From positions 851,002 to 915,001 of the forward strand of contig CAVYIM010000003.1 in NCBI GenBank assembly GCA_963768655.1: DNA of 64,000 nucleotides, in the 5' to 3' direction. A program made the translations under genes and the position numbers. How positions within the stretch are numbered: the stretch's first letter is position 1; every line of letters begins with the position of its first letter. The notes under the pieces are model-generated. The model searched no databases, was not told the DNA's origin, and worked only from the letters and a program-made list of their open reading frames with translations. Positions 1 to 64,000 of this stretch are shown piece by piece. This DNA is from an uncultured Chloroflexia bacterium. GTDB taxonomy: Bacteria; Chloroflexota; Limnocylindria; Limnocylindrales; CSP1-4.

Positions 1-203
1 TGTTGCCGATGTCACTCGCGCCGGATTGGCTCCAGACCGTGGCCAGGTTCAACCCGCTCTACCACGCCGTGGCCGCAATTCGAGCTCTGTTCAACGCCAG
101 CTACGGCGACAGCGAGATCGTGGTAGGGCTGGTCGTGCTGGTGGTACTCGCGGTCATGACGATCGCCCTCGGCTCTCGCTCCTTCAGCCGCGCGGCGACA
201 TAG
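1..203 (+). CDS. ABC-2 type transporter permease, C-terminal part (gene starts before window)
   Basis: P-x-WLQ-x-VARFNPLYHAV-x-AIRAL motif followed by a terminal TM helix, typical of ABC-2 permeases. Confidence 0.75.
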   Translation, partial: LPMSLAPDWLQTVARFNPLYHAVAAIRALFNASYGDSEIVVGLVVLVVLAVMTIALGSRSFSRAAT

Positions 204-299
204 CCAGGCCACACGAAAGCTCGCCGTCGCGGAAGGCCGCGGCGGCGAGCCGTGCGTTCGGTGCGAATTGCAGTTGGATGCCCGAAACGGCAAGCGATC

Positions 300-938
300 T
301 CAGCTGAGCGAGAACGGCGGGTACGGGATCGGGAGCAAGAGTAAGTAGGCGAGAACGCGGGCCGCGTACCGGAGGAAGCCTGCATAGAAGGACGCGAACG
401 CGTTCGGATACTTGCCCATCAGGAGGATCGGGATCCACAGAACGATAAAGCTGACGTATACGACGATGCCGAGGATCGCGAGCACGATCAGGTGCGGGAT
501 CAGGACGATGTAGCGGACGAAGATCCCGAAGAAGGGGATGCCCCAGAGGCGGCTCAGCGAGCGGCCTTCGACGTCGATCTTGACGTCGACTGGGCTCGGA
601 GCGCCCGGCTCGAGCGGCGGGTAACCGCCCGGGAGCAGCATGTAAACGTAGCCGGCGACTCGCATCGATCGGTGTATGAGCTCGGTCAGGAACTTGACGA
701 CCAGCGATGGCTGGCGTCCCAGCAGCAGGATCGGAATCCAGCCCAGCAGAACCCATATGTAGAGGACGATGCCCATGATCGCGAGCACGATCAGGTGCGG
801 GATCGCCATGATCATTCGCACGAACACCCCGACGAACGGGATACCCCAGAGGCGGTTGATCTCGCGTTCGTCGGTGACCGTGAGCTGAACCGGGTATCCG
901 CCGCCCATCGGGGCGGCAGGTGCCTGAGCGAAGGCCAT
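300..938 (-). CDS. DUF4389-like membrane protein with two internal repeats
   Basis: Duplicated RLWGIPF...IPHLIVLAI.GIV...WIPILL.G..P...Y.....YPP unit; GGAGG RBS upstream. Confidence 0.75.
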   Translation of the reverse strand: MAFAQAPAAPMGGGYPVQLTVTDEREINRLWGIPFVGVFVRMIMAIPHLIVLAIMGIVLYIWVLLGWIPILLLGRQPSLVVKFLTELIHRSMRVAGYVYMLLPGGYPPLEPGAPSPVDVKIDVEGRSLSRLWGIPFFGIFVRYIVLIPHLIVLAILGIVVYVSFIVLWIPILLMGKYPNAFASFYAGFLRYAARVLAYLLLLPIPYPPFSLS

Positions 939-1050
939 AGCGGGTACCTCCTAGAGTAGGTGGACGCGCTTCAGCATAGCCCCTCGCACTCCTCTCTCGT
1001 GTGGGTAAGATGGCCCACAGCGGGAAACAGGAACACAGAGGAAGCGCGAA

Positions 1051-1966
1051 ATGGCGGCTCCCACTGGTCGAGCGACGAAGGCCTCCGAAGCGGAGGGGAC
1101 GGCCGGCGCCACAGCGGGCGGCGACCCGTCACGGGCGGCGCTACCGCGCCCGGCGCGGACGGGACGCCGCTGCAGCTGCGTCATTGGCCGCCCGTCGGCG
1201 CGCCGTGGGCCACTGTCCTGCTGGTCCACGGCATCGGCGAGCACAGCGGCCGGTACGAGCGAACAGGGCGGCTGCTGGCCGAGGCGGGCCTCGACGTCCA
1301 TGCCTTCGACATCCGCGGCCATGGGCTCTCTGGCGGCCGGCGTGTCTACGTCCGGCGGTGGGACGACTACCTCGACGATCTGGCGGTCCGGATGGCGGCC
1401 GTGCGCCAGCCCGGCAGGCCGCTCGTCCTGTTCGGGCATTCGATGGGCGCGCTCATAGCCCTGACCTATGTCTGCTCCGACCGCCCCGCGCCGGACCTCC
1501 TCGTGCTGAGTGCCCCGCCACTGGAGGCCAGCGTCCCGGGCTGGCAGCGCGCCCTGGCTCCCGTGCATCAGCCGCGTGGCCCCGACCTTCGCGCTGGCCA
1601 ACCCGATCTCGGGCGAGCAGCTTTCCCGCGACCCCGCCGTGGGCACGGCCTACTTCGCCGATCCGCTGGTCCAGCCCCGTTCCACGGCCCGTCTGGGCGC
1701 CGAGCTGTTCAAGGCCATGAAGCGGGGCCGTGAGGCAGCTCGCCCGCCTCCACGTCCCGACTCTCGTGATCCACGGCGGCGACGACTCGCTCGTTCCGAC
1801 CCACGTCAGCGAGCCGCTGGCCGCCGTCCCCGGCGTGGAGCGGCGCGTCCTGCCGGGGCTGCGGCACGAGACGCTCAACGAGCCCGAAGGACCGCAGGTG
1901 GTCGCCACAATCGTCGAGTGGCTCCGGGCCCATGCCCCCGCCGCCGTGCCAGGAGCCAGGCCATGA
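1051..1966 (+). CDS. Alpha/beta hydrolase (lysophospholipase, Hydrolase_4 type), broken by frameshifts
   Basis: HGIGEHSGRY, DIRGHG, GHSMG nucleophile, HGGDD and RHETLNE motifs spread over ORFs 960-1733, 1510-2364 and 1730-1966; start uncertain. Confidence 0.8.
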
Positions 1967-3198
1967 GCGTCGAGATTCGCGCCTGCCCGCCCGGATCGCT
2001 TCGCCGAATTGCTCAAGACCGCCGAGGTCGCCTTCAGCGAGGATGTCCCCGACGATCTGATCGAGCGTGTCCGGAAGGTCTCCGATCCGGCGCGGTTCGT
2101 GTGCGCCCTGGACCGCGACCGCATCGTCGCCACGGGCGGCGTCTTCGGCGTCAACCTCAGCGTTCCGGGCGGCGACCTGCCGGCCGGCGGCGTGACGTGG
2201 GTGACGGTCCTGCCGTCCCACCGCCGCCGCGGAATCATGAGCGGGATGATGCGGCTGATGGTCGACGACTGCCACGCCCGCAACGAGCCGCTGGCCATTC
2301 TGTGGGCGTCTCGAGGGCGCCATATACCAGCGCTTCGGCTACGGGATGGCGACCCTGTGCGTGAACCTGGAGGCCGAAACCGCTTCCGCGCAATACGCCC
2401 GCGACTGGCCGGTCGAGGGCTCGTGCCGGTTGCTGCGACCGGGCGAGGGGCTGGACATGATCGCGCCTGTCTACGAAGCGGTACGGGCGCAACGAGCCGG
2501 GTTTCTCTCGCGCACGCCCGACTGGTGGGTTGGCCAGCTGCCGCGGCCGGAGAAGGACGACAAGGGCGGCGAAGCCCGGCGGCTGGTCGATCTACGAGAC
2601 CGCCGAAGGCGTCGAGGCCTACGCCGTGTACAAGACCAAGGCCGAGTGGGACGTTCGGGGCGCCCACTGCACCATTACCGTGGAGGAGGCTCTCGGGTCG
2701 ACGCCGCGCGGAACGCGGGCGATCTGGCGGTACCTGCTCGACGTGGATCTGATGCGCACGCTCAAGACGTGGCGCCTGCCCCCGGACCACCCCATCCTGC
2801 TGCTCACCGCCGAGCCCCGCCGCCTCGGGCTGACAGTGGGCGATGGGTTGTGGCTGCGGATCGTAGACGTGAAGGCCGCCCTGGAAGGCCGAACGTACGG
2901 CCCGGACCCGCACGCCGGCGGCCGGATCGTTCTCGACCTGAGTGACGAGTACTGCCCCTGGAATGCGGGTCGATGGATGCTCGAGGTGTCCGAAGGCCGG
3001 GCCGGCGTAGCTACGACCAGGGCGCCGGCCGACCTGGCGCTGGACGCGAACGATCTGGGCTCGCTATATCTCGGGGGTTTCAGCGCCACCTCGCTGGCGC
3101 ACTCCGGACGAGTGGTGGAGCTACGCCCCGGAGGATTGGCCGCGGCCGATGCGCTCTTCCACACGGCGTTGCAGCCGTGGTGTCCGCAGGAATTCTGA
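1963..3198 (+). CDS. Eis-like GNAT acetyltransferase with SCP2 C-terminal domain, three +1 frameshifts
   Basis: VTVLPSHRRRG, reconstructed WASEGAIYQRFGYG, LWLRIVDVKAALEGR, CPWNAGRW and terminal PWCPQEF; ATG overlaps the upstream stop. Confidence 0.85.
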
Positions 3199-3218
3199 CC
3201 CGGCGGCGAGGCCGAGCG

Positions 3219-3398
3219 TCAGCGCTCGAAGCGGACCGGCTGGTGATTGCCCGAGGGTGCGCATACGTCGCAGAGCGTCAAGCCGTCTTCGATGAGAGCG
3301 GCCCGGCGGCGACCCTGGCCGGCCACGAGGGCCACCGGGTGTTTGCATACTGAGCAGCGGGCTTGCTTCGCGTCCATGCGATCGCCTTGATCCGTCAT
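3219..3398 (-). CDS. Small protein with two CxxC motifs (putative zinc ribbon)
   Basis: CSVC...CDVC in about 59 aa; start could also be 3377. Confidence 0.4.
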   Translation of the reverse strand: MTDQGDRMDAKQARCSVCKHPVALVAGQGRRRAALIEDGLTLCDVCAPSGNHQPVRFER

Positions 3399-3792
3399 CC
3401 CTGGATCGGCCTCGTATGAGATTAGGCGACATGGTGTTGCCTGTGGCGATCGAGGCCGATGATGGGGAGCTCGCAACCGCTCCTACGTCGGAAGTCGGTC
3501 GGCTCTTCCGAGCCGACCATCCGGCGTCTGCACCAATCTGGAGGGTGACGATCCTCCACCGCCGACCCGATCCGAACGGACTCGCCTCGGCTACGCTGCA
3601 GCGCCTAGCCCACCCACCGCAGCTGCTGCATTTCGTATGCCTACGGCAGATTCCGTACTCGTGCAGTCTACGCGTTCGATTCTGTGCAGGTGCGGTGGAA
3701 TCGCCGAAAGGTCGATTGGCCCGGCAGGCAATTCCAACATTCCACGCCTCGATCCGCCTATCCCGTCAGGTGGGCCAAGCCGGGACGCGTTG

Positions 3793-3818
3793 GGAACCGG
3801 AGGATGCGTCGGGGCGTC
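3793..3818 (+). promoter_or_regulatory. Putative ECF-sigma promoter (GGAAC-N17-CGTC)
   Basis: Motif 54 bp upstream of the SIMPL gene; similar motif upstream of the serpin. Confidence 0.35.
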
Positions 3819-3871
3819 CTGCGGGCGTTGACATCGCCGCCCAACCCTACTTCGGCCATTGGAGTACGTAA

Positions 3872-4561
3872 ATGAAACTCCGTCTGCCCCCCAAGCCCCG
3901 GCGCTCGCTCCTGGTAGGGCTCCTCTTCGTTTCCGCCGCGTCCCTGGCCGCCGGTTGGACGGCCGGCGCCGTCGCCGCTTCGAGCGGTCCACAGCCTTCG
4001 CCCACCGCGGGAGCCGCGGCCAGCGACGGCGCCATGAGCGGCGCCGGGCCGGTGGTGACAGGCGGCGGCCAGGTTTCGGCGGAGCCGGGATTGACTCAGG
4101 GCTCCAGTTCCTCGAGTGCGGTCTATCCGTACCAGGTCGGCTCGTCGCTGGGTGTCGCGCCCGAGAACACGATCCTCGCCGCGGGAACCGGCAGCGCCGA
4201 CATGAAGGCCGATGGCTCCGACAGGGCGACGGCCATGTCCAAGGCCACCGGCGCCGCCCTGGCCGACGCCAGAGCCCAGGCCCAGGCCGTGGCGACCGCG
4301 ATGGGCGTGGCCATCACGACCACTTATTCGGTCAGCGTCTCGTCGTCGGACAGCTACGTCTACCCGACCGGCGACTGCCCGATCCGGATCCCCGTGCTCC
4401 CCGAACCCAGCGCGGCCGGCCCCGGTGACGGTGGCCAGGCCACCGTCACGAACACGCCCGCGCCCGCCGGTCTGCCCGACGTCTGCGTGCCGGGCAGCGT
4501 CTCGACCCCGACTTCCACGCAGCTGGTTGTGACGGTCGTCGTGGCCTATCGCTTCTCCTGA
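3872..4561 (+). CDS. Secreted SIMPL (DUF541)-like protein
   Basis: Signal peptide, ALADARAQAQAVATAMGV helix and C-terminal VTVVVAYRF strand; GGAG RBS. Confidence 0.6.
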   Translation: MKLRLPPKPRRSLLVGLLFVSAASLAAGWTAGAVAASSGPQPSPTAGAAASDGAMSGAGPVVTGGGQVSAEPGLTQGSSSSSAVYPYQVGSSLGVAPENTILAAGTGSADMKADGSDRATAMSKATGAALADARAQAQAVATAMGVAITTTYSVSVSSSDSYVYPTGDCPIRIPVLPEPSAAGPGDGGQATVTNTPAPAGLPDVCVPGSVSTPTSTQLVVTVVVAYRFS

Positions 4562-4904
4562 TCGGGTGCCGGCCGTCGGCCCCGGCCACTCCCGGCTTGC
4601 CGCTCAGGCTTAAACTGTGGTCGTGTCATCGAGAGGCCGGCAGCGAAGCCGGTCCGGATCGGTAGGGTCGCAGCTCCCCGAGTGAGGCGGCCAGTGGGGC
4701 CGACTCCAACATGGATCTGGCGGCGCCACGGTGCACGGCCAAGCCACCGTCCCCGTCGCCTCCCAGGCGCCTTCCGGCGCGTCCGCGCCGGCATTCAACG
4801 ACCACCGCATCGGCCACTTCGAGGCCTGCGCGGCGCGCGGCCCGGATCGGGCCCTCGGTGCGTTCGAATGTGCCCGTCCGGCTCGCAGCCGGAGGGAGGC
4901 CGAG

Positions 4905-5294
4905 ATGGGAACCGTAGACGTACAGAGAGCCTTTCGATCGATGACGGTGCCTCCGCCGCGGCACGGTGAGTCGGGCGAGCTCGTGGCGCTGAAGATCGAA
5001 GAGCCGGAGCGCGTGGCCGTTGCGATCAAGGCGGGTCCCGAGTACGAGTGCCCGGACCTCGAGTGCCTGAGCGGCGACGAGTGCGAGGCGCAGGCCAAAG
5101 AAACGGCGATCCGGTTGCGGCCGATCCTCCGGGTCAGGCCACAGCCGCTGCCGCTGGTCCTCGAGTTGCTCGAGTGCGAGTTCGATCTGCGACACGGCTG
5201 CGCGGAGCGTCTCTTCTGGCTGGCCCACGAGCGAGGTTACCTGTCACTTCGCGAGGGCCGCGTGTACCTGGGCCACGTGACCGCGGGCGCGTAA
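4905..5294 (+). CDS. Hypothetical protein
   Basis: GGAGG RBS before ATG 4905, host-like codon usage, possible C-terminal winged helix. Confidence 0.55.
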   Translation: MGTVDVQRAFRSMTVPPPRHGESGELVALKIEEPERVAVAIKAGPEYECPDLECLSGDECEAQAKETAIRLRPILRVRPQPLPLVLELLECEFDLRHGCAERLFWLAHERGYLSLREGRVYLGHVTAGA

Positions 5295-5363
5295 TCCGCC
5301 CGGCGGCCCGGCGCCCCGTGGCGCACGGCCGGGTGACCTGGGTCTGTCTGTCATCATTCGGGC

Positions 5364-6089
5364 GTGAGCCCAGACACGCCCTCGGCCCGAAGATCCGACG
5401 CGCCGACCCTCGCCGATCTGCCCGAGCCGGCGGCTCTGCTGTTCGACCTGGACGGCACGCTCGTCGACACTGTCCAGCGGCGCATCGAAGCCTGGTGGGA
5501 GGCCCTGCGTCGCGGCGGGCTGACGGTGGATCGGAATCGCCTGGGGAGCTACATCGGGTCGGACGGCCGGTGGCTGGCCAGGGAGATTGCCCGGGAGCAG
5601 GGTCGCGAGCTCGACTATACCGAGACGGAGGAGTTCGATCGCGTTTCCGGCGCGATCTTCGATGAGCTGAACGCGGCGCCGGTGCCCTTGCCCGGCGCGA
5701 CCGAGCTGCTGACCGCGCTGGAGCAGAGCCGCCTGACCTTCGCCATCGCCACTTCGAGCCGGCCGGGTCAGGTGGCGGTTTCGGTCGACGCGCTGCGCCT
5801 GCCGGCGCCGCCGCCTATCACGGACGGCAGTCACGTGGCCAACGCCAAGCCCGAGCCCGACTTGCTGCTCGCGTCAGCGGCCCAGCTCGGGCTCCCGCCC
5901 GAGCGCTGCTGGTACGTCGGCGATTCGAAGTGGGACATGATGGCCAGCGTGCGCGCGAAGATGATCGCCGTCGGTGTCACGACCGGGGCGGTCGATGCCG
6001 ATGAATTGATGGTCGCTGGCGCCGTGGTCGCGCTGGCAAGCCTGACGGAACTGCTCACCGAGCTGCGCAGGCGCGGAGCCGTGCCCTGA
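5364..6089 (+). CDS. HAD-IA family hydrolase
   Basis: FDLDGTLVD, KPEPD and VGDSKWD motifs. Confidence 0.9.
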   Translation: MSPDTPSARRSDAPTLADLPEPAALLFDLDGTLVDTVQRRIEAWWEALRRGGLTVDRNRLGSYIGSDGRWLAREIAREQGRELDYTETEEFDRVSGAIFDELNAAPVPLPGATELLTALEQSRLTFAIATSSRPGQVAVSVDALRLPAPPPITDGSHVANAKPEPDLLLASAAQLGLPPERCWYVGDSKWDMMASVRAKMIAVGVTTGAVDADELMVAGAVVALASLTELLTELRRRGAVP

Positions 6090-6242
6090 CGCCGGCTGAT
6101 CGCCCCCCGCGCCGGCCGGCACCGTCGCCAGCGAGTCGGAGGCGAGGTGGAGCGGGCACGCAGAATCGGCTCGTGCGCCGGAAGCGGCTCTTGCGCCGAA
6201 GAGGTCGTGGCCGAAGCCGCTCGACCTGCGCCAGGACCCCGG

Positions 6243-6557
6243 TCAGCCCTCGGCGGCGAGTCGCTCTATGTCGACCGCGCGAACGCGCCGCGTCTTGCCT
6301 GCCTCGGTTCGAACCATGTAGGCGGGGATCACCCCGACGACGACGGCCTGGACGACGGCGGTCTCGCCGGCGTACAGCCCGGCTCCACCGATCTTGACCC
6401 GATCGCCGACCGAGAGGTCGTCCCGCGTGTCGAGGGCCGCCAGGTTGATGCTGGCGACGGTCGTCCGTACGTAGTTCGGGTCGCTCGGCAGCCCCGTGGT
6501 CCGGGCAGGTTTCGTGGCCGTGCGGGCCACCGGATACGTGATCTTGCGTTTTCGCAC
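6243..6557 (-). CDS. Small hypothetical protein with KOW-like motif
   Basis: LSVGDRVKIGGAGLYAGETAVV resembles KOW; GAGGAG RBS. Confidence 0.55.
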   Translation of the reverse strand: MRKRKITYPVARTATKPARTTGLPSDPNYVRTTVASINLAALDTRDDLSVGDRVKIGGAGLYAGETAVVQAVVVGVIPAYMVRTEAGKTRRVRAVDIERLAAEG

Positions 6558-6586
6558 TTGCTCAGCAGCTCCTCACAGTGGGGACT

Positions 6587-7849
6587 CTACCGCGCCGCGG
6601 CCGCGAACGTCTGATTGGGCCGCTGCGATCCATTCCGGCGCGACCGGGATGGCCCGCCCGCGCGCCCGCCGCCGAACCGCGCCACCGGTGTGGGCTCGCG
6701 GTTGGGATCGGGCAGGTACTCTTCGACGACTGCACACGGGATGGACTTGCGCAGCAGGCGCTGGACGCCCCGCAGTTCGTCCACCTCGTCGGGCGAGACC
6801 AGGGAGATGGCCGTCCCGCTGGCGCCGGCGCGACCGGTTCGGCCGATGCGATGAATGTAGTCCTGCGGCTCGTACGGCAGCTCGAAGTTGACGACGTAGG
6901 GGAGATCCTCGATGTCGAGGCCTCGCGAAGCCACGTCCGTGGCCACGAGGACCTTGACGTAGCGACCCTTGAACGCCTCGAGTGCACGCGTCCGCTCGGC
7001 CTGGCTGCGGTCGCCGTGGATCGCGGAGCAGCTGACGCCGCGCCTGTCCAGGTACGCGGCCAGCCGGCTCGCCCCGATCTTGCTCCGGGTGAAGACCAGC
7101 ACCTGCTCCATCGAGTCGCGCTGGATCAGGTGGATCAGAAGGTCCGCTTTGCGGCTCTGGTCGACCGGGTAGAGGACCTGGGTGAGATTGTCGGCCACGC
7201 TGTTGCGAGGCGCGACTTCGACCGTCTCCGGGTTGGTCTGGAACTCGCCGGCGAGCTTGCGCACGTCATCGGAGAAGGTTGCCGAGAAGAGCAGCGTCTG
7301 GCGCTTCGCCGGTATGTGTCCGACGATCTTGCGGACTTCGGGGATGAAGCCCATGTCGAGCATCCGGTCGGCTTCGTCCAGGACGAGGATCTCGACCTGG
7401 GAGAGGTTCACGGTGCGCTGCCCGACGTGGTCGAGCAGGCGGCCGGGCGTGGCGACGAGGATCTCGACGCCGTGCCAGAGGATCTTGATCTCCGGGTCGA
7501 TGCGCGTGCCGCCGTACACGACCGTGGAGCGGAGCGGAACGCTGCGGCCGTAGGTCTTGACGGCAGTGGCCACCTGAACGGCGAGCTCGCGGGTGGGTGT
7601 CAGGATCAGGACTCGGACCGGATGTCTTGCCGGCGAGAACCCCGTGTTGGAGTGGTGCCGGAGAAGCTCCAGGATCGGCAGGACGAAAGCGGCGGTCTTG
7701 CCGGTGCCGGTCTGCGCGGCGGCGAGAACGTCGCGGCCGGCGAGAATGAGGGGGATTGCGGCGCTCTGGACGGGCGTCGGCTCTGTGTAGCCCTCCCGCT
7801 CCACTGTGGCGAGAAGGTCGGCCGAAAGGCCGAGGTTGTCGAAAGTCAA
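6587..7849 (-). CDS. rhlE: DEAD-box RNA helicase (RhlE-like)
   Basis: Q motif, AQTGTGKT, PTRELA, DEAD, SAT, HRIGRTGR; AGGAG RBS before TTG 7849. Confidence 0.92.
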   Translation of the reverse strand: MTFDNLGLSADLLATVEREGYTEPTPVQSAAIPLILAGRDVLAAAQTGTGKTAAFVLPILELLRHHSNTGFSPARHPVRVLILTPTRELAVQVATAVKTYGRSVPLRSTVVYGGTRIDPEIKILWHGVEILVATPGRLLDHVGQRTVNLSQVEILVLDEADRMLDMGFIPEVRKIVGHIPAKRQTLLFSATFSDDVRKLAGEFQTNPETVEVAPRNSVADNLTQVLYPVDQSRKADLLIHLIQRDSMEQVLVFTRSKIGASRLAAYLDRRGVSCSAIHGDRSQAERTRALEAFKGRYVKVLVATDVASRGLDIEDLPYVVNFELPYEPQDYIHRIGRTGRAGASGTAISLVSPDEVDELRGVQRLLRKSIPCAVVEEYLPDPNREPTPVARFGGGRAGGPSRSRRNGSQRPNQTFAAAAR

Positions 7850-8118
7850 ACGATTTCTCCTGATTGCGTCAGCTGACGCGGGTCCGGTCGGGCCTGGCGA
7901 GACGAATTGGGTCCCGCACCGACGGCGCGATCGGCGATTGGGGGCCGGCACCCTTGTGGCGTGCCGGAGGCAGACGCTGCCGCAGCGTGTCCGAAAATAG
8001 CGATTACATTGGTCATCGTACCACCGGAGCGGGCGAACCCGGCCAGGCCGATCTGACGAGCCCGCGCGGGTCGAGTCCTCCGCACGGCGCGGCACTCCGG
8101 GGTGCCCCGCCGAACGGT

Positions 8119-9315
8119 TCAGACAACGGCCGCCGCGAGAGCGCCGGTGGCTCGGAACGGGACCGAGGCGCCGCCGCCGGCCCGATCGAAGATGCGTCGG
8201 TACTCGGCGCCGACCTCCCACCACACCATGTTCCTGGCGTGGTCGTACGCCCGGCGACCCATCGAGCATCGCAGCTCGTGATCGCCGAGGAGTTCCACGA
8301 ACGCGTCCGCGAAAGCTTCGGGCGAGTCTGAGACGAGCCGGCCGCGACCGTCGGCGAGGAGTTCCGAGGCGTAGACGTAAGGTGTCGAGACGATGGCCCT
8401 GCCGGCCGCCATGCCGTAAGCCAGCGTGCCGGAGGTGCTCAGGTCGAGGTTCGGATACGGCGTCGCCACGATGTCGGCGGCTTCGAGCCAGGTTCCGAGC
8501 TCCACCCGCCCGACGAACCGGTCGACGAACTGGACGTGCTCGCCCAGGCCGAGCGCGGCGACACGAGCCATGAGATCGTCACGGTAAGCTTCGCCGTCGC
8601 GAGCGAGCACAGCCGGGTGAGTTGCGCCGAGGATCACGTAGCACGCCGAGGGCTCGGCCTTGATCACGGCCGGCATCGCGTCGATGACGGATTCGAAACC
8701 CTTGGCGGGTCCGAGCAGGCCGAAGCTGAGAATCACCGCGCGATCACGAAGGCCCAGGCGGGGCTTGGCCGTGTCGGCGGCGACCAGCGGCAGATGCGGG
8801 ATGCCGTGCGGGACGATGGCGACGCGCGCCGGGTCCACGCCGTAGACGCTCGACAAAATCGATGCGCCTGCGTGCGACATGACGACCGACGTCTGAGCGA
8901 CGCCGACCAGCTCCCTCAGGATCTCGCGCTGAGCCGGCGTGGGCCGCGCCATCACACTGTGGAGTGTGGCCACGACAGGAACTCGCAGCGTGCGGACGAA
9001 GTCGAGGACGTACGAGCCATCGTCTCCGCCCCAGATGCCGTCGCCGTGTTGAAGGCAGACAACCTTGATCCCGCACTCATTGAGCGCCCGCGCGACGTAT
9101 GTGTAGTCCGTCTGCACGTCGCGTCTGATCCGATGCCGGACCTCGGCCGGGTACGGGCCGGGTTCGTCGGACGGGTGCAGGGCCACGATCTCACGCTCGC
9201 CGACCGTTGTGGCCAGGTCGTAGGTGAAGGTCGCAATGCCACACCGGCGTGGGGCGTAGGTGGATACGAAGGCGGTTCTCGAGATGAGGTGCTCCTGTCG
9301 GAGTGGGATCCGCAC
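8119..9315 (-). CDS. Glycosyltransferase family 4
   Basis: STYAPRRCGIATF, FGLLGPAKG and SGTLAYGMAAGRAIVSTPY motifs; start uncertain. Confidence 0.85.
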   Translation of the reverse strand: MRIPLRQEHLISRTAFVSTYAPRRCGIATFTYDLATTVGEREIVALHPSDEPGPYPAEVRHRIRRDVQTDYTYVARALNECGIKVVCLQHGDGIWGGDDGSYVLDFVRTLRVPVVATLHSVMARPTPAQREILRELVGVAQTSVVMSHAGASILSSVYGVDPARVAIVPHGIPHLPLVAADTAKPRLGLRDRAVILSFGLLGPAKGFESVIDAMPAVIKAEPSACYVILGATHPAVLARDGEAYRDDLMARVAALGLGEHVQFVDRFVGRVELGTWLEAADIVATPYPNLDLSTSGTLAYGMAAGRAIVSTPYVYASELLADGRGRLVSDSPEAFADAFVELLGDHELRCSMGRRAYDHARNMVWWEVGAEYRRIFDRAGGGASVPFRATGALAAAVV

Positions 9316-9377
9316 TCGGGCGATAGGCGAGACGCGGCCCGGAGCGATTGACGCCCGGGCCGCGAATGCCGGGCGAA

Positions 9378-9581
9378 CTAGGCTGCGCTCACCTGGACGG
9401 CGCGCGGGCCCTTGGGGCTCGTCTCGATCTCGAATGAGACACGCTCGCCGCCGACGAGGCGGTCGAAGTCGAGGGGGGCCTGGAGACCGCCGCGATGGAA
9501 GAAGTATTCCTTGCCATCCTCGGCGGAGATGAAGCCGAAGCCGCGATCGGCCACGACCTTCTTAACAGTACCGGTGGTCAT
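9378..9581 (-). CDS. Cold-shock domain protein
   Basis: MTTGTVKKVVADRGFGFI...YFFH...VSFEIETSPKGPRA (RNP1/RNP2). Confidence 0.92.
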   Translation of the reverse strand: MTTGTVKKVVADRGFGFISAEDGKEYFFHRGGLQAPLDFDRLVGGERVSFEIETSPKGPRAVQVSAA

Positions 9582-10294
9582 GAGTGACCCCTTTATTCTC
9601 TTCCCGAACCAGATTGCAGACGCACGGTCAGTTCGGAAAGGGGGGTAGACCACGCGAGCGTTGCCGCAAGGTGCAACAACGCCACCCACGGTACTCGCAA
9701 TGTGCCGTTTGCACAAATGTGGACCGCCGGCGTTGCGCCCTCGCCGGCGCCCCGGTCCGTGGCCTCGTCGGGGCCCAGCGCGGCGCCCCAGCCTGCGGGC
9801 TGTGTGCCTGATTGGCTTGACCTGCAGCCGCCGCGGCCCCACTGTGGTACACAGTCGACCGCGCCGGGTCACGATTCCGTCACTCGCAGCGCACGGCAGA
9901 TCGGATGCCCTCGTGGCCCGCAGACCCTTCGCCACGCCGGACGCGCTCATCGTGGTGAGCAGCGACGGCTACTTCGACGTGTTTCGCCCGGACCATCGCC
10001 GGCCCAATGACAAGCCCGCCTATCGCGGCGTCCTGGCCGAGCTGGGGCCGACCGTACGGGGTCAGAACGACAGACTGTCTGTCCGCCCGGATTCACCCAT
10101 TCTCGAAACCGCGGTCTTCGTCTGGGCCGCGCACCACGGCGCCGCCGCGGTGAACGGCGAGCTCGGCCTGGGCCGAAACGGCGCCCAGAGCTAGAACCCC
10201 GCCGAGCCGTTCGGCTGAGCCTCGGGCTTTCGCCCTGTCTCCGGCTCGCCCGGCTCGTCGCGACCGCCTCCCTGCTGCCCGAAAGGATCCCACC

Positions 10295-10537
10295 GTGACC
10301 GAAGAAACCACCCCCACCGCACCGCGCGCCGAGCCGGATCGCGGCCGTTCCGGATTCCGTTCCGCTTCTGTGGCCACGTCGGCCGACAGCCGCTCCAACG
10401 GTGGGTCCGGAGTCCATCGCAGCCACCTTCGCAACCGCAAGGCGTGGCTTGGGCAGCGTACCCGGGCCGGGCAGACGTGGGCCCAGCGGAAGGCCGCCAG
10501 CGTCACCTATTGCCCTGCCAAGCAGCGGGTCGGGTAG
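10295..10537 (+). CDS. Small basic hypothetical protein
   Basis: AAAGGA RBS before GTG; no recognisable motif. Confidence 0.3.
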   Translation: MTEETTPTAPRAEPDRGRSGFRSASVATSADSRSNGGSGVHRSHLRNRKAWLGQRTRAGQTWAQRKAASVTYCPAKQRVG

Positions 10538-10627
10538 CGCGAGAATCGGGGCCGGGCGGGACGGGCTCGTTGCGGCCCGCGGGTCAACGGCGGCGCCGCT
10601 CGGGCTTATCGCGCCCATCTCCGCGTG

Positions 10628-11053
10628 TCAACGGCGGCGCCGCTCGCGCGCCAGCTCGACCAGGCGGGCGTCCGAGATGCCGAAATGGTGAGCGACCTCG
10701 TGCCGGACCGTCTCGGCCACGCCCCGCGCCAGGGCGTCGGGGTCGCGGAATTGCCGCAGGTGCGGGCCGCGGAAGATCGAGATCTTGCTCGCCACCGCCG
10801 CGTCTCCCGCTCCGTACGCCGTCCGCGGTACGCCGGTATAGAGCCCGAGCAGCCCCGGCGCTCCGACTGAGGCGAGCTGGTCGAGCGTCGGCTCGTCCTC
10901 GATCACGATCGCGACGCTGCCCAGCCTCTCGCGGAAGACCGTGGGCAGCGAATCCAGCGCCTCGATCACGAGCGCCTCGAACGGGTCGGTGGCGGTCGCA
11001 GGATCCTCTGCTGCCGTGATGGGGATCGCGGGGTGCTCGATCTCGGGCTCCAT
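10628..11053 (-). CDS. Zincin-like metallopeptidase (Zincin_1/DUF1025)
   Basis: FEALV.EALD.LP, LLGLY.G.P and TVRHEVAHHFGISD motifs. Confidence 0.88.
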   Translation of the reverse strand: MEPEIEHPAIPITAAEDPATATDPFEALVIEALDSLPTVFRERLGSVAIVIEDEPTLDQLASVGAPGLLGLYTGVPRTAYGAGDAAVASKISIFRGPHLRQFRDPDALARGVAETVRHEVAHHFGISDARLVELARERRRR

Positions 11054-11187
11054 TGGCGCATTATCGGCCGCCCGGGTGTTTTGGCCGCGGCGTCGGCTGC
11101 CGTGGCGCCCCGACAGAAATGCCGGCCGGTCCCGCCTGTAGGCTATCGGTGCGGCCGCGGTCTGCATTGGCCGCGGCGACCGTCCAG

Positions 11188-12084
11188 GTGCGCCCACCGC
11201 CCGAGGTGGAGTTGATCGCTCTGTTCCGGCAATACGTCCGGCAGCTTCTGAGCCATGACACGACCGGCCTCGCGGCCGAGTTGGCGTTCCGTTTCATGTT
11301 CGCGACCTTTCCGTTTGTGCTGTTCCTCGCCGCCCTCGGCGCCTTTCTGGCGGGCTGGCTCGGCGTCGCCGACCCGACCGCCCGGATCATGACCGCGCTC
11401 GGAAACAGCATTCCGTCCGACGTGATCGGCCCCCTGAAGAGGGACCTCGATGACGTCCTCACCCACACGGAACCAGCGCTGCTGTCGGTCGGTGCCGTCG
11501 TGACGGTGTATTCGGCGGCCGGTGGCCTCAATACCCTCATGAAGGCGATGAACCGCGCCTTCGGGGTGCGGGAAACGCGGCCGCTTCCGGCCCGCATCGG
11601 CCTGGCCATCGCGCTGACCCTGCTCAGCGGTATCGGGATCGTGGCAGGCGTAGTGGCAGTCGTCGGCGGGACGCTCATTACGAGGGATATGGCCGATCGG
11701 GCGGGCATCGGCCGCGAAGCGTGGACCGTGCTCACGATCATCCGCTGGCCGTTGGTCTTCGCCGTCCTGGTCCTGGCCGTCACGGCTGTCTTCCGCTACG
11801 CCTCGTGCGCCCGGCCGCCGTGGCGTTGGGCGCTCCTCGGGGCCGCCGCCTTCGCCGTCGCCTGGCTCGTCGTGACGTACGGATTCGGCCTGTATGTCGC
11901 GAGCCTCGGGCACTACCGCGCCACGTACGGTGCGCTGGGCGGCGTGATCGTGCTGATGCTGTGGTACTACCTGACGGCACTCATCCTCGTCGGCGCGGCC
12001 GAGCTCGTGGCGCTGCTGGTCGCGACTTTCGCCCCGTCCGAGGGCGCCGGCCGGGATCTCGTCGCCGAGCCGCGCTCGGAGTAG
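11188..12084 (+). CDS. YihY/BrkB family membrane protein
   Basis: AAELAFRFMFATFP, MNRAFG and YGALGGVIVLMLWYY motifs; start uncertain. Confidence 0.88.
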   Translation: MRPPPEVELIALFRQYVRQLLSHDTTGLAAELAFRFMFATFPFVLFLAALGAFLAGWLGVADPTARIMTALGNSIPSDVIGPLKRDLDDVLTHTEPALLSVGAVVTVYSAAGGLNTLMKAMNRAFGVRETRPLPARIGLAIALTLLSGIGIVAGVVAVVGGTLITRDMADRAGIGREAWTVLTIIRWPLVFAVLVLAVTAVFRYASCARPPWRWALLGAAAFAVAWLVVTYGFGLYVASLGHYRATYGALGGVIVLMLWYYLTALILVGAAELVALLVATFAPSEGAGRDLVAEPRSE

Positions 12085-12132
12085 CCCCACGGCCGCCGTC
12101 GCGATCATGCGCGGCCTGGCCTGGAAACGAAG

Positions 12133-12159
12133 ACCGGGCCGCGGGGATGGCCCGGGCCC
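12133..12159. repeat. 27-bp palindromic direct repeat, copy 1 (ACCGGGCCGCGGGGATGGCCCGGGCCC)
   Basis: Identical to 13891-13917. Confidence 0.85.
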
Positions 12160-12182
12160 GGTCGTGTGCGTGCCGGCGCGGC

Positions 12183-13772
12183 TCAGCTGCTGGCGGACGG
12201 ATCGTCGATGCGGCCCATGAAGAGGATGGCGCCCGACAATCCATCGGTGATGAAATAGAGGAAGGGCTTGTTGATGTGGAACTGGACGTGGGGCGGCATT
12301 TCCGGGGCGGCGGAGCCGCCACCCATCACGACGACTGTGACCGCGGCTGCAGTCACGCCCGTCTCGACCACGTCGATGTTGGCCTGGTGGATCACGCTTT
12401 GTATGTATAGGGGCACGTCTGTCGTGATGCCCGAGAAGTCGGCTGTGTTCGGGTTGAACGCGGTCGGCATGCCCATCGCCGCCAGAATGTCCGAGAGGTC
12501 GAACCTCGTGTCGGCCGAGAACCGCGGCAGCGTCAGATCGACGTCGTAGGTCGAGACCTGGCTCTCGATGCCGGCGAGCTGGGCTGCCGTCAGGCTCTTC
12601 ACGAATGAGCTCATGTCGTCGGGAACGATGATCGTCATCGAAAGCGACGACCCGTCGCCGCCCAGCGGGAGATCGACGGCCCGATAGCCCTTGCCGGCGG
12701 CATACTGGAGCCACGAGTCCATCGCCATGGTCGGAACCGAGACCTTGGATCCGTCGGCGCGAGTGAATGGCAGGGAGTTGGTCGCGTCTGGGTCGAAAGG
12801 ATGCGTCCAGGGCGCCTTGAGGTAGATCGCGTTGGCCAGGGCGATGCGGGTGTCCGTGTCGACGTCGCCCGGCCGCAGGATCTCGGGGATGCGGCCCTTC
12901 GTCCGCTCGCTCGCCCATTGGTTGATGATCTGTCGGGCGGCCTCAGGGTCCTTCTCGTAGTCGACGAGCCCGACGCCGGCGCCAAAGCTGGAGCTCAGGG
13001 AATCGAGGAAGGGCTGCTCGAGGCTCATGCCCTTCTGCGAGAAGACCGCGTTGGAGACGTCCAGCTCCTGTAGCGGCGTCTTGCCGGTTTCGTCCGGAGT
13101 GGCATCGGGATCATCCGACTCGAAGTCCGAATCGTCGTAGGTGGTCTGGGCCTGCAGCTCCTGGATCAGGGCCACGAGCTCGCCGGCCCCGCCGGTAGTC
13201 CCGAAGTCGTGGAGGACCTTGTCCATCTCGGTGGCGGTCTGACCCTTCGCCCCGGCCCGGACCATGGCCAGGGCGAGGGCGATGCTCGTCGGGGAAGCAC
13301 ACAGATTGCCGCTGGAGTCGAGCTGGCGGAGCAGGTCGACTCCGAAGTCGTTGATCTCGCGGCCAGCGCGCGCGCCGTAGTCGTCGGCCGGGGCCGCCAG
13401 CGGGGCCGTGCCCATGTCAGTCGCGAATTCGGGTGTCGGGGTCCGCGTGGGGCCAGGCGTGGGCTTGAGGGTTGGAGATGGCGTGGGCTCGAGCGTCGGC
13501 CACGGCGTGTCCGTCGGCCACGGTGTCGGAGTGAGCGTGGGCGATGGCGTCGGGTTGAGCGTCGGCCACGGCGTGTACGTCGGCCAGGCCGAGTATGTAG
13601 GCCACGGCGTGTAAGTCGGCCCGCTCGTGGGCGTCGGGCTGGCCATCGCGCTGCCGCAGGCGCCCACCACGATCGCCACCGTCAGCATGGCCGCCCCGGC
13701 CCGGATCCTGCGCCGCTTCGCCGTCGATCTCCGCCGCAGCGGATCTACCCACGACTGGCTGATCGCGTCCAT
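12183..13772 (-). CDS. Serpin family lipoprotein with Pro/Thr/Trp-rich repeat linker
   Basis: VGAC lipobox, SPTSIALALAM, INQWASERTKGRI, LANAIYLKAPW, hinge ETGVTAAAVT, PFLYFI...ILFMGRI. Confidence 0.92.
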   Translation of the reverse strand: MDAISQSWVDPLRRRSTAKRRRIRAGAAMLTVAIVVGACGSAMASPTPTSGPTYTPWPTYSAWPTYTPWPTLNPTPSPTLTPTPWPTDTPWPTLEPTPSPTLKPTPGPTRTPTPEFATDMGTAPLAAPADDYGARAGREINDFGVDLLRQLDSSGNLCASPTSIALALAMVRAGAKGQTATEMDKVLHDFGTTGGAGELVALIQELQAQTTYDDSDFESDDPDATPDETGKTPLQELDVSNAVFSQKGMSLEQPFLDSLSSSFGAGVGLVDYEKDPEAARQIINQWASERTKGRIPEILRPGDVDTDTRIALANAIYLKAPWTHPFDPDATNSLPFTRADGSKVSVPTMAMDSWLQYAAGKGYRAVDLPLGGDGSSLSMTIIVPDDMSSFVKSLTAAQLAGIESQVSTYDVDLTLPRFSADTRFDLSDILAAMGMPTAFNPNTADFSGITTDVPLYIQSVIHQANIDVVETGVTAAAVTVVVMGGGSAAPEMPPHVQFHINKPFLYFITDGLSGAILFMGRIDDPSASS

Positions 13773-13890
13773 GTCAGTGACCCCCTTTGGTCCCCGGCGT
13801 CTCGCCGAGGTCTGCCGCGTATGACGGTACCGCGCACCGGACCGTTTCGGCACTCGACAACGAAGATTCTCGGGTTGTCCGAAAGGCGAC

Positions 13891-13917
13891 ACCGGGCCGC
13901 GGGGATGGCCCGGGCCC
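13891..13917. repeat. 27-bp palindromic direct repeat, copy 2
   Basis: Identical to 12133-12159. Confidence 0.85.
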
Positions 13918-14014
13918 ACGATGTACGGCAGGCCGGCCGTGCCGGGGGTCGACCACCTCGTCCGGACGGGCGAGGAACGGGACCGAGGCGGTAGGAGCTG
14001 GTATTCTCGGCGGC

Positions 14015-14839
14015 ATGGAACGGTTCGTGGAGGTTCCCGGCGGCCGGCTGTTCGCCAGGAGCGAGGGCGCCGGGCCGCCGATCGTGCTCATGCATGCCGC
14101 GATCGTCGATCAGCGGGCCTGGGATGCGATGGTGCCGGGGCTCGTCGCCGCGGGCTTCCGCGTCGTCCGCTACGACTACCGGGCCTTCGGCCGCTCGACG
14201 ACCGAGGACGTCGACTTCAGCGACCGCTCCGACCTCATGGCCGTGCTGGACGCCTTCGGGATCACGCGCGCCGCCCTGGTCGGCAACAGCCGCGGCGGGC
14301 AGATCGCCTTCGACGCGGCCATCGAGTTTTCCGATCGAGTCGTTGCGGTCGTCGGTGTGGGGTCCCGACCGGCCGGCTTCGAGGGAGCCCTCACGCCGGT
14401 CGAGCAGGCACTCTCCGACGAAGGGGATCGCCTCGAGTCGGCCGCCGAGCCGGATCTGGCGGCGATCGCCGACCTCGACGTGCGGGTCTGGGTCGACGGC
14501 CCCGGCCAGCCGCCCGATCGAGTCGACCCGGCCATCCGCGAGGCGGTGAGGGCAATGGATCGGCCGCTCTACGAACCCGGGCGCGTCGCGGGCCGGCCGA
14601 TTCGCCTGGAACCGCCGGCGAGGGATCGGCTCGTCGAACTGCGCTGCCCCGTTCTGGCGGTCGTCGGGGCGCTCGACCTCTCCGCCATCGTCCAGTCGGC
14701 GCGATGGCTCGAGGCCACGGCCCCGAACGCGCGAGCGGTCGTCTGGCCGGACGTGGCCCACATGGTCGGCATGGAGGCGCCGGACCGCCTCGACGCCGTG
14801 ATCGTCGACTTCCTGGCGCCGCTGGCGCCCTGGGAGTGA
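14015..14839 (+). CDS. Alpha/beta fold hydrolase
   Basis: YDYRAFGRS, GNSRGG nucleophile elbow, VAHM catalytic His. Confidence 0.88.
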   Translation: MERFVEVPGGRLFARSEGAGPPIVLMHAAIVDQRAWDAMVPGLVAAGFRVVRYDYRAFGRSTTEDVDFSDRSDLMAVLDAFGITRAALVGNSRGGQIAFDAAIEFSDRVVAVVGVGSRPAGFEGALTPVEQALSDEGDRLESAAEPDLAAIADLDVRVWVDGPGQPPDRVDPAIREAVRAMDRPLYEPGRVAGRPIRLEPPARDRLVELRCPVLAVVGALDLSAIVQSARWLEATAPNARAVVWPDVAHMVGMEAPDRLDAVIVDFLAPLAPWE

Positions 14840-14968
14840 CCGGCGCTGCCCCGCGCGCCACGCACACTCTTGCCCCGCGCGACCGCCACGCCGGCGGCAA
14901 ACCCGCTGCCGCGCGGCACTTGTATTGCCCGCGCCAGGCGCGCAGGCTAGACGCCTGACCGACCCCCC

Positions 14969-15238
14969 GTGCCGATGCCTCGGTTTCCGAGACTGCGTCA
15001 GGCCGGCAGCGGGAAGGTCCCAGTGCTCGCTCCGCTTGTCCGTCCGCGCATCGTGCCGCCTCAAGAGCGGCCGGAGTGTGCGGATCGCGTCGAACGGCGG
15101 GCGATGGAGATCTGGCCGAGGCTGGACCACCGCGCCCTCCATCGATGCCAGGGCGATGCCGCCCGCATCGCCGTCCACGTCGCCCGCCGGACCAAGATGA
15201 CGCCCAAGGCGATCGAGAAGCTGATCTCCGACCGGTAG
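14969..15238 (+). CDS. Small hypothetical protein
   Basis: ORF with plausible helical C-terminus (WPRLDHRAL...VARRT); no family recognised. Confidence 0.4.
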   Translation: MPMPRFPRLRQAGSGKVPVLAPLVRPRIVPPQERPECADRVERRAMEIWPRLDHRALHRCQGDAARIAVHVARRTKMTPKAIEKLISDR

Positions 15239-15361
15239 TCGGGCCCGGCGCGCCGCTCGGCTCAACTGTGCCCGTCCGCCGGCTCGGGTACGATCTGGCG
15301 ACCCGGCCCGGTTCGACGTCGGCCTCCATCGGCGTCGCCTGCCGGCCACTCGTGGGGCTTC

Positions 15362-16117
15362 ATGGCGACCTCGATGTCTTCAAGTGAGCTGCCCTCCGGC
15401 GATGCCCACGACCCGAGCTCCCGCGATGCTCGCGAGCCGAGCTCCGGCGATTCCCGGCCGAGTCGGATCACGGCCGTCGCGTTCGACCTGGGCGGCGTAC
15501 TGATCGACTGGAACCCGCGCCACCTCTATCGCAAGCTCTTCGGCGGCGACGAAGCGAGCATGGAGCGGTTCCTGGCGGAGGTGTGCACCCCGGAGTGGAA
15601 CGCCCAGCTCGACGCCGGCCGCCCGCTCGCCGAGGCCGTGGCCGAGCTGGTGGCGGCCCACCCGGACCAGGCCGATCTGATAACCGCCTACCGTGACCGC
15701 TGGTTCGAGATGCTTGGCGGGGCGTTCGAGGGAACGGTCGCGATCCTGCGCGAGCTGCGAGACGCCGGTCTCCGAACCTACGCCTTGAGCAACTGGTCGG
15801 CCGAGACCTTTCCCGGAACGCGGCCGCACTATCCGTTCCTCGACGACATGGACGGCATCCTCATCTCGGGCGAAGTCGGGGTCGGCAAGCCCCACCCGGC
15901 CATCTTTCGCGAGTTCCTGCGGCGGTTCGGACTGACTCCGGCGGCGACCGTCTACATCGACGACTGGGATCGGAACGTGGCCGCGGCCGGCGCGTTCGGG
16001 ATCATCGCCATCCGGTTTGTGGATGCGGCGAAGCTGCGCGCGGACCTCCGGGGGCTGGGGCTGCCGCTCGCGGCCGGGGCGGCAACGGCTGCCCTCGATA
16101 CGGGGGGAGTACCCTGA
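15362..16117 (+). CDS. HAD family phosphatase
   Basis: FDLGGVLIDWNP, LSNW, KPHPAIF and YIDD motifs. Confidence 0.9.
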   Translation: MATSMSSSELPSGDAHDPSSRDAREPSSGDSRPSRITAVAFDLGGVLIDWNPRHLYRKLFGGDEASMERFLAEVCTPEWNAQLDAGRPLAEAVAELVAAHPDQADLITAYRDRWFEMLGGAFEGTVAILRELRDAGLRTYALSNWSAETFPGTRPHYPFLDDMDGILISGEVGVGKPHPAIFREFLRRFGLTPAATVYIDDWDRNVAAAGAFGIIAIRFVDAAKLRADLRGLGLPLAAGAATAALDTGGVP

Positions 16118-16122
16118 TCCAC

Positions 16123-16640
16123 ATGAACGATGAATCCGGAGAGAGGCCCCACGACGGGATCCTCGGCGTGCAGTTCGAGCCGGACGCCGCGATGGCCGCC
16201 GAGATGGCCGGCCTGGCCGCCCGTTATGTCGAACGCGGCAACGCCCTGAAGGTGGCGCTCGACTTTTCGGATGCGAGCATCGAAACGGCGGACAGGGTCG
16301 GCCTGCAGATGTACGAAGCGCTGCCTCAGGACGGCGGCCGCGTCGCGCTCGAAGAGCGCAGGAGCGCCCTGGCATCCGAGCTGGGCGCCTACTTTGGCGA
16401 AACCTTCATAAAAATCACGGCGGCCGGTGGGGCTGGGTGGCCGCGACCGGCAACAGACTCTTCGGGTTGCGCACGAACGCCGGACTCTCCGCCTTTCCCC
16501 TCGGGAGGGCGAGGAAGCGCCTGCAGGGCGCGCAGAACGACAGCCTTGCCGTCGTCTATGCCTTCCTCTCGGGCTGGCAGGCGAAACAGACTCGGCGGCG
16601 GTCGAACGCTCCCGATCGCAGGCGGACCGAGCCAACCTAG
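16123..16640 (+). CDS. Hypothetical protein (DUF3806-like), one frameshift in the A-run near 16410
   Basis: Adding one A gives LGAYFGETFIKNHGGRWGW...FPLGRARKRL, joining ORFs 16123 and 16437. Confidence 0.55.
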
Positions 16641-16785
16641 CCGGGCTCGCGGGCTTCATCTGTCCCCGAGTGGGTCGGCCTGCCTGGGCCGGGCTGCCGG
16701 CGCGTTGGTGTCCGATAGCTGACTGACGAGCCGGGTCGGCGATGGGATACTGGCCCGGCACGACTGCACGACGAAGGGGGACCTG

Positions 16786-18036
16786 ATGTCCGCGCCATCT
16801 GGAAGACACACGAACCGGGGGCGTGCCCTCCATGCCTGGGGCGCCGCGCTTGCCGCCGCGCTCGTCTTGTCCGCCTGTACTGCCGCCGCCCCGAGCCCGA
16901 TCCCGACGACCGGCGCGCCCTCGGCGATGCCGCTCGAAACCCCGGCGGCCACGTCGTCGTTCGTCGGCGACTGCTGCGCGCCGCCGACCGCGAGCCCCTA
17001 CGCGCTCGTGACGGCGCGGCCCGGAGGGCCCGGGGCGTATCCGCGCGCGTACGTCCAGCCGACCTCCGCGGCATCCCCGGCCGACTCGATGTCCGAAGAA
17101 GGCACCGGCTACTTCAGCCAGACGGTCCCGGCGAAGACAACGATCAAGGTTCCGCTAGGCTTCGAGGGCTCCACCTGGGGAGCCGTCGCCGTGTACGCAA
17201 AGTCGGGTGGGCTGACTGTCACGTGGGCCGGCAAGACGGTGGCGCCGCAGAAGTATCCGGCGTTCGGTGCGTCGGTCGTGGGCTTCTCGTTGTCGCTGGA
17301 CAACCCCAAAGATGGCGATCTGACGATCAAGAACACCACGCGGTCGCCCATCGCTGCCGCCGGCTACGTGATGATCATGACCCGGCGGCATCTGACCCTG
17401 ACGCCATCGACGACGTTCCCCCACAAGGGTCAGCAGATCAGCTTAGACGTGACCCTGACCGAGGCCACCGACGCGGACGGGTTGACGGCCACGCTCGTCG
17501 ACGAAAGTGGAGTCGCCACGCCGCTCACCGTCACGAAGGCAGGAACCGGGCACTGGACCGGCGACGTCACCATCTCTTCGACGGGCGTGTTCACTATTCG
17601 GGCTTCCACCACCGGCGGCGCCTTCCGGGACGCGATGGCGGAGCTGACAGTCGTGTCGGGCGGAGTGAGCGTCAGCACCACCTTCGACGAGCAAGTGGTC
17701 GACTCGGACCATGACGGCCTCATCGACGAACTGGACCTCACCCCGACGATCACGATGCCTGTCGCGGGCACGTACATGGCCGACGCATACCTCTACAATT
17801 CGGCCGGCGTCGAAGTCGCCATGGACGGCACCGGCGACATAGACCTGGTTGCCGGCCCCCAGCCGCTCAAGCTCGAGTTCGACGGCAAGAGCATCTACAA
17901 GTCCGGACGCTGGGGGCCCTACACGCTCCACGTCACGATCGTCGACGACACGACGGGCTCGACCGGGGTCGAGCTGGACAACGCCGTCCTCGGAACCACG
18001 GCCGCCTACGACTACATGCAGTTCGAGCGCGGCTGA
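16786..18036 (+). CDS. Secreted lipoprotein with beta-rich (Ig-like) domains
   Basis: LSAC lipobox, Thr-rich beta strands, DSDHDGLIDEL Ca-binding-like loop. Confidence 0.7.
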   Translation: MSAPSGRHTNRGRALHAWGAALAAALVLSACTAAAPSPIPTTGAPSAMPLETPAATSSFVGDCCAPPTASPYALVTARPGGPGAYPRAYVQPTSAASPADSMSEEGTGYFSQTVPAKTTIKVPLGFEGSTWGAVAVYAKSGGLTVTWAGKTVAPQKYPAFGASVVGFSLSLDNPKDGDLTIKNTTRSPIAAAGYVMIMTRRHLTLTPSTTFPHKGQQISLDVTLTEATDADGLTATLVDESGVATPLTVTKAGTGHWTGDVTISSTGVFTIRASTTGGAFRDAMAELTVVSGGVSVSTTFDEQVVDSDHDGLIDELDLTPTITMPVAGTYMADAYLYNSAGVEVAMDGTGDIDLVAGPQPLKLEFDGKSIYKSGRWGPYTLHVTIVDDTTGSTGVELDNAVLGTTAAYDYMQFERG

Positions 18037-18195
18037 GCCGCCTTCGACGGGAGATCGATCGTCGTCGCGCGGACCAACGCCGACGGCGACGACCCCATCG
18101 ACGAGCTCGACCTCACCGGCGGGGGGACCCAGGGCTCCGACATCGCTGCAGCCGGCCAGGACTGCCCTTACGTCGTGCCACGATTGTCGTCTACC

Positions 18196-18921
18196 TCACG
18201 GCCGACCCGATGAGTCGACCGTCGTTGGCTGATCGGGCCGGTCGTCCTCGGCCAGAAGTCGATAGAGCGATCGGCGGGCTTCCATGAGGACTGCCTGAGC
18301 TTTCTCGAGGGTCTCGGCGCTGCCCACCTGGGACACCTGCGCCACGGCTGCGGCGAGCGGCCCGATCTGGCCGTACAGGCTCCTTGTCTTGTCCGCGCCG
18401 GGCATCTCCCAGGGCGCCGGGCTGCCGGCGGATCGCTCGGCAACCTTTCGACCGTCATCGGTGAGGGCGTAGACCTTGCGTCCGTCGCGCTCCTCGCCCT
18501 TGACGAGCCCTTCGTCCTCGAGCTGCTGGAGGGTGGGATAGACCGAGCCCGCGCTCGGCTGCCACATCCCGCCGCTGCGCTCACCGAGACGCTGGATGAT
18601 CTGGTAGCCGTGCATCGGCTCCTCGGCGAGCAGGGTCAGGATGGCCGTTCTGACGTCGCCGCGCCGAACCATCGCGCCTCGGCCCGGCCCGAAGGCCAAG
18701 TCGCCGGGCATCCACCCGAAGCGACCGCGCCCGGGTCCGCGACCGCGGGCTCGTCCGCGGCCGTGGCCCCGTGGGTCCCATGGCCCGGGCCCGGAGGCGG
18801 GGTCCGGAATCTCGTCATCGACGCGATAGTGCCGGGCGCCGCGCCCGCAACCCTCATTGGATTCCTCGGGGCGACCGTGCCAGACCCTGGCCCGTCCCCG
18901 CCCCTCTTCGCTGTGAAACAC
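18196..18921 (-). CDS. PadR family transcriptional regulator
   Basis: RGDVRTAILTLLAEEPMHGYQII...PSAGSVYPTLQQLEDEG; GGAG RBS before GTG 18921. Confidence 0.9.
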   Translation of the reverse strand: MFHSEEGRGRARVWHGRPEESNEGCGRGARHYRVDDEIPDPASGPGPWDPRGHGRGRARGRGPGRGRFGWMPGDLAFGPGRGAMVRRGDVRTAILTLLAEEPMHGYQIIQRLGERSGGMWQPSAGSVYPTLQQLEDEGLVKGEERDGRKVYALTDDGRKVAERSAGSPAPWEMPGADKTRSLYGQIGPLAAAVAQVSQVGSAETLEKAQAVLMEARRSLYRLLAEDDRPDQPTTVDSSGRP

Positions 18922-18971
18922 GCTTCGTTCTCCAGTATTCGTGGTGCGCCGCTCCGTGTGGCGCTGGCTCA

Positions 18972-19000
18972 CGATATATCGCGATACTCTCGGTTGTCAA
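18972..19000 (-). promoter_or_regulatory. padR promoter (TTGACA -35) with palindromic operator CGATATATCG over the -10 region
   Basis: Perfect 10-bp palindrome at 18972-18981; TTGACA at 18995-19000 on the minus strand. Confidence 0.55.
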
Positions 19001-19238
19001 GGGGTCCGACGAACGGCCATCGCTCGGCGCCAGGCAGCGGCCTGGAGTGCCGTGTTACCGCATCGCGCCGTGGGAGCGCCGCTGACTCGGCCGGCAGCGG
19101 AGCGCGGGATAGGCGGTGATAAGCCCGCGACAAGTCCTGATGGTCATCCTGTCTCCACGCCTGCGTGAGTCCAGTGAATCCCCTCCAGCGGGCGATGCCC
19201 GATTTCGATGCTGCTGCATTACTGCTATGCTGCATTTC

Positions 19239-19535
19239 GTGAAGACTCACTACGTTGCCGTCCAGGCGCGCGGGACCGTCGCGTTGCCGGCCGATCTCAG
19301 GCGCCGCCTGCACCTGGACCAGCCCGGGGCGCAGATACAGATCGTCGAGCAGGATGACGGCCGGATCGAGATCCGACCCGTCCTGCCGGTGCCCGCGGAC
19401 CAGCATTGGTTCTGGACCGAGCGCTGGCAGGCCATGGAGCGTGAGGTCGACGAGGACGTCGCCGCCGGCCGCGAGGTCACCGTAAACGGGCCCGACGAGC
19501 TATTCGAGTATCTCGACTCGAGCCTGAAGTCCTGA
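19239..19535 (+). CDS. AbrB/MazE/SpoVT family antitoxin
   Basis: VQARGTVALPADLRRRLHL...GRIEIRP...DQHWFWTERWQAMEREVDED. Confidence 0.85.
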   Translation: MKTHYVAVQARGTVALPADLRRRLHLDQPGAQIQIVEQDDGRIEIRPVLPVPADQHWFWTERWQAMEREVDEDVAAGREVTVNGPDELFEYLDSSLKS

Positions 19536-19540
19536 CCGGC

Positions 19541-19852
19541 GTGAAGTTCCGAGTTGCGCCCGCGTTCGCCGGCGATTGGGCGCGCCTGTCAGAGTCCGAG
19601 CGCGCAACCTTTCGCTCGGTCGTCCGCGATGACTTCCACCCCGCCTGCGAGATGCATCTCGCGGACCCGGCGGCGCCATGGCCGGCGCAGCTTCGCGTGC
19701 GGCGGATCGAGGACGCGCCCGGGATATGGGAGATGACCTGGAGCTTCTCCGGCCCCGATGGGCGGGCAACGTTCGAGTGGATCCGGATCGACGGCCAGCC
19801 CGGCATCCGATGGCGTCGCGTCGGCGGCCACTCCATCTTCGGCGAGCCGTAG
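19541..19852 (+). CDS. RelE/ParE-like toxin
   Basis: F..DWARL, GIWEMTW...DGRATF, IRWRRVGGHSIF; directly downstream of the antitoxin. Confidence 0.75.
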   Translation: MKFRVAPAFAGDWARLSESERATFRSVVRDDFHPACEMHLADPAAPWPAQLRVRRIEDAPGIWEMTWSFSGPDGRATFEWIRIDGQPGIRWRRVGGHSIFGEP

Positions 19853-19903
19853 CTCTCCGGCTGCCAGACCGCGTCCAATCTCCGGCCGGGCAGGGTGGGG
19901 ACA

Positions 19904-20194
19904 ATGCCCTGGCCGCGCGCGTTCGCCGACCTGCGCGGCCTCTCGACGGTCTCCGGCCGAATGGTTCGCGCCGACCGGCTGATGGGTCTCTCGCCCGACT
20001 ACCTCGGCGTGCTGCAGCGCCAGCTGGTCCGGTTCTTCGTCTGGCGCGAAGTCGCCCGCCACGAGCAGGTGGCGGCGATCGTCGGCCGGCGGATCGTGTC
20101 GGCCATCCCCGCGAACGCGAAGGGCGATCGCCTGGCCGTGGCCCTCACGGCGGACGACGGCAGCTCGATCTCGGTGGAGCTGCTGGCGAGGTAG
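19904..20194 (+). CDS. Hypothetical protein
   Basis: ORF with host-like codon usage; no family recognised. Confidence 0.4.
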   Translation: MPWPRAFADLRGLSTVSGRMVRADRLMGLSPDYLGVLQRQLVRFFVWREVARHEQVAAIVGRRIVSAIPANAKGDRLAVALTADDGSSISVELLAR

Positions 20195-20262
20195 CGCGGG
20201 AATCGGCCTCCTCGGCGTGATCACCGCCGCGATCGCGCTGGCCGCGGACGGAGTCGAGCCAG

Positions 20263-21345
20263 CTAGTGTCCCGATTCGCCGGTCGCTAGCGGCTTCCGCA
20301 CTGCCTTGGCCAGAATCTGGTCGGCCGTCTTGACCCAGAGAAAGGGCGTTGCACCCTCGTTCCATTGCGCCGTGAAGCCGTTGATCATCGCGACGAGTTC
20401 CTTGACCGAGCGAAAGCTGCCACGGCGGATGGCCTGACGGCTCAGGATGCCGAACCAGGTCTCGATCTGGTTCATCCAGGACGCGCTGGTCGGGGTGAAA
20501 TGGAAGCTCACCCGCGGATGAGCCTCGAGCCACTTTCCGACGTCTGGCGTCTTGTGTGAGCTGACGTTGTCGAGCACGACTGCGAGGTCTTTCTCGGGAT
20601 AGGCTCGCTCAACCTGCGCCAGGAAGGCCAGGAAGTCGGCGCCGGTGTGGTGGGTGCGGGTCTGCGTGGTGACCTTGCCGGTGGCGACTTCCAGAGCGGC
20701 AAAGAGGTGGGTGGTGCCGTTCCGTTTGTAGTCGTGGGTGTGGCGCTCGACCTGGCCGGGCTTCATGGGCAGCATCGGGGCCGTTCGATCGAGAGCCTGG
20801 ATCTGGGTCTTCTCGTCAACGGACAGCACGATAGCCCGCTCGGGCGGAGCGAGATAGAGCCCCACGACATCGCGGACCTTGGCCACAAGATCGGGATCGG
20901 TACTGAACTTGAACGTCTCGACCCGATGCGGCTTGAGACCAGCCTCGCGCCAGATGCGCTGGATGGTCGTGACACTGATGCCTGTCCGGGCAGCCATCGC
21001 TCGCGAACTCCAGTGGCTGGTCCCGAACGGCGGCGGCTCCAAGGTGAAGGCGATGACCCGGTCCCTAGCGGCCCGGTCGTAGGTTGGCACTCGGCCGGGC
21101 CGAGGCGCATCAGCCAGGCCGGCCATGCGGTCGGCCTCGAAACGAGTACGCCAGTCGCGCACCGTCAAGGGGGTGACCCCGATCTCGGCCGCAATCCGCT
21201 CGTTCGCCGTGCCGGCCGCTGCCGCAAGCACGATCCGGGCCCGCATCGCGAGTCGCTGCTCGGTCGTTCCCGCTCGTATCAGGGCCAGTAGGGATGCTCG
21301 TTCAGACTCGCTGATTACCAACGGCGGAGCTGGATGGTTCGGCAT
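20263..21345 (-). CDS. IS630 family DDE transposase
   Basis: HTH N-terminus, SVDEKTQIQAL, YKRNGT, VLDNVSSHK, SWMNQIETWF. Confidence 0.95.
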   Translation of the reverse strand: MPNHPAPPLVISESERASLLALIRAGTTEQRLAMRARIVLAAAAGTANERIAAEIGVTPLTVRDWRTRFEADRMAGLADAPRPGRVPTYDRAARDRVIAFTLEPPPFGTSHWSSRAMAARTGISVTTIQRIWREAGLKPHRVETFKFSTDPDLVAKVRDVVGLYLAPPERAIVLSVDEKTQIQALDRTAPMLPMKPGQVERHTHDYKRNGTTHLFAALEVATGKVTTQTRTHHTGADFLAFLAQVERAYPEKDLAVVLDNVSSHKTPDVGKWLEAHPRVSFHFTPTSASWMNQIETWFGILSRQAIRRGSFRSVKELVAMINGFTAQWNEGATPFLWVKTADQILAKAVRKPLATGESGH

Positions 21346-21395
21346 AGCCAAATCGTAGCTGCAAACCAGTTACCCTGCAGCGGCTCGGGACACTA
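20264..21395 (-). mobile_element. Complete IS630-family insertion sequence with TA target duplication
   Basis: Ends TA-GTGTCCCGA... and ...TCGGGACAC-TA are inverted repeats; single transposase inside. Confidence 0.9.
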
Positions 21396-21911
21396 GCTCG
21401 GTTTGGCGGGGTTCGTCCGGGCCAGGAGCCACGGAACGGCCAGCGAGGCCAGCCCGCCCAGGGCTCCCAGCACCAGCAGCGCCGCCCGAACGGTGGCGGT
21501 GGGCTCGAGCTTGATCAGATTGTCGAAGCTGACCTGGCCGGGACCGGCCACGCCGACCGCCACGGCGCCGATGGCCAGTACGAGCGGGAATTCGAACCCG
21601 CTCTTCCCGCTGAAGAAGCCGTGAACCCAGTGGACCTTGAAGATGATCACGACTGAGAGGCCGACCAGCGCCGCGACCGCCGCGGGGGTCAAGATGCCGG
21701 CGGCGAGCATGAGGCCGCCCACCAGCTCGGCCAGAATGGACACACCGGAGAACAGCGCGACCGGGCGGAAGCCCATCCTGGCAATCGCGCCCTGCCAGCC
21801 CTTCAGGCCCGTCCCGCCCCACCAGCCGAACGCCTTCTGCGCTCCGTGCGCCGCGAAGGTGACGCCCACGCCGAGACGGATCAGCAGCATTGCCAGATCG
21901 AACGAGTGCAC
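21393..21911 (-). CDS. DoxX family membrane protein
   Basis: RLGVG.TFAAHGAQKAFGW, AELVGG, VHWVHGFF...GFEFPL, GPG; GGAGG RBS. Confidence 0.9.
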   Translation of the reverse strand: MHSFDLAMLLIRLGVGVTFAAHGAQKAFGWWGGTGLKGWQGAIARMGFRPVALFSGVSILAELVGGLMLAAGILTPAAVAALVGLSVVIIFKVHWVHGFFSGKSGFEFPLVLAIGAVAVGVAGPGQVSFDNLIKLEPTATVRAALLVLGALGGLASLAVPWLLARTNPAKPS

Positions 21912-22189
21912 CGGAGCCTCCTCCCATGGTCCGCTGCGGGAAGACCGGCGCGAAGCTCCGGGCCTGCCTCCCCGAGCCGCATGGGCCGAATGAGCCGAAT
22001 GAGCCGAACTGCCCACGACCGTACGCCCGTCCGATCGGGCCGGCAATAGGCACGCTGCCATGTGGGCGTCGGCTGCGCCCTGCGCGGGAGCCGCTGCTTG
22101 ACAACCACACGGCGCGTGTCGATCATGGGTCTTGATCGAACGATCATGACGAATGATCATATGATCACAACGCATGGTCAGGAGGCCGA

Positions 22190-22741
22190 GTGTCTACGCC
22201 GCTTCTCTCCCGGGCCGTCGAGAGCGTGTGGCAGATCCTTGCGCTCAGCCCCGAGCGACCGTTCTTCCAGCGCGAACTCGCCCGATTGACCGGCGAACCT
22301 TACAACGGCGTCGTCCAGGCGCTGCGCCGGCTGGTCCGCGACGGGCTCGTGACGACCGGCGTGGTCGGCGGCAAGCCGGCGTTCTATGCGAACCGCGAGA
22401 GCCCGTACTTCGACGAGTTCCAACGCATCGCCATCAAGAGCCTGGGCATCCCCAGCGCGCTGGACGCCGGCGGAGTCGTCGCGGTCAAGGTCGCCGTGTT
22501 CGGATCGTTTGCGAAGGGTGTCGCCGGACCGCAGTCGGACCTCGACGTCTTCGTCGTCGGCAGCGAGCCTTCGCCCGGCGCCGCGTCCACAGCCATGGCC
22601 GGGATAAGCCGCAAGTTAGGCCGCCCTGTCAATGTGGTCGTCTATAACCATGCCCGATATCAGCAGGAGCGCGAGGACGCCGCTACCTTCGTGTCGGCCA
22701 TCGTGGGCGCGCCGATCGTGAACCTCCGCGGAACGCTTTGA
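22190..22741 (+). CDS. HTH plus minimal nucleotidyltransferase (MNT) antitoxin-like protein
   Basis: N-terminal RELARLTG HTH; VFGSFAKG...SDLDVFV pol-beta motif. Confidence 0.85.
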   Translation: MSTPLLSRAVESVWQILALSPERPFFQRELARLTGEPYNGVVQALRRLVRDGLVTTGVVGGKPAFYANRESPYFDEFQRIAIKSLGIPSALDAGGVVAVKVAVFGSFAKGVAGPQSDLDVFVVGSEPSPGAASTAMAGISRKLGRPVNVVVYNHARYQQEREDAATFVSAIVGAPIVNLRGTL

Positions 22742-23264
22742 TGCGATCGTTCGTGTCGATTGCGGCGCTGCTCGACCACGACGTTCGGCCGGCGTTCGAA
22801 CCTTCGATAGTCAACCGCAACGAAGCCGGCAGGAAAGCCGGCGAGATGAACAAGCATCTCGCCGAAGCCGAAAGCCTCGCCAGCTTCGGCTTTCGTGAGG
22901 ACGCCCAGACCAGGTACGAAGCGGCGACAATCGCCGCTGCCGACGTGCTCCTGGCGCTGTCGGGTGCCTGTCTCGTCAACAGTCACCGCGGTCGCGCGCA
23001 CGAGGTGAAGAAGCACTTCCTGGTGGCCGCGCTGAATGCCGAGGGAAGCCGGCGCCCTCGCTCGAGCAGGTCCTCGCGATAACGCACATGCGCCATCTCG
23101 TCGAGTACGGCGCCTCGGTAATCGCGGAGCACCTGACGCCGCAGGCTGCTGACGAGGCACGGCCGGTCGCGAGCATCGCGCGCCGGTCAACGCTCGAGAT
23201 TCTCGACGAGGCCGGGATCGTTGTGCCGCAGCTCCCGCTTCAGGAGCCGCACGCGCCCAGATAG
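22738..23264 (+). CDS. HEPN-like protein, frameshift near 23048
   Basis: YEAATIAAADVLLALSG...H motif; the alternative frame continues ...ITHMRHLVEYG (R-x4-Y) to TAG at 23262-23264; overlaps the MNT stop. Confidence 0.65.
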
Positions 23265-23304
23265 CTAACTCAGGGTCTGTGAATGAAATCGGTATGATCG
23301 GCGG

Positions 23305-23664
23305 GTGGACAAGCCGACCTTGCCGTGGATGTACTACGTCTCGACCGCGTTGACCGAGAAGTCGCTCGATCAGCTACAGGCGGTGTTTGCTCGATACGTC
23401 GAGGTGCATGCCTCGGGACGCCCAGACGACTGGCGCGATGTGATGATCGGTCTGGTTCCATTCATAGATTGCGCCCGACGCCTGGGCGGCGATCCGGAGA
23501 AGGTCCTGGGGCCGATCGCGGAGTCCGGAGCGGCTGAGTTCCGAGAGACATTCCGTGCGATCGTCCGGCGATCCGACATCACGCTGGCCGCGTTCGGGTG
23601 GTCTCTGACCGAGTTTCCGGAGGGGATGGCCTATCTACATGTTCGGCCAGATCGTAAGGCCTAA
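23305..23664 (+). CDS. Hypothetical protein
   Basis: Leaderless-type start (TATGAT 6 nt upstream); no family recognised. Confidence 0.5.
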   Translation: MDKPTLPWMYYVSTALTEKSLDQLQAVFARYVEVHASGRPDDWRDVMIGLVPFIDCARRLGGDPEKVLGPIAESGAAEFRETFRAIVRRSDITLAAFGWSLTEFPEGMAYLHVRPDRKA

Positions 23665-23950
23665 TCGGTTCGGCTCGACTCGCATCCAGGCGAAGAAGCA
23701 GGCGACTGCGGCGACTTCGAGCCAGGCTCGGGCGCTCGCTCCGGTTCCTTCGTAGTTCCCTGAAAGACCGCGCTTGAGGTCGCCGAGCGCGGCAGTGCCT
23801 TGCGGACACCGATTTCATTCAGAGGTTCTCAGTCCCGCGGCCGCAACCGGGGGAGATTCGTACCGGTCGCGTAGGGTTTGACGGCGAGTAGACTGAGCGG
23901 GCGTCTCGAGAGCGCTCCGGGGAGGAGCGCCTGCACGGGGTAGGGATCGG

Positions 23951-24786
23951 ATGGGGGAGCTCGCGATCCAGAGCGAAGGCACGACGCCGCTCAGTGAGGC
24001 GGCGCCCGTCGCATCGCGGCGCGACCGGTTCAACGGCTGGTTCGTCACGCACGAGGTGGCGTGGGAGCTGGCCATGGCGGCGCTGGCCGTCGTGTACGTC
24101 GCGCTCGGGTTCGCGGTCGACGACCTCTCGGCGGGCGAGCGTCCGGAGATCGGGGCGGCCGAGTGGGCGCTGACCGGCATCTTCGTCCTCGAATTCGGCA
24201 GTCGAATCCTGGCGGCTCGGAGCCGGACGGCCTACCTGCGCGGCCCTGGATCGACGTCATCGCCCTGGCGCCACCGATCCGAGGCGCGCTGGTGCTTCGC
24301 CTCCTGCGGCTGCTTCGACTGGTTCGGTCGTTCGCCGGCCTCTATCGGGCGGGCCTCCACATCCAGGGCCTGGCTCGACACAAGGGCTTCGCCTGGCTGC
24401 TGACCGCCTGGCTCGGCGTCATGGCCCTCTGCTCGGCCTGGATGCACATCGCCGAGAAGGGCGTCAACAGCGCGATCCAGAACCCCTTCGACGCGCTCTG
24501 GTGTGGCGTCGTCACCCTGACCACCGTCGGTTACGGCGACGTCTACCCCGTCACCACCGAGGGCCGCCTCGTCGCCATGGCGCTGATGCTCCTCGGCATC
24601 GGGCTCTTCGGCGCCATCACCGCCACGATCGCGAGCTACTTGATGAGCAGCGACAGCCACCACGACCCGGACCACTCTCCGGCGGGCGATCTGGAACGGC
24701 TAGCGGCGCTGCACGAGCAAGGGGCGTTGACACAGGACGAGTTCGCAGAGGCTAAGTTGTGGGCGCTCAAGGCGACGGCCCGCTAG
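23951..24786 (+). CDS. Potassium channel (ion transporter) with C-terminal SHOCT, one frameshift near 24245
   Basis: S4-like LRLLRLLRLVR, TLTTVGYGD filter, LERLAALHEQGALTQDEF SHOCT. Confidence 0.85.
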
Positions 24787-25016
24787 AAAGGAGCGAGGCA
24801 GGGAATGGCAATGAGTTGTCTTGGCGACCCCGCGGCGCCGCATTGCCGACTAGGCCAGCGAGACAAACGCCACTTGGCGTCCCGGAGCGTGGTGCCTGAA
24901 GGAAGTAATGCGTCGACTTCGGCGTCTCGCGGAGCTGTCCCGCAGACCCTGAGCGATATCACGGCCACGCACGAGCTAACACACGGCAGTGTCGGACTTA
25001 GTCAGGTGCGATCTCG

Positions 25017-25841
25017 CTAAGGCGTGTTGGCGGAAATGAGCACTTCATTGACGTAGCGACGGTGACTCGAGTCTGCCGCAACCGACGATCGCCGGGTAAT
25101 CATCTCCGTAGCAAATCCTTCGTAGAGCGCCAGGAGCGATGGGTGATTCGCATTTGAGACGAGGACGGAACACCCAGCCTCAGCAAGCCGTCTTGCGACG
25201 CGAGCCAGTCTCTTCTGATCGTCGAACGAGTAGATGCGTTCGTTGTAACGAAGGAACCCATTCTGGTCATGCGCTACTGTATAGGGAGGGTCGAAGTAGA
25301 CGAAATCACCGGCTGACGCAGTTTCAACTGCTACTTCAAAATCACAGGCCATGAGTTGGGTGCTCTGAAGGGCGTCGCTCAGCGCCCACAGATGGCTGCG
25401 ATCACTGAAAGAGTACACCCGGTGGCCGTATGGAGTGTTGAATTGTCCCTGTCGGTTGACTCTGTATATCCCATTGAACGCGAGTGTAGTCAAGTAGATG
25501 AAACGGGCCGCCTTCTCAATGGCGTCGCCAGGGAAGGACTTTCGAACTACATAGTACCCGGCCTCGTCGGTCGGCAAGCGTTCGAGACATTCCTGAAGTG
25601 AAGCCCGGCGGTCTCGGAGTACTGCATAGAAATTCATCAAATCAACGTTGTGATCGGACAGGACAGCGGACCGCGGACAGAGATGAAAGAAGAGGGCCGC
25701 GCCACCGGCAAACGGCTCGAAATACCGGTGGAAGTTCGGCGGCACGTGTCGATCGATTGATGGGATGACGCTACGTTTGCCACCTGGCCACCTGAATGGA
25801 GGGGCGATTGCGAAACCAGATGGCGTGTCTAGTCGAATCAC
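25017..25841 (-). CDS. Dam-family (D12 class) N6-adenine DNA methyltransferase
   Basis: PPFRWPGGKR, YFEPFAGGAA, FNGIYRVN..G.FNTPYG, FVYFDPPY, LVSN; GTG start overlaps upstream TGA (GTGA). Confidence 0.92.
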   Translation of the reverse strand: MIRLDTPSGFAIAPPFRWPGGKRSVIPSIDRHVPPNFHRYFEPFAGGAALFFHLCPRSAVLSDHNVDLMNFYAVLRDRRASLQECLERLPTDEAGYYVVRKSFPGDAIEKAARFIYLTTLAFNGIYRVNRQGQFNTPYGHRVYSFSDRSHLWALSDALQSTQLMACDFEVAVETASAGDFVYFDPPYTVAHDQNGFLRYNERIYSFDDQKRLARVARRLAEAGCSVLVSNANHPSLLALYEGFATEMITRRSSVAADSSHRRYVNEVLISANTP

Positions 25842-27163
25842 AAACCCAGACCCCAGACGGCGACCCGCTCTAGCCCCGCCAGAGAGTGTAGATCGGTTGC
25901 TACATCGTGATTCAGCTGTCTGTATGTTCCCGGGTTCGCGGACGCTCGCCACTTCGACAGGGCGGCCAACGAGGCCTCTGAGTCCGTCCAGAGATCAAGG
26001 GCACTTGCTGGGCGCTCAGCACCTTCGTACAACCCGCGGTCTCTCAGCACAGGCAGCCACCAAAACTCGAACGAAGGTACCGGGATTGGTGACGACCTCC
26101 GGAGCTCCAAGGCGAGTCCCGTTGCTAGCCGGAGCAGGAGCAAAGCGCGCGCGATGACGCCGAAATGCACTGACATGGAGGCGCTGGAGGCGATGGTTAT
26201 AACCGGGAGGTCAGCAGCATCCTGATGACGAAGGAGGAAGTCACGCCATGACGGAATGGCGGGAGGCGGCCCGACGCGAGCAAGTATGGTGTCGACCGTG
26301 TTGATGAAATCTGCCTGGGTTCCTGTCTGGCTGGTTTGATCAAAGGAATCCTTGATAGCGATCCGAAGAAGATGCCGATCTAGCTGGTCGAATGGTGAGT
26401 ACGACGACGGCCTCAGGGCTGTCCATAGGTCAAGCAGGAACGCTGCTGTCGCGTCAGCCGTCGGGGCGGGCGACTCCAAACCGTCAGGCCGGTAGCTTGC
26501 TGCATTGCGGAGGTCGCGATCCGCCGCGTAGCGACGAAGATCGGCACCCCACAGACTGAACCATCGACTTCCGATCCTTCGCCAGGGCCAGCCCCCAAAT
26601 CCGGCCGCCATCCAGTTCGAGAGCGTGATGCCACCTGGCGCGATAATTCGGCCTACGATGTCTCCTGACCGCATTCTTGCCCCCCAATGCTCGAGCGCAA
26701 GCCAGGCCATCTCGTGCGTCCCGCGGGTCTTGGGCGAGATCAGTTTGCTCGCTGCGGCATTGTGTGAGAACACGAAGTGATCTCCGTTCAAAACCGCAAT
26801 TCCCTGCGTGGCAAGAATACAAAGTGCTGCGTGCAATGAGGCGTAGTAAGCGAGATGGACCGAATGGTTTGAATCGCCTCGGCAGGCAGCCTGAATGGAA
26901 GTCCCAAGGTAGCCCCAGCCATCGCCGACGTGACGGAGAGTCGACGCGGCAGCGTACTGGAGAAGAGACCCAGAGTCCACCTGCGGGTTGGCGCCGCGTG
27001 CGTCGTCGTGGATTCTCGCTATGTGCCGGCCCGCATAGCGATTGGATCCTGGAAGCCATCGTCCGCGACGGAGACTCGGCTGGAGCAGGGAGAACGTCGA
27101 TTGGATCGTTTCATCAGAAGCACGCCGGAGCATGCGTTTCTCGTTGCTGTCGAGTGGCTTCAC
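25838..27163 (-). CDS. Uncharacterised 441-aa protein with HEPN-like signature
   Basis: HLAYYASLHAALCILATQG...GTH...DRDLRNAASY resembles HEPN (UPF0332-type) motifs; AGGA RBS. Confidence 0.6.
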   Translation of the reverse strand: MKPLDSNEKRMLRRASDETIQSTFSLLQPSLRRGRWLPGSNRYAGRHIARIHDDARGANPQVDSGSLLQYAAASTLRHVGDGWGYLGTSIQAACRGDSNHSVHLAYYASLHAALCILATQGIAVLNGDHFVFSHNAAASKLISPKTRGTHEMAWLALEHWGARMRSGDIVGRIIAPGGITLSNWMAAGFGGWPWRRIGSRWFSLWGADLRRYAADRDLRNAASYRPDGLESPAPTADATAAFLLDLWTALRPSSYSPFDQLDRHLLRIAIKDSFDQTSQTGTQADFINTVDTILARVGPPPAIPSWRDFLLRHQDAADLPVITIASSASMSVHFGVIARALLLLRLATGLALELRRSSPIPVPSFEFWWLPVLRDRGLYEGAERPASALDLWTDSEASLAALSKWRASANPGTYRQLNHDVATDLHSLAGLERVAVWGLGL

Positions 27164-27178
27164 GCGTTCCTGCCCGTC

Positions 27179-28678
27179 CTATCGGAGGCCCAGCGCTGAA
27201 ACCACCTGTTCCGAAAGCAGCGCTATTTCCTGATCCGGCGAGCTAGTCATGTGCCTCATCACAATTCGACGAAGCAGAGGGTACCCACCATTTCCTCGGT
27301 ACGCCATCCTGAGCTGCTGGTCTTCTTCCGATAGGCCAGGCGCGGCCGAGGACCGCCAGTCGAACGCCGCAAGGTGTGCGGAGACGCGCTCCAGGAACCC
27401 CGCGAAAGGCTGTAGCCTCGCCTCTCGAATTGCGTCCGTTACGTCCTTGGTATCAACTAGATCAGAGGCGCGGTCGAGCTCCCAGCCAAACAGATTGAGA
27501 CGATGGGCGGCTAGGTAGGTGAGATCGTTGTAGACCTGAAGGATCACGCGAACGCCTTGGTCGGAACTGGTGAGGCTGTTGTTCGTGAAGATGGCCCCGG
27601 TTCCACGACCATCGAGCTGCCGAACCCATTCGAGGTTCCGCGACGCTACCGAGCGCGCAAACATCTCCCAGGCTAGGATCAGAAAAGCTGCTTGCTGAGC
27701 GCGAGACCAAGGGAGGGCAAGGCGGTCTGATCCTACCGGCGCTCCGTACAGTCCGCCTACAAGCTTCCCTCTTCCTTCCCAGTTGCGAATGAAGGATGAA
27801 AGCAAGGAACGGATCCACGAAGCCTGTGTCACGCCAGGTTTGGATGGCTCACCAAGCATATTGATTCGGTTCTTCCAGATGCTGGCCGGGTGCGTCCACA
27901 GGATCTCGGTCATCTCCTGTGCTCGAGTTTCGCGATATATGCCAGCCCCTTCGAACCGATCAAGCCAATCCTCCGTCCGGAGGAGCGGGTAGAGGTCGAA
28001 GGCAAGACTCCGGTTGATACGCTTCGGCTTTATGTTGATCGTGTAGAAGAGATACGCCTGCCAACTGATATCGAGCCCTCGGAAAGCGACGACCGGGAGT
28101 TGATAGGTTTCGGGGAGCCCTCGCTCGTCGAATGCCCACAGGCGGTGCTGCCCATCTATGATTTCCAGTGGTGGTACCTCGGCGGGTCTCCAACGGGGGT
28201 CCGCGGATCCGGGCGGGAGTTCGACCTCGGCTGTCCCCCTGTCGTCGTCCGTAACCTTGATGACCTCGGACGGCGCGACTCGCCGACCGCCGCGTTTGTC
28301 GACCGACAGGAGCATGTTGACAACCACCGCGGTCGGGAGCCAACCGGGTTTCTTCAGGTCGTGGAACTCATCGGAGGCTCGGCGGCGCGGTGGAAGGTTG
28401 GACCATGGGAAGCCAAGCTTCACGTAGTCGGCTATCTCACTAGACCGCTCTACATCGTGACGTCGCTGGATCCCAAGAGAGTCGACGCGGGCTCCGTCCG
28501 TGACTTCCCGGCGGTAGACGCCTGTTAACCTGCGTATCAGGCCAACCTCGAGTGACAGGAGATAGAACTCAGGGGCCGGCTTCCTCCGGTGATCACGCTC
28601 GGCAAAGTCGACGTCATTCCATCCCCGCAGCCATTGACGCACTCGCAGCGCGGGAACCTTGACTGGCTCGGGCGGCAT
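27179..28678 (-). CDS. DGQHR domain protein (DndB/ParB-Srx superfamily)
   Basis: GIQR, LPTAVVVN, IIDGQHRL and FYTINIKPK motifs, plus a C-terminal extension of about 270 aa. Confidence 0.9.
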   Translation of the reverse strand: MPPEPVKVPALRVRQWLRGWNDVDFAERDHRRKPAPEFYLLSLEVGLIRRLTGVYRREVTDGARVDSLGIQRRHDVERSSEIADYVKLGFPWSNLPPRRRASDEFHDLKKPGWLPTAVVVNMLLSVDKRGGRRVAPSEVIKVTDDDRGTAEVELPPGSADPRWRPAEVPPLEIIDGQHRLWAFDERGLPETYQLPVVAFRGLDISWQAYLFYTINIKPKRINRSLAFDLYPLLRTEDWLDRFEGAGIYRETRAQEMTEILWTHPASIWKNRINMLGEPSKPGVTQASWIRSLLSSFIRNWEGRGKLVGGLYGAPVGSDRLALPWSRAQQAAFLILAWEMFARSVASRNLEWVRQLDGRGTGAIFTNNSLTSSDQGVRVILQVYNDLTYLAAHRLNLFGWELDRASDLVDTKDVTDAIREARLQPFAGFLERVSAHLAAFDWRSSAAPGLSEEDQQLRMAYRGNGGYPLLRRIVMRHMTSSPDQEIALLSEQVVSALGLR

Positions 28679-28796
28679 GTCCCCCAACTCCTGACGTGCT
28701 GGTACGAGCGGCTCGCTCCTCGGAGATCATACGTCGGCCAAGACACTCGGAACCAGCGTAGGCCTCACGTCATACGAACTCGGAGCCAGTGTTCTG

Positions 28797-33185
<4,389 letters not shown>

Positions 33186-33249
33186 CTCGTGCACCTCTAC
33201 CTGGTTCTCTGTCTCGCGGTCGGGACGCTGGTTCATCGGTGGGCCTGGG

Positions 33250-33314
33250 GTTGTTGCGTGGCGTTGTTGCGTGGCGTGGTTGCGTGGCGTTGTTGCGTGG
33301 CGTTGTTGCGCGGC
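33250..33314. repeat. Tandem repeat, 5 x 13 bp (GTTGTTGCGTGGC)
   Basis: Directly visible, two copies with one mismatch. Confidence 0.85.
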
Positions 33315-33648
33315 GGCGGCGGGGTGGCGCTGTGGCGGCCGGGCGGCGGCAGGGTGGCGAGGCCAGGCGGGCCCTCTGGCCCGACTGGGCGGTGCCGTGG
33401 CTGCGTGGCTATCCCGTGGCTGCGCGACCGGTTCGCGGACCTTGCGCGGGCGGCGAGCGCTGGGGGTTCTCCTACCCGGTGCGAGCCCGTGCGAAGGTCT
33501 GGATCGGTTCGTCCATCGTCGCCCGCGATAGCCTGCGAGGGCTCCTGGCCGGATCCGATCGTGGTCCTTCCTTCGCCAATTCGACCGTCCTTCCTTCGGC
33601 CTGCTTGCGGCGGCCAGTGGGCCTTCGCGGAGCCCATCGACCGCCGGG

Positions 33649-33678
33649 AATGTACGCCTGCGCCGCACCCCCAGTCAA
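33649..33678 (-). promoter_or_regulatory. Sigma70-type promoter for nrdJ (TTGACT-N18-TACATT)
   Basis: Near-consensus -35/-10 immediately downstream of the NrdR boxes. Confidence 0.55.
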
Positions 33679-33687
33679 GCCTTGAAA

Positions 33688-33736
33688 ACACAAGATGTTG
33701 TGGTATCGTGCCACACGCAACCCCTACATCTTGCGC
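33688..33736. promoter_or_regulatory. Tandem NrdR boxes
   Basis: ACACAAGATGTTGTGG (33688-33703) and CCCCTACATCTTGCGC (33721-33736), 33 bp apart, match the NrdR palindrome upstream of an RNR gene. Confidence 0.8.
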
Positions 33737-33899
33737 CGGGCCGTGATTCTGTGGAGATCCGCCCGGAGTTGGTGCATGCCCTGTGGACCGGCTGTGGACG
33801 AGGAGTTCCGCGGCGTTCCGGCGGGCGCTCTGGCCGTCCATCGGAACGGGCCGTGGGGGCCGGACGGCCGGCAATCGACCCGCCGCCCCTTTCCTAACA

Positions 33900-33918
33900 G
33901 AACGTACGTGCTATTCTA
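33900..33918 (-). promoter_or_regulatory. Putative LexA (GAAC-N4-GTTC type) box next to a TAGAAT -10 element
   Basis: GAACGTACGTGC (1 mismatch) at 33900-33911; TAGAAT at 33913-33918 on the minus strand. Confidence 0.45.
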
Positions 33919-33944
33919 CTGCGAATGTCCAGCGGGCCGCGAGG

Positions 33945-34140
33945 GCGTGGCGGCACGGGCGGGGTGTGGCCGCGCGGGGTGGCGGGGCGCGGGGCAGAGG
34001 GCGGGGGCGTGGCCGCGGCGGTGTGGCCGCGCGGGGAGTGGCCGCGCGGGGGGTGTGGCCGCGCGGGGGGTGTGGCCGCGCGGGGGGGTCTGGCCGCGCG
34101 GGGGGGTGTGGCCGCGCGGGGGGCGTGGCCGCGCGCGGGG
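33945..34140. repeat. G-rich tandem repeat, about 9-11 copies of GTGGCCGCGCGGGG(GGGT)
   Basis: Directly visible, period about 17 bp. Confidence 0.85.
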
Positions 34141-34232
34141 CATGAGGGCCGGGCGTAGCGGCGCGGGGCCGAGCCGCGGGGCGCTGCGGCGCCTTGTGGC
34201 CCCGCTTTTCCCTAATACGCATGGGCTGAGTA

Positions 34233-35090
34233 CTAAGTTGCGGGGTGGACCTGCGGATCGACCCAGGCACCCCGTCCGGGCTCCTTCGGGGTCCGCGCGG
34301 TCGGGTCGAGACCCGGCACGGCGCTCGTTGGGGGATCGAGCGGGCGGAGGCGCGCCGCGGTCGAGCGCTTCGGCCGCCTCGAAACGCGCTGGGTGCAGCC
34401 TCGGCTGTCCACAGTACTCACCCGATGCGTATTAGGGAGGAACCAGACGCCGCGCAGGGGCCCGACCGGCTCCGCTAGCCAGCGGCGCACGTCGCGGCTG
34501 CGCGCCGGCAGGGCGGCGGCAAACAGCGCGGCATGCCGGGCCACGGCCGCGCGGTGAACGTTCGCGTCGGGGAGCACGAGAACGGCGGCGACGTCCTTGG
34601 GCACCCAGCCATGCTCCGACCGGACAACGCGCGGCACAACCCGGGCCTTCATGTCGAGTGTCCGCACGGTGTCCTGCAGGTCCACCAGCTCCGTCTTGAT
34701 CTCGACGACAAGGAGGGCCCGGCAGTCGGGCCGCCAGGCCAGGATGTCGACCGATCCGCGCTCGCCGTAGAAGTTGAACGACTCCTCGACGCGCACTTCC
34801 CAACCGGCGCCCGAGAGCAGGCGCGCCACCAGATCCTGCAACTGAGCGTGCCTTCGATCGAGCAGCCGAGCCAGCCTGGGTCCGCGCCATCTCAGTCCGA
34901 TCGTGAGGTCCGCCTCGAGCGTTGCGGCTATGGCCTCCAGGGCGTCCGCCGAAACGGGTCCGAACCTGCCGCGCTCGACGCGCGAGACGGTCTGTTGCGA
35001 GGTGCCGGCCCGGACGGCGACGTCGGCCTGCCGGAGTCCGAGCTCCAGGCGGATGGCGCGAAAGGTTGTGCCGAGATGGACGCGATCCAC
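34233..35090 (-). CDS. XRE HTH fused to PD-(D/E)XK nuclease-like domain
   Basis: LRQADVAVRAGTSQQTVSRVERG HTH; E...GSVDILAW...LLVVEIKT nuclease motif. Confidence 0.8.
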   Translation of the reverse strand: MDRVHLGTTFRAIRLELGLRQADVAVRAGTSQQTVSRVERGRFGPVSADALEAIAATLEADLTIGLRWRGPRLARLLDRRHAQLQDLVARLLSGAGWEVRVEESFNFYGERGSVDILAWRPDCRALLVVEIKTELVDLQDTVRTLDMKARVVPRVVRSEHGWVPKDVAAVLVLPDANVHRAAVARHAALFAAALPARSRDVRRWLAEPVGPLRGVWFLPNTHRVSTVDSRGCTQRVSRRPKRSTAARLRPLDPPTSAVPGLDPTARTPKEPGRGAWVDPQVHPAT

Positions 35091-35204
35091 GGCGTGAGAA
35101 TGAGTTGGCCGACTTCACTCGGCCTTATCTGCAGCCAGGGCGTCGCCGCGGATCCGGCGCCCGGTCGGCCCAGTTGGGCGCCCCTCGTCGAGATCAGCGG
35201 CCCT

Positions 35205-36047
35205 CTACGCCCGCGCCAGGCGATCCAGCGCGGCCGCCAGCTCAGCGGCGTCCGCGGCGACTTCGGTCGGGCGCTCGGCGGCGGGGAGGGCCGCGAGCTG
35301 CGCCGCGGTGCTGATGCCTGTCAGCATCAGGACGGAGCGCGCGCCGACGGCGATGGCCGCCGGAATGTCAGTGATCAGGCTGTCGCCGATCATCACGGCC
35401 TCGGTCACGGGCCGGCCCATGGCGTGGGCCGCGACTTCGAGCAGCAGCGGCCCGGGCTTGCCGAGCGAAACCGGCTCGACGCCGCTGGCGGTCGCGATGG
35501 CCGCGACCACGGACCCGGCCCCGGGCATCAGGCCGTGCTCCATCGGGTAGATCGGGTCGCGGTTGGTGGCGACGAAGCGCGCGCCGGCTCGAATGGCGGC
35601 GGCGGCGACGGCGAGTCGGGCATAGGTGAATTCCAGATCGAGGCCGACGACGACGGTGTCCACACCGCGGGTCGCAGCGGCGGCGTCCCGGCCGTTGGCG
35701 GTCCAGCGCTCGGCCGCTTCAGCGGAAGGCATGACTTCGATCCCGACGTCGCGCAGCTCATGGACGAGCCCGGCGCCTCCGACCACGAGCGCGCAGACCG
35801 GCCGCGGCGACTGTTCGGCCAGGTACAGCGCCGTGGCGCGGGCCGAGGAAACGATCCGGTCGGGCGAGACCGGAGCCCCCATACTCGACAGGCGGGTAAC
35901 GTAATCCGCGCGGTACCACATCGAATTGTTGGTGACGTACACGACGTCGTCGCAGGCGGCGGCCCGAGCGGTCAGGACGGCGGCGACGCCGGGCACGGGC
36001 GCCGCGCCGCGATAGACGACACCATCGAGATCGACGAGCAGGAGCAC
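35205..36047 (-). CDS. HAD-IIA family hydrolase (NagD-like)
   Basis: DLDGVVY, VTNNS, ATNRD, LGKP, IGDSLITDI. Confidence 0.9.
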   Translation of the reverse strand: MLLLVDLDGVVYRGAAPVPGVAAVLTARAAACDDVVYVTNNSMWYRADYVTRLSSMGAPVSPDRIVSSARATALYLAEQSPRPVCALVVGGAGLVHELRDVGIEVMPSAEAAERWTANGRDAAAATRGVDTVVVGLDLEFTYARLAVAAAAIRAGARFVATNRDPIYPMEHGLMPGAGSVVAAIATASGVEPVSLGKPGPLLLEVAAHAMGRPVTEAVMIGDSLITDIPAAIAVGARSVLMLTGISTAAQLAALPAAERPTEVAADAAELAAALDRLARA

Positions 36048-36079
36048 GAATGGGATGCTAGCCGACGGGCGCCTCGACC

Positions 36080-36736
36080 GTGACGCGGGCCGCACCGGAC
36101 TCCGAGCCGGCGCGGGCGCGCCGGAGTGGCTCGGTGCCTGACGATCGCCGCGTCCTCGAGGGCATTTCGCGCCTGGTCGTCGACGGCACGAACGTCCTGC
36201 ACGCGATCCGGCGGTCGCCGGCGCCACTCCCCGCCGCGGCCCTGATCGGGCGACTCCGCGCCATCGTGCCGGCGGCTGTGACGATCACCGTCGTCCTCGA
36301 TGGCTCGCCGGAGCATGGGCTGGTCGCTCGCCACGTCGCTTCGGGCGTGGAGGTTCGGTACGCCGGGCGGTCCACCGCCGACGAGCTGATCGCCCACCTT
36401 CTCGAAGATCTGCGGAGCGAGAATTCGGGCACGCTGGTAGTCACCGACGACATCGAGCTGTCGAGCGTGGTCAGGCGATCGGGCGGTCGAACGGCTCGAA
36501 CCGGCTGGCTGATCGGCCGGCTCGAGCGCCAGCGCCTCGTCGCCCCCGCCCCCGGTCGGCCCGGTCTGGCGCCGCCGCCCGCGGCATCGATCGGTCAGGG
36601 AACCGGGCGGGCGGGCTCGAACGCCGGAGCTGATGGCGGGGACACGAGCGAAGCCGATTCGCCGCGCTGGTCGCCGGGCCGCGGCGCCACCCGCAAGCGA
36701 GGTCCATCGCGTCGCCGCCCGGCGGGGGAGCGGTAG
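36080..36736 (+). CDS. NYN (YacP-like PIN) domain protein
   Basis: VVDGTNV, VVLDG, TADELI, VVTDDIEL. Confidence 0.8.
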   Translation: MTRAAPDSEPARARRSGSVPDDRRVLEGISRLVVDGTNVLHAIRRSPAPLPAAALIGRLRAIVPAAVTITVVLDGSPEHGLVARHVASGVEVRYAGRSTADELIAHLLEDLRSENSGTLVVTDDIELSSVVRRSGGRTARTGWLIGRLERQRLVAPAPGRPGLAPPPAASIGQGTGRAGSNAGADGGDTSEADSPRWSPGRGATRKRGPSRRRPAGER

Positions 36737-37034
36737 GTTTCGCGCGCTTTCGCCGCGCGATTCTGCCCCGCGCCGCCGCTTCGCCCGCGCCGCCGCTTCG
36801 CCCCCCGCCGCCGCTTCGCCCTGCGCCGCCCGGGTTCCAGGGTGTATCGAATTCATGCGCCCTGGATTGAACTTCTTCCTTCGAATAGACTGGCCTCAGA
36901 CTCTTTCGGTGCCCGCCGGCAAGTTTCTGCGTCATTCGAGTGATGCCCTAGCCGCACGGTCGGGTTCAGCATTGCCATCGCCGGGCCGTCGTCCGGAGCG
37001 CGGCGGTGTCGCCACACCCTAAACGGGGAAGAAC

Positions 37035-38138
37035 TTGGACGCTCGGGTGCCACCCGGGGAGCGTCAACCGGAGACCGCGGCATCGCCTCGGTTGCCGGAG
37101 GACTTGCACGACCGGATCGGCCAGATGGTGTTGGTCGGCTTCCGCGGCATGACGCCGCACGAGGCCGAGCCGACGCTGCGGCAGATTCGAGCGGGTTCGA
37201 TCGGTGGCGTCGTGCTCTATGACGTCGACGCCCAGACCGGCGGTCCTCGAAACGTCAAGTCGCCGCGCCAGCTGAGCGAGCTGGTGATCGCGGTCAAGGC
37301 CGCGGGCCCGATCCCTCCGCTCGTGACGCTCGATGCCGAAGGCGGCTTCTTCCACAAGCTCAAGACGCAGTACGGCTTCCCGCCAACGGCCGCGCCCGCC
37401 GACGTTGGAGAGCGTAACGACCTCGCTTTCACTCGATACAACGCCAGCGTGATCGCCGACATGCTGGTCGAGCTCGGCATCGACATGAACCTCGCGCCGG
37501 TCGTGGATCTCTTGAACCCGGCAAACGCGCACGCCGGCCGCGGCCGCCGAACGCTCGCGTCGGATCCGGCGACCGTGATCGCCCACGCCCGTGAGTTCAT
37601 CTTGACCCATCGGGAGCGCGGCATCCTCACGACTCTCAAGCACTTCCCGGGCATGCGTGGCACGCTGAAGCCCTATTCACCGGGCCTCAATGAGGTGATC
37701 GAGGACTGGTCCGAGATTGAGCTCGAACCGTTCCGGGGACTCATCAACGAGGGTCTCGCCGATGCCATCTTGACGACCCGGGTGTTGTTCCCTCAGCTGG
37801 ACCCCGACTATCCGGCCTGCCTGTCGAAGAAGATCGTCGGCGGCCTGCTGCGAACGGAGCTCGGCTTCGAGGGAGTGGCCATCTCGGATCCGATGGAGAT
37901 GCAGGCGGTCTGGGACGCGTTCGGCTTCGCGGCGGGAACCGTGCGCGCCGTCAACGCCGGGATCGACCTCGTGCTGCTGTGCAACTACTCGAGCGTGGTG
38001 CCGTACAGCGACGAGAGGGCCGACGAGATGATCCGCGTTCTGTCGGAGGCGGTCGCTCGAGGCGAGGTCGCGGAGTCGCGGATCGACGACGCCTGCCGGC
38101 GAGTCCTCACCCTGAAGGCGCGCCGGGCCCGCGCCTGA
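37035..38138 (+). CDS. Glycoside hydrolase family 3 N-terminal domain protein (NagZ-like)
   Basis: IGQMVLVGF, DAEGG, NLAPVVD, LKHFPG, LRTELGFEGVAISDPMEM, AGIDLVL. Confidence 0.88.
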   Translation: MDARVPPGERQPETAASPRLPEDLHDRIGQMVLVGFRGMTPHEAEPTLRQIRAGSIGGVVLYDVDAQTGGPRNVKSPRQLSELVIAVKAAGPIPPLVTLDAEGGFFHKLKTQYGFPPTAAPADVGERNDLAFTRYNASVIADMLVELGIDMNLAPVVDLLNPANAHAGRGRRTLASDPATVIAHAREFILTHRERGILTTLKHFPGMRGTLKPYSPGLNEVIEDWSEIELEPFRGLINEGLADAILTTRVLFPQLDPDYPACLSKKIVGGLLRTELGFEGVAISDPMEMQAVWDAFGFAAGTVRAVNAGIDLVLLCNYSSVVPYSDERADEMIRVLSEAVARGEVAESRIDDACRRVLTLKARRARA

Positions 38139-38207
38139 GCGCCGAGGCTGGCCGCGCCCTCCCAAACGCGCGCCGGGCCCGCGTCTGAACGCCCGACGCC
38201 CGGCTGG

Positions 38208-40970
38208 TTATGCGGCGTTGGCGCGGGAAGGGTTGTTGGCCGCACGCTCGCGCAGCAGGTTCGTGATCGCGTCGCATGGGAGCGGCCGCGAGAAGAGATA
38301 GCCCTGGCCGATGTCGCACTGGAGCGTGCGCAACCGATCCGCCTGCTCCACGCGCTCCACGCCTTCCGCGACCGTTTCGAGGCGCAGCGTCTTGCCGATC
38401 CGGATCATCGCGTCCACCAGGGCGCTGGAGGTGGGCTCCGTGGCGACGCCGTCGACGAAGGATTTGTCGATCTTGAGGATGTCCACCGGGAAGCGGCGCA
38501 GGTATGCGAACGACGAGTAGCCGGTGCCGAAGTCGTCGATCGCCAGCCGCACCCCCAGGGACTTGAGCTGGTAGAGCCGGTTGAGTGTCGCCGCCGTGTC
38601 GACCATGAGGACGCTCTCGGTGATCTCCAGGACGAGACGGTTCGGCAGCAGGCCGGTGTCGTCGAGCGCGTCGGCGATGTCGCGCACGATGTTGGGATGA
38701 CGGAGCTGACGGGCGGAGAGGTTCACGTTGAGAGCGATGGGCTCGCCGGCGGGGATCTCCTGCTGCCACACTCGAACCTGGCGACACGCTTCTTTGATCG
38801 TCCACTGACCCAGCGGCACGATCAGGCCGCTCTCCTCGGCCAGCGGGATGAACTCCATTGGCGGAACGAGGCCACGGCGCGGGTGCTGCCAGCGAACCAG
38901 CGCTTCGACGCCGGTCAGCCGACCGGTGTGCAGGTCGATCGTGGGCTGGTAGTGGAGCACGAACTGCCCCTCCTCGATCGCCGTCCGGAGCTCCGACTCG
39001 ACCTGGATGCGGCGGATCGCGTCGGCATGCATCTCCGGATCGAAGAGCGCGTAGCCGGTTTCGCTGACCCGCGCCCGGTGCATGGCCACGGCCCCGTTGC
39101 GGAGCAGGTCTTCGCCCGTCTCTTCGCCACCCATTGATACGACGATGCCGATGTGGGGCTGCAGCTCGACCTGCGCCCCGGGGAGCTGGATCGGCTGGCG
39201 CAGCGCGCTCATGATCCGTTCCATCGCCATAGTGGCGTCGACGGACGAAGTGAGCCGGTCGAGGAGCAGGCCGAACTCGTCGCTGCTCAACCGCGCGACC
39301 GTGTCCTCGCCCCGAACGCACGTCCGTAGCCGGTCCGCCACCATCACCAGCGCAGCCTCGCCCGCGCTGTAGCCGAGGCTGTCGTTCAGGCGGTTGAAGC
39401 CCTCCATGTCGCAGTAGAGAAGGGCCAACGTCGTGTTGTGGCGCTTGGCCTGGAGGAGCGCGTGCTCGAGGCGGTTGATGAACAGGGCCCGGTTCGCCAG
39501 CCCGGTCAGGGAGTCGTGGAAAGCCTGGTGTCGTAGCTCGGCCTCGAGGGCGTGGCGCTGGGTGACGTCGCGGGTGTTGAGGACGATGCCCGCGATCGCG
39601 GGCACGTTCATGAGGTTCGAGATTCGGGTTTCCGTGTGTCGCCACGAGCCGTCGGCGTGGCGGATGCGGCACTCGCACACCAGAGGAGCGGTCGCGTCCT
39701 CCACGGCGCGACGGTAATTGAGTCGCATCGGCTCCACGTCGTCGGGATGGACCAGCTCGAGGAGATCGCGGCCGACGATGTCGTGGACCTCGTAGCCGAA
39801 GACCTGCCGCACGGAGGGCGACTGGAACCGCACGTGACCGTCGGGCCCGGCGATGCTGATAACGTCGCTGGAGGCCTGGATCAAGGCCTCGAAGCGCTCC
39901 GAGCTCTGGATCTCGATGGCGCGCTCCTGGAGGTCGGTCCGCGACAGGGCCAGCGATACCTGCGTGGTCAGAGTTCGGATCGCGGTGGGCAGCTCATCCG
40001 GGATCGGCTCGGGCGACTCCACGATCAGCATGCCCCGTACCGCGTCTTCGACGCTCACGCTCGTCAGGAGAACATCCCCGTCGCGGAACGGGCCGGGCCG
40101 TTCGAGAGCGGGTGAAGGCTCGCTGCCCGGGCCGGCCTCGCCGGCCGCATCCGAACGCAGCAGGCGCTGCTCGGCCAGTCCGTCACCGGCAGGCGCCATC
40201 GAGGACCCTTCGATGATCCGACCCCTGGCCTCGTCGGCGCCGTCTCCAATCGCGTCGAGCACGGTGAAGCGCAGCGGCCGGCCGTCCGGTTCTGCGGCCA
40301 TGGCCAGGCTGACGCGGACGCCGGTCAGGGTTCCGCACAGAGCCAGCCCGCTCTCGACCACGGCTGCGGCTATCTCCGTGAGATCGGATGCGGCCACGAG
40401 GTCGAGGCCGGTCGCGGCCAGTACCTGCTCCCGCCGGGACGTGGCCTCGTACAGCGCGATCGAGTTGACCATGCCGCTCATCAGGCAGGCCACGATGACG
40501 AATCCGACGGCGAAGACGACGGCGATCGTGAGCGCTGCCGGATCGGCGAGCCCCTCGCCGATCTCGATCGCCACCATGGCGGTCGTTCGGAGCAGCACAT
40601 GCGGAAGCGAGCCGTAGGCCGATGTGAAGATCACGGCCGCGGCCAGCAGGGCGAAGAGGTAGCCGTGCCAGCGGTCGTCTACGGCTACGGCTATCAGGCA
40701 CATGCTGCCGATCGTCAGCGCGTCCCCGAGCGGCCCCATAGATCCATTGCGATGACTGCTCAGCCAGGTCACTACCAGGACGGGCGGCGCGATCAGGCCC
40801 AGGCTCCAGAAGAGGGGCACGTCGGGTCGGGAGACGAGGACCATGGGGAAGATGCCGGCGACGGTGAGCAGCCCGAGCGCAAGCAGCAGCAGCTGCAGGC
40901 GGCCGAGCAAGTCGCGAGGGCGGGCTCCGGCGCGGAGACCCGCGAGGATCTTCTCCGTCTTGCGTGGCAC
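38208..40970 (-). CDS. Membrane GAF-PAS-GGDEF-EAL c-di-GMP signalling protein
   Basis: TM N-terminus, VHPDD PAS, AFHDSLTGLANR, degenerate SSDEF, EAL and DDFGTGYSS motifs. Confidence 0.92.
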   Translation of the reverse strand: MPRKTEKILAGLRAGARPRDLLGRLQLLLLALGLLTVAGIFPMVLVSRPDVPLFWSLGLIAPPVLVVTWLSSHRNGSMGPLGDALTIGSMCLIAVAVDDRWHGYLFALLAAAVIFTSAYGSLPHVLLRTTAMVAIEIGEGLADPAALTIAVVFAVGFVIVACLMSGMVNSIALYEATSRREQVLAATGLDLVAASDLTEIAAAVVESGLALCGTLTGVRVSLAMAAEPDGRPLRFTVLDAIGDGADEARGRIIEGSSMAPAGDGLAEQRLLRSDAAGEAGPGSEPSPALERPGPFRDGDVLLTSVSVEDAVRGMLIVESPEPIPDELPTAIRTLTTQVSLALSRTDLQERAIEIQSSERFEALIQASSDVISIAGPDGHVRFQSPSVRQVFGYEVHDIVGRDLLELVHPDDVEPMRLNYRRAVEDATAPLVCECRIRHADGSWRHTETRISNLMNVPAIAGIVLNTRDVTQRHALEAELRHQAFHDSLTGLANRALFINRLEHALLQAKRHNTTLALLYCDMEGFNRLNDSLGYSAGEAALVMVADRLRTCVRGEDTVARLSSDEFGLLLDRLTSSVDATMAMERIMSALRQPIQLPGAQVELQPHIGIVVSMGGEETGEDLLRNGAVAMHRARVSETGYALFDPEMHADAIRRIQVESELRTAIEEGQFVLHYQPTIDLHTGRLTGVEALVRWQHPRRGLVPPMEFIPLAEESGLIVPLGQWTIKEACRQVRVWQQEIPAGEPIALNVNLSARQLRHPNIVRDIADALDDTGLLPNRLVLEITESVLMVDTAATLNRLYQLKSLGVRLAIDDFGTGYSSFAYLRRFPVDILKIDKSFVDGVATEPTSSALVDAMIRIGKTLRLETVAEGVERVEQADRLRTLQCDIGQGYLFSRPLPCDAITNLLRERAANNPSRANAA

Positions 40971-41168
40971 CGAGTTTCCCTGTGCCTCCGGGTCCGAAAG
41001 AGCAGGCGGTGGGTACTGGACGCCAGGGCCCAGACTCAGGCCCTACCTTCGGCGTCGGACGCGGTCGCGCGCGACTGAGGGTCTACCCGTACGTCGATTG
41101 GAGGATCTTGCGCTGGGGTCATCGTTCGCGGGCCGGCATGGGCGGGGCGGTGTAGCATCGCCGCGATC

Positions 41169-42296
41169 ATGTCGTCCTCGAATCGGCCCTCACCATCCGG
41201 GTTGGATGCCGACAAGCGCCCGCTGGATCTCCTCCGGTTCGACCACTTCGGACCCGAGGAGTACGAGCTGACGCCTGCGGAGGACGAATCCGATGACGGC
41301 GACTACTCGGACGACGGGTGGCGGGCCAGGTTCAGGGCCGCGACCGTCTGGATTCTTGCGCGCGTGGCCTGGGTCGGGCTGGCTGCGGCGCTGTCGCTCG
41401 GCTCGGCGGGCCTCGTCGCCGCAACCGGACAGTCGCCGGCGAGCCAGAGCCGTCCCGAACTGACGTATGGGGCGGACCAGACGCTGTCGAGCCGCCTGGA
41501 CGCCGGCGTCCAGGCTCTGGCGAAGCTGAACGACGACGTGGTCGTGCTCGGTCAGATGGCTCGCAACGTGCTCGCCGACCTGTCGCAGATCAACCAGAAC
41601 GCGCTCAGCGCTGACTACCAGGACGGCGATCAGGCCGTCGCCGAGATCGAATCGGGTGCCGCCGCCCTCAGCACCACGCTCGAATGCAAACCGTGGCCGA
41701 GCACCCGGGACGCCGATCTGGCGAGAACGTACAGCCAGACCTTGATCGACCGCTGGCAAGCGGTATGCGCGGCCGTCGATTCGGTCGCTCCCCTGGCCGG
41801 CGACTGGGCCGACATGGAGAACGGTGCCGGCGTCGCCATGGAGGTGGCCAACGACATCAACGCCCACGACCAGAGCATCAAGGGGGCCCTGCAGTCCGCA
41901 ACTTCGGGCCGATACCCCGACGCGCTCGTCCAGCTCGCGACCGCAGCAGCCTCGGTCGCGGACGCCCAGCACATTGCCGCCGAGCTCTCGCAGGTCACCG
42001 ACGTCTCGACTCTGACCGACTGGCTGACCCGGACCAAGACATTCGATGACGCCCTGCAGCTGCTGTGGCAAGCGATGGTCGACTCGAATGGGAAGGTCAC
42101 GGCCCAGGTGACGGCCGCGCTCAAGGCGGAGGGCGCCGCGGAAGCCCTCCTGCCCGACAACAACTCCGTGCTTCAGGTCGTGCTCTACGAACTGGCGGGG
42201 AACTTGACCTCCGATGGACTCTCGATCGAGACTGCCAAGGGCCAGCTGGCCACAGCCCTGGCCGATCTCACCGGCGGCATGGTCGTCGGCCAGTAG
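41169..42296 (+). CDS. Membrane-anchored helical hypothetical protein
   Basis: Single TM followed by Ala-rich helices; host-like codon usage. Confidence 0.65.
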   Translation: MSSSNRPSPSGLDADKRPLDLLRFDHFGPEEYELTPAEDESDDGDYSDDGWRARFRAATVWILARVAWVGLAAALSLGSAGLVAATGQSPASQSRPELTYGADQTLSSRLDAGVQALAKLNDDVVVLGQMARNVLADLSQINQNALSADYQDGDQAVAEIESGAAALSTTLECKPWPSTRDADLARTYSQTLIDRWQAVCAAVDSVAPLAGDWADMENGAGVAMEVANDINAHDQSIKGALQSATSGRYPDALVQLATAAASVADAQHIAAELSQVTDVSTLTDWLTRTKTFDDALQLLWQAMVDSNGKVTAQVTAALKAEGAAEALLPDNNSVLQVVLYELAGNLTSDGLSIETAKGQLATALADLTGGMVVGQ

Positions 42297-42453
42297 CGGC
42301 CGCTTCGATCCCTGCGGCGAGCGCGGCACGGGCCGTGGCAAGGGCGGGGCGAGTGGCTAGACTTGACACCTAAGTCATGGCCGGTCCGAGGTAGGCCGGC
42401 TACACCGTCACGTGGCGGCCGTGCGGCCGCTCCCAGCCCGGAGGATCATCGTC

Positions 42454-43965
42454 ATGCGGTTGCGTGTCGTCTCCGATCAGCCATGGGACGTGGCTGCGGA
42501 CGTGCTGGCCGTCCCGTTCGTCGGCGAGCCGCGGTTCGAGGCGAGCTTCGGCGAGATCGACCGCAGGTCGGGCGGCGAGCTTCACAGCCTGGCGGACTTC
42601 GGCGAACTCAAGGGGGAGCGATACGCGGCGGTGATCGTGGCCCCGGGTCAGCTGCGGGCGGGCCGGCTCGTCGCGATCGGCGCCGGTCCGGCCGACGAGC
42701 TGACGCGCCAGATCGTGGTCCGCATCGGCTCAGGCGTTGAGCGGCGCCTGGCCGGACGTCGGGTCAAGAGCCTGGCCATCTGGCTCGACGATCTTGCGGA
42801 TCGCCTCGAAGGCGGAGCCGAGGCGGTCGCGGAACTGCTCGCTCGAGGCGTCGTGGAGGGCAGCTTCGAGCCGGCGGAGATCTATCGGGACGACGTGAAG
42901 GCGGCCCCGCCGGCGCTGGACGAATTGATCCTGGTCGCTCCCGGCGGGAACCCGGCGGCGTTGACGCGGGCGGCTGAACGGGGCGTTGTGATGGGCGAGG
43001 GTGCCAACCTCGCTCGCGGCCTGGCCAATCGCTCTGCCAACGACGTCTCCCCGGAGGTGCTCGCCGGAGAGGCGCGCGCCATCGCCGAGCGCCACGGGCT
43101 GTCGATCGACGTGCTCGGGCCCGAGAAGGCGGCCGAGCTCGGGATGGGCATGTTCCTGGCGGTCGGCCGCGGCAGCGACAACCCGCCTCGAATGATCGTC
43201 CTGCGATCGGGCGATGCGGCCGCCAAGGATTCGGCGGGGCGGCGTCTGGCGATCGTGGGCAAGGGCGTCTGCTTCGACTCCGGCGGCATCAGCATCAAGC
43301 CGGCCGACCGGATGGAAGAGATGAAGATGGACAAGACCGGTGCCTGCACCGTCATTGCGGCCATCGCCACCGTGGCCCGTCTCGCGCCCGGGACCCCGCT
43401 CCTGGCCGTGGCTCCGGCCGTGGAGAACATGCCCGGCCCGCACTCGACGCGGCCGGGTGACGTGGTCAAGGCCATGAACGGCAAGACGGTCGACATCCTG
43501 AACACCGACGCCGAGGGCCGGCTGATCCTCGGCGACGCGATGTGCTACGCGGAGAAGCTCGGTGCGACGCACATCGTCGACGTCGCCACTCTCACGGGCG
43601 CCGTGGCCCGGGCGCTCGGCGACCAGGTGACCGGCACGTTCGGCGCTCCGCAGGCCTGGTACGACCAGGTCGCCGCGGCCGGCGCGCGCGCCGGCGAGCG
43701 CTACTGGCAGATGCCGTTCATCGAGGAGTACCGCGCCGATCTCGACAGCTGGTACGCGGACTTCACGAACACCGGGTCCGTGGAGGGCGGCTTGATCAAG
43801 AGCGCGCTCTTCCTGCGTGAGTTCGTCACCGTGCCGTGGGCCCATCTGGACATCGCCGGCACGGCGTACTTCCACAAGAAGACGCCCTACGCCCCGGCCG
43901 GCGCCACGGGTGTTTCTCACGCCACTCTCGTCGAGCTGGCCCTGGCCGGCGCGAAGAAGGATTAG
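42454..43965 (+). CDS. pepA: Leucyl aminopeptidase (M17)
   Basis: VGKGVCFDSGGISIK, MKMDK, NTDAEGRLILGD, ATLTGA, WAHLDIAG. Confidence 0.95.
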   Translation: MRLRVVSDQPWDVAADVLAVPFVGEPRFEASFGEIDRRSGGELHSLADFGELKGERYAAVIVAPGQLRAGRLVAIGAGPADELTRQIVVRIGSGVERRLAGRRVKSLAIWLDDLADRLEGGAEAVAELLARGVVEGSFEPAEIYRDDVKAAPPALDELILVAPGGNPAALTRAAERGVVMGEGANLARGLANRSANDVSPEVLAGEARAIAERHGLSIDVLGPEKAAELGMGMFLAVGRGSDNPPRMIVLRSGDAAAKDSAGRRLAIVGKGVCFDSGGISIKPADRMEEMKMDKTGACTVIAAIATVARLAPGTPLLAVAPAVENMPGPHSTRPGDVVKAMNGKTVDILNTDAEGRLILGDAMCYAEKLGATHIVDVATLTGAVARALGDQVTGTFGAPQAWYDQVAAAGARAGERYWQMPFIEEYRADLDSWYADFTNTGSVEGGLIKSALFLREFVTVPWAHLDIAGTAYFHKKTPYAPAGATGVSHATLVELALAGAKKD

Positions 43966-43972
43966 CGGGGGA

Positions 43973-44614
43973 GTGGATCCGCTCGCAGTCGTATTCGGGC
44001 TGTTCGGCGCGGCCCTGGGAGTCGTCGCAGACCGCGTCTCCGCCCGCTGGCCCGCTCACGAGGACGGTTCGGTCCGGCGCGTGGACTGGCGGACTCCGGT
44101 CGTGGCTATCTTCGGGGCCGTGGCGCTGGCCGCGGTCCCGATCCGTTTCGGCGACGCGGCGGAGCGGGCTCTCTTCGGGGCAGTATTCGCGGCGCTGGTG
44201 TTGCTCATGGCCACGGATCTCGATCAGCGGCTCCTGCCCGATGTGATAACGCTGCCGCTCTTCGTCGTCGGCGCCGCGGCGCTCGTCTGGGGCGGCGACA
44301 CGCTGGTCAATCGCCAGCCGGCATGGCTGGCCATCGCCGTCGCCATCGGCCTCCCGCTGGCGCTATACGTGGCCTCGCTTCCGTTTGGAGAGGGAGCCTT
44401 CGGCGGTGGCGACGTCAAGTTCCTGGCGGGCATCGGCCTGTTGACGGGAGGCCTACGGCTCGTCCTGGCGGTATTCGTCGGAGCGCTGTTGAGCGGCGTC
44501 GTGATCCTGGCCCTGGTGGCCGCGAGACGGATCACGTTGAAGAGCTACATCCCCTTCGGGCCGTTCCTGATCATCGGTGCGGTCTGGGCGGCACTGCTCC
44601 CAGCCGCGTCCTGA
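43973..44614 (+). CDS. Prepilin peptidase (A24)
   Basis: TDLDQRLLPD, GGGDVKF and IPFGPFL motifs. Confidence 0.9.
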   Translation: MDPLAVVFGLFGAALGVVADRVSARWPAHEDGSVRRVDWRTPVVAIFGAVALAAVPIRFGDAAERALFGAVFAALVLLMATDLDQRLLPDVITLPLFVVGAAALVWGGDTLVNRQPAWLAIAVAIGLPLALYVASLPFGEGAFGGGDVKFLAGIGLLTGGLRLVLAVFVGALLSGVVILALVAARRITLKSYIPFGPFLIIGAVWAALLPAAS

Positions 44615-44690
44615 GCGCGATCCCCCGGGCTCGTTCGCCCCACAGATCCGTTCGGCCGACCGGCCCCGGTCGCTTGTCGGCTCCGTCCGG

Positions 44691-46121
44691 CTAGATGCCC
44701 TCAGCCGTCTGTCGCGTATTGCAGTTGGGGCAGTAGTAGGCGGGCGGGTTAGATCCATCCTGCTCGAACCCGAGCAGGTCCGTGATCAGCTCGCGCGTTT
44801 CGTCTGGAAGGGTCCGCGTCGACGGGTAGCCGCACTCGCACCAGGCCAGCTGCTGGTTGTTCGAGGGCTCGAACTGGTGCTCCTCGGCCAGGAAGGACGC
44901 CAGCGTGGCGCGCTTCTCCTCGTCGGTCCCCTCTCCGTCCATGACGCCGAGGGCGTGCTGGACCAGATCGAGGCGGGCGAAGGGAGAGGTTCGCTCTTCG
45001 CCGAGGGTCTTGAGCGTGGCCGTGGCGTCGACGCGCTGGCGCCAGCTGGGAGCGCTCTTGATGAAGTCGTCCAGGACCGTCACGGCGGGCGCGCCTATCT
45101 CGATGCACTTGTCCCAGTTGCCCCGCCCGGCCCAGTAGAACGCGGCCATCGCGTCCGGCTCGCTCGGTTGCCAGTCCAGGGCCACGAGCGCGGCCTGAAT
45201 GTCTGCCCGCTCGTGGGTCTGGGCCCGAGGGAACGCCGCTACGAGCAGTGGAATGGCCGCTGGGCCGCACTCGGCGCAGCGTCGCCAATCGCGCAGGGCC
45301 GCCCAGTAGTGGGCGCCCGTTTCGTCGGAGGGTGGTTGCCAGCCGACCTCCGCCAGGCCGCGCGCCGCGGATCTACGAATGATCGGATCCGGATCGTCGA
45401 GGTGAGCCTCGAGCATCTCGGCGACCATCGGCGAGCCGATCCGGGCCAGCCGCTTGATCGCCAGCTCGCGGACTTCGGCGTCATCGTGACCCAGGGCCGC
45501 CTGGAGCGCATCCACGGCCTTCTCGTCGCACAGAACGTCGAGCGCCTGGCCGGTTGCCCGTTCGACGGCCAGGCTCGACCGCCCGCTCGTCTTGGCTCGG
45601 TACTGCTCGTGGGCCAGCATGACGATCAGCGGCCCAACGGCAGCCGGGTCCCCGATCGATGCCAGGGCCCTGACCGAGGCAACGCGCACGGTTTCGTCCG
45701 GGTCCATGGTCGCCCGGAGCAGCGATTCGACCGCATCGGCGGCCTTGATGCGACCGAGGGCCGTGGCCGTCGCCCGGCGGGCGTCCTGGTCGGGGTCCGT
45801 CATCATGCGGCGATAGACGGCCTGGGCCGCGACCGTTCGGACGTCCGGGTCGCGGTCCTGGAGGGCGGTGATGAGAGGCTCGACGACGCGCACTCCACCG
45901 CGGGCCGACAGGGCTCGCACCGCGGCCCGGCGGACGCCCGGATCCTCGTCGGTGACGAGGACCGTGAGCGGTTCGACCGCCATCGGGTCGCCAAGCGGGC
46001 CGAGAGCGTCGGCGGCGGCAATCTTGATGGCCGGGTCCTTGTAGGCCAGGGCCTTGATCAAGCCTTGGATATCTCTTTTGGCCTCCAACTGAGCTATGTT
46101 TGGGGGACCAAAGAGCGGCAT
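44691..46121 (-). CDS. HEAT repeat (PBS lyase-like) protein
   Basis: Repeated AVEPL..L.D.DP.VR..AA.AL units; C-terminal CECG...CPNC. Confidence 0.85.
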   Translation of the reverse strand: MPLFGPPNIAQLEAKRDIQGLIKALAYKDPAIKIAAADALGPLGDPMAVEPLTVLVTDEDPGVRRAAVRALSARGGVRVVEPLITALQDRDPDVRTVAAQAVYRRMMTDPDQDARRATATALGRIKAADAVESLLRATMDPDETVRVASVRALASIGDPAAVGPLIVMLAHEQYRAKTSGRSSLAVERATGQALDVLCDEKAVDALQAALGHDDAEVRELAIKRLARIGSPMVAEMLEAHLDDPDPIIRRSAARGLAEVGWQPPSDETGAHYWAALRDWRRCAECGPAAIPLLVAAFPRAQTHERADIQAALVALDWQPSEPDAMAAFYWAGRGNWDKCIEIGAPAVTVLDDFIKSAPSWRQRVDATATLKTLGEERTSPFARLDLVQHALGVMDGEGTDEEKRATLASFLAEEHQFEPSNNQQLAWCECGYPSTRTLPDETRELITDLLGFEQDGSNPPAYYCPNCNTRQTAEGI

Positions 46122-46478
46122 CGGGGCCTCCATCCCTCGGGATCAGGACGAACGACCTTGCGGGAGTCGTGTGCGTCCGCGTTTCGGGTTCACGAGAGAG
46201 GCTAGCACCGATTGGGGCACCTTTGCGAGGGCCCAACCGGGCCATATGCCCTCTCTGGTCAACCTTGCGCACCGAATTCGCTCCAACTGCACCAGACCGA
46301 GCCCCACTGCAATCGCCCGTCAAGCTGCAACGCCCTTGATTCCTGATCCGGATTGCGTTGTATGATGCGTTCTAGCCGGAGTCGTCCTGAGTCTGTGCCC
46401 CTTTCGAGGGACGGCGTCAAACCGGCGGGCCTATCCGCGATGTGTGCTGGTGCACGCCGCAACGGAGTTGCTCGCACG

Positions 46479-47831
46479 ATGACTGCCATGCACGACCGAC
46501 GCTCCTTGAGCCGCCACAGCCGCTGGCGGTGGGTCCAATTCCTTCTGGCCGCAGTTCTGCTGATGCCCATCGTCAGCGTCAGTGCGCCTGCCGTCCCGGC
46601 TCGCGCCGACGACCTCACCGACGCGGTCCAGCAACAGATGGCGCTGGACAAGCTCATCGCCGCGCAGAAGAAGCAGCTGACGACCATCGCGGCGCAGCAG
46701 GCGCAGCTGACGACCGAGATGGCTACCGCGCAGACGAACCTCGACCAGGTCAACCAGAACATGGACGACCTGCAGGCCGAAATCACGGGCCTGCAGGGCC
46801 AGGTCGATGCGGTTGCGGTCAGCTACGACAACCTGGTCAACCAGGAGAACCAGCTGCAGTCGCAGCTCGACACTCTCGAGCTCCAGGAACAGGAGAAGCA
46901 GGCGGAGCTCACGCAGCGCCAGCAGATCCTCGCGGACCGGTTGATCGCCGCCTACAAGACGGAGCAGACGCCGCTCCTGACACAGCTTCTGACCTCAGGC
47001 TCGCTGACCGACGCGCTGTCCGACGTCTCCTACTACATGGACCTTGGCGCTCAGGACAAGGCCCTGGCCGAGCAGATTCAGCAAGACGAGTCCAACCTGG
47101 AACAGCTGAAGCAGAACGTCGAGGTGTCGCGCACCTCGGTCGCGGTGCTCGCCAGCCAGGTAGGTCTTCAGAAGGATGATCTCGACGGTCAGATGCAGCA
47201 GCTGACCACGGCCAAGGCGAAGCTCGCTTCCCTTCAGAACAAGATCGCCGTGGAGATAGCCAAGCAGGCAGCGGCGAATGCCAAGCTCGCCAAGAACAAG
47301 GTGGCGCTCGCTGCGGCGATCAAGTCCAACGGAGTGGATTCCGCCGAGCTGGCGCAGAAGATCGACAAGCTGGCAGCGGAATACGGCGGCAAGGGTCGCA
47401 TCCCGTCCAAGTACAGCGGCACTCTGCAGTGGCCGATGGGTGGCAAGATCAGCCAAGAGTTCGGATGCACCGGCTGGCCCACCGAGCCGCGCGTCGGCAA
47501 CTGCGCGCACTTCCACCAGGGCATCGACATCGTGGCGCCCTGCCTGACGCCGGTCCATGCCGCGGGCTCCGGGGTCATCGTCTTCGTCGGCTACAACCCC
47601 TACGACTCGCCGCCGCGAGCGTGGCTGGTCATCATCGCCCACTCCACCAGCATGGTCACCTGGTATGCCCACATGACCGGCAAGGCGATGCCCGGGATCT
47701 ACGTCGGGGCGCAGGTGTCCGCGGGCCAGGTGATCGGCACGGAGAACACCACCGGCCACTCCTCCGGCTGCCACCTCCACTGGGCCGTCCGCGTGGACGG
47801 CGTGTTCATGAACCCGCGCCTGTTCGTCTAG
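46479..47831 (+). CDS. Secreted coiled-coil M23 peptidoglycan endopeptidase (EnvC/PcsB-like)
   Basis: Signal peptide, long coiled coil, HQGID, YAH and HLH motifs. Confidence 0.9.
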   Translation: MTAMHDRRSLSRHSRWRWVQFLLAAVLLMPIVSVSAPAVPARADDLTDAVQQQMALDKLIAAQKKQLTTIAAQQAQLTTEMATAQTNLDQVNQNMDDLQAEITGLQGQVDAVAVSYDNLVNQENQLQSQLDTLELQEQEKQAELTQRQQILADRLIAAYKTEQTPLLTQLLTSGSLTDALSDVSYYMDLGAQDKALAEQIQQDESNLEQLKQNVEVSRTSVAVLASQVGLQKDDLDGQMQQLTTAKAKLASLQNKIAVEIAKQAAANAKLAKNKVALAAAIKSNGVDSAELAQKIDKLAAEYGGKGRIPSKYSGTLQWPMGGKISQEFGCTGWPTEPRVGNCAHFHQGIDIVAPCLTPVHAAGSGVIVFVGYNPYDSPPRAWLVIIAHSTSMVTWYAHMTGKAMPGIYVGAQVSAGQVIGTENTTGHSSGCHLHWAVRVDGVFMNPRLFV

Positions 47832-48021
47832 CCACCGCCCTCGCCCAGGCAACGGCCTCGTCGGGCACCGCTCTGGCCGCACCCTGCCGCCAACGGCGCG
47901 CCCGAGCCATTCCTGTCGCACTCGCGGAAACTCCAGTCGACGTTCGGTGCCGTCGCGGCCGCGGTGGTGATAGCATCGAGGGAGCCCGACAACCCCCGGG
48001 CTTGGACCTAGAGGACGCCCG

Positions 48022-49434
48022 ATGAAGCGCACTCTGGCGGTGATACTCGCCGGCGGCGAAGGCGAGCGGCTGTCGATCCTCTCTTCCATGCGGGCCAAGC
48101 CGGCCGTGCCGTTCGGCGGCAAGTACCGAATCATCGACTTCTCGCTGTCCAACTGCGTGAACTCGGACATCGACAACGTCGTTGTCCTGACCCAGTACAA
48201 CCCCCGCTCCCTCAACGACCACATCGGCATGGGCAGGCCGTGGGACCTGGACCGCAACCAGGGCGGCGTCCGGATGCTCCAGCCGTACATCGCCCGCGGC
48301 CGCGTCGCCGAGTGGTATCGGGGCACGGCCGATGCCGTCCTCCAGAACCTGAACGTGATCGAGCAGGCGCCCGGCGACACCGTCCTTGTCCTGGCCGGCG
48401 ATCACATCTACAAGATGGACTACCAGCCCTTCGTCGCGGCGCACCGGCGCCACCGCGCCGACGTCACGATCGCCGTCCGGCGGGTGCCCCTGGCGGATGC
48501 GACGCGGATGGGGATCCTGGCCCTCGACGACAACGACCGGATCGTCGAATGGCACGAGAAGCCGCGCCAGCCGAAGAGCGACCTGGCCAGCATGGGCGTC
48601 TACGTCTTCTCCAAGCGGGCGCTCCACCAGTGGCTCTCGGACACCCGCGCGGACTTCGGGCACAACGTCATTCCGGCCATGATCGAGGGCGGAGCCCGCG
48701 TCTACGGTTACCGCTTCGACGGCTACTGGCAGGATGTGGGAACGGTCCAGTCGTACTGGGAGGCGAACCTGGCGCTCCTCTCGGATGCCCCGGAGCTGGA
48801 TCTCTACGACCGCGAGTGGGTCATCCACACCCGGTCCGAGGAGCGGGCGCCGGCGAAGATCGGAGCCACGGCCCAGGTCCACCGCAGCCTGATCAGCCAT
48901 GGCTGCGTGATCAACGGCTCGGTCGTCAACTCCGTCCTCTCGCCCGGCGTCGTCGTAGACGTCGGGGCCGTGGTGCGGGACTCGATCGTCCTCTTCGATT
49001 CGGTCATCCGGTCTGGCGCGGTTGTGGATCGCGCCATTCTCGACAAGGAAGTGGCCGTCGGTCCGGGCGCGATCGTCGGGGAAGGGACCGACTACGACGA
49101 AGTCAACCGGCGAGAGCCGGGTCGTCTCAACACCGGAATCACAGTGGTCGGCAAGCGAGCAGTCGTACCGCGCGGCGTTCGTATCGGCCGCAACGTGCTG
49201 ATCGGCGAAGCCGTCAGGGCCACCGACTTTTCGTCGCGGGTGGTCCGCAGCGGATCGACGATCGAGAGACCGAGGGATCGGGTTACTCGCCCCGCGGCCC
49301 GGGCGGTCGTGGGCCAGTCGCCGGATGGGCTCGACGCGGCAGCTGACGGCGGGCGGGACCCTGCGCCTCATGGTGTCGATGGCGGCCGAGTGGGCCCGGG
49401 CGAGACCATGCGCGCCGCCGAGGCGAAAGACTGA
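48022..49434 (+). CDS. glgC: Glucose-1-phosphate adenylyltransferase
   Basis: ILAGGEGERL, RAKPAVPFGGKYRIIDF, YRGTADAV, GDHIYKMDY, YWQDVGT. Confidence 0.95.
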   Translation: MKRTLAVILAGGEGERLSILSSMRAKPAVPFGGKYRIIDFSLSNCVNSDIDNVVVLTQYNPRSLNDHIGMGRPWDLDRNQGGVRMLQPYIARGRVAEWYRGTADAVLQNLNVIEQAPGDTVLVLAGDHIYKMDYQPFVAAHRRHRADVTIAVRRVPLADATRMGILALDDNDRIVEWHEKPRQPKSDLASMGVYVFSKRALHQWLSDTRADFGHNVIPAMIEGGARVYGYRFDGYWQDVGTVQSYWEANLALLSDAPELDLYDREWVIHTRSEERAPAKIGATAQVHRSLISHGCVINGSVVNSVLSPGVVVDVGAVVRDSIVLFDSVIRSGAVVDRAILDKEVAVGPGAIVGEGTDYDEVNRREPGRLNTGITVVGKRAVVPRGVRIGRNVLIGEAVRATDFSSRVVRSGSTIERPRDRVTRPAARAVVGQSPDGLDAAADGGRDPAPHGVDGGRVGPGETMRAAEAKD

Positions 49435-49502
49435 GCGAGGCGCAAGCGCGTCGTGCCGGCGGGCGAACTCACGCGGCCGCATGACGCTCGAGGTGATCGG
49501 CG

Positions 49503-51518
49503 ATGGTTCGTGGTCGCGGCCGCTATGTGAGGGGTCTTGCCGCCGCCGCCCTGATCGCCGCCGCCGCCCTCTTGCGGGGTGCGGCGCCGCCGCCCGTTGA
49601 GGCCGCGCAATCCGGCTTGTCCTACATCTCGGTTGCCACCTGGACGGTTGACCCGGCCATGGGCAGCGTCCACGTCGACCTGGAGATAACCGCCACTTCG
49701 AAGACGGTCAACAGCGGTGGCCGGCGCTACTACTACCCGGGCCTGCAGCTGACCCTCCCTCTCTCGACGGCCAACTACCTCGCCTATGACGACACCGGCC
49801 AGTCGCTGCCCGTGGCGGTCACTGCCGGTGAACCTTCCGGAGTGGTCGTCTACGTGCCGTTCCGGCAGCGGCTCTATTCCGGGCAGAGCGTTTCGTTCGA
49901 GCTCAAGTTCGACCTGGTGGACCCGGGTGGCGCGACCGATCGTGACCTTCGCATCGGCGAGGACGTCGTCTCCTTCCCGGTCTCGGCTTTCGGCAGCGAG
50001 GGCACGCCGGGCGGCTGGGTCAGCGTCGTCTTTCCCGCCGGCTACATCGTTCAGGAGCAGTTCGGCTCCCTCACGAGCTCCGTCACCGGCGGCGGAGAGA
50101 CCGTCTTCTCATCCGGCCCGGTACCCGACGCCACCGCCCTCGATGCCTGGTTCACCGCCTCGCGGACCATGCCCGACGCCGACTTTCGGACTGAGCAGAT
50201 CACCGTGGGTCCTCTGGCCGTGACCCTGCGCTACTGGTCCGATGATCCGGGCTGGGCTGACCAGGTCGCTCAGGTTCTGCAGGCCGGATACCCGCTGCTG
50301 AGCCAGATGATCGGCATCGGCGACCCCACGGCCAAGACCTTGACGGTCGAAGAGGCCACGACCCAGGGCATCGACGGCTTCAGCGGCGACTACGATCCGA
50401 ACTTCTCGCTGGCCCGGGTTTCGTACTTCGCCGACCCCATCGTGATCCTCCACGAGGTGGCCCACATGTGGTTCAACGGGTCTCTCGCTTCGGATCGCTG
50501 GATCGACGAAGGATTTGCCTCGTACTACGCGGAGCAGGCCGTGCTCCAGCTCAGGATGCCCGATCACGCCCCGGTCCTCAGCCCGTCGCTTATGCCGGCG
50601 GCCATTCCGCTCAACGACTGGACCTCGGCAGGGGCGCCCGATACGGCGACCGAGGCGTATCTCTACGGCGCCAGCCTGGAAGTGGCGCGCCGGATCGTCG
50701 CTATCGCCGGCACAGCCGACATGAGCGAGGTCTGGGCCGAGGCTCGGGCCGGCACCGGGGCGTATGCCGGGCCATCCGGCCTCCCGGCCAGCGGCCCTGC
50801 CGACTGGCGCAGTTTCCTCGACTACCTGGAGCAGACGACCGGTCAGTCGTTCACGCCGATCTGGCAGCAGTGGGTCATGACGCCGTCCCAGGTGGGCCTG
50901 CTGAATGACCGCGCCTCCGCTCGTGTCGACTACGCGGCCACCCAAGCGGCGGCCGGCGGATGGCTCCTTGGGCCGGATGTCCGGGAGGCGATGGACAGCT
51001 GGCAGTTCACCTCCGCGACGGCGCTGCTGAGCCAGGCGCGAGAAGTGCAGGTGCTCCGTCAGGAGATCGGAACTGACGCGGCGGCCGAAGGCACCACTCC
51101 GCCGGGCACGCTTCAGACGATCTTCCAGACGGTCGGCGCGGGTGCCGCCGTGACCGAGGCGCAAAAGGAGTTGAGTGCGCTGGATGATCTCTCGGCGGCA
51201 CTCGAGGCCAGGGCCGAAAGCAAGAGCGCGGCCAAGGCGGTCGGTCTGCTCGGTACCGACCCGGACGCCGATCTCGAGGCCGCCCAGAAGGCCTTTGCCA
51301 ACGGCGACCTCGGGCAGGCAGTTTCGATGGCCGATTCCGCGCGCTCCGCATGGACCGGCGCAGGAGCGGTCGGCCAGATCCGGATCCTGGGTACGGCGGC
51401 CGGAACCGCTGGCGTTCTTCTGCTGCTGGCGCTGTACGTCTGGACGCGATCGGGGCGACCCCGGGCAAAGGTGGCTGCGGATGCCGGTACCGCAACGGCG
51501 GGACGGCTGCATGACTGA
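49503..51518 (+). CDS. Secreted/membrane-anchored gluzincin (M1/MA-like) metallopeptidase
   Basis: Signal peptide, LHEVAHMWF...WIDEGFASY (HExxH...E), C-terminal TM. Confidence 0.75.
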   Translation: MVRGRGRYVRGLAAAALIAAAALLRGAAPPPVEAAQSGLSYISVATWTVDPAMGSVHVDLEITATSKTVNSGGRRYYYPGLQLTLPLSTANYLAYDDTGQSLPVAVTAGEPSGVVVYVPFRQRLYSGQSVSFELKFDLVDPGGATDRDLRIGEDVVSFPVSAFGSEGTPGGWVSVVFPAGYIVQEQFGSLTSSVTGGGETVFSSGPVPDATALDAWFTASRTMPDADFRTEQITVGPLAVTLRYWSDDPGWADQVAQVLQAGYPLLSQMIGIGDPTAKTLTVEEATTQGIDGFSGDYDPNFSLARVSYFADPIVILHEVAHMWFNGSLASDRWIDEGFASYYAEQAVLQLRMPDHAPVLSPSLMPAAIPLNDWTSAGAPDTATEAYLYGASLEVARRIVAIAGTADMSEVWAEARAGTGAYAGPSGLPASGPADWRSFLDYLEQTTGQSFTPIWQQWVMTPSQVGLLNDRASARVDYAATQAAAGGWLLGPDVREAMDSWQFTSATALLSQAREVQVLRQEIGTDAAAEGTTPPGTLQTIFQTVGAGAAVTEAQKELSALDDLSAALEARAESKSAAKAVGLLGTDPDADLEAAQKAFANGDLGQAVSMADSARSAWTGAGAVGQIRILGTAAGTAGVLLLLALYVWTRSGRPRAKVAADAGTATAGRLHD

Positions 51519-51939
51519 CCCGGCCGAGGCGGCCGGAACAGGCGACCCGGCGGAGGAGCGCGAGACCGCCTACGAACTCCTGCAGCGGGGCCACGAGTTG
51601 CTGCGCGCGCGGCACAATGCCCAGGCGGCCGTGGTGCTGGAGCGAGCCGCTCGCGCGGAGCCGGGCAAAGGCTCGATCCTCGAGGCGCTTGGGCGCGCCT
51701 ACTTCGACAGCGGCCAGCACGCCCGGGCCGCGGCTTCTTTCGAGGCCCTGCTCGAGGTCGATCCGTCGGCCCCCTACGGGCATCTTGGTCTGGCTCTCAG
51801 CCTGGAGAGGTTGGGTCGCCTGGACGAGGCCCGGACCCATCTGCGCCTGGCCGTCGCCATGAATCCCGAGAGTGCCATCTACCGGCGGGCCCTGCGGCGG
51901 GTCGAGTCGAAGTCCGGATCCGCCGATCAGATGCCTTAG
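51511..51939 (+). CDS. TPR repeat protein
   Basis: LGRAYFDSGQ...A...F, HLGLALSLERLG repeats; overlaps upstream stop. Confidence 0.85.
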   Translation: MTDPAEAAGTGDPAEERETAYELLQRGHELLRARHNAQAAVVLERAARAEPGKGSILEALGRAYFDSGQHARAAASFEALLEVDPSAPYGHLGLALSLERLGRLDEARTHLRLAVAMNPESAIYRRALRRVESKSGSADQMP

Positions 51940-52059
51940 ATCGACGGGCCGACCGACGCGGGCCGGCGGCGGTCCATGTCGGTCAGGGCGGGGACCGGCG
52001 AGCCGGGTCGAGGCCGAGCCTCCCGGGCGGGCGTTCGCGGCGCCCGATCTCGGGGCGAC

Positions 52060-52719
52060 TCAGAGCCCCTGGGTTTCGAGGCGTCGGGCGAGCAGCAGGA
52101 TGCCGGCGATCGACTTCGAATCCTCGATGATCCCGGTCTCGATGGCCTCGATCGCGTCGCGCCAGTGCAACGGCACGACCCGGATCCGCTCGTCCTCGTC
52201 CGGGCTGAGCCGGTCGCGCAGCGCCGGCTCAAGATCGGTCGCCAGGAAGAGAGTCAGATACTCGGTCAGGAAGCCCGGGGCGCTGTAGTAGCCGGCGAGC
52301 CGCTCCATCCTGCCGGCGCGAAATCCGGTTTCCTCTTCCAGCTCCCGATGGGCAGTCGCCTCCCGGTCCTCGACGACGCCGTCGTGGACCTCCAGGGTTC
52401 CGGCCGGCAGCTCGAGCATGGCGCCGTTGCCGGCGACGCGGTACTGGGCGACCATGAGCAACCGGCCATCGGCGTCGAGCGGGGCGATCACGACCGCGCC
52501 CGGATGGCGGACGATGTCGCGCGACGACGCGACGCCGTCGGGACGGACGATCTCGTCCTTGTCGAGAACCACGTATCTACCGCGGTAGATCTCTTCGGAA
52601 GCGACGATGCGCTCTTCGAGCTCGAGATCTGCGGCGGCCAGCTCGGCGAGGATCGCGTCCAACACAGGTCGGCCCGTAGGCGCGGGGCGGGGTCTGCGAT
52701 GGGCCAGCGGATTTGCCAT
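52060..52719 (-). CDS. NUDIX hydrolase (ADP-ribose pyrophosphatase-like)
   Basis: RHPGAV, ELPAG, AHRELEEETG Nudix box, SAPG. Confidence 0.9.
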   Translation of the reverse strand: MANPLAHRRPRPAPTGRPVLDAILAELAAADLELEERIVASEEIYRGRYVVLDKDEIVRPDGVASSRDIVRHPGAVVIAPLDADGRLLMVAQYRVAGNGAMLELPAGTLEVHDGVVEDREATAHRELEEETGFRAGRMERLAGYYSAPGFLTEYLTLFLATDLEPALRDRLSPDEDERIRVVPLHWRDAIEAIETGIIEDSKSIAGILLLARRLETQGL

Positions 52720-52822
52720 GCCCGAAACTATACGTGGCCGCACGTGGCCGCGACGCCGGCCCGGGCCCGGTAAACAGCAACGCCCCGGCGATGTGCCGGG
52801 GCGTTGGCCCGTGGGGCGAGTA

Positions 52823-53929
52823 TCAGGCGCTGACTGCCCCGAACGAGAGGGCGAAGTTGGTGTCCGGGTCGAACAGCTGGATCTTTTCGAGCGGGACGCG
52901 CAGCTCGAGCATGTCGCCCGGGCGGACGCGGTACGCGGAGTCGACGATCGCGACGATGTCGCGGTCGGCACAGCTGGCGTGGATCAGCTCCTCGTTGCCG
53001 AGGTACTCGACGACCTCGGCCTTGGCGTTGACGACGGCGGTGGCGCCGCCGAGGGGGCCGAGGACAAGGTGCTCGGGTCGGTAGCCGGCGATGAGCGTGC
53101 GGCCCGTGGCGCCGATCGACTCGCGGAACTGTGGGGGAATGGGGATCGTGACATTCGGGGCGGTCAGCGTGATGCTGTCGCTGCTGCCACCGACCTCGAC
53201 CGAGATGAAGTTCATCGCCGGGCTGCCGATGAAGCCGGCCACGAAACGGTTGATCGGCCGGTCGTAGAGCTCCTGCGGGGTGCCGACCTGCTGCAGGCGA
53301 CCCTCGTTCATGACCGCGATGCGAGAGCCCATCGTCATGGCCTCGATCTGGTCGTGGGTCACGTATACGAAGGTGGTGTTGAGGCGCTGGTGCAGGCGCA
53401 GGATGTTGGCCCGGGTCTCGACGCGCAGCTTGGCGTCGAGGTTGGAGAGCGGCTCGTCCATGAGGAAGACCGCCGGCTCGCGCACGATGGCGCGGCCGAG
53501 GGCGACGCGCTGGCGCTGGCCGCCGGAGAGCTCGCGGGGCTTGCGGTCGATGTAGCGGGTCAGGTCGAGGATCGCAGCGGCTTCCTTGACGCGGGCCTCG
53601 ATCTGGACCTTGGGGACGTGGCGCAGCTTGAGGCCGAACGCGAGGTTGTCGCGGATGGTCATGTGCGGATAGAGGGCGTAGCTCTGGAACACCATCGCGA
53701 TGTCCCGGTCCTTGGGCGGGATGTCGTTGATGACCCGCTCGCCGATCCGCAACGTGCCCGAGGTTATCTCCTCCAGGCCCGCGATCATCCGCAGGCTCGT
53801 GGTCTTGCCGCATCCAGACGGCCCGACCAGGACCATGAACTCGGCGTCGCGGATGTCCAGGTTGAGGTCATCAACCGCGATGACGTCGCCGAAGCGCTTG
53901 CTTACGTTCTCGAAGGTGACTGTAGCCAT
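52823..53929 (-). CDS. Sugar ABC transporter ATP-binding protein (MsiK/UgpC-like)
   Basis: GPSGCGKTT, VFQSYALYPHM, LSGGQRQRVALGR, DEPLSNLD, FIGSPAMN. Confidence 0.93.
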   Translation of the reverse strand: MATVTFENVSKRFGDVIAVDDLNLDIRDAEFMVLVGPSGCGKTTSLRMIAGLEEITSGTLRIGERVINDIPPKDRDIAMVFQSYALYPHMTIRDNLAFGLKLRHVPKVQIEARVKEAAAILDLTRYIDRKPRELSGGQRQRVALGRAIVREPAVFLMDEPLSNLDAKLRVETRANILRLHQRLNTTFVYVTHDQIEAMTMGSRIAVMNEGRLQQVGTPQELYDRPINRFVAGFIGSPAMNFISVEVGGSSDSITLTAPNVTIPIPPQFRESIGATGRTLIAGYRPEHLVLGPLGGATAVVNAKAEVVEYLGNEELIHASCADRDIVAIVDSAYRVRPGDMLELRVPLEKIQLFDPDTNFALSFGAVSA

Positions 53930-54175
53930 CAGCAGTAGCTCCATGTCCAGGTGGGCCGATCGGGCGATCCTACCAGGCAAATGCCGGCGTGCCCCTCCCT
54001 GCCGGCCGACAACTCGCTAAACGTTTAGCACGGGCGCCCGGATGGTCTGACGCCGGCGCAGCTCCGCCCGCGGCCCTGGTCTTGGGGCTCGACATGGTTC
54101 AGGATTGCTTCAGGTCGGGGGCCAAAGATCGGGCCAGATTTCGACACGAATGCAACCAGGACCGGAGCGCAATAC

Positions 54176-55279
54176 ATGAGCGCCAACGAACCCAACGATC
54201 GTCCCGAGGAGATTGCCCAGGCTGCGCCCGACCCCCAGCTTCGCTGGTCGCCTGAGCCGGAGATCGATTCGCCTCTCACGGCCGAGAACCCGCAGGCCGC
54301 GGTCGTCCCGCCCCCGCCGCCCTACTTCCCGCCGCCCTACTTCCCGCCGAGCTATCCCCAGCCGGCCGGGTCGACCTGGCCGCAGCCGGCGCCCGCGGCG
54401 CAGTCCGCCCCCGTGCAACAGTGGCTTCCCGCCTCGCCGTGGGCGACACCGGCCCCGGCGCCTGTCGCGCGCGACTCGGGCAGGCGCCGGGTCGTGCCGC
54501 TGATACTGGCGACGGCGCTGCTCTCGGCGATGCTCTCCGCCGCGGGTACCTACGTCGCCTTCACAGTGGCGCCGCGGACCACGACGGTCACCGAGGTCGG
54601 AGCGAACGGCAGCGCATCGTCCGCGCAGACGGTGAGCCTCACGCAGTCCCAGGACATCGTCCGTGTCGTGAACATGGTCAATCCGTCCGTGGTCACCATC
54701 TCGACCACTGGAACTACCGGTAACGGCTTTCGCTCGTCGCAGTTCACCGGCTCCGGCTCGGGCTTCGTCGTGAGCGCGGACGGGCTGATCCTGACCAACA
54801 ACCATGTGGTCACAGGCGCGAGCACGTTGTCGGTGACGCTCAACAACGGCAGCGAACTGCCGGCGACCGTCGTCACGACGGATGCCACCCACGACCTGGC
54901 CCTGATCCAGGTCAAGGCGACGGGCCTCACGACGGCCACCCTTGGCGACTCCTCCACCATCCAGGTGGGCGAACTTGCCATTGCCATCGGCAGCCCGCTC
55001 GGCACGTTCACCGACTCGGTGACGTCGGGGATCGTCTCCGGGTTGAACAGAAGCATCACCGTGGGCGACACAACCTCCAACTTCACCGAGAACCTGTCGG
55101 GCTTGATCCAGACCGACGCGGCGATCAACCCCGGCAACAGCGGCGGACCGCTGCTCGACGCCAACGGCACAGTCGTCGGGATCGTGACCGCAGCCTCGAG
55201 TGGCGCCCAGGACATGGGCTTCGCCATCCCGATCAACCAGGCCAAGCAGATGATCACCGCCGCCACGTCCAACGCGTGA
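54176..55279 (+). CDS. HtrA-like trypsin serine protease without PDZ domain
   Basis: GSGF, TNNHVV, DLA, QTDAAINPGNSGGPL; ends right after the protease domain. Confidence 0.9.
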   Translation: MSANEPNDRPEEIAQAAPDPQLRWSPEPEIDSPLTAENPQAAVVPPPPPYFPPPYFPPSYPQPAGSTWPQPAPAAQSAPVQQWLPASPWATPAPAPVARDSGRRRVVPLILATALLSAMLSAAGTYVAFTVAPRTTTVTEVGANGSASSAQTVSLTQSQDIVRVVNMVNPSVVTISTTGTTGNGFRSSQFTGSGSGFVVSADGLILTNNHVVTGASTLSVTLNNGSELPATVVTTDATHDLALIQVKATGLTTATLGDSSTIQVGELAIAIGSPLGTFTDSVTSGIVSGLNRSITVGDTTSNFTENLSGLIQTDAAINPGNSGGPLLDANGTVVGIVTAASSGAQDMGFAIPINQAKQMITAATSNA

Positions 55280-55430
55280 GTGGCTGAGCGGCCTGGCCGG
55301 CGCACGTCGGCCAGGCTGTCGTGGTGTTCAGAAATGTTTCAGCCCGTGGAGACATACATCTCATGAACGTTCCCAGTGACCGACGAATGGCGGTCTTCGT
55401 GGTAAGTCCAGGGACGAGAGGCGTGGCCGA

Positions 55431-56939
55431 ATGAAGACGCGATTGGCAGCGATTGCCTTGATTCTCGTGGGGGTGGGCGCGGTAGCTCTGGCCATAGTCG
55501 GCCCGAGCTTCGCCGGGTCGTCCACCTCGCAATACATCACCCAGGCGGTCACCGTCGGCACGGTCAGCGCCCAATCGGTGGCCAACGGAACGATCTCCGC
55601 GAGCACGGTGTACGGCTTGAAGTTCGGAGCGAGCCCGGACATCGTCAGCTCCTCGGCCACGACTTCGGGCACGGGCGGCTCGACCGGGTCAAGCGCGGCC
55701 TCCTCCGGCAGCGTCATCTGGCCGGTTACCGCGGTCGACGTGACGGTCGGACAGACCGTCAAGAAGGGCGACACTCTCGCGACCGCGGACTCCACCGCGG
55801 CGCAGCTGCAGCTGACATCGGCGCAGGCGACCCTCGCCTCGGCTCAGTCCAAGCTGACGACGGACTCCGGCGGCCCAAGCGCGCTGACGAAGGCCCAGGC
55901 GAGTAACCAGCTCAGCCAGGCGAAGAACAGCTACAGCCAGGCCGTCGCGAACGAGAAGATCACCGGCCAGCAGAACTCCCAGACCCTGAGTCAGGCCGAG
56001 GCGGCAGTCACCGCCGCGCAGGCGGCATACAAGGCCAACCCCACGTCCCAGAACCAGGCGGCTCTCCAGCAGGCACAGTCGAACCTGACCACGACGCGGC
56101 TCAAGGTCACACAGTCCAACCAGCAGGCCGCTCAGCAGGTGGCCAGTCAGAAGCTCAGCCTGGCCTCCGCCGAACTGCAATACCAGAACAACACCGCTCC
56201 CGCGGCCAGCGCCACAGTCACGGCCGATCAGGCCCAGGTGGCCGCGGCCCAGGCGACGGTCAATGCGGATCAGCTGGCCGTGACCGACGCGACGATCCTT
56301 GCCCCTGAGGACGGGCTCATCGTCGCGGTCAACATCCTGCCCGGCGTCAGCGCCCCGTCGTCCGGCTACGCGATAGAGGAATCGGTAGCCCCGATGGTGG
56401 CAACCGCCAGCTTCACCGAGTCCGACATTTCCAACCTCAAGGTCGGACAGGCGGCCGTGGTCAACGTCACCGCGCCCAATCTGACGGTGAACGGGACCGT
56501 CACCCAGATCGTCCCGACGGCCTCCACGTCGGGCGGCGCGAGCAGCGTCGTGACCTACTCCGTGATCGTGACCCTGACCGACCCGCCCGCCACGGTGCTC
56601 TCGGGCATGAGCGCGACAGTAACGGTCACGACAGCCTCTGTCGACAACGCCCTGCGCGTGCCCTCGACCGCTCTCGAGGGATCGGCCGCGGCCGGCTACA
56701 GCGTTCAGGTCGAAAGCAACGGGAGCGTCACGACCCAGGCGGTGCAGGTCGGCCTGGTCACGACTTCCTACGTCCAGATCACGAGCGGCCTGAGCGAGGG
56801 TGACACCGTGGTCGTCGGTACCACGACGACCCGGAACAGCACTACCACAACGACCGGCACCAATATCAACCTCGGCGGCCTGACTGGCGGCGGCGCCGGC
56901 GGGTTCGGCGGCGGCGCCGGCGGGTTCGGTGGGCGATGA
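55431..56939 (+). CDS. MacA-like periplasmic adaptor subunit
   Basis: VTVGQTVKKGD lipoyl half, coiled coil, APEDG, GLSEGD.VV. Confidence 0.85.
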   Translation: MKTRLAAIALILVGVGAVALAIVGPSFAGSSTSQYITQAVTVGTVSAQSVANGTISASTVYGLKFGASPDIVSSSATTSGTGGSTGSSAASSGSVIWPVTAVDVTVGQTVKKGDTLATADSTAAQLQLTSAQATLASAQSKLTTDSGGPSALTKAQASNQLSQAKNSYSQAVANEKITGQQNSQTLSQAEAAVTAAQAAYKANPTSQNQAALQQAQSNLTTTRLKVTQSNQQAAQQVASQKLSLASAELQYQNNTAPAASATVTADQAQVAAAQATVNADQLAVTDATILAPEDGLIVAVNILPGVSAPSSGYAIEESVAPMVATASFTESDISNLKVGQAAVVNVTAPNLTVNGTVTQIVPTASTSGGASSVVTYSVIVTLTDPPATVLSGMSATVTVTTASVDNALRVPSTALEGSAAAGYSVQVESNGSVTTQAVQVGLVTTSYVQITSGLSEGDTVVVGTTTTRNSTTTTTGTNINLGGLTGGGAGGFGGGAGGFGGR

Positions 56940-57634
56940 GCGCCAACGCGGTCGAGCCGATCATCGAACTCGAAGGCATCAGCCGCATATACGACACCGG
57001 CAAGGTCCAGGTGCCGGCCCTGGTGGACGTCAACCTGACGGTCGCCAGGGGTGAGTTCATGGCCATCATCGGCCCCTCGGGCTCGGGCAAGTCGACCATG
57101 ATGAACATCCTCGGATGTCTCGACCGGCCGACCAGCGGTCGCTACGTTCTCGACGGCCAGCCCGTCGACGAGCTATCCGACGACGGTCTCGCCTTTGTCC
57201 GGAGCCGTTCCATCGGGTTCGTGTTCCAGAGCTACAACCTGCTGCCGCGCACGAGCGCTCTGGAGAACGTGGCCGCGCCCCTGATGTACCAGGGCGTCGG
57301 CCGCCGCGAGCGGCTCCGAAAGGCCCAGGCGGCCCTGGAGCGTCTCGGTCTGGGCGATCGCCTCGGCCACGAGCCCTCCGAGCTCTCGGGCGGCCAGCAG
57401 CAGCGCGTCGGCATCGCCCGGGCCCTCGTGACCGAGCCGGCGTTGATCCTCGCCGACGAGCCGACCGGCAACCTCGACTCCCACTCCGGGGCCGAGGTGC
57501 TCTCGCTCTTCAAGGATCTCCATGCCCTGGGTCGCACGATCGTGCTCATCACCCACGACATCGACGTCGCCACGGCGGCCGATCGCGGCGTCCACATCCG
57601 CGACGGCCAGCTCGCCGAGGCGGTGCTGCAATGA
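56936..57634 (+). CDS. MacB/LolD-type ABC ATP-binding protein
   Basis: GPSGSGKST, LSGGQQQRV, ADEPTGNLD, ITHD. Confidence 0.93.
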   Translation: MSANAVEPIIELEGISRIYDTGKVQVPALVDVNLTVARGEFMAIIGPSGSGKSTMMNILGCLDRPTSGRYVLDGQPVDELSDDGLAFVRSRSIGFVFQSYNLLPRTSALENVAAPLMYQGVGRRERLRKAQAALERLGLGDRLGHEPSELSGGQQQRVGIARALVTEPALILADEPTGNLDSHSGAEVLSLFKDLHALGRTIVLITHDIDVATAADRGVHIRDGQLAEAVLQ

Positions 57635-58836
57635 GGCTCATCGACCTGCTCCGCCTGGCCATCGGCCGATTGGGCACCGGCAAGCTGCGGACCGCGCTCA
57701 CGATGCTCGGCATCATCATCGGCGTGGCCAGCGTCGTCGCCCTGGTCAGCGTCGCCCAGGGTGCCACCAAGGGCATCAGCAACCAGCTCAACGCCCTGGG
57801 CACCAACCTGCTCACGGTCAGCCCGGGCTTCTCGCGTGGCTCGGCCACGCGCGGCTCCTTCGGCTCGGCCACGACCCTCACCATCGACGACGGATCCGCC
57901 ATCGCCGGCCTGTCGGGGGTCCAATACGTCGCCCCCGAGCTGACCACCTCCAAGCTCGTGATCGCGGGCACCCAGAACGAGACCGCCCGCATCATCGGCA
58001 CGACCCCGGGATATCTCTCGGTCTTCGCCTACGACATGTGGACCGGCGCCTTCCTCAACCAGGCCTCGGTCGATGCCAACCTGCGGGTCGCGGTCATCGG
58101 CGGCGCGACGGCCGACAACCTCGATCTCACCAGCTCCTCGATAGGCTCGACCATCTACATCGGCGGCCTGCCGTTCGATCTCATCGGGATCATGCAGTCC
58201 AAGGGCGGGACCGGCACCCAGGACGACGAGGTCATCGTGCCGCTCTCGACCATGCAGGAGCTGTTCGTGGGCAGCTCCAGCGTGTCCACGATCGGCGTGA
58301 GCGCCGCGAGCCAGGACGACATCAACACCGTCTCGGCCGAGATCACGGCCTTGCTCGACCAGCGCCACGGCATCACCGCGGCCGAGACGGCCGACTTCTC
58401 GATCACGACCCAGGCCCAGCTACTGGGCACGGTCAGCTCTGTCAGCGACGTCCTGACGCTGCTCCTGGCGGGCATCGCCTCGATCTCGCTGCTGGTGGGC
58501 GGCATCGGGATCATGAACATCATGCTCGTCTCGGTCCGCGAGCGGACCCGCGAGATCGGCATCAGAAAGGCCATCGGGGCCCGCGGTCGCGACATCCTTT
58601 CCCAGTTCCTGGTCGAGGCCCTGGCGCTCTCGCTCGCCGGCGGCGTGATCGGCATCTTCTTCGGGGTCCTGGCCTCATTCGGCATCGGCATCTACGCCGG
58701 CTGGGGCTTCGTCTTCAATCCGATCACGGTCGTGGCCGCGGTCGGCTTCAGCCTTCTCGTGGGCGTCGTCTTCGGTGTCTGGCCTGCCAGCCAGGCCGCC
58801 CGGCTCGACCCCGTCGTCGCTCTTCGATACGAGTAA
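57631..58836 (+). CDS. MacB/FtsX-type ABC permease
   Basis: RTALTMLGIIIGVASV, GGIGIMNIMLVSVRERTREIGIRKAIGA, AARLDPVVALRYE. Confidence 0.93.
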   Translation: MRLIDLLRLAIGRLGTGKLRTALTMLGIIIGVASVVALVSVAQGATKGISNQLNALGTNLLTVSPGFSRGSATRGSFGSATTLTIDDGSAIAGLSGVQYVAPELTTSKLVIAGTQNETARIIGTTPGYLSVFAYDMWTGAFLNQASVDANLRVAVIGGATADNLDLTSSSIGSTIYIGGLPFDLIGIMQSKGGTGTQDDEVIVPLSTMQELFVGSSSVSTIGVSAASQDDINTVSAEITALLDQRHGITAAETADFSITTQAQLLGTVSSVSDVLTLLLAGIASISLLVGGIGIMNIMLVSVRERTREIGIRKAIGARGRDILSQFLVEALALSLAGGVIGIFFGVLASFGIGIYAGWGFVFNPITVVAAVGFSLLVGVVFGVWPASQAARLDPVVALRYE

Positions 58837-58872
58837 CAAGTCACAAACGCGGAAACCGAAAGGGGTACCTTC

Positions 58873-59394
58873 ATGGCAACAGCGGTCAAGCCGGCAAAGC
58901 GACAGGATCGAACGACGATGGCGCTGCTCCTCGTGGCAGCGTTCGTCGCGGTCGGCGGGATCGGCTTTGCCATCGGCCACCTCACCGGCGGTTCGACGGC
59001 GGCGGCGGCGAACAACCCGGCCGGGCGCGGCGGTTTCGCCCGCGCGTCGCTGGCGCCGGGACAGACCTTCAACATCAGCCAGTTCGGCGGCGGCGCCGGC
59101 GGCGCCGGCCGGCTCGGCGCCGGCGGGTTCTCCGGCGGCATCTCCGGCACGGTCCAGTCGATCAACGGCTCCACGATGACGATCACCCTCGCCAACGGCA
59201 CCACCGAAACGATCGACCTGACGGGCACGACCACTTATCACAACGAGACGGCCGGCAGCGCCAGCGACGTCACGCCCGGTAGCACCGTAACGGTCCAGAT
59301 CGACACCAGCGCCCTGGCCGGCGCCTCTCCGAACCCGGGCTCCTCGGGCACTCCGACCCTGACGGCCAAAGACGTCCTGGTCACCACGCCGTAG
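58873..59394 (+). CDS. Membrane-anchored Gly-rich protein with OB-like (DUF5666-like) domain
   Basis: TM helix, SGTVQSING...TITL...VTPGSTVTV. Confidence 0.6.
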   Translation: MATAVKPAKRQDRTTMALLLVAAFVAVGGIGFAIGHLTGGSTAAAANNPAGRGGFARASLAPGQTFNISQFGGGAGGAGRLGAGGFSGGISGTVQSINGSTMTITLANGTTETIDLTGTTTYHNETAGSASDVTPGSTVTVQIDTSALAGASPNPGSSGTPTLTAKDVLVTTP

Positions 59395-59404
59395 GAGGCG
59401 CCCC

Positions 59405-60076
59405 TTGCACGTGCTCGTCGTTGAGGACGATGCCCGCCTGAGTCGCCTTCTCAAGCGGCTCCTGACGCAGGATCGCCATGTCGTCGAAACGGCCCTTACG
59501 GCCGAGGACGGCCTCGAGATCGCCACGTCCGGCACGGAACTGGACGCCATCATTCTCGATGTCGGCCTGCCCGATCGGTCGGGCTTCGATGTGGCACGGA
59601 TGCTGCGGCGGAACGGCTCACAGGTCCCGATCCTGATGCTGACGGCGCGCGACGCCGTCAGCGATCGGGTCGAGGGCCTGGACGCCGGAGCGGACGACTA
59701 CCTCGTCAAGCCATTCGCCTATGAGGAGCTGCTGGCTCGCCTGCGGGCCCTGGCCCGTCGGCCCCCGACGCGCAAGGCCGTGTCCCTGCGCTCCGGCCCG
59801 TTCGAGCTGGACGAGGCCACCCGGCGCGTGACGGTCGGAGGCAAGCCCGTCGATCTCAGCCAGCGCGAGTTCTCGATTCTCGAGTGCCTGCTGAGGCGGC
59901 CCGGCCAGGTCCTGTCGCGCGACCAGCTGCTCGACTACGCCTGGCCATATGGCGTCGCTTTGACGCCGAACACGGTCGAGGCCTACATCCACCTGCTTAG
60001 AGAGAAGGTCGGCAACGGCGCGGCGGCTCACATCGAGACGGTCCGCGGTGTCGGCTATCGCCTGCGAGAGGGCTGA
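59405..60076 (+). CDS. OmpR-family response regulator
   Basis: VVEDD, ILDVGLP, GADDYLVKPF, ETVRGVGY. Confidence 0.95.
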   Translation: MHVLVVEDDARLSRLLKRLLTQDRHVVETALTAEDGLEIATSGTELDAIILDVGLPDRSGFDVARMLRRNGSQVPILMLTARDAVSDRVEGLDAGADDYLVKPFAYEELLARLRALARRPPTRKAVSLRSGPFELDEATRRVTVGGKPVDLSQREFSILECLLRRPGQVLSRDQLLDYAWPYGVALTPNTVEAYIHLLREKVGNGAAAHIETVRGVGYRLREG

Positions 60077-60079
60077 CCC

Positions 60080-61543
60080 GTGAGCCCGAGCCGCTTGCAT
60101 CTGCGGCGAGCCCGGAAGGCCGACGCGGAGTCGGCGGCCCCGCCGACGGGTCACCACAACGGCCCGGAGGAGGATGCCCGCATCCTGCGGCGGACGCGGC
60201 TGCGGCTCCTGGCGTGGAGCGGCGGGATCACTCTCCTGATCCTCATCGTCCTGGGCGCGAGCCTCTACCTGGTCGTGTCCAGATACGTGACTTCGGCCGG
60301 CGAGCAGCGCGTAAATCAGCGCATCGACACCGTCGAGGACGGCCTTCGCAGCAACCTGAGGCCCAACCAGGTGAGCCTGGGGATCATCTTCGGCGGAACC
60401 TCGGCCGGCACATGGGCCTACATCATCATTCCGGGCAACCCTCCGATCGCGCCCCCAGAGAACTACGTCGACAGCAGCGTGCTGCCGGACATGGCAAGCG
60501 TCGCGGTCGCCGAAACGGGCCAGACGGACACTCGCATCGACGACGTTCCAGGCGGCAGCTACCGTGTCATCTCGCGACCGTTTCAGGTCGACGGCACGAC
60601 GTGGGTCATCCAAGGCGTCGAGGACAGAAGCGCCGAGACCAGGCTGCTGGACTCGCTCTTCTTGATCCTGCTCGGTGGGGGCGCACTGGCCTTCCTCGCC
60701 TCTCTTGTCGCTGGGTACGTGTACGCCGGTCGCGCGCTCGTTCCGATCCGTGAGTCCGTTGCCAGGCGTCAGGCCGCCCTGCAGCGGCAGCGCGAATTCG
60801 CCGCCAACGCCAGCCACGAGCTGCGGACGCCGCTGACCGTGGTTCGGGCCAGTGTCGAGGACCTGAGACGGAACCGGCGCAGCCGGGTCGAAGACGTCGG
60901 CGACGCGATCGACGACATCGACGCCGAAGTCCGTCACATGACCGCCCTGGTGGAGGACATGCTGCTGCTGGCCCGGACCGACTCGGGCACGATCCAGATC
61001 GAGCCCAGACCTTTGGATCTGGCCGATGTCGCCGCCGAGGCGACCTCGGCTCTCGCCCCACTGGGTCAGGAACGAGGCGTCAAGGTCATGCTGGACCCGC
61101 TACCAGCTCCCACCGCGGGCGATCCCCTGCGGCTTCGCCAGCTGGTAACGATCCTGACGGACAACGCTATTCGCCACAGCCCCAAAGGTTCGACGGTGTC
61201 GGTGAACGTTCGGCCGGATCCTTCGGCCGCGTGGCTCTACGTCGAGGACCAGGGCCCGGGCATCAAGCCGGAGGACCTGCCCAAACTGTGGGAGCGGTTC
61301 TGGCGGGCCGACAACGCGCCGGCGGGAGGCACGGGTCTCGGCCTGGCGATCGCGAAGTGGATCGTCGATCAGCACGGCGGGACGATCGGAGCTATGAACC
61401 GGGAAGAGGGAGGCGCGCGCTTCTGGGTCCGGCTGCCGGCATCGGCTCCTGCGCCGGCCACGACCTCGGACAAGTCGCAGCGGAACCCTCCCGGCGAGGC
61501 TTTCCAGCTGAGCCCCGACGACCCGGGCCAGTCCGCCTCCTGA
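60080..61543 (+). CDS. Sensor histidine kinase
   Basis: Two TMs, ASHELRTPL, DNAIRHS, DQGPGI, GTGLGLAI. Confidence 0.95.
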   Translation: MSPSRLHLRRARKADAESAAPPTGHHNGPEEDARILRRTRLRLLAWSGGITLLILIVLGASLYLVVSRYVTSAGEQRVNQRIDTVEDGLRSNLRPNQVSLGIIFGGTSAGTWAYIIIPGNPPIAPPENYVDSSVLPDMASVAVAETGQTDTRIDDVPGGSYRVISRPFQVDGTTWVIQGVEDRSAETRLLDSLFLILLGGGALAFLASLVAGYVYAGRALVPIRESVARRQAALQRQREFAANASHELRTPLTVVRASVEDLRRNRRSRVEDVGDAIDDIDAEVRHMTALVEDMLLLARTDSGTIQIEPRPLDLADVAAEATSALAPLGQERGVKVMLDPLPAPTAGDPLRLRQLVTILTDNAIRHSPKGSTVSVNVRPDPSAAWLYVEDQGPGIKPEDLPKLWERFWRADNAPAGGTGLGLAIAKWIVDQHGGTIGAMNREEGGARFWVRLPASAPAPATTSDKSQRNPPGEAFQLSPDDPGQSAS

Positions 61544-61611
61544 TCGCCCGCGCCCTCGCGCCCGACCGCCCGCACCCCCTCGCGCCCCCGCTGAAGCGCT
61601 TCCGCCCGCGC

Positions 61612-62361
61612 TCAGCCGAAGAGAAGCCGCGCCTCGGCAACCAGACCGACGCAGATGATCGTCGCCCGCAACAGCTGAGGTGGCAGGCGCCGGCCGACGC
61701 GCGCGCCGATCTGGCCGCCGACGATGGAGCCGGCGGCGATCAGCAGCGCCACGTCCCAGTGCACCGGCGCGATCAGGGAGAAGAGGATGGCCGCGACGCC
61801 GTTTACGACCGCCGCCAGGACGTTCTTCAGGCCGTTGAGGCGCTGGATGTCGTCGGGCAGGAAGATCGTGAGCAGCGCGATCATGATGATTCCCTGGCCT
61901 GCCCCGAAATAGCCGCCGTAGATGGCCGACCCGAAGAGAGTTGCCGACAGCGGCCAGGCTCGATGAGCCTCCGGATGGCGGTGCTCGGCCAGAGCGCGGG
62001 AGAGGCGCGGCCCGATCGCGACCAGCACCAGCGCCACCCCGATGAGGATCGGCACGATCGCGGCGAAGGCGCCGGGAAAGGCTCGCAGCAGCAGCGCGCC
62101 CGTCAGCCCGCCGGCGCCGGCGACGACGCCCAGCCGAAGCGCGCGCCCGCGCTGACCGGCAAGCTCGCGACGATAGCCGAGCGAGCCGCTGATCGAGCCC
62201 GGCACCAGCCCGACGGTGTTCGAGACGTTGGCGTCGATCGGCGCGTAGCCGAAGGCGAGCAGCGTCGGGAACGTGATCAGCGAGCCCGAGCCGACGATCG
62301 TGTTGATCGTTCCCGCCGCAAGTCCGGCAAGCAGGATGGCGACTGCCTCGATGGGCGTCAC
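61612..62361 (-). CDS. Sulfite exporter TauE/SafE family protein
   Basis: AGTINTIVGSGSLITFP, YGGYFGAGQG, NGLKN. Confidence 0.9.
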   Translation of the reverse strand: MTPIEAVAILLAGLAAGTINTIVGSGSLITFPTLLAFGYAPIDANVSNTVGLVPGSISGSLGYRRELAGQRGRALRLGVVAGAGGLTGALLLRAFPGAFAAIVPILIGVALVLVAIGPRLSRALAEHRHPEAHRAWPLSATLFGSAIYGGYFGAGQGIIMIALLTIFLPDDIQRLNGLKNVLAAVVNGVAAILFSLIAPVHWDVALLIAAGSIVGGQIGARVGRRLPPQLLRATIICVGLVAEARLLFG

Positions 62362-62597
62362 AGGTCAGCCGTCGAAAGGCGGGCGGTTGGCCAGGAGATT
62401 GCTGGCTGTCTCATCGGTCGATCGTAGCGAGGCCCGGCCAAACATGCGGTGCGCGGCGGCTAGTCCGCGCGTCCGCGGCGGCTACGTCTGCGGCGGAGCC
62501 GAAACCCAGTTCAGGGTTACGCGGCTGCGCCCGTGCTCAGCCGCAATTCCTCCATGTCGATACCCTTGAGTCCGGACATCGCTCGAGGAATTGAGAC

Positions 62598-63866
62598 GTG
62601 GACCGAATGAAGCGCATCCGCGAGGCACTCGCGGCCACCGCGAAACGAATCAGACGCGTCCCCCAGGCTCTCGTCGCCGCCGCGAAACGAATCAGGCGCC
62701 GCCCTCGCCTTCTCGCGGCGGTCGCCATCTGCGTCTGCCTCGTGCTCGTCGTCGGCTCATCCGTCTTCCTGATGGCCTCCGGCGGCTCCGCGGCAGGATC
62801 GCCGAGTCCGGCACCGACCGGCAGCCCGATCGCGGCATTGCCCACGCCGACCGCCACGCCCATTCCAACCCTGCCGTCGCTGATCCCGAGCGTCACGCCG
62901 AGCGCCTCTCCCACCTCCAGTGCTACCGCCGGGCTCTACCCCGACCTCACCAGCCCCTACGCCGATCTGGACGGAGTCCTCACGACCCCGGCCCTGGCCC
63001 ACCAGCTGCCCATGGCGATCATGATCGACGACGCGGCGGCGGCGCGCCCACAGGCCGGCTTCAACGGGGCGTCGATCGTCTACCAGGCGCCGGCCGACGG
63101 CGGCCAGACGCGCTACATGCTCGTCTTCCAGGAAGGCAGTTCGGCCAACGTCGGGCCGGTCCGCAGCGCTCGGCCGTACTTCGTGCGTTGGGCCGCGGAG
63201 TATCACGCCCTGCTGGGCCACTACGGGGGCGACCACCAGAGCCTGACGCAGGTGATTCCGGGGCTGGCCAAGTCGATCTACAACATGGACGACCTCAACG
63301 GCGGTTCCTGCCCGTATCACCGCATCTCGACCCGGCGTATGCCGCACAACGCCTACACCAACACCAGCGCCCTGCGAGCCTGCCTGCCCAAGAAGCACTA
63401 TCCGACCACGATCGACCCGGCCGTTCCTCTGCGGCCGTTCACGGACGATCTGCCGCTGGACCAGAGGCCCTCGGCCGCCACCATCACGATCCCGTATCGC
63501 GGTCAGGTTGTGGGCTACACGTACGTCCGGAGCACCGACTCGTATCTGCGATCGATCGATGGCCGGCCTCAGATCGACCAGTCGAACATGACGCGGGTGA
63601 CGGCGCGGAACGTGATCGTGCTCTGGCAGTCGCTGACGACGTACGTCGAGCCTGGCCACATTCGCCCGGTCGTCGGTCAGATCGGCACGGGTCCGGCGAT
63701 CGTCTTCCGCGACGGCCAGGCCATAGCGGCGACCTGGCGGAAGGACGACGACACAGACCTGACGCGCCTGTACGACGCCTCGGGCCATCAGATCCCTCTC
63801 GTGCGCGGCCGGATCTTCATTCAGATCGTTCCCAACGGCACCAAGGTGACGCACACGGAGAAGTGA
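62598..63866 (+). CDS. DUF3048 domain protein
   Basis: MIDD..AARPQAG, TRY, GPVRSARPY, PHNAY. Confidence 0.88.
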   Translation: MDRMKRIREALAATAKRIRRVPQALVAAAKRIRRRPRLLAAVAICVCLVLVVGSSVFLMASGGSAAGSPSPAPTGSPIAALPTPTATPIPTLPSLIPSVTPSASPTSSATAGLYPDLTSPYADLDGVLTTPALAHQLPMAIMIDDAAAARPQAGFNGASIVYQAPADGGQTRYMLVFQEGSSANVGPVRSARPYFVRWAAEYHALLGHYGGDHQSLTQVIPGLAKSIYNMDDLNGGSCPYHRISTRRMPHNAYTNTSALRACLPKKHYPTTIDPAVPLRPFTDDLPLDQRPSAATITIPYRGQVVGYTYVRSTDSYLRSIDGRPQIDQSNMTRVTARNVIVLWQSLTTYVEPGHIRPVVGQIGTGPAIVFRDGQAIAATWRKDDDTDLTRLYDASGHQIPLVRGRIFIQIVPNGTKVTHTEK

Positions 63867-64000
63867 AACGGCGGCAGAGAGAAGCTCCTCCGCTACGCGA
63901 CGATCCCGAGCGACCGGGACGGCTCGAGCGGCCGAGCGACTCTCAGGCGAGCGGAGGTCACAGCTGGCCAGCATGGGCCGGGCCTTCGCGCACGAGGGTG

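Follow-up and report, generated by a model that had tools for sequence, protein, structure and literature searches.

What do three adjacent genes of low GC content, lying between nrdJ and a K+ channel gene, encode? The first-pass annotation of the window (the whole 64,000-nt stretch of DNA analysed here, within which all coordinates are given) had proposed a new defence system built from a DGQHR protein, a HEPN protein and a Dam-family methyltransferase. In our analysis, the evidence tips slightly towards a horizontally acquired, methylation-linked three-gene cassette of the restriction-modification-like defence type. The locus comprises the following features.

24790..28796, no strand: low-GC inserted segment from the end of the K+ channel gene (24786) to the nrdJ stop (28797), defined by composition and congener comparison
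27179..28678, minus strand: gene 1, DGQHR (DndB-like) ParB/Srx-fold protein with a C-terminal helical domain, 499 aa (ORF, RBS)
28142..28156, minus strand: DGQHR motif of gene 1 (D175-R179), predicted nucleotide-binding centre (sequence; invariant in the alignment)
25838..27163, minus strand: gene 2, protein of an unnamed family, 441 aa from GTG (ORF)
26714..26719, minus strand: Thr-His pair of gene 2, invariant and located in the predicted HEPN helix-2/3 insert (conservation)
26492..26509, minus strand: R-N-A-A-S-Y motif of gene 2 (sequence, conservation, AF2 helix boundaries)
25017..25841, minus strand: gene 3, Dam/DpnM-family N6-adenine DNA methyltransferase, 274 aa from GTG (ORF, TIGR00571, PF02086)
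25281..25292, minus strand: DPPY catalytic motif of gene 3 (sequence; same reading frame as the GTG at 25841)

All three genes are co-oriented on the minus strand, with the nrdJ stop (28797-28799) 118 bp upstream of gene 1. Gene 1 starts with an ATG preceded by AGGAG, 15 bp separate it from gene 2, and the stop of gene 2 and the start of gene 3 share a GTGA. In the source record, gene 2 starts at the ATG at 27133 and encodes 431 aa; the 441-aa form is favoured here because the alignments of homologues extend further upstream. The GC content per 500 bp is 0.54-0.62 over 24750-28750 versus 0.65-0.73 in the flanks, and GC3 amounts to 0.60-0.68 in the cassette (0.676, 0.649 and 0.604 for genes 1, 2 and 3) versus 0.79-0.88 in its neighbours (nrdJ 0.884, K+ channel gene 0.802, IS630 transposase 0.796, MNT gene 0.842). 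The earlier description of a co-oriented trio of reduced GC content behind the nrdJ stop is therefore borne out, and every motif quoted for it was found again (GIQR, PTAVVVN, IIDGQHR, FYTINIKPK, HLAYYASLHAALCIL, GTH, RNAASY and DPPY).

Comparison with related genomes showed that homology to the window ends at the end of nrdJ in five congeners. In three of these, which have the K+ channel gene matched on the same contig (G015, G001 and G016), homology resumes at that gene after 3.7-6.5 kb of different DNA. At this nrdJ-proximal site, G015 encodes a DUF262 protein (PADLOC NsnA 1e-83) together with a weak HEPN_RiboL-PSP match, while G016 possesses an Eco57I-type methylase. The neighbours of other cassette loci include integrases, transposases, Tn7-like genes, BglII-like enzymes, type III Res, GmrSD or ArdC. 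The presence of different defence-like cargo in congeners supports a variable, defence-type hotspot at this position, the kind of setting that the first reading had proposed to check for. Gene 2 was found in none of 24 same-genus and none of 16 same-order genomes, and in 3 of 400 other Actinomycetota genomes searched. The foreign composition and patchy distribution of the three-gene cassette fit horizontal acquisition.

Gene 3 is the most readily classified of the three. It contains the DPPY motif and exceeds the cut-offs of the Dam/D12-class N6-adenine models, with 2.4e-66 and 224.1 bits for TIGR00571 dam (cut-off 114.85) and 7.6e-45 and 154 bits for PF02086 (cut-off 22); PADLOC MTase_II matches at 7.5e-71. 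The closest solved relative is DpnM (2dpm, 1.9e-50), followed by E. coli Dam (1e-27), which points to GATC as the probable target site. The Dam class assigned at first reading consequently holds for the gene in the window, but not as a rule for the trio, since methyltransferases of other families take its place elsewhere.

Gene 1 combines intact QR, DGQHR and FxxxN motifs with a ParB/Srx fold. Its scores are 50.9 bits for TIGR03187 DGQHR, just under the curated cut-off of 58.85, 18.7 bits for PF14072 DndB (cut-off 29.1) and 54.2 bits for TIGR04172 (cut-off 450). Expressed as E-values, DndB (Pfam) matches at 1e-3 and DGQHR_dnd_1 at 1.2e-14, in the motif region only, while the PADLOC DpdB model gives 0.044 for the window protein and down to 6e-9 for a homologue (L013). 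Within the AF2 model (pLDDT 77), residues 35-224 match PadC (ParB-like, Z 8.1), pNOB8 ParB-N (6.2), sulfiredoxin (5.5) and KorB (5.5), and the top Foldseek match, a weak one, is SspE. Q71, R72, D175-R179, F211 and N215 are invariant in an alignment of 17 sequences; a nucleotide-binding role of the DGxQR motif is described in the part of PMC12065111 available to us. Family profiles and structure comparison revealed no recognisable nuclease domain in gene 1 beyond the ParB fold. The DGQHR motif set reported earlier is present, and the structural matches of the AF2 model support the ParB/Srx fold.

For gene 2, no Pfam, NCBIfam or PADLOC model matched, none of 17 family members had a Pfam match at E ≤ 10, and a PDB sequence search gave no match. 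An hhalign profile-profile comparison of its family with the one HEPN family compared, MAE_28990, yielded a probability of 0.14%. The AF2 model (pLDDT 88.8, pTM 0.92) forms a four-helix up-down bundle with an insert between helices 2 and 3, as expected for HEPN domains. Its best VIA-align match is 2hsb (Z 9.8, rmsd 2.7, 126 of 126 residues aligned), a value within the range, up to about 13, that helical bundles can reach merely through the way their helices are arranged, as the tool itself notes. Further matches are 1ufb (Z 8.5), 4nqf (8.3), 1wol (7.6), the sacsin HEPN domain (7.5) and AbiV (6.5), and HEPN-superfamily structures, recognised by title or from the lists in the available part of PMC3710099, occupy 16 of the 25 top structural rows. 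The structure check proposed for the 441-aa protein was divided, with HEPN ranked best by VIA-align but nothing returned by Foldseek at E ≤ 1e-3. According to the model, gene 2 is predicted to consist of a HEPN-like core of four helices, to which large inserts and a C-terminal extension are added.

The R-N-A-A-S-Y motif corresponds to R219-Y224 of the 441-aa ORF (R209-Y214 in P0001 numbering) and is situated at the C-terminal end of predicted helix 199-214; R, N, S and Y of R-N-x-x-S-Y are 99-100% conserved among 162 family members. The HEPN Rx4-6H motif sits at the end of helix 3 (PMC3710099, in the part consulted), and in gene 2 both the helix-end position and the polar residue after the Arg fit this. 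However, a Tyr stands where the His is expected, which renders the domain non-canonical. Hence, of the earlier claim that gene 2 is a HEPN protein with RNAASY as its signature, the fold is retained while the signature, which is Rx4-6H, is not. The Thr-His pair (T149-H150 of the ORF, T139-H140 in P0001) is 100% conserved in the 162 sequences. H150 is a candidate alternative catalytic His, by analogy with the AF0298 (2hsb) and AbiV HEPN families, which use an insert His where the motif His is absent (PMC3710099, same part). In helix 2, the window protein deviates from its family at E99, which is Ser (Glu in 94% of members), and at R101, which is His (Arg in 99%). A HEPN-like fold together with invariant polar residues points to an enzyme rather than an accessory protein.

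Strict coupling of genes 1 and 2 and a near-constant adenine methyltransferase partner characterise the cassette. The two genes are adjacent in all 52 assessable loci, spread over many phyla. In all 16 species-representative genomes (Acidobacteriota, Chloroflexota, Actinomycetota, Pseudomonadota, Bacteroidota and Ignavibacteria), gene 2 is directly preceded by gene 1, and the same holds for the single plasmid, for three of three further Actinomycetota genomes and for all 31 metagenome contigs having upstream DNA. An adenine-type methyltransferase stands beside 48 pairs, two pairs are without one (L002, and L043 within its visible DNA) and six contigs end too early. It is adjacent in 15 of the 16 genomes, on the plasmid, on 28 of 35 metagenome contigs and in the three Actinomycetota genomes; six of the contigs without it stop at gene 2. 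The trio is accordingly conserved as a unit in other genomes, as had been asked of it. The search for a protein fusing genes 1 and 2 found none, which is weak evidence by the tool's own note. The gene 2 family comprises 1234 representatives at E ≤ 1e-3 (about 1,200 clusters at 50% identity).

Four families supply the partner methyltransferases, namely short D12, long D12 (the commonest), N6_N4 and MT-A70, and no C5 enzyme was seen among the loci examined. Since these families vary while gene 1 stays similar (about 36-52% identity among loci, about 48% in most), what the pair needs seems to be m6A as such and not a specific enzyme.

In the mechanism that we propose, gene 3 would methylate host adenines, probably at GATC, given its homology to DpnM and Dam. 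Gene 1, a DndB-like ParB-fold NTP-binding protein, would bind DNA and read its methylation state, much as DNA modifications are read by its relatives, the ParB-DUF262 domains in SspE, GmrSD and BrxU. Gene 2, a divergent HEPN-fold effector, would be licensed by gene 1 on unmethylated (foreign) DNA and, judging from its Arg-Asn...Tyr motif and invariant insert His, would most likely act as a metal-independent nuclease. The defence function, the roles of sensor and executor, the substrate (RNA or DNA) and the GATC specificity are what we infer for the cassette; the division of labour is in essence the one put forward at first reading. The use of ParB-DUF262 domains as modification sensors in validated systems (PMC12065111, available part) counts by analogy in favour of this model, as does the identical gene order of the DUF262 and HEPN_MAE_28990 pair described below. 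Against it, the RNase activity usual among HEPN domains would suit abortive infection more than classical restriction, and the named proteins closest to gene 1, DndB and DpdB, serve modification rather than restriction in their systems. Gene 2 lacks the canonical His, carries the E99S and R101H changes and reached only 0.14% in hhalign, and the two loci without a methyltransferase (L043 as far as visible) likewise count against the model.

An unlikely alternative, though the best of those considered, is a minimal R-M system with an abortive-infection backup, in which gene 1 would be a restriction DNase (a 'ParB nuclease') restrained by the methylation that gene 3 provides, and gene 2 a PrrC-like HEPN RNase that the complex keeps silent until restriction is neutralised by a phage. 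Such a model was proposed for HEPN proteins in R-M operons by Anantharaman et al. 2013, the gene order ParB-HEPN-methylase is shared, and DNA-nicking ParB/Srx proteins are cited in the available part of PMC12839542. In SspE and GmrSD, the better-studied ParB-DUF262 proteins, however, cutting is left to a separate domain and the ParB-like one serves as an NTPase sensor (PMC12065111, available part), and no nuclease domain was recognised in gene 1 beyond its ParB fold.

Rather doubtful is the reading that the gene 1-2 pair recognises the m6A mark itself instead of a sequence-specific site, which might follow from the swapping of the methyltransferase among four unrelated families while gene 1 remains about 48% identical across phyla. 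The DndB-like nucleotide-binding clamp might then sense adenine methylation generically, on DNA or as methylated nucleotides from degraded DNA. The HEPN enzyme that it would license would have an active site without precedent, made up of Arg...Tyr and the insert His.

A modification-only epigenetic module is improbable. Here, gene 1 would be an ATP-dependent, DndB/DpdB-like regulator or helper of the methyltransferase and gene 2 an accessory DNA- or RNA-binding protein, with neither restriction nor toxicity. The sole named relatives of gene 1 (DndB, DGQHR_dnd_1 and DpdB) are indeed modification-side proteins (PMC10853773 and PMC12839542, available parts). However, repeated swaps of methyltransferase family with genes 1 and 2 still coupled would be unusual for the dedicated helper of one enzyme, the fold and invariant polar residues of gene 2 suggest an enzyme, and the cassette is mobile, rare and located in defence-type hotspots.

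Very improbable, finally, is a selfish addiction cassette in which genes 1 and 2 kill cells losing methylation (post-segregational killing) and stabilise a mobile element without meaningful phage protection: the patchy distribution, foreign composition and adjoining transposases, integrases and Tn7-like genes suit it, as does the like behaviour of classical type II R-M systems. However, R-M systems do both, which leaves defence compatible with it, and the cassette, with matches in 0 of 50,697 phage records and 1 of 72,556 plasmids, is not typical plasmid-stabilising cargo.

If the preferred defence cassette is protective, it would be a widespread addition to methylation-based defences, in which a HEPN-fold effector and an exchangeable adenine methylase are tied to a DndB-like ParB-fold protein, a type hitherto known from the modification side of the dnd and dpd systems. 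The trio offers a compact model for how ParB-fold NTPases read DNA modification and for whether HEPN domains without the canonical His remain enzymes. The gene 2 family, which spans at least six phyla and has no database model, gains a first structural and contextual annotation. Should generic m6A reading be true, self and non-self would be told apart by a new logic, and HEPN would gain a new catalytic variant.

Compared with known systems, PADLOC-DB v2.0.0 (2023) contains no model for genes 1 or 2 apart from the DpdB match of gene 1, three further family pairs gave the same outcome, and no description of the trio was found in the literature. That it is not a named system therefore agrees with the PADLOC 2023 models and the papers found. 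Its novelty holds for this trio but not for the general architecture, since Table 1 of Anantharaman et al. 2013 (PMC3710099, available part) lists, computationally only, an operon of a ParB-family protein, a HEPN protein and a DNA methylase. That entry involves a different HEPN family (MAE_28990/RiboL-PSP) and a DUF262-type ParB. In such operons a ParB-family protein likewise precedes a HEPN-fold protein and sometimes a methylase: DUF262 was immediately upstream of the HEPN_MAE_28990 gene in four of four loci examined and a methylase came next in one; one example (L071) lies directly after nrdJ, as does the DUF262 and weak-HEPN pair of G015. However, their ParB protein is GmrSD_N/DUF262 of about 365 aa (PADLOC NsnA 1e-54 to 1e-83), neither of which models the 499-aa DGQHR protein matches; their HEPN protein has about 210-250 aa and a canonical RNxxxH, versus 441 aa and RNxxSY in gene 2; and the single methylase seen is a C5 enzyme, versus an adenine type beside nearly every pair here.

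SspE, GmrSD/BrxU, PD-T4-2 and Menshen (NsnA) share with the trio a ParB/Srx NTP-binding domain followed by a helical domain, and a nuclease effector, which in the trio is a proposed one, and these ParB-DUF262 systems are defence systems reading DNA modification (PMC12065111, available part). Unlike the trio, they attack modified DNA or are without a methylase, and their effectors are of the HNH/DUF1524, BECR or PIN type, fused or coupled via an ABC ATPase. At E ≤ 0.1, the PADLOC models of these systems gave no match to gene 1, and for three homologues, too, the NsnA and PD-T4-2_A models stayed without a match.

DndB and DpdB, which act on the modification side of their systems (PMC10853773 and PMC12839542, available parts), resemble gene 1 in the DGQHR motif family, the ParB fold with a C-terminal helical region and a DNA-modifying partner, but gene 1 remains under the curated cut-offs, its partner is an adenine methyltransferase and its HEPN-like neighbour is obligatory. 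Membership in dnd phosphorothioation is not supported: the DndB cut-offs are not reached, DndC (TIGR03183) had no match in the 88.6% complete genome of the window, and no dnd genes adjoin the pair at 16 genome loci scanned. DpnII/MboI-type R-M shares the closest relative of gene 3, DpnM (1.9e-50), but the trio contains no DpnII-like or other recognisable REase, as first noted, and among the PADLOC and Pfam models no REase was hit by either gene 1 or gene 2. Finally, no sequence or profile match links gene 2 to the AF0298 (2hsb) and AbiV families; these HEPN families nevertheless also keep the motif Arg, lose the His and possess a conserved His in the helix-2/3 insert (PMC3710099, available part), a putatively equivalent residue, whereas gene 2 is three times longer and carries a second large insert and a C-terminal extension.

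The cassette lies on the minus strand between a K+ channel gene and nrdJ, and comprises the following three co-oriented genes:

27179..28678, minus strand, gene 1, DGQHR/DndB-like protein, 499 aa
25838..27163, minus strand, gene 2, HEPN-like protein, 441 aa
25017..25841, minus strand, gene 3, Dam-type methyltransferase, 274 aa

A 15-bp gap separates gene 1 from gene 2, gene 3 shares a GTGA overlap with gene 2, and the cassette starts 118 bp past the stop codon of the intein-containing nrdJ. The segment is compositionally foreign, with a GC content in 500-bp steps of 0.54–0.62 compared with 0.65–0.73 in the flanks, and a GC3 of 0.60–0.68 in the cassette genes compared with 0.79–0.88 in five neighbouring genes. 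The ORFs, GC and GC3 bear out the three-gene, low-GC, co-oriented cluster after nrdJ described in the first-pass annotation, and all motifs quoted there were found in the cassette sequence. The locus showed neither flanking direct repeats nor sigma-70-like promoters, and it gave no useful terminators or Rfam matches; Rfam over the whole window gave no family at its threshold.

Several features surround the cassette. Within nrdJ (28797-33668, minus strand), which encodes a class II ribonucleotide reductase, lies an intein bearing a LAGLIDADG homing-endonuclease domain (Pfam matches Intein_splicing, LAGLIDADG_3, Ribonuc_red_lgC and TSCPD), and GC-rich tandem repeats occur upstream of the gene at 33246-33315 (13-nt units, 5.4 copies) and 33943-34140 (17-nt units, about 11 copies). 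An IS630-type transposase with DDE_3 and HTH domains is encoded at 20263-21351 (minus strand), 3.7 kb from the cassette. At 22190-23082 (plus strand), a 183-aa nucleotidyltransferase (NTP_transf_2) precedes and overlaps a 114-aa ORF without family match, a layout reminiscent of an MNT-HEPN toxin-antitoxin pair.

Gene 3 encodes a typical Dam-family N6-adenine methyltransferase, as had been proposed: it matches TIGR00571 (2.4e-66) and PF02086 (7.6e-45) and possesses the DPPY motif. The nearest solved structures are DpnM (1.9e-50) and then E. coli Dam, and we infer a probable GATC specificity from these relatives only.

Gene 1 contains the DGQHR signature and scores under the curated cut-offs of the DGQHR domain model (50.9 versus 58.85 bits) and Pfam DndB (18.7 versus 29.1). 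In its AlphaFold model (pLDDT 77), residues 35-224 resemble ParB/Srx-fold structures, namely PadC (Z 8.1), the pNOB8 ParB N-domain (6.2), sulfiredoxin (5.5) and KorB (5.5), while Foldseek against the PDB at E<=1e-3 and an HMM search of PDB sequences with the gene 1 family alignment both returned nothing. The QR, DGQHR and FxxxN motifs are invariant among 17 homologues; these motifs form the nucleotide-binding centre of DUF262 proteins, according to the consulted part of PMC12065111. Residues 247-499 are helical and lack a clear structural match; they may constitute the 'ParBDB' DNA-binding domain known from DndB, SspE, GmrSD and NsnA.

Gene 2 had no match in Pfam, NCBIfam or PADLOC, and none at E<=10 among 17 family members. 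These 17 relatives came from a word-indexed search; an exhaustive HMM scan covering 1.84 billion representatives returned 1234 members (E<=1e-3; 918 of them at E<=1e-30), which overturns a family of only 17, and lengths range from 397 to 476 aa among the 150 matches listed. An HMM built from the family alignment found only chance prion rows among PDB sequences, and Foldseek of the gene 2 model against the PDB gave nothing at E<=1e-3. The ESM Atlas returned 'hypothetical protein' clusters, apart from a YaaC row (0.81) that was rejected as under the trust level and without Pfam support.

The AlphaFold model of gene 2 is nearly all helical (pLDDT 88.8, pTM 0.92). In exhaustive structural alignment, its best match is AF0298 (2hsb; Z 9.8, rmsd 2.7, 126 of 126 residues), followed among HEPN structures by 1ufb (8.5), 4nqf (8.3), 1wol (7.6), the sacsin HEPN domain (7.5), an AMPylated HEPN toxin (6.7), AbiV (6.5) and Csm6 (6.3). 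Chance matches between helical bundles can reach Z values of this size. What carries the argument is the agreement across the list rather than any single score: 16 of the 25 best rows belong to the HEPN superfamily, an assignment made from structure titles or from the lists in Anantharaman et al. 2013 (PMC3710099).

The most conserved polar residues across 162 members (431-aa numbering from a later ATG; add 10 for the 441-aa ORF) are H68, D71, H93, Y96, Y97, T139-H140, D198, D205, R209-N210-x-x-S213-Y214-R-P, D252, R329 and R335. In HEPN domains, Rx4-6H closes a helix at its C-terminal end and a polar residue is expected after the Arg; the AF0298 and AbiV families lack the motif His and use instead a conserved His of the helix-2/3 insert (PMC3710099, in the sections available). 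In the gene 2 model, R-N-x-x-S-Y likewise occupies the C terminus of a helix; the polar residue after Arg fits HEPN, Tyr stands at the place of the catalytic His, and the invariant Thr-His is located in the helix-2/3 insert. Based on the motif position, the Tyr substitution and the insert His as in AF0298 and AbiV, gene 2 can be read as a divergent, non-canonical HEPN protein carrying two large inserts and extended at the C terminus. As the structural comparison yields alignment ranges alone, we infer the residue-level equivalence of motif and His from these ranges. The HEPN fold suggested in the first-pass annotation is thus retained, but RNAASY is not a canonical HEPN motif. Furthermore, the copy in the window departs from the family at two highly conserved helix-2 residues (E99 to S, R101 to H).

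The gene order is strikingly constant. Gene 1 immediately precedes gene 2 at 16/16 loci of species-representative genomes from at least six phyla, in 3/3 further Actinomycetota genomes, and on 31/31 metagenome contigs spanning the upstream side (four other contigs begin inside gene 2, and three duplicate others). The pair is also adjacent on a Rhizobium tumorigenes plasmid, beside Tn7-like genes and adjoined by a methyltransferase, where RefSeq lists 'DGQHR domain-containing protein / hypothetical protein / DNA adenine methylase'. A DNA methyltransferase accompanies the pair in 15 of the 16 genomes (4 short D12, 10 long D12 of 336-408 aa, 1 N6_N4) and in all three further Actinomycetota genomes (one long D12 downstream, two N6_N4 upstream). 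Among the metagenome contigs, 26 have one by tblastn and two an MT-A70 by Pfam, that of locus L028 being ambiguous because of a BglII-like gene alongside; six contigs stop at gene 2 and are not assessable. No DNA methyltransferase occurs near the pair at locus L002, nor in the 2 kb visible downstream at L043. Conservation of the trio in other genomes is supported by the adjacency of genes 1 and 2 together with a near-constant methyltransferase, whose position varies between upstream and downstream and for which the short Dam-type of the window is the minority form.

No C5 methylase was seen beside the pair among partners scanned with Pfam or, for many of them, assigned by similarity to scanned ones. 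When methyltransferase types are mapped onto a tree of gene 1, short D12 requires 4 changes, of which well-supported branches force 1; this tree is too star-like to count exchanges, and our claim is limited to the occurrence of four methyltransferase families beside the pair. Fused gene 1-gene 2 proteins were not found at 875–2495 aa, weak evidence by the search's own note, and the predicted complex of the two proteins (scores 0.01, 0.51 and 0.23) weighs neither for nor against.

Gene 2 is sparsely distributed: it was absent from the 24 same-genus and 16 same-order genomes searched, present in 3 of 400 other Actinomycetota genomes, unmatched in 50,697 phage records and matched once in 72,556 plasmids. 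In five congeners, homology to the window ends at the end of nrdJ. Three of these five (G015, G001, G016) have the K+ channel gene on the same contig, separated from nrdJ by 3.7–6.5 kb of unrelated DNA. In G015, this DNA holds a DUF262 protein (PADLOC NsnA, 1e-83), a weak HEPN_RiboL-PSP match, an HTH gene and an HSDR_N_2 protein; G016 has HSDR_N_2 as well, along with an Eco57I-type methylase, and G001 has unknown proteins only. The nrdJ-proximal site acts like a hotspot at which defence-type cargo varies. At other loci, the trio neighbours integrases, transposases, BglII-like, type III Res-like, GmrSD-HNH, ArdC and PIN genes.

The trio of the window is one of several cases, spread over different Actinobacteria, in which a ParB-family and HEPN pair adjoins nrdJ at its 3' end; this recurrence may mark an integration hotspot or a functional link. 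In G015 (locus L024) and genome G150 (L071), a DUF262 and HEPN pair is co-directional with nrdJ at this position, and on metagenome contig L038, genes 1 and 2 stand together with an MT-A70 methylase next to an nrdJ 63% identical to that of the window. In an Actinomycetota MAG (L006:6950-9247, plus strand), the trio is directly followed by a 765-aa DndB and HEPN_Swt1 fusion (DndB domain 1.7e-12, PADLOC DpdB 6e-19, weak HEPN_Swt1 match), a fused ParB-HEPN next to a split one. A Candidatus Angelobacter MAG shows a second weak DGQHR-like match downstream of the trio (L001:6636-7166; 27% identity to gene 1, E 1e-8), with a DUF4365 protein upstream.

We somewhat favour the trio being an R-M-like defence cassette. 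Here, the methylase would mark self DNA, the DndB-like ParB-fold protein of gene 1 would bind DNA and nucleotide and read the methyl mark, and the HEPN-like protein of gene 2 would act as the licensed effector. It seems unlikely that gene 1 is instead the DNase, with gene 2 encoding a PrrC-like RNase as its backup. Sensing of m6A as such by the gene 1-gene 2 pair is conceivable, since four methyltransferase families serve one conserved pair, yet we consider it quite improbable. A modification-only module deserves little credence, and a pure addiction cassette still less. The finding is real and coherent, and the trio as a putative defence cassette merits experimental testing.

The first-pass annotation did not recognise the trio as a named system, and PADLOC-DB 2.0.0 agrees, giving no model for gene 2 and only weak DpdB matches for gene 1, with no match to NsnA or PD-T4-2_A. 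MADS, a multi-gene system, was dropped as an identity for that reason. No description of the trio was found in the full-text literature searched; with most subscription journals and newer DefenseFinder models outside this scope, its absence from print is provisional. An M. abscessus island with a 'DGQHR hypothetical + DpnIIA methylase', described in the part of PMC9248903 consulted, may be the same cassette.

The closest precedent appears in Table 1 of Anantharaman et al. 2013, in the portion available (PMC3710099), where operons combining a ParB-family protein, a HEPN protein and a DNA methylase are listed on computational grounds. In four fetched loci of this type, a DUF262/GmrSD_N protein of ~365 aa is immediately upstream of a HEPN protein of 209-250 aa with canonical RNxxxH; one locus has a C5 methylase next and one lies directly after nrdJ. 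Their architecture is identical to that of the cassette, but both protein families differ from genes 1 and 2, and hhalign of the gene 2 family against their canonical HEPN family gave a probability of 0.14%. Functionally, the best analogy is provided by SspE, GmrSD/BrxU, PD-T4-2 and Menshen, validated ParB-DUF262 sensor systems in the excerpts consulted (PMC12065111, PMC9519451). The trio is not a categorically new system; its kind was already predicted by comparative genomics.
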